Shown: piece by piece, positions 1 to 8,796 of the stretch
How positions within the stretch are numbered: position 1 is the first letter of the stretch
Layout of the letters: every line of letters begins with the position of its first letter
Assembly: GCA_040225955.1 (NCBI GenBank)
Contig: JBECUL010000078.1
Span: forward strand, 1-8,796
Length of the DNA stretch: 8,796 bases
Source: Candidatus Asgardarchaeum abyssi
Lineage (GTDB): Archaea > Asgardarchaeota > Asgardarchaeia > Asgardarchaeales > Asgardarchaeaceae
Reading direction: 5' to 3'
The notes under the pieces: generated by a model
Database searches by the model: none
What the model saw: only the letters and a program-made list of their open reading frames with translations
Told to the model about the DNA's origin: nothing
Position numbers and translations under genes: made by a program

Positions 1-661
1 TAACATAGGCAACGGCATTATCTGTTATTAGGGTTACTGGGAATCCATCTTGCTTTAACTCCCATGCTGTTAATCTCGCACCCTGGAGATATGGACGAGT
101 TTCCGTTGCAATAAATTTAACGTTCTTACCTTGTTTTCTACATTCTCGTGCTATAAGAACGAGTATACCACTTATATTGCAATGTGTCAGTACTGTATCA
201 CCATCTTTAATCAATTGTGATGCATTTTGAGCTATTTTCATTATTCTTTCTTCATGCTTTTTTATGGTTGCCGCTACAATATGTTCAACAGCTTCTACAA
301 CATCCTTTCCTCCATTATAAGCTTCTAAAGCATATTTATAGATAGAATGTGATATTGCTTTTAGTGGAAATGTTGGACGAGCATTACCTAGGGCGTCAGC
401 AGCTTCTTTTAAAATTTTTAGTATCTCTTCCGGCTTCTTATTTTTATTCTTTCTAGCGGTTAGAAGCATCGCATATAATACCGTGTATAACTGTCCAGCT
501 GCTCTTGTTCTCATCTCCTTTATTGCACGAACTGCATCATGATAGCTTGATCCTTTAATATATTCTAATTTGAAAGGTAATTTTGTTTCATCAACAATGA
601 TTAAGGTATCATCTTCGATCCAAGCTGATTTAGAAAGGATAGGCCATTCTTCTTCCGTCAT
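1..661 (-). CDS. eIF-2B alpha/beta/delta family protein, methylthioribose-1-phosphate isomerase (MtnA)-like. Partial: the N-terminus is in the window and the C-terminus runs off the left edge.
   Basis: The reverse-complement translation from the ATG at 661-659 is open to position 1. It reads MTEEEWPILSKSAWIEDDTLIIVDETKLPFKLEYIKG...IKEMRTRAAGQ...VLTHCNISG...ATETRPYLQGARLTAWELKQDGFPVTLITDNAVAYV. The THCN and ETRPxLQGARLTAWEL...TLI(T)D motifs are hallmarks of this family. It is absent from the ORF track only because it is truncated. Confidence 0.7.
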   Translation of the reverse strand, partial: MTEEEWPILSKSAWIEDDTLIIVDETKLPFKLEYIKGSSYHDAVRAIKEMRTRAAGQLYTVLYAMLLTARKNKNKKPEEILKILKEAADALGNARPTFPLKAISHSIYKYALEAYNGGKDVVEAVEHIVAATIKKHEERIMKIAQNASQLIKDGDTVLTHCNISGILVLIARECRKQGKNVKFIATETRPYLQGARLTAWELKQDGFPVTLITDNAVAYV

Positions 662-824
662 AAAAATACCCCAACAACAATTAATTTTTGGACTAGTGAC
701 TTTATTATATCTAACTTTTGACTGTTAATTAATTTAGCTCTAATTATCTTAAGAAAAATAACATAAATTGGTAATAATTAGGAGCAAATTAAATAACAAA
801 TTTCAATATCAGTTAAAAACTAGC

Positions 825-855
825 AAAATAAAAATAAAAATAAAAATAAAAAGAG
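825..855 (-). terminator. Oligo-T tract array downstream of the ECF cluster (archaeal-type terminator candidate)
   Basis: The plus strand has (AAAATA)x4 at 825-848 followed by AAAAAG. On the minus strand this gives repeated T4-T5 runs starting about 20 nt after the S-component stop codon (874-876). Confidence 0.4.
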
Positions 856-873
856 AGATGGCGGGAGTTTATT

Positions 874-1719
874 TTACTCAATAAACTCGATTCTATCTTG
901 CCAGAAGAGACCCCATTGTTTAACTATTGGTTCTAATACGTATATCAAGATTCCTGAGATAAACGCTGTTACTATGGAATTGTTTACAATAACGAATGGG
1001 AAGAACCAGCCCCAGATGACCTCGAATGGAGTACCAGTTAAACCCAGTTGTAGCAAGATGTATGTTGTGAAGCTTATATACGCAGAGCACCATATGCTGT
1101 TAATTAATACGCCCCAGAGGTAGAACTCTGCCCATGATCTACCAGTTCTTAATGAGTGATCAGTCATAAACTTATATGGTATGTAAGCTAATAAGAAGTT
1201 GCCAACAAAACCTCCTAAGCTTCCAAGACCTAAGTAACCAGCAAGACTGTCAGCAATAAAGTTACCAATAGCGGTGCCCAAGGCTCCAGGGATTCCAAAC
1301 AAAACTCCGAATACTGGTGTTAGTGAGTTGGCAGGTCTAATCCAAGTGGCGCCAGGGATTATAACTAGACCTCCCGTAGCAGCTAGCCCTCCACCGTATA
1401 CAGCAGCAACTAGACCAGCAATCGCAACATCCATACTGTCCCATTTTATCCTTTGACGAATAATCTTAAACTTTGGGAATGTAAATGTATAACCAGCTAA
1501 CTCCATGAAGAAGAAAATTGTTCCAAGTATCCAGAGAATTGCACTTATTGGAAGAATAATTGCTATTATGCTAAGTATAAATGCTCCAAACGACCATCCG
1601 AAACCATGTGTTGCAAAGTCCCATGCTCCATATACTGCAAATGCTATAACAGCCACTGCAATGACAATAGCTATTATCTTTTCGCCCATCTTTTTCTGTT
1701 CTTCAACACTTTCACTCAT
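874..1719 (-). CDS. ECF transporter substrate-binding (S) component with an N-terminal extension of roughly 90 aa and 2-3 TM segments. Substrate unknown.
   Basis: The protein is polytopic and Gly/aromatic-rich. The core WIRPANSLTPVFGVLFGIPGALGTAIGNFIADSLAG resembles S-component (QueT/RibU-like) signatures. It is the last gene in a cluster with EcfT and two EcfA genes. The ORF-track start at 1740 is a GTG. The ATG at 1719 is preceded by GGAGGTG (1732-1726) at 6 nt spacing and lies just after the upstream stop codon, so 1719 is preferred. Confidence 0.7.
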   Translation of the reverse strand: MSESVEEQKKMGEKIIAIVIAVAVIAFAVYGAWDFATHGFGWSFGAFILSIIAIILPISAILWILGTIFFFMELAGYTFTFPKFKIIRQRIKWDSMDVAIAGLVAAVYGGGLAATGGLVIIPGATWIRPANSLTPVFGVLFGIPGALGTAIGNFIADSLAGYLGLGSLGGFVGNFLLAYIPYKFMTDHSLRTGRSWAEFYLWGVLINSIWCSAYISFTTYILLQLGLTGTPFEVIWGWFFPFVIVNNSIVTAFISGILIYVLEPIVKQWGLFWQDRIEFIE

Positions 1720-1720
1720 T

Positions 1721-2017
1721 TTATGCACCTCCAGCTCCACCCTTCATTTTAACAAAGTAAATAATGCCTACAATACCTACTATAAATAATATTGCACCAA
1801 TTATATTATTGGCATAGCCGCCAGCAGCACCCTGTAGTCCATAGACTCCTGCTGCAACGAGTGCAAAGTAGAAACCAAAAGTTATAAGCCAACCTATACC
1901 AACCACCAAGAGCAACATGCCGAAGTTCTTTTTCATACCGAATTTCAGTACGAGGCCGACTACGAGTATTATGATTCCTAAAACTAATAGAAACATCATA
2001 CTTGGGTCCAATTGCAA
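1721..2017 (-). CDS. Small (about 92-98 aa) 3-TM membrane protein with a Gly-rich tail, function unknown. Possible accessory subunit of the ECF module.
   Basis: The ORF encodes MQLDPSMMFLLVLGIIILVVGLVLKF...GAAGGYANNIIGAILFIVGIVGIIYFVKMKGGAGGA, with three clear hydrophobic helices. The start is either TTG at 2017 (GAGGAT 9 nt upstream) or ATG at 1999/1996. The stop codon abuts the Shine-Dalgarno and ATG of the S-component gene, which suggests translational coupling. Confidence 0.55.
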   Translation of the reverse strand: MQLDPSMMFLLVLGIIILVVGLVLKFGMKKNFGMLLLVVGIGWLITFGFYFALVAAGVYGLQGAAGGYANNIIGAILFIVGIVGIIYFVKMKGGAGGA

Positions 2018-2058
2018 GGTTCACACATCCTCTTAATTTTATTAATTATTCCAGGTAT

Positions 2059-2127
2059 AAGACCATTTAATAAAAAATGAAAAAATAGGAGATATTTATA
2101 AATTCCTAAAGAGACCATTTAAATAAA
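2059..2127. repeat. Direct repeat AGACCATTTA(A)ATAAA, two copies about 52 nt apart, in the intergenic region upstream of the small-protein/S-component pair
   Basis: The 10-mer agaccattta occurs at 2060-2069 and again at 2112-2121. Each copy is followed by a(a)taaa. On the minus strand each copy contains a TATA-like TTTATT(T)AAAT. Confidence 0.35.
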
Positions 2128-2173
2128 GAGAAATAATTTGAAAGAATAAAAATAAAGTTAATTAAGAAAATAT

Positions 2174-3025
2174 TTATTTATCCTTTGTAATTATTTGGTT
2201 GCAAACATAATGACTTAATTCATCAGATTTTATAATATCTCTAGGTACACCGATATCACTTAGCTTTTGAGCTAAGAGAGTTATTTGAGGCGGTATTAAA
2301 TTACTTTGAATAAGTAAATCTGGCTGAGAGAGAATCTCTCGTGTTTTTCCATCAGCAAGTACTTTTCCATCCTTAAGAATTATGATTCGGTCAACATACT
2401 CAGCAAGAAGAGCAATGTCATGTGAAATGACGATTACTGTTTTTTCTAATTCCTTATTCAATTTTGTGATAGTACGCATAAGTTGATGACAGCGTTTATA
2501 ATCCAAACCAGTCGTTGGTTCATCTAAAATTAATACTTCAGGGTTTAATACAAGCACATCAGCTATTGCTACTCGATGTCTTTGACCAAGGCTAAGAAAA
2601 TGAGGAGATTTCGTTAAAGGAACATCACTCATATCTAAGTCAGCTAATACCTTTTTAACACGTTCTTCCCATTCTTCTTTGGGGACACCTTTATTTTTTA
2701 ATCCGAAGGATACTTCTTCGAATATTGTCTTGCCAAAAAGCATATGATCCGGATTTTGGAATACATAGCCAACATAATTAGAAAGTTCAGCAACACTTGC
2801 TTTAGTTGTATCAAGCCCAAAAACATACACCTTTCCTTTTGTGGGTTTTAGTAATCCATTTAAATGCTTTGCAAGAGTTGTTTTCCCTGATCCATTTTGA
2901 CCTAAAAGACCTATATATTCACCTTTTCGTATTTCGAGGGATATTCCTCTAAGAGCTTGTATATTGCCTTTATATGTAAACCAAACATCTTCAACCTTAA
3001 TTATTGGTTCACCCTTCTCGTTCAT
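2174..3025 (-). CDS. ecfA: ECF transporter ATPase component (EcfA/CbiO family), second ATPase gene of the cluster
   Basis: ABC ATPase motifs are present: Walker A GQNGSGKTT, signature LSLGQRHR, Walker B LILDEPTTGLD and H-loop SHD. The track start at 3034 is a GTG. The ATG at 3025 has GGGGTGG 5 nt upstream. It overlaps the upstream ATPase gene by 17 nt. Confidence 0.9.
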   Translation of the reverse strand: MNEKGEPIIKVEDVWFTYKGNIQALRGISLEIRKGEYIGLLGQNGSGKTTLAKHLNGLLKPTKGKVYVFGLDTTKASVAELSNYVGYVFQNPDHMLFGKTIFEEVSFGLKNKGVPKEEWEERVKKVLADLDMSDVPLTKSPHFLSLGQRHRVAIADVLVLNPEVLILDEPTTGLDYKRCHQLMRTITKLNKELEKTVIVISHDIALLAEYVDRIIILKDGKVLADGKTREILSQPDLLIQSNLIPPQITLLAQKLSDIGVPRDIIKSDELSHYVCNQIITKDK

Positions 3026-3896
3026 CCTTGCCACCCCGTTTATATTTATTAATCAGCTGCCTATACCATTTTTCAGCTTCTGTTAAGGTTACTGGGTAAG
3101 GCTTGGGAGCATTTAAACGACACATATCTTCTATGTAGTACGCAGCTTCAGTCACTTGTGGCGGACGGAACCCAATTTTCATAACAACCTCTTTCTTATT
3201 AAATACTTCTTCCGGTTTACCCTCCAGTACAATTTCACCTTTGTTCATTATAACTATTCTGTCAGCATGTTCAGCTGCCCACTCAACCCGATGGTCTACG
3301 GCAATTATTGTCATATTCAGTTCTCTATTTAACCTGGCAATAATGTCAGAGACTATCTTCTGTCCTACAGGATCCAGCATTGATGTAGGTTCATCTAGTA
3401 CGAGAACCTTTGGTTTTAGAGCAAGTACGGCAGCTATAGCCAATGCTTGCTTTTGTCCACCACTTAAAGCATATGGATTTCTATATCTTAAATCTGTCAT
3501 TCCAAGGAACTCGAGAATTTCATCCACACGCCGCTTTATTTCTTCGCGTGGCAAAGCAAAATTCTCAGGAGCGAATGCTATTTCGTCTTCAACAGTTAGA
3601 GAGGTTATTTGCGTCTCAGGATTTTGAAATACCATCCCAACAATAGTTGACATTTCTGCGATTGTATATTTTGATACATCACGACTATCTACAATTACAG
3701 TACCCTTCATCTCTCCATGAAAAAGTTTAGGAACAATTCCATTTAACGTGTAGCAGAGTGTTGACTTACCACAACCACTTGGGCCCATTATTATGATAAA
3801 TTCACCTTCCTTTACATCTAGATTTATATCCTTAAGAACCCATTCTTCAAGTCCTCGATATTTGTACCAGAGATTTTCTATTTCAACAATGCCCAT
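3009..3896 (-). CDS. ecfA: ECF transporter ATPase component (EcfA/CbiO family), first ATPase gene of the cluster
   Basis: ABC ATPase motifs are present: Walker A GPSGCGKST, Q-loop FQNPETQ, signature LSGGQKQ, Walker B LVLDEPTSMLD and H-loop VDHR. The track start at 3923 is a TTG. The ATG at 3896 has GGTGA 5 nt upstream. Confidence 0.9.
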   Translation of the reverse strand: MGIVEIENLWYKYRGLEEWVLKDINLDVKEGEFIIIMGPSGCGKSTLCYTLNGIVPKLFHGEMKGTVIVDSRDVSKYTIAEMSTIVGMVFQNPETQITSLTVEDEIAFAPENFALPREEIKRRVDEILEFLGMTDLRYRNPYALSGGQKQALAIAAVLALKPKVLVLDEPTSMLDPVGQKIVSDIIARLNRELNMTIIAVDHRVEWAAEHADRIVIMNKGEIVLEGKPEEVFNKKEVVMKIGFRPPQVTEAAYYIEDMCRLNAPKPYPVTLTEAEKWYRQLINKYKRGGKDEREG

Positions 3897-3953
3897 ATTA
3901 TTCACCAAATGATATTTTATCAATCTTATTTGTGGAGTATGAGTAACTTAGAT

Positions 3954-4916
3954 TCACCACAAATGCAAACCTATAAGATCAAATAGATAATTGATGAACT
4001 CAGTTAAGTACGGTACGTATGGCCAATAAGGAATTATTGGTGGAAGAAGACCCTCACGTATTGGTACAGGATAAGCACCGATTCCATATATGACTCTTAA
4101 ATATATTATAATTCCGAACCATATAGTCCAAAGAGCCACCCATAGCCAATCTCGTAAAGAGAACTTTAGTTCATAAAGAAAAGTTCTTTTCTTTAGTGCT
4201 CCAAAACCTCTACTTTCCATGCTCATACCTAGCTGTACAGACATTTTAATCATTCGTATGAGCATTGGAACAAATATAGGGACATAATTTTTAAGCTTAT
4301 TTATCAAATTCCCTTTTTGCAACTCTAAGCCACGACTCATCTGAGCTTCTGTTATTTCGGTTATTTCTTTTGTTATTACTGGTATGAACCTAAGGCCTAA
4401 CATGAATATGTATCCAAACTTATATGGTAACTTAAGACGCATCACTCCTTGAGCGAAGTCTCGAGGTTTTGTTGTAGTAAATAGAATGAACATTACAATG
4501 ATTGGATTTACTATCAAGAAGAAGCGACTAATAGCTACCATCAGACCGATTTCAGTAAATGTCCATCCAAAAAATGGTACTTCCAAAATAATACGACCTA
4601 CTTTATACTGGGGATATTGAGGCCAAACTATGATATTTGCTACGAGGATAATCCAGGTATAGTTAAATAAAAGCACATACATCTTAAGAGACATACGAGC
4701 TACCAGTACTAATATAAACAGAATGAAGAATATGAGGCCCGTAAGCCGAATCTCTTCCCTCATTATAGCTGATGTAAGCAGAATGACGACAAAGAGATAG
4801 AATTTTGACCTAGGATCCAATCTATGAAGAATTGTATTTCGAGGGACATAAAGTCCTAAAGCGCCCCCTTGACTAAATTCTTGTTCCTCATTGCTATTTT
4901 TTTTCTCTTTAGGCAT
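3954..4916 (-). CDS. ecfT: ECF transporter transmembrane (T) component, EcfT/CbiQ family
   Basis: It is a polytopic membrane protein with the N-terminal HRLDPRSK motif and the paired coupling-helix region (...MSRGLEL... / ...MESRGFGA...) typical of EcfT/CbiQ. It sits immediately upstream of the two EcfA genes. ATG candidates are at 4931 and 4916, and 4916 has GAGGT 8 nt upstream. The Pro/Tyr/Trp-rich C-terminal tail looks longer than I expect for the family. Confidence 0.85.
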   Translation of the reverse strand: MPKEKKNSNEEQEFSQGGALGLYVPRNTILHRLDPRSKFYLFVVILLTSAIMREEIRLTGLIFFILFILVLVARMSLKMYVLLFNYTWIILVANIIVWPQYPQYKVGRIILEVPFFGWTFTEIGLMVAISRFFLIVNPIIVMFILFTTTKPRDFAQGVMRLKLPYKFGYIFMLGLRFIPVITKEITEITEAQMSRGLELQKGNLINKLKNYVPIFVPMLIRMIKMSVQLGMSMESRGFGALKKRTFLYELKFSLRDWLWVALWTIWFGIIIYLRVIYGIGAYPVPIREGLLPPIIPYWPYVPYLTEFINYLFDLIGLHLW

Positions 4917-4965
4917 ATTACATAACCTCATTCATATCATCAGATAGTTCAACATAATGTTTTAG

Positions 4966-4992
4966 CTAAATTTTTTATATAAAATAATTTAG
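4966..4992. promoter_or_regulatory. Near-palindromic AT-rich TATA-like element between the divergent ECF cluster and the GGGPS gene
   Basis: The sequence ctaaattttttatataaaataatttag reads as TTTATATA-like on both strands. It lies about 50-60 nt upstream of the ecfT start. It is assigned as a promoter by position only. Confidence 0.3.
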
Positions 4993-5146
4993 TGAATGAG
5001 TTATGTTATACCAACTTTCTTTAAGGATTTCAATTCTAGTATATAAAAGTGTTTCATAAACGAGTTTTTATTTTTTAAAATTAAAGTTTACAAAAAAGAT
5101 TTAAACTAGAAATAGGAAATGTGAATGTTAACTGGCTGGTGGTTTA

Positions 5147-5932
5147 ATGGATTTTAAAGGGAAGGTAATGAGATACATTGAAGAAAGATTAAGTGAAGAT
5201 GGCGCTTTACATTTCACTCTAATTGATCCCGATCCGCTTAAGATGAATGTAGAATCATCTGCAAAACTTGCAAGAATCGCAGCAGATTGCGGCACAGCTG
5301 CTATAATGGTAGGTGGATCAACAGCATTTGGAATAATAGATGATGTTGTTAAAGCGATTAAGGAACATGTTCCGGAGATACCTGTTATCTTGTTTCCTGG
5401 GAATGTTAATGGCATAACTAGATTCTCTGACGCTGTTTTTTTCATGAGTCTGATAAACTCTAGTGATACATATTGGATTATTGAAGCGCAGATGCTGGCA
5501 GCATTTAATATAAAAATGTGCAGAATAGAACCAATTTCATTAGCATACATAATTGTTGAACCAGGAGGTACAGCAGGATATATAGGTCATGCCAGAGTAA
5601 TACCTAGGAACAAACCTAAAATTGCTGCTGCGTTTGCCTTAGCAGCAGAATACATTGGCTATAAAATGATATACTTGGAAGCTGGTTCTGGTGCAGAAAG
5701 CCCAATCCCGCCATATTTTGTAAGAACTGTTAGAGAGGCTATTACAAGACCTTTAATTGTAGGTGGAGGAATAAGGAAGATTGAACAAGCAATCGAGATT
5801 GTAAAAAGCGGTGCAGATATAATTGTACAAGGAACTTTCATTGAAAGAGAAAAAGAAAAGAGTATTAGAAAGTTGAAAAAAATTATAGAAGGCATAAAAA
5901 ACGCTGCTCATGAAAGAAAAATTAAAAAATAA
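5147..5932 (+). CDS. Geranylgeranylglyceryl phosphate synthase (GGGPS, PcrB family), which makes the first ether bond of archaeal lipids
   Basis: Family motifs are present: HFTLIDPD, MVGGST, ILFPGN, FFMSLINS..YWII, VEPGGTAGYIG, PRNKPKIAAAFALAAEY, YLEAGSGA and IVGGGIR. GGTGG lies 4 nt upstream of the ATG at 5147. Confidence 0.92.
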   Translation: MDFKGKVMRYIEERLSEDGALHFTLIDPDPLKMNVESSAKLARIAADCGTAAIMVGGSTAFGIIDDVVKAIKEHVPEIPVILFPGNVNGITRFSDAVFFMSLINSSDTYWIIEAQMLAAFNIKMCRIEPISLAYIIVEPGGTAGYIGHARVIPRNKPKIAAAFALAAEYIGYKMIYLEAGSGAESPIPPYFVRTVREAITRPLIVGGGIRKIEQAIEIVKSGADIIVQGTFIEREKEKSIRKLKKIIEGIKNAAHERKIKK

Positions 5933-7640
5933 AATCAATAGAGGCTATCCAAAGTACATGCAAGGCTATTATAAGGCCTTCGCCAGCTACGACACCACCT
6001 AATATTTGTTTATATTTATTTATTATTTCTTCAGTGCGGTTTTGAACATATTTTGAAATCAAACCACCTAATAGTAAAGGTATCGAATACGCAGGTGGAA
6101 TCAGTAGACCAACCGCAAGTGTTATAGGAGATATATTTCTTTTATGAAGAGCTATTGAGGCAGCTATCCCTAATGATAAGAATCCTATAAGATATGGTAT
6201 ACCAAACTCATCAGCAAATGGTAATGAGAATGTCGTCAGTTTCATGAGACTTAAAACTGTGAATCCCATAAGCTGAGCTGTAGGAGCCGGAAACTCATGA
6301 GTACCAAAGCCAAAAGGGGGTTTAGAGAAAATGTATATTAGCCATGTTCCAATTATTGTGCCAAAGATGGTACCCGTTATTGCTGATTTTCGTATTGTTT
6401 CATCATGAACTTTTAATCTTCGTCCTAAAACATATCGGCCAAGCAAAGTTACTGCTGCGCTTTGAACAGCAGCCATTAACGTCATAAAGAGAATAACACT
6501 AGGGAAATTTATTGAGAAAAAGAGTATAGCTGGTACAGCTAATGCGTCTGTAATAAAACCAACAACCATACCTGTTTCGCTTGCAGCACGTGCTACAAAA
6601 AAGGCAGAAATAAGAACTAAAGGGAGGCCTATTAGTAACAGAAGAGGGGGGATCGTTATCGGAAAGAAAAAGCCTGAAATTGAGAATAAGAATACACTAA
6701 TTACGTAGAAAAGTATTAAGGACAACAGAGAGCATTTCCATTGCTTAAGAAATAAAAACAAATTTTCCTTCGAAAAGAAGACCTCTACTGCCTCTCGCTC
6801 CTCCTCTTCTAAACTTACTGTTTTTGATTCCTTATACGCAGACCAGGCATCTAAAGCTATCGTAGTGCCAACAATTCCTATTGCTGTATAAAATATTTCT
6901 GGACGGGTTACATGTTCGCCAAAAAGTATGTGAGGATCTCGCTCAAGTAAAAACCAAACAAGCATAGAAAAAAGAGAACCTATGAAAATCAGAAGTGTTC
7001 TTCTAAAACCAGCAAAAAACCCTATTCCAACCAACATAGGGCTATTGCTAATACCAATATAAGGCGGAACCTCCGTGACCCCAACACCATGAGGTATTGT
7101 TCGCAAATCATATTTAGTCATTTGTGATAGCCCAATAATGGTACCCATGTACGCACCCGCGCCGAGCAAGCCAATCATCATATTTCTTTTAGTTTGGACG
7201 TTTCCCTCTGAAAGAGAAATTATATTTTGAACTTGAGCTTCTATTTGTGGCCAAGGTTCGTCCATGAATGCCTCCTTAGCAGGTTCCAACAGAAAAAGAC
7301 CTGTAAAGCCAGTAAGCGCTATCATGGTAAAAATTAGAGGCATTGTTATTTCAACTTCGGGAATCCTTGCTAAGTGAGAGAACATAGAAATTGCAGGAAA
7401 AGCTACTAGGACACCAATATTCACAAGAACGGATGCCGTTGTTATTGTAATAACAATAACATTATCTTTAGGATCATACTTTCCAAATAAACTCAAAAGT
7501 ATAAAACCCAGTATCTCCATTCCAGTAACGACAACAAATCCTACTTTTAGTTCTATATATATTTGCAAGAAAGTATAAAGGAAGGCTAAGAAAAAACCTA
7601 CTAGTAAAGTATGTAAATTAAGTACATCTCTCTTAGCCAT
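5922..7640 (-). CDS. OPT (oligopeptide transporter) superfamily membrane transporter
   Basis: The protein is about 572 aa and highly polytopic, with an OPT-like N-terminus (LLVGFFLAFLYTFLQIYIELKVGF) and one acidic loop (SLEEEEREAVE). The track start at 7652 is a GTG. The ATG four codons in (about 7640) is preceded by GGTG. Its 3' end overlaps the GGGPS 3' end by 11 nt in convergent orientation. Confidence 0.75.
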   Translation of the reverse strand: MAKRDVLNLHTLLVGFFLAFLYTFLQIYIELKVGFVVVTGMEILGFILLSLFGKYDPKDNVIVITITTASVLVNIGVLVAFPAISMFSHLARIPEVEITMPLIFTMIALTGFTGLFLLEPAKEAFMDEPWPQIEAQVQNIISLSEGNVQTKRNMMIGLLGAGAYMGTIIGLSQMTKYDLRTIPHGVGVTEVPPYIGISNSPMLVGIGFFAGFRRTLLIFIGSLFSMLVWFLLERDPHILFGEHVTRPEIFYTAIGIVGTTIALDAWSAYKESKTVSLEEEEREAVEVFFSKENLFLFLKQWKCSLLSLILFYVISVFLFSISGFFFPITIPPLLLLIGLPLVLISAFFVARAASETGMVVGFITDALAVPAILFFSINFPSVILFMTLMAAVQSAAVTLLGRYVLGRRLKVHDETIRKSAITGTIFGTIIGTWLIYIFSKPPFGFGTHEFPAPTAQLMGFTVLSLMKLTTFSLPFADEFGIPYLIGFLSLGIAASIALHKRNISPITLAVGLLIPPAYSIPLLLGGLISKYVQNRTEEIINKYKQILGGVVAGEGLIIALHVLWIASIDFIF

Positions 7641-7865
7641 ATTATGCACCACTTGACGTTCATTAATATCAATTTAAGTGGTAAGGCACAGATGAAAACA
7701 AAGCAATAATAGTAACAAAACTATTTACTTTTTCATCTTTATTTTTTTCGATACCTACGATCAAAATTCTTTTGTACATTTCAATAGTTAATTGAGTCAA
7801 TAAATAAAATTATTAGTATGGAATTATTAAACAATAATATAAGTCTATTCTTAGGCGGTGGTTGT

Positions 7866-8231
7866 ATGGGTGTGGCAGATGTTGTTAATGAGATTATGGC
7901 AAAGCATGTACAGATTGGTGCTGTAGTAATTTTCAGAAATGATGGAACAATAGTCCATTCCGTAGGGCAATGGCAATTGAATCCAAATGAAATTCTTGAT
8001 GTTATTAAGAATAAACAACCATCAATAACAATTCAAGGTGTAAAATATTCTATTTTTACAAACACCGAAGATTCCTTTATAGCTTCTAATTTGCAAGGAT
8101 TGGGTCATGTTATAGGCGCTGCGATAAATGATAAGGGATGGATTATTGTTTACGCTGGCAAAGACGCTGATAAAGCGGAGATATTGAGAACATTGATTGG
8201 CGCTTCCTCGAAACTGAAAAATCTTGTGTAG
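7866..8231 (+). CDS. Profilin-like protein (Asgard-type profilin candidate), 121 aa from the ATG at 7866. The maximal ORF starts at 7818.
   Basis: The layout matches a profilin: an N-terminal helix (VADVVNEIMAK), then GAVVIFRNDGTIVHSVGQWQLNPNEILDVI, compared with the eukaryotic pattern AAI.G.DG.VWA.S..F.L.P.E. This is followed by ITIQGVKYSIFTNTEDSFIASNLQGLGHVIG, compared with L.LGG.KY.VIR.....I.GKKG..G, and a C-terminal helix. GGTGG lies 4 nt upstream of ATG 7866, the same arrangement as at the GGGPS start. No Shine-Dalgarno motif precedes ATG 7818. Confidence 0.6.
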   Translation: MGVADVVNEIMAKHVQIGAVVIFRNDGTIVHSVGQWQLNPNEILDVIKNKQPSITIQGVKYSIFTNTEDSFIASNLQGLGHVIGAAINDKGWIIVYAGKDADKAEILRTLIGASSKLKNLV

Positions 8232-8245
8232 TTATACCCTTATAG

Positions 8246-8269
8246 AAACTATGAAAAATAGTTTATTTT
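8246..8269 (+). terminator. Hairpin plus T-tract downstream of the profilin-like gene
   Basis: AAACTAT (8246-8252) and ATAGTTT (8258-8264) form a 7-bp stem with a GAAAA loop. The stem is followed by ATTTT. The element starts 15 nt after the TAG stop (8229-8231). Confidence 0.4.
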
Positions 8270-8356
8270 CAGTGTCAGTCAGCCCATCGACATTCATCCT
8301 ATTTGTCATTAGGTTGATCCATCATCATCCACACTAATTTTATTATATATTGGGAT

Positions 8357-8368
8357 CTAAAAATTAAG
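8357..8368 (-). terminator. Oligo-T tract after tRNA-Trp (candidate end of the 5S-tRNA transcription unit)
   Basis: The minus strand after the discriminator base reads CTTATCTTAATTTTTAG, with the T5 run at 8363-8359. Confidence 0.35.
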
Positions 8369-8373
8369 ATAAG

Positions 8374-8508
8374 TGGGGCCGCTGGGAGTTGAACCCAGGC
8401 TAGCAGGTCTCTCCTTCGCGCTCCAGAGGCTCGTCATCCTAGCGTCAGCAGACCTGCTTTTTAAAATCCTCTGGAGCCTGCCGTGCTACCTGGCTACACC
8501 ACGGCCCC
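8374..8508 (-). tRNA. tRNA-Trp (anticodon CCA) with a 62-nt intron at the canonical 37/38 position. CCA is not encoded.
   Basis: The minus strand folds as a cloverleaf. The acceptor stem is GGGGCCG/CGGCCCC with discriminator A, and U8 is present. The D arm is GUGU-AGCCAGGUA-GCAC and the anticodon stem is GCAGG/CCUGC. The anticodon loop is CUCCAG|intron|A, and the T arm is CUGGG-UUCAACU-CCCAG. Exon 1 is 8508-8471, the intron is 8470-8409 and exon 2 is 8408-8374, giving a 73-nt mature tRNA. The BHB has the central helix CUCC(32-35)/GGAG, with AGA bulges on both strands placing the cuts after G37 and before A38. Confidence 0.9.
8409..8470 (-). ncRNA. Box C/D-like guide RNA embedded in the tRNA-Trp intron
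   Basis: The intron is AGGAUUUUAAAAAGCAGGUCUGCUGACGCUAGGAUGACGAGCCUCUGGAGCGCGAAGGAGAG. It has an internal D'-like CUGA (8448-8445) and a C'-like AGGAUGA(CGA) (8440-8431). The terminal boxes are degenerate: C is AGGAUUU and D is GCGA, but they can still form tandem G.A pairs. Guide 1, AGCAGGUCU (8458-8450), is complementary to pre-tRNA AG+A38-U44. Guide 2, CCUCUGGAGC (8429-8420), is complementary to G31-G37 plus the first 3 intron nt. Confidence 0.6.
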
Positions 8509-8519
8509 AAAATGAATGA

Positions 8520-8672
8520 TAGCAGCACCGTTCCGTGGTCGAAATGGGAACGGGTGTTTCCCCTTGCCTATGACCGTCGGCAAAGCCGACAGCCATCCGG
8601 GCTTCCCGTCGGCTCTCGCACGACAGTACAACCCGGACCGCGCAAGGGCTTAACTTTCACGCGGTGCTGCTA
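8520..8672 (-). rRNA. Circularly permuted 5S rRNA gene (3' half, then helix I hairpin, then 5' half) flanked by a BHB processing motif
   Basis: The minus strand 8672->8520 reads TAGCAGCACCG-CGTG-AAA-GTTAAGCCCTTGCGCGGTCCGGGTTGTACTGTCGTGCGAGAGCCGACGGGAAGCCCGGATGGCTGTCGGC-TTT-GCCGACGGTCATAGGCAAGGGGAAACACCCGTTCCCATTTCGAC-CACG-GAA-CGGTGCTGCTA. All conserved archaeal 5S blocks are present, but in swapped order. These blocks are CAUAG, helix II GCAAGGG/CCCUUGC, AACACCCGUUCCCAUUUCGA, AAGUUAAGCC, GUUGUACUG...GCGAGAG...GGGAAGCC and helix I. Details are in the findings. Confidence 0.85.
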
Positions 8673-8698
8673 TCGTAAATGGATAAAATAAAAGTATT

Positions 8699-8711
8699 GA
8701 TAAATTTTTCG
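8699..8711 (-). promoter_or_regulatory. Candidate BRE/TATA for the 5S-tRNA-Trp unit
   Basis: The minus strand reads CGAAAAATTTATC, a purine-rich stretch followed by an A/T box. It is centred about 30 nt upstream of the first base of the 5S leader helix (8672). The call rests on position only. Confidence 0.25.
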
Positions 8712-8736
8712 ATTATTGGGAGCACTTGTAAAAAAT

Positions 8737-8796
8737 ATGCCTCAAAAAATCAAATTTCAGCCCCTTTTGAAAAATAAAGCTCCGTATCCACTTATC
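8737..8796 (+). CDS. Possible 5' end of an unidentified gene running off the right edge
   Basis: The frame from the ATG at 8737 is open to the window end (MPQKIKFQPLLKNKAPYPLI...). GGGAG lies about 14 nt upstream. Only 20 codons are visible and nothing in them is recognisable. Confidence 0.2.
   Translation, partial: MPQKIKFQPLLKNKAPYPLI

Follow-up and report, generated by a model that had tools for sequence, protein, structure and literature searches.

A circularly permuted 5S rRNA gene of Asgard archaea, bounded by a bulge-helix-bulge motif and probably processed into a circular RNA

The minus strand of the window, that is, of the whole 8,796-nucleotide stretch of Candidatus Asgardarchaeum abyssi DNA that was analysed, encodes a complete 5S rRNA in permuted order (8655->8532). 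We consider it likely, with a probability of about 0.8, that the minus-strand region 8674-8518 is the Asgard 5S rRNA gene in a circularly permuted form, the transcript of which is processed at a motif of the bulge-helix-bulge (BHB) type into a circular 5S rRNA. Within a single transcription unit the 3' portion comes first and the 5' portion second, and the two helix I strands are linked by UUU. The initial annotation had described this swapped order of blocks on the minus strand, and we found every piece of it in place. The parts of the gene and of the motif at its ends are listed here; RF00001 and R1 are the covariance models used below.

8585..8655, minus strand: 3' two-thirds of 5S, from the RF00001 3'-half alignment and the R1 alignment
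8594-8585, minus strand: helix I 3' strand, the end of the 3' two-thirds block
8584-8582, minus strand: UUU loop capping helix I, at the position of both ends in a normal 5S
8581-8572, minus strand: helix I 5' strand, the start of the 5' third
8532..8581, minus strand: 5' third of 5S, from the RF00001 5'-half alignment and the R1 alignment
8655->8532, minus strand: permuted 5S rRNA, retained piece of 124 nt, full-length R1 match
8674-8662, minus strand: outer (processing) helix, leader strand GATAGCAGCACCG = GAUAGCAGCACCG, in 13 contiguous pairs with 8530-8518
8661-8658, minus strand: central BHB helix, leader strand CGUG (CGTG), 4 bp with CACG
8657-8655, minus strand: leader 3-nt bulge AAA, predicted cut 8656|8655; the R1 match starts at 8655
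8537-8534, minus strand: central BHB helix, trailer strand CACG, pairing with 8661-8658
8533-8531, minus strand: trailer 3-nt bulge GAA, predicted cut 8532|8531; the R1 match ends at 8532
8530-8518, minus strand: outer helix, trailer strand CGGTGCTGCTATC = CGGUGCUGCUAUC, pairing with 8674-8662

The upstream block (8655-8585) contains, in order, AGUUAAG, the helix II 3' strand, helices V/IV with loops E and D, and the helix I 3' strand. It is followed, beyond the cap, by the block 8581-8532 with the helix I 5' strand, CAUAG (loop A), the helix II 5' strand, and helix III with loop C up to ...CACGGA; the sequence running through the helix I cap is GGCUUUGCC. The window contains this permuted-order pattern once, and none of 200 shuffles contains it. 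When RF00001 was run on the native locus, it gave two truncated half matches in swapped order, one of 25.5 bits to the model's 3' half (8677-8584) and one of 21 bits to its 5' half (8581-8475), and no match in the native locus reached the Rfam 5S gathering cut-off of 38 bits. Split, swapped matches of this kind had been predicted for a permuted gene. A score below gathering is what a permuted gene should give; it concerns the gene order and not the identity of the RNA.

The complementary check, a search with the blocks back in register, was run as a mirror-image test. For this we built a covariance model, R1, from seven Rfam-verified colinear 5S genes (90-106 bits) that were permuted in silico at CGGA|AGU. 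R1 matched 8655->8532 over its full length (model 1-126) with 86.5 bits and an E-value of 2e-18, and the ends of the match are exactly the predicted cut sites. It is the sole match in the window, where the runner-up scored 8 bits. On its own colinear source genes R1 returned split matches of only 34-50 bits.

Joining the two ends at the predicted junction 8532|8655 gives ...CGACCACGGA|AGUUAAGCC (in RNA, ...CACGGA|AGUUAAG; in the longer form, CGACCACGGA|AGUUAAGCCC), which restores the 5S sequence CACGGAAGUUAAGCC. Both the 124-nt length of the piece between the cuts and this junction agree with what the initial annotation had proposed. The rebuilt sequence aligns with haloarchaeal and Priestia 5S genes as single colinear BLAST pieces across the junction, and with the RF00001 consensus there are no gaps at that point. 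It forms standard pairs at 33 of the 34 consensus 5S pairs in the window sequence, and the circle has the three-way junction of 5S as its MFE fold (z = -4.0). RNAalifold on 18 rebuilt Asgard sequences recovered helices II-V, with compensatory changes in 17 of 22 pairs. When the Rfam structure was projected on the rebuilt sequences, 85.2% of the cells were paired as against 69.5% in shuffles, none of which (0/500) reached 85.2%, and the paired share was 35-49% when the partners were slid. The loop motifs CAUAG, CCCAU..CGA, GAAGUUAAGC, GUACUG and GGGAA are invariant in alignment A2.

The leader and the trailer of the gene form the BHB. In the window there are two 3-nt bulges on opposite strands, each lying 3' of its 4-bp central-helix strand, and this core lies, as in the strict hBHBh' form, between the 13-bp outer helix and a GUU/GAC helix of 3 bp. 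The latter (GTT/GAC in DNA, on the 5S side) consists of G-C, U-A and U.G. The CACG of the central helix (8537-8534) would, once ligated, overlap the helix III 3' strand (ACGG). The central helix, both bulges and the inner helix lie where they had first been placed. The outer helix had been drawn as 11 bp between TAGCAGCACCG (8672-8662) and CGGTGCTGCTA (8530-8520); this pairing is correct, but the helix is 13 bp long. When leader and trailer were shuffled in a fixed register, 1 of 1,000,000 shuffles had 4/4 central pairs together with at least 13 outer pairs, and a rate of ~1e-6 excludes chance as the source of the BHB pairing. In the unconstrained MFE fold of the precursor the leader CGUG pairs elsewhere and the BHB is not drawn. 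Forcing the BHB costs only 1.6 kcal/mol above the MFE, and in the remainder the 5S helices I, II and IV/V are then formed. Since folding draws no BHB unaided, thermodynamics alone neither finds nor excludes the motif, and we used constrained energies and covariation instead.

In 13 lineages, cognate leader/trailer duplexes had a mean energy of -20.1 kcal/mol versus -9.6 kcal/mol for non-cognate ones, a difference that 0 of 100,000 permutations reached. The geometry of a 4-bp helix with 3-nt bulges is common to all 17 non-Heimdall sequences. Outer-helix positions 1-6 are paired in 17 of 17 sequences with 2-5 pair types each, and central pairs 1-3 are likewise kept in every one of the 17 lineage sequences. 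The outer helix covaries in L038 and L102, the latter, from the window's own clade, carrying three consecutive double compensatory changes in it; in L001-L003 its leader strand is 100% identical despite diverged flanks. The permutation is thus conserved in related genomes, and their BHB helices carry compensatory changes, as had been expected. Three breakpoints occur among the lineages (GGA|AG, GGAA|G and GGCAG|UU), and all of them rebuild a consensus of the same length, but only if the cut follows bulge nucleotide 2, as is canonical. Support for this register comes from lineages in which the bulges are not all A (AUA in L102, AAU/AGA in Hel and GAU in Jord), because these also rebuild the 5S consensus at the canonical cut. 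The constancy of the rebuilt sequence, while the breakpoint drifts by 1-2 nt between lineages, points to selection acting on the ligated product. The motif varies in other respects. The 5S-side helix (GUU/GAC) is weak, and in most other lineages it is absent or 1 bp long, so that the motif outside the window's clade is a relaxed form. The fourth central pair is G.A in AAG-type lineages. In Heimdall-type loci an extra hairpin breaks up the outer helix, and RNAalifold on these precursors draws helix III and not the BHB central helix.

As the initial annotation had it, AT-rich DNA lies on one side of the gene and a tRNA on the other; the AT-rich DNA is upstream and promoter-like, and the tRNA is downstream:

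8711-8697, minus strand: promoter-like element, a BRE-like CGAAAAA (8711-8705) and a TATA-like TTTATCAA (8704-8697)
8508-8374, minus strand: tRNA-Trp(CCA) with a 62-nt intron (8470-8409), from an RF00005 match of 49.4 bits and the exon/intron parse

From the base of the processing stem it is 30 nt upstream to the start of the TATA-like box. In the window clade, Odin, Jord, L023 and L076, whose flanks have otherwise diverged, the same element, CGAAAAnTTTAWnAA, has its start 29-33 nt upstream of the stem. From the known geometry of archaeal BRE/TATA elements, we infer that 8711-8697 works as a promoter. The tRNA-Trp starts 9 nt after the 13-bp stem, or 11 nt (8519-8509) after position 8520, and is probably co-transcribed with the permuted 5S. 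Its intron has a BHB of its own (CUCC/GGAG with bulges AGA/AGA) and would need the same endonuclease as the 5S BHB; a cut after bulge nucleotide 2 gives a 73-nt mature tRNA with the correct anticodon loop CUCCAGA. ARAGORN found no tRNA in the window on account of this long intron, and the tRNA was detected with the Rfam model. In L001-L003, L005 and L006 the 5S is likewise linked to tRNA-Trp, and in the clade members L038 and L102 a 23S gene starts 600-670 nt from the permuted 5S. A tandem 5S array or an assembly artefact was rejected as the origin of the swapped order, given the unique flanks, the upstream promoter, the downstream tRNA and the recurrence in independent assemblies. Synteny traced through the profilin-like neighbour yielded only three clusters of homologues, and in a 74%-identical relative the 5S-tRNA-Trp unit lies ~4 kb from this gene, not adjoining.

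We found permuted 5S genes at over 30 independent loci, nearly all of which carry an Asgard label, and in each of the Asgard lineages that could be sampled; the named groups are Asgardarchaeia, Heimdall, Odin, Thor, Hel, Njord and Jord. Full-length R1 scores were 54-91 bits at 19 genome loci (almost all labelled Asgard) and at least 14 metagenome loci, and none of the 19 genome loci reached the Rfam 5S threshold. Two loci are exceptions in labelling, the contig of L008 being labelled bacterial and L023 Thermoproteota. In the metagenome collection the permuted loci, at least 14, scored 71-91 bits versus 28-45 bits for other matches of the relaxed search pattern, which were rejected, being mostly ordinary colinear 5S genes with a chance GGGAA upstream. 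We found no colinear 5S in 131 kb of related loci. A scan of metagenome DNA contigs for the colinear junction, which a diverged copy would escape, was also negative, as is expected if the junction exists in RNA alone. Closed Heimdallarchaeum genomes have been published with the statement that 5S genes could not be predicted. There were no Lokiarchaeia among the matches, for which either the search pattern or a true difference could account. We incline to the view, less firmly than for the window itself, that many Asgard lineages (the groups named above), possibly all, have their 5S only as a permuted gene and build ribosomes with a circular 5S produced by the tRNA-splicing machinery.

Established knowledge of BHB processing suggests how such a transcript would mature. 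Transcription would start at the base of the 13-bp leader/trailer stem, from the BRE/TATA promoter ~30 nt upstream, and the stem would run on into the canonical BHB, a 4-bp helix with a 3-nt bulge on either side, on opposite strands. The tRNA-splicing endonuclease EndA is predicted to cut after bulge nucleotide 2, at 8656|8655 and 8532|8531. An RtcB-type ligase would then close the 124-nt piece, so that ...CACGGA|AGUUAAG restores the helix III / loop region, and the ligated RNA may refold into the normal 5S three-way junction. Helix I, the site of the normal 5S termini, would be closed by the 3-nt loop here and by stable tetraloops in relatives, and the mature 5S most likely remains a covalently closed circle in the ribosome. 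The latter is suggested by the caps themselves, because a helix I capped by tetraloops (UUU here) probably belongs to a closed circle: in addition to the UUU of the window, we found UUCG, UACG, UGCG, GCAA and GUUA in homologous loci.

All sequence features other than the ligation would fit equally well with a permuted gene that has a linear product, the BHB being cut, or the ends trimmed to the stem, without ligation, which would leave the helix III internal loop nicked and helix I capped. Permuted final RNAs do exist, as in the brown-algal mitochondrial 5S (PMC4267664) and the 23S of P. furiosus. Against this, helix-held EndA products are normally ligated in archaea (tRNA introns, pre-16S/23S circles and Thermoproteus SRP RNA), and the nick would fall in one of the most conserved stretches of 5S. 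In addition, the three breakpoints each yield the exact consensus number of nucleotides at the junction, which is expected if selection sees the joined sequence, and we therefore regard the unligated product as unlikely. The circle could also be an intermediate that is reopened at the helix I cap to yield a conventional linear 5S, as happens to the permuted tRNAs of Cyanidioschyzon in the account cited below. Yet the cap, of only 3-4 nt, falls in a stable structural tetraloop class (UUCG, UACG, UGCG or GCAA) in nearly all lineages, it has no spacer and no conserved processing motif, and helix I is closed in every case even though its length varies from 7 to 13 bp among lineages. Reopening is thus quite improbable.

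That the locus is a non-functional rearranged copy or an assembly artefact, with the true colinear 5S elsewhere, might be suspected from its score below the Rfam curated threshold, and the colinear-5S search covered related loci and metagenome contigs. However, more than 30 independent assemblies and lineages share the arrangement, each with unique flanks, and there are compensatory changes in the 5S helices as well as in the processing stem. The promoter is also conserved, and the lack of any colinear 5S in the related loci, of its junction in the metagenomes, and of predictable 5S genes in the closed Heimdallarchaeum genomes points in the same direction. We consider this reading close to refuted and retain the permuted gene with a ligated, circular product.

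The gene of the universal 5S rRNA normally belongs to those most easily located, and the MIMAG criteria of genome quality ask for it. Genomes in which the 5S stays below the Rfam threshold, as at the 19 genome loci, would be marked down by these criteria. If the permuted gene is what we propose, the "missing" 5S genes of Asgard genomes are explained, and the annotation can be corrected at once because the permuted covariance model detects the gene at 54-91 bits. It would also represent an unreported mode of 5S biogenesis, in which maturation depends on EndA and RtcB, and a circular 5S is predicted in ribosomes, which would add to the circular 23S reported recently. Eukaryotes, whose 5S genes are ordinary and colinear, have their closest known relatives in the Asgard archaea. 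The archaeal relatives of eukaryotes would differ from all other cellular life in making the universal 5S, and the distribution of the permutation, above all in Hodarchaeales and Lokiarchaeia, becomes a testable character for scenarios of eukaryogenesis.

Permuted tRNAs were reportedly described in Archaea by Chan, Cozen and Lowe in 2011. Permuted tRNA genes resemble the Asgard 5S in having the 3' part first, a BHB at the transcript ends and maturation via a circle, which for the 5S is our proposal. In Cyanidioschyzon merolae, according to the work of Soma et al. 2007 as cited in PMC4267664, the circle is later opened. In permuted tRNAs the linker is removed by RNase P and tRNase Z to give a linear product, whereas the linker of the Asgard 5S is a 3-4-nt structural loop, and no re-opening is expected.

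Archaeal pre-16S and pre-23S rRNAs share with the Asgard 5S a leader/trailer stem with a BHB, where EndA cleavage is followed by ligation, as we suppose for the 5S. In Asgard, 16S and 23S transcripts have been seen in circular form, and the circularisation machinery is therefore active there; mature circular or permuted rRNA is known for 23S. The difference is that the pre-16S/23S genes are colinear and their natural ends are joined, while the Asgard 5S gene is permuted and joining creates an internal conserved sequence. The papers on pre-16S/23S circularisation state that 5S is not processed in that way, and known archaeal 5S maturation uses other nucleases. Our search of open-access papers and bioRxiv turned up no archaeal 5S gene described as permuted or BHB-flanked, and a report elsewhere is possible. 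Within that literature, the lack of precedent suspected at the outset holds, the case of brown-algal mitochondria being different. There, the "permuted" 5S has a terminal hairpin in place of helix I and ends up as a linear, permuted RNA (Valach et al. 2014, PMC4267664). Both RNAs have their ends away from helix I and are missed by standard models. However, the mitochondrial 5S, which belongs to an organelle and not to an archaeon, has no BHB and no ligation, and its colinear sequence is not restored; we rejected it as prior art because of this different architecture.

An engineered cp5S in E. coli, in which the native ends are closed by a 4-nt connector, is tolerated by ribosomes (Huang et al. 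2020, PMC7283268). Like the Asgard 5S it has a capped helix I, and such a cap is compatible with active ribosomes. Unlike the Asgard 5S it is an artificial RNA that was opened in loop C or D and made part of 23S by fusion, with no free circle. In Thermoproteus tenax, the SRP RNA has a permuted gene from which EndA makes a mature, functional circle (Plagens et al. 2015, eLife, PMC4731332). In both this and the Asgard 5S, an essential, universally conserved structured RNA seemed "missing" because its gene is permuted, and the termini, which adjoin a conserved loop, make up a tRNA splicing endonuclease site. The two cases differ in the RNA family (SRP RNA versus ribosomal 5S), in the circularity, which is demonstrated for the SRP RNA and deduced for the 5S, and in the spread, from a few species of the single genus Thermoproteus to at least seven named Asgard groups with a breakpoint drifting by 1-2 nt. 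A permuted gene whose transcript is mended by the tRNA-splicing machinery would be a new route to 5S rRNA.

Rfam reported no 5S rRNA in the window at curated thresholds, and the only match was a tRNA at 8508-8374 (49.4 bits). In E-value mode, the Rfam 5S model RF00001 aligned 8677-8584 to its 3' half (25.5 bits) and 8581-8475 to its 5' half (21 bits), both below its gathering score of 38. These are the split hits in reverse order that the initial annotation had predicted for a circularly permuted 5S gene. The re-permutation check was run in mirror image, with genuine 5S genes permuted and the window left native. BLAST of the rebuilt 124-nt sequence, in which the piece 8655->8532 is re-ordered across the predicted junction, against plasmid records returned single colinear pieces spanning the junction at query position 52/53 (Halomicrobium, query 8-124, 72% identity; Priestia, query 13-64), and seven of these targets are genuine 5S genes by Rfam (90.5-106.4 bits). 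For the covariance model R1, these seven 5S sequences were cut in silico at the homologous CGGA|AGU position, their native ends were linked by a neutral AAAA and the Rfam structure was rotated to match. With filters off, R1 gave one hit on the native window, 8655->8532, over model positions 1-126 (86.5 bits, E 2e-18; runner-up 8 bits), and the ends of this hit fall on the cut sites that the bulges predict. The colinear originals of the seven sequences scored just 34-50 bits with R1, in split hits. The rebuilt sequence shows no gap at the junction against the RF00001 consensus, 33/34 consensus base pairs are standard, and at minimum free energy (MFE) the circle folds into the 5S three-way junction (-57.1 kcal/mol, z = -4.0).

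On the minus strand, AT-rich DNA is followed by GAUAGCAGCACCG-CGUG-AAA-GUUAAGCC...GGGAAGCCCGGAUGGCUGUCGGC-UUU, and the UUU by GCCGACGGUCAUAGGCAAGGGGAAACACCCGUUCCCAUUUCGAC-CACG-GAA-CGGUGCUGCUAUC, 9 nt and a tRNA, as read from the sequence. Each piece of the permuted 5S and of its bulge-helix-bulge (BHB) motif named in the initial annotation is present at its coordinates; the outer helix, described there as 11 bp, exists but is in fact 13 bp long (8674-8662 with 8530-8518). The original observation is confirmed. Computation, as far as it can go, supports the permuted-5S interpretation for the DNA, and the RNA-level steps of maturation are inferred. The features around the gene are as follows.

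7818-8231, plus strand: 137-aa ORF, weakly matching Pfam Profilin (E 3.4e-4, 21.2 bits; cut-off 25 bits)
8508-8374, minus strand: tRNA-Trp (Rfam 49.4 bits) with a 62-nt intron at 8470-8409
8704-8697, minus strand: TATA-like box, part of a CGAAAAnTTTAWnAA element
Neighbours of the permuted 5S in the window: ECF transporter, GGGP synthase, OPT transporter and the 137-aa profilin-like ORF

The 137-aa ORF, which may be a divergent Asgard profilin, has only three homologue clusters among 5.8 billion proteins.

A locus-by-locus parse revealed the same BHB architecture in 17/17 non-Heimdall sequences: a central helix of 4 bp, one 3-nt bulge per strand, located 3' of that strand's half of the central helix, and an outer helix that runs unbroken for 6-16 bp. 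Positions 1-6 of the outer helix (2-5 pair types per position) and central pairs 1-3 are paired in all 17, and the outer-helix sequences are unrelated from lineage to lineage. Cognate leader/trailer duplexes average -20.1 kcal/mol versus -9.6 for non-cognate ones, and 0/100,000 permutations reached the cognate total. The proposed comparison of orthologous loci bore the annotation out, in that relatives keep the permutation and carry compensatory changes in the BHB helices; L102, a locus of the window's clade, has three consecutive double compensatory changes in the outer helix (GCAGCACCG/CGGUGCUGC in the window vs GCAGUGUCG/CGACACUGC in L102). Only 1/1,000,000 shuffles of the window's leader and trailer reproduces the structure at fixed register, and forcing the BHB costs +1.6 kcal/mol over the MFE while the remainder folds as 5S helices I, II and IV/V.

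A distinct arrangement was observed at the Heimdall-type loci (L007, L009-L011, L018-L020, L024, L025, L046, L084, L087 and L093; e.g. L009:1161-1388, minus strand). Their leader holds a ~30-nt covarying hairpin between an 11-bp outer helix and a CAGG-AAA half-site, and the second half-site, NCAG-AAA, abuts the outer helix. Either a BHB on a three-way junction releases a circle of 121 nt in one step, or a circle of 153 nt comes first and then loses a ~31-nt intron-like piece at a second BHB (CCUG/CAGG).

The breakpoint lies at ...CGGA|AGUUAAG in the window clade, Odin and Jord, at ...CGGAA|GYUAAG in Thor, Njord-like and L012-like loci, L023 and L076, and at ...CGGCAG|UYAAG in Hel-like loci (|AUAAG in L014). 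In silico, cutting between bulge nucleotides 2 and 3 and joining the ends gives the consensus with the correct nucleotide number in every case. In loci with bulges other than all A (L102, AUA; Hel, AAU/AGA; Jord, GAU), a different cut position would yield an incorrect sequence. For the window tRNA-Trp intron, cutting by this bulge 2/3 rule likewise leaves a 73-nt tRNA, whose anticodon loop, CUCCAGA, is a proper one. The breakpoint drifts while the product stays constant, as expected if selection acts on the ligated RNA. In two Thor-/Heimdall-labelled MAGs (L022:3022-3247, plus strand; L021:6671-6827, minus strand), 5S loop C / helix III contains a ~28-nt insertion with its own hairpin (AUGAAG...CUUCAU) and the predicted circle is 149 nt; this insertion may represent an expansion segment or another element that is excised.

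RNAalifold on 18 rebuilt sequences recovered helices II, III, IV and V, with compensatory changes in 17/22 pairs. When the Rfam structure was projected on the rebuilt sequences, 85.2% of cells paired vs 69.5% in shuffles (0/500 reach 85.2%), both-side changes occurred in 105 cells vs 41.5 in shuffles, and sliding the partners by 1-3 columns lowered pairing to 35-49%.

Among named homologues of the profilin-like ORF, the closest (74% identity) comes from an NCBI MAG that bears the label Candidatus Asgardarchaeia, a class of the Asgard kingdom Promethearchaeati; two further contigs belong to the window's species (98.6-98.8% identity). The 74% relative carries the permuted 5S and tRNA-Trp at L001:12128-12514, ~4 kb from the profilin-like gene. 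Its BHB leader and trailer are identical to those of the window, the promoter region and spacer have diverged, and helix II shows a compensatory change (CUUGC/GCAAG -> CUCGC/GCGAG). A DNA pattern of 3' 5S motifs (GTACTG...GGGAA) followed within 22-50 nt by 5' motifs (CAYAG-N19-CYCATYYCGA) occurs once in the window and in 0/200 shuffles. Across 185,579 prokaryotic species, each represented by one genome, it matched 19 loci, 13 of them labelled Asgard (Heimdallarchaeota, Odinarchaeota, Thorarchaeota, Helarchaeota, Njordarchaeota, Jordarchaeales or Promethearchaeati), 4 'uncultured archaeon', 1 Thermoproteota and 1 a bacterial MAG. The last two, L023 (JAPDJY010000015.1, Jord-type 5S) and L008 (DATKTP010000169.1, Candidatus Deferrimicrobium, Hel-type 5S), are probably mis-binned or mislabelled Asgard contigs. 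None of the 19 reached the Rfam 5S threshold, and R1 gave full-length hits of 54-91 bits on all except L021 (30.9 bits), which is cut off at a contig end. A looser pattern in metagenome contigs added at least 14 permuted loci (R1 71-91 bits), cleanly apart from the ordinary colinear 5S genes it also returned (28-45 bits). Lokiarchaeia were absent among the pattern matches, for which the pattern itself or biology could account.

In the window clade, Odin, Jord, L023 and L076, the BRE/TATA-like CGAAAAnTTTAWnAA element lies upstream of the stem and begins 29-33 nt from its base. From this distance and the usual archaeal spacing, transcription would start at the base of the leader/trailer stem. 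An oligo-T run follows the trailer and directly abuts tRNA-Trp in the window, suggesting that the two genes may be co-transcribed. The window spacer is 11 nt by the annotated coordinates (8519-8509, minus strand; 9 nt after the 13-bp stem) and ends in UUUU; that of the 74% relative (L001:12311-12369) is ~36 nt longer and AT-rich, and possibly holds a promoter for its tRNA-Trp. In two clade members, 600-670 nt separate the permuted 5S from the start of a 23S gene, which is divergent in L038:1460-2056 (plus strand) and shares the strand of the upstream 5S in L102:3275-3707 (plus strand), while in the window and L001 the 5S is linked to tRNA-Trp instead. The window tRNA-Trp intron has a BHB of its own (CUCC/GGAG, bulges AGA/AGA). 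It also contains a CUGA box (8448-8445); the AGCAGGUCUG that precedes this box is complementary to the spliced anticodon arm, and the N+5 rule points to nucleotide 39. After a second box-like stretch, AUGACGA (8437-8431), comes CUCUGGAG (8428-8421), which is complementary to the anticodon loop near nucleotide 34. These boxes resemble the C/D-box guide of euryarchaeal tRNA-Trp introns, although the D-like box precedes the C-like one and the C...D order arises only if the intron is circularised.

Helix I, the normal site of the 5S ends, is closed by UUU in the window and by UUCG, UACG, UGCG, GCAA or GUUA on 7-13 bp stems in relatives. These are stable structural caps, not processing spacers, which suggests that processing leaves the cap intact and the mature 5S is a closed circle (probability roughly 0.65-0.7). 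Precedents support this reading: the permuted SRP RNA of Thermoproteus matures to a circle made by the splicing endonuclease (PMC4731332), E. coli ribosomes function with a 5S whose native ends are joined by a 4-nt connector (PMC7283268), and circular 16S and 23S transcripts have been reported in Asgard archaea.

No colinear 5S was found in 131 kb of sequence from related loci, and a 35-nt probe for the lineage's colinear junction had no match in 241 million metagenome records. Wu et al. reported that 5S genes were not predictable in closed Heimdallarchaeum genomes. No Rfam 15 family catches the permuted 5S of the window or the 19 genome loci, and full-text searches of open-access papers and bioRxiv turned up no description of a permuted 5S gene in archaea; given that scope, we consider it quite likely that such a gene was previously unreported. 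The one 'permuted 5S' found there, in brown-algal mitochondria (PMC4267664), differs from the window locus in that a hairpin replaces helix I and no re-joining occurs. Described archaeal 5S maturation uses other nucleases, and circularisation is explicitly said not to be involved, unlike the BHB circularisation predicted for the Asgard permuted 5S. The closest case is the Thermoproteus SRP RNA, which shares the mechanism of BHB-dependent circularisation; the novelty lies in 5S rRNA as the substrate and in the spread across many Asgard lineages.

Follow-up and report, generated by a model that had tools for sequence, protein, structure and literature searches.

The minus strand of the investigated DNA of an Asgard archaeon carries a circularly permuted 5S rRNA gene, at about 8674-8518, in which helix I, normally the open end of the molecule, is closed by a UUU triloop. 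The 3' two-thirds of the 5S comes first, followed by the capped helix I and then by the 5' third, and a bulge-helix-bulge (BHB) motif of the tRNA-intron type lies at the new ends. Cutting and ligating at this motif would give a 124-nt circle and restore the consensus CGGAAGUUAAG of helix III and loop B. A covalently circular mature 5S rRNA is the best reading of these data, but it is inferred from DNA sequence and comparison alone. In the literature searched, which lacks most subscription journals, neither a circular mature 5S rRNA for any ribosome nor a permuted or BHB-flanked archaeal 5S gene was found described. Only the mitochondrial 5S case, minor circular 5S species and 23S cases were found.

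The capped helix I and its processing signals

First, we examined the hairpin itself. The term window is used for the whole analyzed stretch of 8,796 nucleotides. On the minus strand the sequence reads UGGCUGUCGGC (8595-8585), UUU (plus-strand aaa) and GCCGACGGUCA (8581-8571), allowing 11 pairs, 9 Watson-Crick and 2 G.U. The hairpin described by the sequence-only reading was thus confirmed, although it ends at 8595 and the range given there, up to 8600, includes 5 extra bases. The 25-nt hairpin folds at -17.4 kcal/mol (z = -5.6) and the 9-bp core at -13.8 kcal/mol (z = -4.7), and in neither case did any of 200 shuffles fold as well. Only the inner 9 bp match helix I of the Rfam 5S model. The outer two pairs use the CA of the invariant loop A motif CAUAG and are possible only in part of the window's own clade, so the 11-bp stem of the sequence-only reading overstates helix I by two non-conserved pairs. 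Even the nearest relative with a UUU loop (locus L041) has an A.C mismatch there, and the homologous loci L003, L009 and L010 are also mismatched. The same 169-nt sequence, including UUU, occurs in contigs from two other datasets, JGI 3300013103 and ENA ERZ27245482, so the triloop is not an assembly error.

At the Rfam gathering threshold (38 bits for RF00001) the only RNA reported in the window was a tRNA. Using relaxed thresholds, two sub-threshold 5S matches appeared back to back on the minus strand, 8677-8584 with the 3' part of the model (25.5 bits) and 8581-8475 with the 5' part (21.0 bits), together spanning the whole model. Failure to reach the gathering score is what a permuted gene order predicts. 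Once the order is restored all elements of a 5S rRNA are present, i.e. helices I-V, loop A CAUAG, loop C CCCAU..CGA, GUUAAG and the loop E GUACUG..GGGAA. The minimum free energy (MFE) fold of the 124-mer as a circle is the 5S three-way shape, with helix III running across the junction. Rotated to start at helix I, the sequence aligned end to end with canonical 5S genes of Thor, Bathyarchaeia and Ranarchaeia, with 78-89 of 121 positions identical (89 to the spliced Ranarchaeia 5S, 78 to Thorarchaeota) against only 36-49 in genomic order. A covariance model built here (R1) scored it at 177.6 bits.

The gene is bracketed by a perfect 13-bp inverted repeat, and directly inside it a search found a canonical 3-4-3 BHB with an inner helix of 3 bp (Table 1). 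In archaeal splicing the cut is placed after the second bulge nucleotide. The same rule gives the canonical 37/38 intron position in the tRNA-Trp of this window. Joining ...CACGGA to AGUUAAG... reproduces the Rfam consensus CggAAguUAAG. The central BHB helix competes with mature helix III, and the plain MFE fold of the precursor does not show the BHB. However, constrained folding placed the BHB conformer, which also keeps helices I, II, IV and V, only 1.6 kcal/mol above the MFE.

Table 1. Features of the permuted 5S rRNA gene and its surroundings; cut sites and functions are predicted from sequence.
Feature	Coordinates	Strand	Sequence	Remarks
Promoter-like (BRE/TATA-like) element	8699..8710	-	GAAAAAUUUAUC	Purine-rich stretch followed by a TATA-like box, about 25 nt upstream of the outer helix; function inferred
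Outer processing helix (helix h of the BHB), 5' arm	8662..8674	-	GAUAGCAGCACCG	100% complementary to the 3' arm over 13 nt
BHB central helix H, leader strand	8658..8661	-	CGUG	Pairs with CACG at 8537-8534
5' BHB bulge	8655..8657	-	AAA	Predicted cut between 8656 and 8655
Permuted 5S rRNA, excised segment	8532..8655	-		124 nt; order: helix III 3' base, helix II 3' strand, helix V/IV arm, helix I hairpin, loop A, helix II 5' strand, helix III with loop C
Helix I, 3' strand	8585..8593	-	GCUGUCGGC
Triloop capping helix I	8582..8584	-	UUU	Position of the 5' and 3' ends in an ordinary 5S rRNA
Helix I, 5' strand	8573..8581	-	GCCGACGGU	Followed by loop A CAUAG
BHB central helix H, 3' strand	8534..8537	-	CACG	Part of helix III in the mature fold
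3' BHB bulge	8531..8533	-	GAA	Predicted cut between 8532 and 8531
Outer processing helix, 3' arm	8518..8530	-	CGGUGCUGCUAUC
tRNA-Trp(CCA)	8374..8508	-		62-nt BHB intron at 8470-8409; starts 9 nt after the outer helix; probably co-transcribed with the 5S, inferred from this spacing

Conservation and synteny in Asgard archaea

In order to find relatives, we searched with a pattern whose order can occur only in a permuted gene (loop D to GGGAA, then CAUAG, then ACNCCCG). In a collection of one genome for each of 185,579 species it matched 8 loci, all 8 in Asgard or unclassified archaeal MAGs, namely three Odinarchaeia, one Helarchaeota, two 'Promethearchaeota' and two unclassified archaeal MAGs. 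A looser pattern applied to JGI metagenomes gave 19 hits, of which 11 were real loci, while 8 were chance matches in GC-rich DNA, rejected by eye and by the covariance model. Seven of these loci share as neighbouring genes DUF1512, a small ORF and a cytidylyltransferase-like gene. Starting from DUF1512 homologues, permuted 5S genes were found in MAGs labelled Njordarchaeota, Lokiarchaeota (Hel-like) and Hodarchaeota and in an Odin-like contig. A profilin homologue led to a second species, GCA_052584985.1 (L041), whose permuted 5S also has the UUU triloop. In total 21 distinct homologues were obtained, all in Asgard or unclassified archaeal MAGs (Odin, Hel/Loki, Njord, Hod and unclassified ones), with taxon labels as given in the database records. 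The covariance model finds the permuted gene at 91-178 bits. Among the DUF1512 and profilin hits no megabase-scale contig of a cultured strain appeared, and neither Prometheoarchaeum nor Lokiarchaeum was hit by the strict genome pattern, which however demands 24 exact bases.

In all 21 distinct sequences helix I is a closed hairpin of 7-9 bp. Conservation of this pairing had been named by the sequence-only reading as a point on which its interpretation could fail, and the pairing is conserved. The four junction-proximal pairs are nearly constant (G-Y, C-G, U.G and G-C), while the distal pairs switch among U-A, C-G, A-U and G-C. As a MAFFT alignment put helix I out of register, anchor-based counting and realignment to the covariance model were used instead. 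On the model-based alignment of 20 distinct sequences helix I was 98.8% paired, with 5 of its 9 pairs changing on both sides. For the whole structure 90.8% of cells were paired, against 37-43% when the partners were slid, 38 of 55 pairs showed double changes, and the covariation score was 0.62 against about 0.1. None of 500 shuffles reached the observed values. We are aware that this alignment was fitted to the model, which favours it somewhat, but the anchor-based count agreed.

The caps are UUCG (13), UGCG (2), CUCG (1), GCCG (1), AUU (2) and UUU (2), so that 16 of 21 homologues have a YNCG-type tetraloop, a compact and stable cap. The window itself does not have such a tetraloop. Its closest relatives outside the UUU pair have C(UUCG)G, and compared with one of them (L011) the window differs by one loop base together with a compensatory A-U to G-C change in the stem. 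The UUU cap is therefore a derived variant of the YNCG cap.

The processing signals are conserved as well. The outer helix covaries at all 13 pairs, and the central helix H covaries between lineages as CGUG/CACG, CCGG/CCGG, GCCG/CGGC, GUCG/CGGC or GCCG/CGGU. A canonical 3-4-3 motif is present in at least 17 of the 21 homologues (13 of the first 16 by the automatic search). L016 has one that the automatic search ranked second, L027 has an A.C mismatch in the central helix, and L028 lacks an obvious canonical BHB. The junction sits in four registers, and in the three classes checked explicitly the cut-and-join rule restores the 5S consensus at the junction and leaves exactly four nucleotides between CGG and UAAG. 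In the window the promoter-like element lies upstream of the outer helix and a T-rich tract follows it. Similar AAAnnTTTATA-type elements at the same distance upstream and a T-rich tract recur in the homologues.

Ordinary 5S genes were found at the same position in Thorarchaeota, Bathyarchaeia and a 1.9-Mb contig, and a colinear 5S with a 47-nt BHB-flanked insertion in loop C was found in Ranarchaeia. A canonical 5S lies next to the DUF1512 gene in Thor, Bathyarchaeia, the locus L040 and Ranarchaeia, and the permuted 5S lies in the same position in Njord, Hel/Loki and Hod. No canonical 5S was found in any locus holding a permuted one, a result limited to the fetched loci, so that a second, canonical 5S gene elsewhere in these genomes is not excluded. 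In the loci L012, L020 and L018 the permuted gene lies within about 0.7 kb of the 23S gene, with no canonical 5S nearby. The intron-like insertion of Ranarchaeia, close to the permutation break point, suggests how such genes arise.

Inferred maturation of the permuted 5S rRNA

The sequence and comparative evidence supports that the gene is a permuted but complete 5S with a capped helix I, that the transcript can fold into nearly the whole 5S structure, that a canonical BHB lies at the new ends, that purifying selection acts on every helix, that this architecture is conserved, with covariation, across Asgard lineages, and that the gene occupies the genomic position where other archaea have an ordinary 5S gene. 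Transcription, cleavage, ligation and ribosome incorporation, in contrast, are all inferred. In this view the tRNA-splicing endonuclease EndA would excise the 5S like an intron, RtcB would join its 2',3'-cyclic phosphate and 5'-OH ends, as it does for tRNA introns and pre-16S/23S rRNA, and the closed circle would be incorporated into the 50S subunit with helix I still capped, the cap being passive and solvent-exposed and not a processing site. The flanking leader and trailer would also be joined, leaving a hairpin just upstream of the tRNA-Trp precursor, and the 5S would behave like an intron in the leader of a 5S/tRNA-Trp transcript. We hold this reading with moderate confidence. Three precedents support it: the permuted SRP RNA of Thermoproteus is cut at a BHB and stays circular (PMC4731332), Escherichia coli lives with a 5S whose native ends, at least 50 A from 23S rRNA, are joined by a tetraloop (PMC7283268), and circular 23S rRNA has been reported inside archaeal ribosomes (PMC12918454). 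On the other hand, 23S rRNA of P. furiosus shows that archaea can re-open a circular rRNA (PMC7758197).

The interpretation of the sequence-only reading was partly supported. Its premise, that this is helix I of a 5S rRNA with both strands joined by a loop, that BHB excision and ligation would leave no ends, and that opening the loop would give about 121 nt, is supported by sequence and comparison. It left a molecule that stays circular and a second cut as equal alternatives, and the homologues make these unequal.

A linear permuted 5S, cut by EndA but not or only partly ligated, cannot be excluded from DNA alone, but appears unlikely. The ribosome would then carry a 124-nt 5S with capped helix I and termini in the internal loop at the base of helix III. 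The nucleotides are the same and could fold in the same way, and helix II (7 bp) and the GUU/AAC pairs would hold a nicked molecule together. Brown-algal mitochondrial 5S rRNAs are linear with helix I replaced by a closed hairpin (PMC4267664), and the junction register differs by up to 3 nt between lineages, so the exact break point is not critical. However, the ends produced by EndA are the substrates of RtcB, and excised BHB segments such as tRNA introns, pre-16S and pre-23S rRNA are found as circles. The open form of the permuted Thermoproteus SRP RNA bound its proteins less well than the closed form (PMC4731332), and the break lies in one of the most conserved stretches of 5S.

A circular intermediate followed by a second cut, which would place 5' ends at GCCGACGG... 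and 3' ends at ...GUCGGC, is still less likely. It has precedents in the permuted tRNA genes of C. merolae, which are expressed through a circular intermediate and then matured to conventional ends (summarised in PMC4267664), and in P. furiosus 23S rRNA, which is circularised and re-linearised by excision of helix 98 (PMC7758197). Here, the linker is only 3-4 nt in all 21 homologues, is not conserved in sequence and is usually a hyperstable YNCG tetraloop, helix I length varies, no conserved flanking motif or tRNA-like element is present that a nuclease could recognise, and 5S does not need free ends to work (PMC7283268). This looks like a passive cap and not like a conserved nuclease site or a removable linker. 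A non-functional relic, with the real 5S elsewhere in the genome, is very unlikely: although neither half reaches the Rfam gathering score and the absence of a canonical 5S is shown only for the fetched loci, all helices are kept by compensatory change across several Asgard lineages, and the gene has its own promoter-like element and T-rich tail, sits at the syntenic position of the canonical 5S of Thor and Bathyarchaeia, and in three loci lies close to the 23S gene. A terminator or a chance inverted repeat was also considered for the hairpin, and rejected because it lies inside the 5S, corresponds position by position to helix I, and covaries.

The principle of a permuted gene whose normal connectivity is restored by BHB excision and ligation is known from SRP RNA and tRNAs, while its application to 5S rRNA, across so many Asgard lineages, is new as far as we could establish. 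The closest precedent is the SRP RNA of Thermoproteus tenax and T. uzoniensis (Plagens et al. 2015, PMC4731332), where the 3' part of the gene also precedes the 5' part and is missed by standard annotation, the new termini lie in a BHB cut by the tRNA splicing endonuclease, ligation restores a conserved functional element, and the mature RNA is circular. It is not an rRNA, however, and is known from two species of one genus, with circularity shown by RNA-seq, Northern blots and cleavage assays, whereas here the feature spans several Asgard lineages and circularity is only inferred. In the permuted tRNA genes of Cyanidioschyzon merolae (Soma et al. 2007, as summarised in PMC4267664) the halves are likewise inverted and expressed through a circular RNA, but the acceptor-stem ends are regenerated and the product is linear, whereas here the link is a short hairpin cap with no recognisable processing signal. 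The circularly permuted 23S rRNA of Pyrococcus and Thermococcus (PMC7758197; bioRxiv 10.64898/2026.03.23.713588) and the circular 23S rRNA in archaeal ribosomes (PMC12918454) show an rRNA of the large subunit excised at a BHB and circularised, and that circular or rearranged rRNA topology is tolerated in functional ribosomes. There, the gene is colinear and the RNA becomes circular or permuted, while here the gene is permuted and circularisation would restore the normal connectivity. Those papers state, or imply, that 5S is not processed through a BHB; 16S and 23S, but not 5S, are said to be processed through circularisation (PMC12918454).

The permuted mitochondrial 5S rRNA of brown algae (Valach et al. 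2014, PMC4267664) is a natural 5S with helix I as a closed hairpin, but it is organellar and linear with an open three-way junction, has its termini at the junction of two domains, and involves neither BHB nor ligation. In the engineered cp5S rRNA of E. coli (Huang et al. 2020, PMC7283268) the native ends are linked by a tetraloop, new ends are opened in the helix III or helix IV arm and the ribosomes are active, but this 5S is artificial, covalently inserted into 23S rRNA and not circular. Covalently circular RNAs of 5S size from Sulfolobus, Halobacterium and Pyrococcus (PMC3326292, PMC12558985) derive from colinear genes without a BHB, with heterogeneous junctions and low abundance, and are interpreted by the authors as possible intermediates or degradation products. 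A T. barophilus preprint likewise treats such rare species as possible degradation products that form without a BHB.

5S rRNA is regarded as an essentially invariant, linear molecule that is easy to annotate, and as the one archaeal rRNA not processed through a BHB and circularisation. If the circular reading holds widely, which we consider somewhat more likely than not, ribosomes of a large part of the Asgard archaea, including lineages labelled Hodarchaeota and Njordarchaeota as well as Odin, Hel and Loki-type organisms, would contain a covalently closed 5S rRNA, excised and ligated by the tRNA-splicing machinery as if it were an intron. It would be the first natural ribosome whose 5S rRNA has no ends, and it would explain why 5S genes go unannotated in these genomes. 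Standard pipelines miss the gene, which affects MAG quality scoring that requires a 5S gene. It also gives a natural test of whether 5S needs free ends or autonomy during ribosome assembly.

Other features of the window

The window has about 35% G+C and encodes a weak profilin match (Pfam E = 3.4e-4, below the curated cutoff), a GGGP synthase (PcrB), an OPT transporter and ECF-type transporter genes. Together with the Asgard-only relatives of the permuted gene, this points to an Asgard archaeon. The tRNA-Trp was found by Rfam (49.4 bits), with inverted repeats pairing the intron with the exons, while ARAGORN found no tRNA in the window, a miss explained by the long intron. A weak CRISPR-DR21 hit at 8740-8773 (E = 1), a togavirus hit and the sR40/sR3 hits were treated as chance. 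The sR40/sR3 hits fall in the tRNA-Trp intron, which does look like a C/D-box RNA.

Loci around the 5S rRNA genes

Coordinates and strands of the features in the window and in the compared loci (L numbers denote the loci examined)
Locus	Position	Strand	Feature
Window	8374-8508	-	tRNA-Trp(CCA)
Window	8409-8470	-	62-nt intron of the tRNA-Trp gene
Window	8720-8796		Last 77 bases, without match in L001 and L002
Window	8740-8773		Weak CRISPR-repeat-like hit (E = 1)
Window	5128-5550	-	140-aa ORF antisense to the PcrB/GGGP synthase gene
L032 (Ranarchaeia)	7560-7728	+	Colinear 5S rRNA
L032 (Ranarchaeia)	7605-7651	+	47-nt insertion in loop C, also in L033
L038	3235-3355		5S gene just upstream of a DUF1512 gene
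L037	5249-5368		5S gene just upstream of a DUF1512 gene
L040	7740-7859		5S gene just upstream of a DUF1512 gene (canonical)
L030	7634-7801		5S gene just upstream of a DUF1512 gene
L036	7334-7495		5S gene just upstream of a DUF1512 gene
L034	4526-4694		5S gene just upstream of a DUF1512 gene
L028 (Hel-like)	490-655, and flanks	-	Permuted 5S
L012 (close relative)	5555-5724	-	Permuted 5S
L012 (close relative)	6373-9456	+	23S rRNA gene
L018 (close relative)	2530-2699	+	Permuted 5S
L018 (close relative)	from 3275	+	23S rRNA gene
L041 (related species)	7982-9446		Region compared with L002
L002 (contig of the window's species)	185-3219		Region compared with L041

Introns and BHB variants

The intron of the tRNA-Trp gene was found at the canonical 37/38 position. 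Its BHB consists of H of CUCC/GGAG and bulges AGA and AGA. The intron holds two stretches of 9-10 nt complementary to the anticodon loop and to the 3' anticodon stem, plus CUGA and GAUGA boxes, and looks like the C/D-box guide RNA found inside the tRNA-Trp intron of Haloferax. The gene was missed by ARAGORN. It starts only 9 nt after the 5S outer helix.

The 5S rRNA of Ranarchaeia scored 77 bits in Rfam. Its insertion was found flanked by a BHB-like motif, with H of UCCG/CGGG, bulges AAA and AAC, and a 6-bp inner helix, and represents a candidate BHB intron in a 5S rRNA gene. As it lies 6-8 nt from the break point of the permuted genes, it may be an evolutionary intermediate. No obvious canonical BHB was observed for the Hel-like permuted 5S of L028. 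Its leader carries an inserted 10-bp hairpin (CUAAAUUCGG/CCGAAUUUAG), and the central helix would have an A.C mismatch. One mismatch in the central helix was also found in L027, a further permuted 5S locus.

Gene neighborhood of the 5S genes

Just upstream of the DUF1512 gene, the 5S gene was found canonical in Thorarchaeota, Bathyarchaeia and L040, and permuted in Njord, Hel/Loki and Hod. This synteny is conserved across phyla. In the Odin and Promethearchaeota loci the 5S lies instead after the cytidylyltransferase-like gene of the same cluster.

In close relatives of the window organism the permuted 5S was located 0.6-0.7 kb upstream of the 23S rRNA gene. The two genes are divergent in L012 and L020, while in L018 they are co-oriented, with a tRNA-Trp in between. 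No 5S was found to follow the 23S gene within the 160-270 nt of sequence available.

Furthermore, we compared the related species of L041 with the window's species. In the former the profilin gene abuts the TFIIB gene, while in the latter a block of tRNA-Trp, permuted 5S and a 262-aa ORF lies between them. In L041 the 5S sits about 4 kb away, beside the homologous 262-aa ORF. The 5S block has therefore moved recently.

Window end and antisense ORF

The contigs L001 and L002 were found 99% identical to the window up to 8719, but did not match its end, which could reflect strain variation or an assembly join. The CRISPR-repeat-like hit in this stretch is probably chance. The ORF antisense to the PcrB/GGGP synthase gene showed no Pfam match and is probably spurious.
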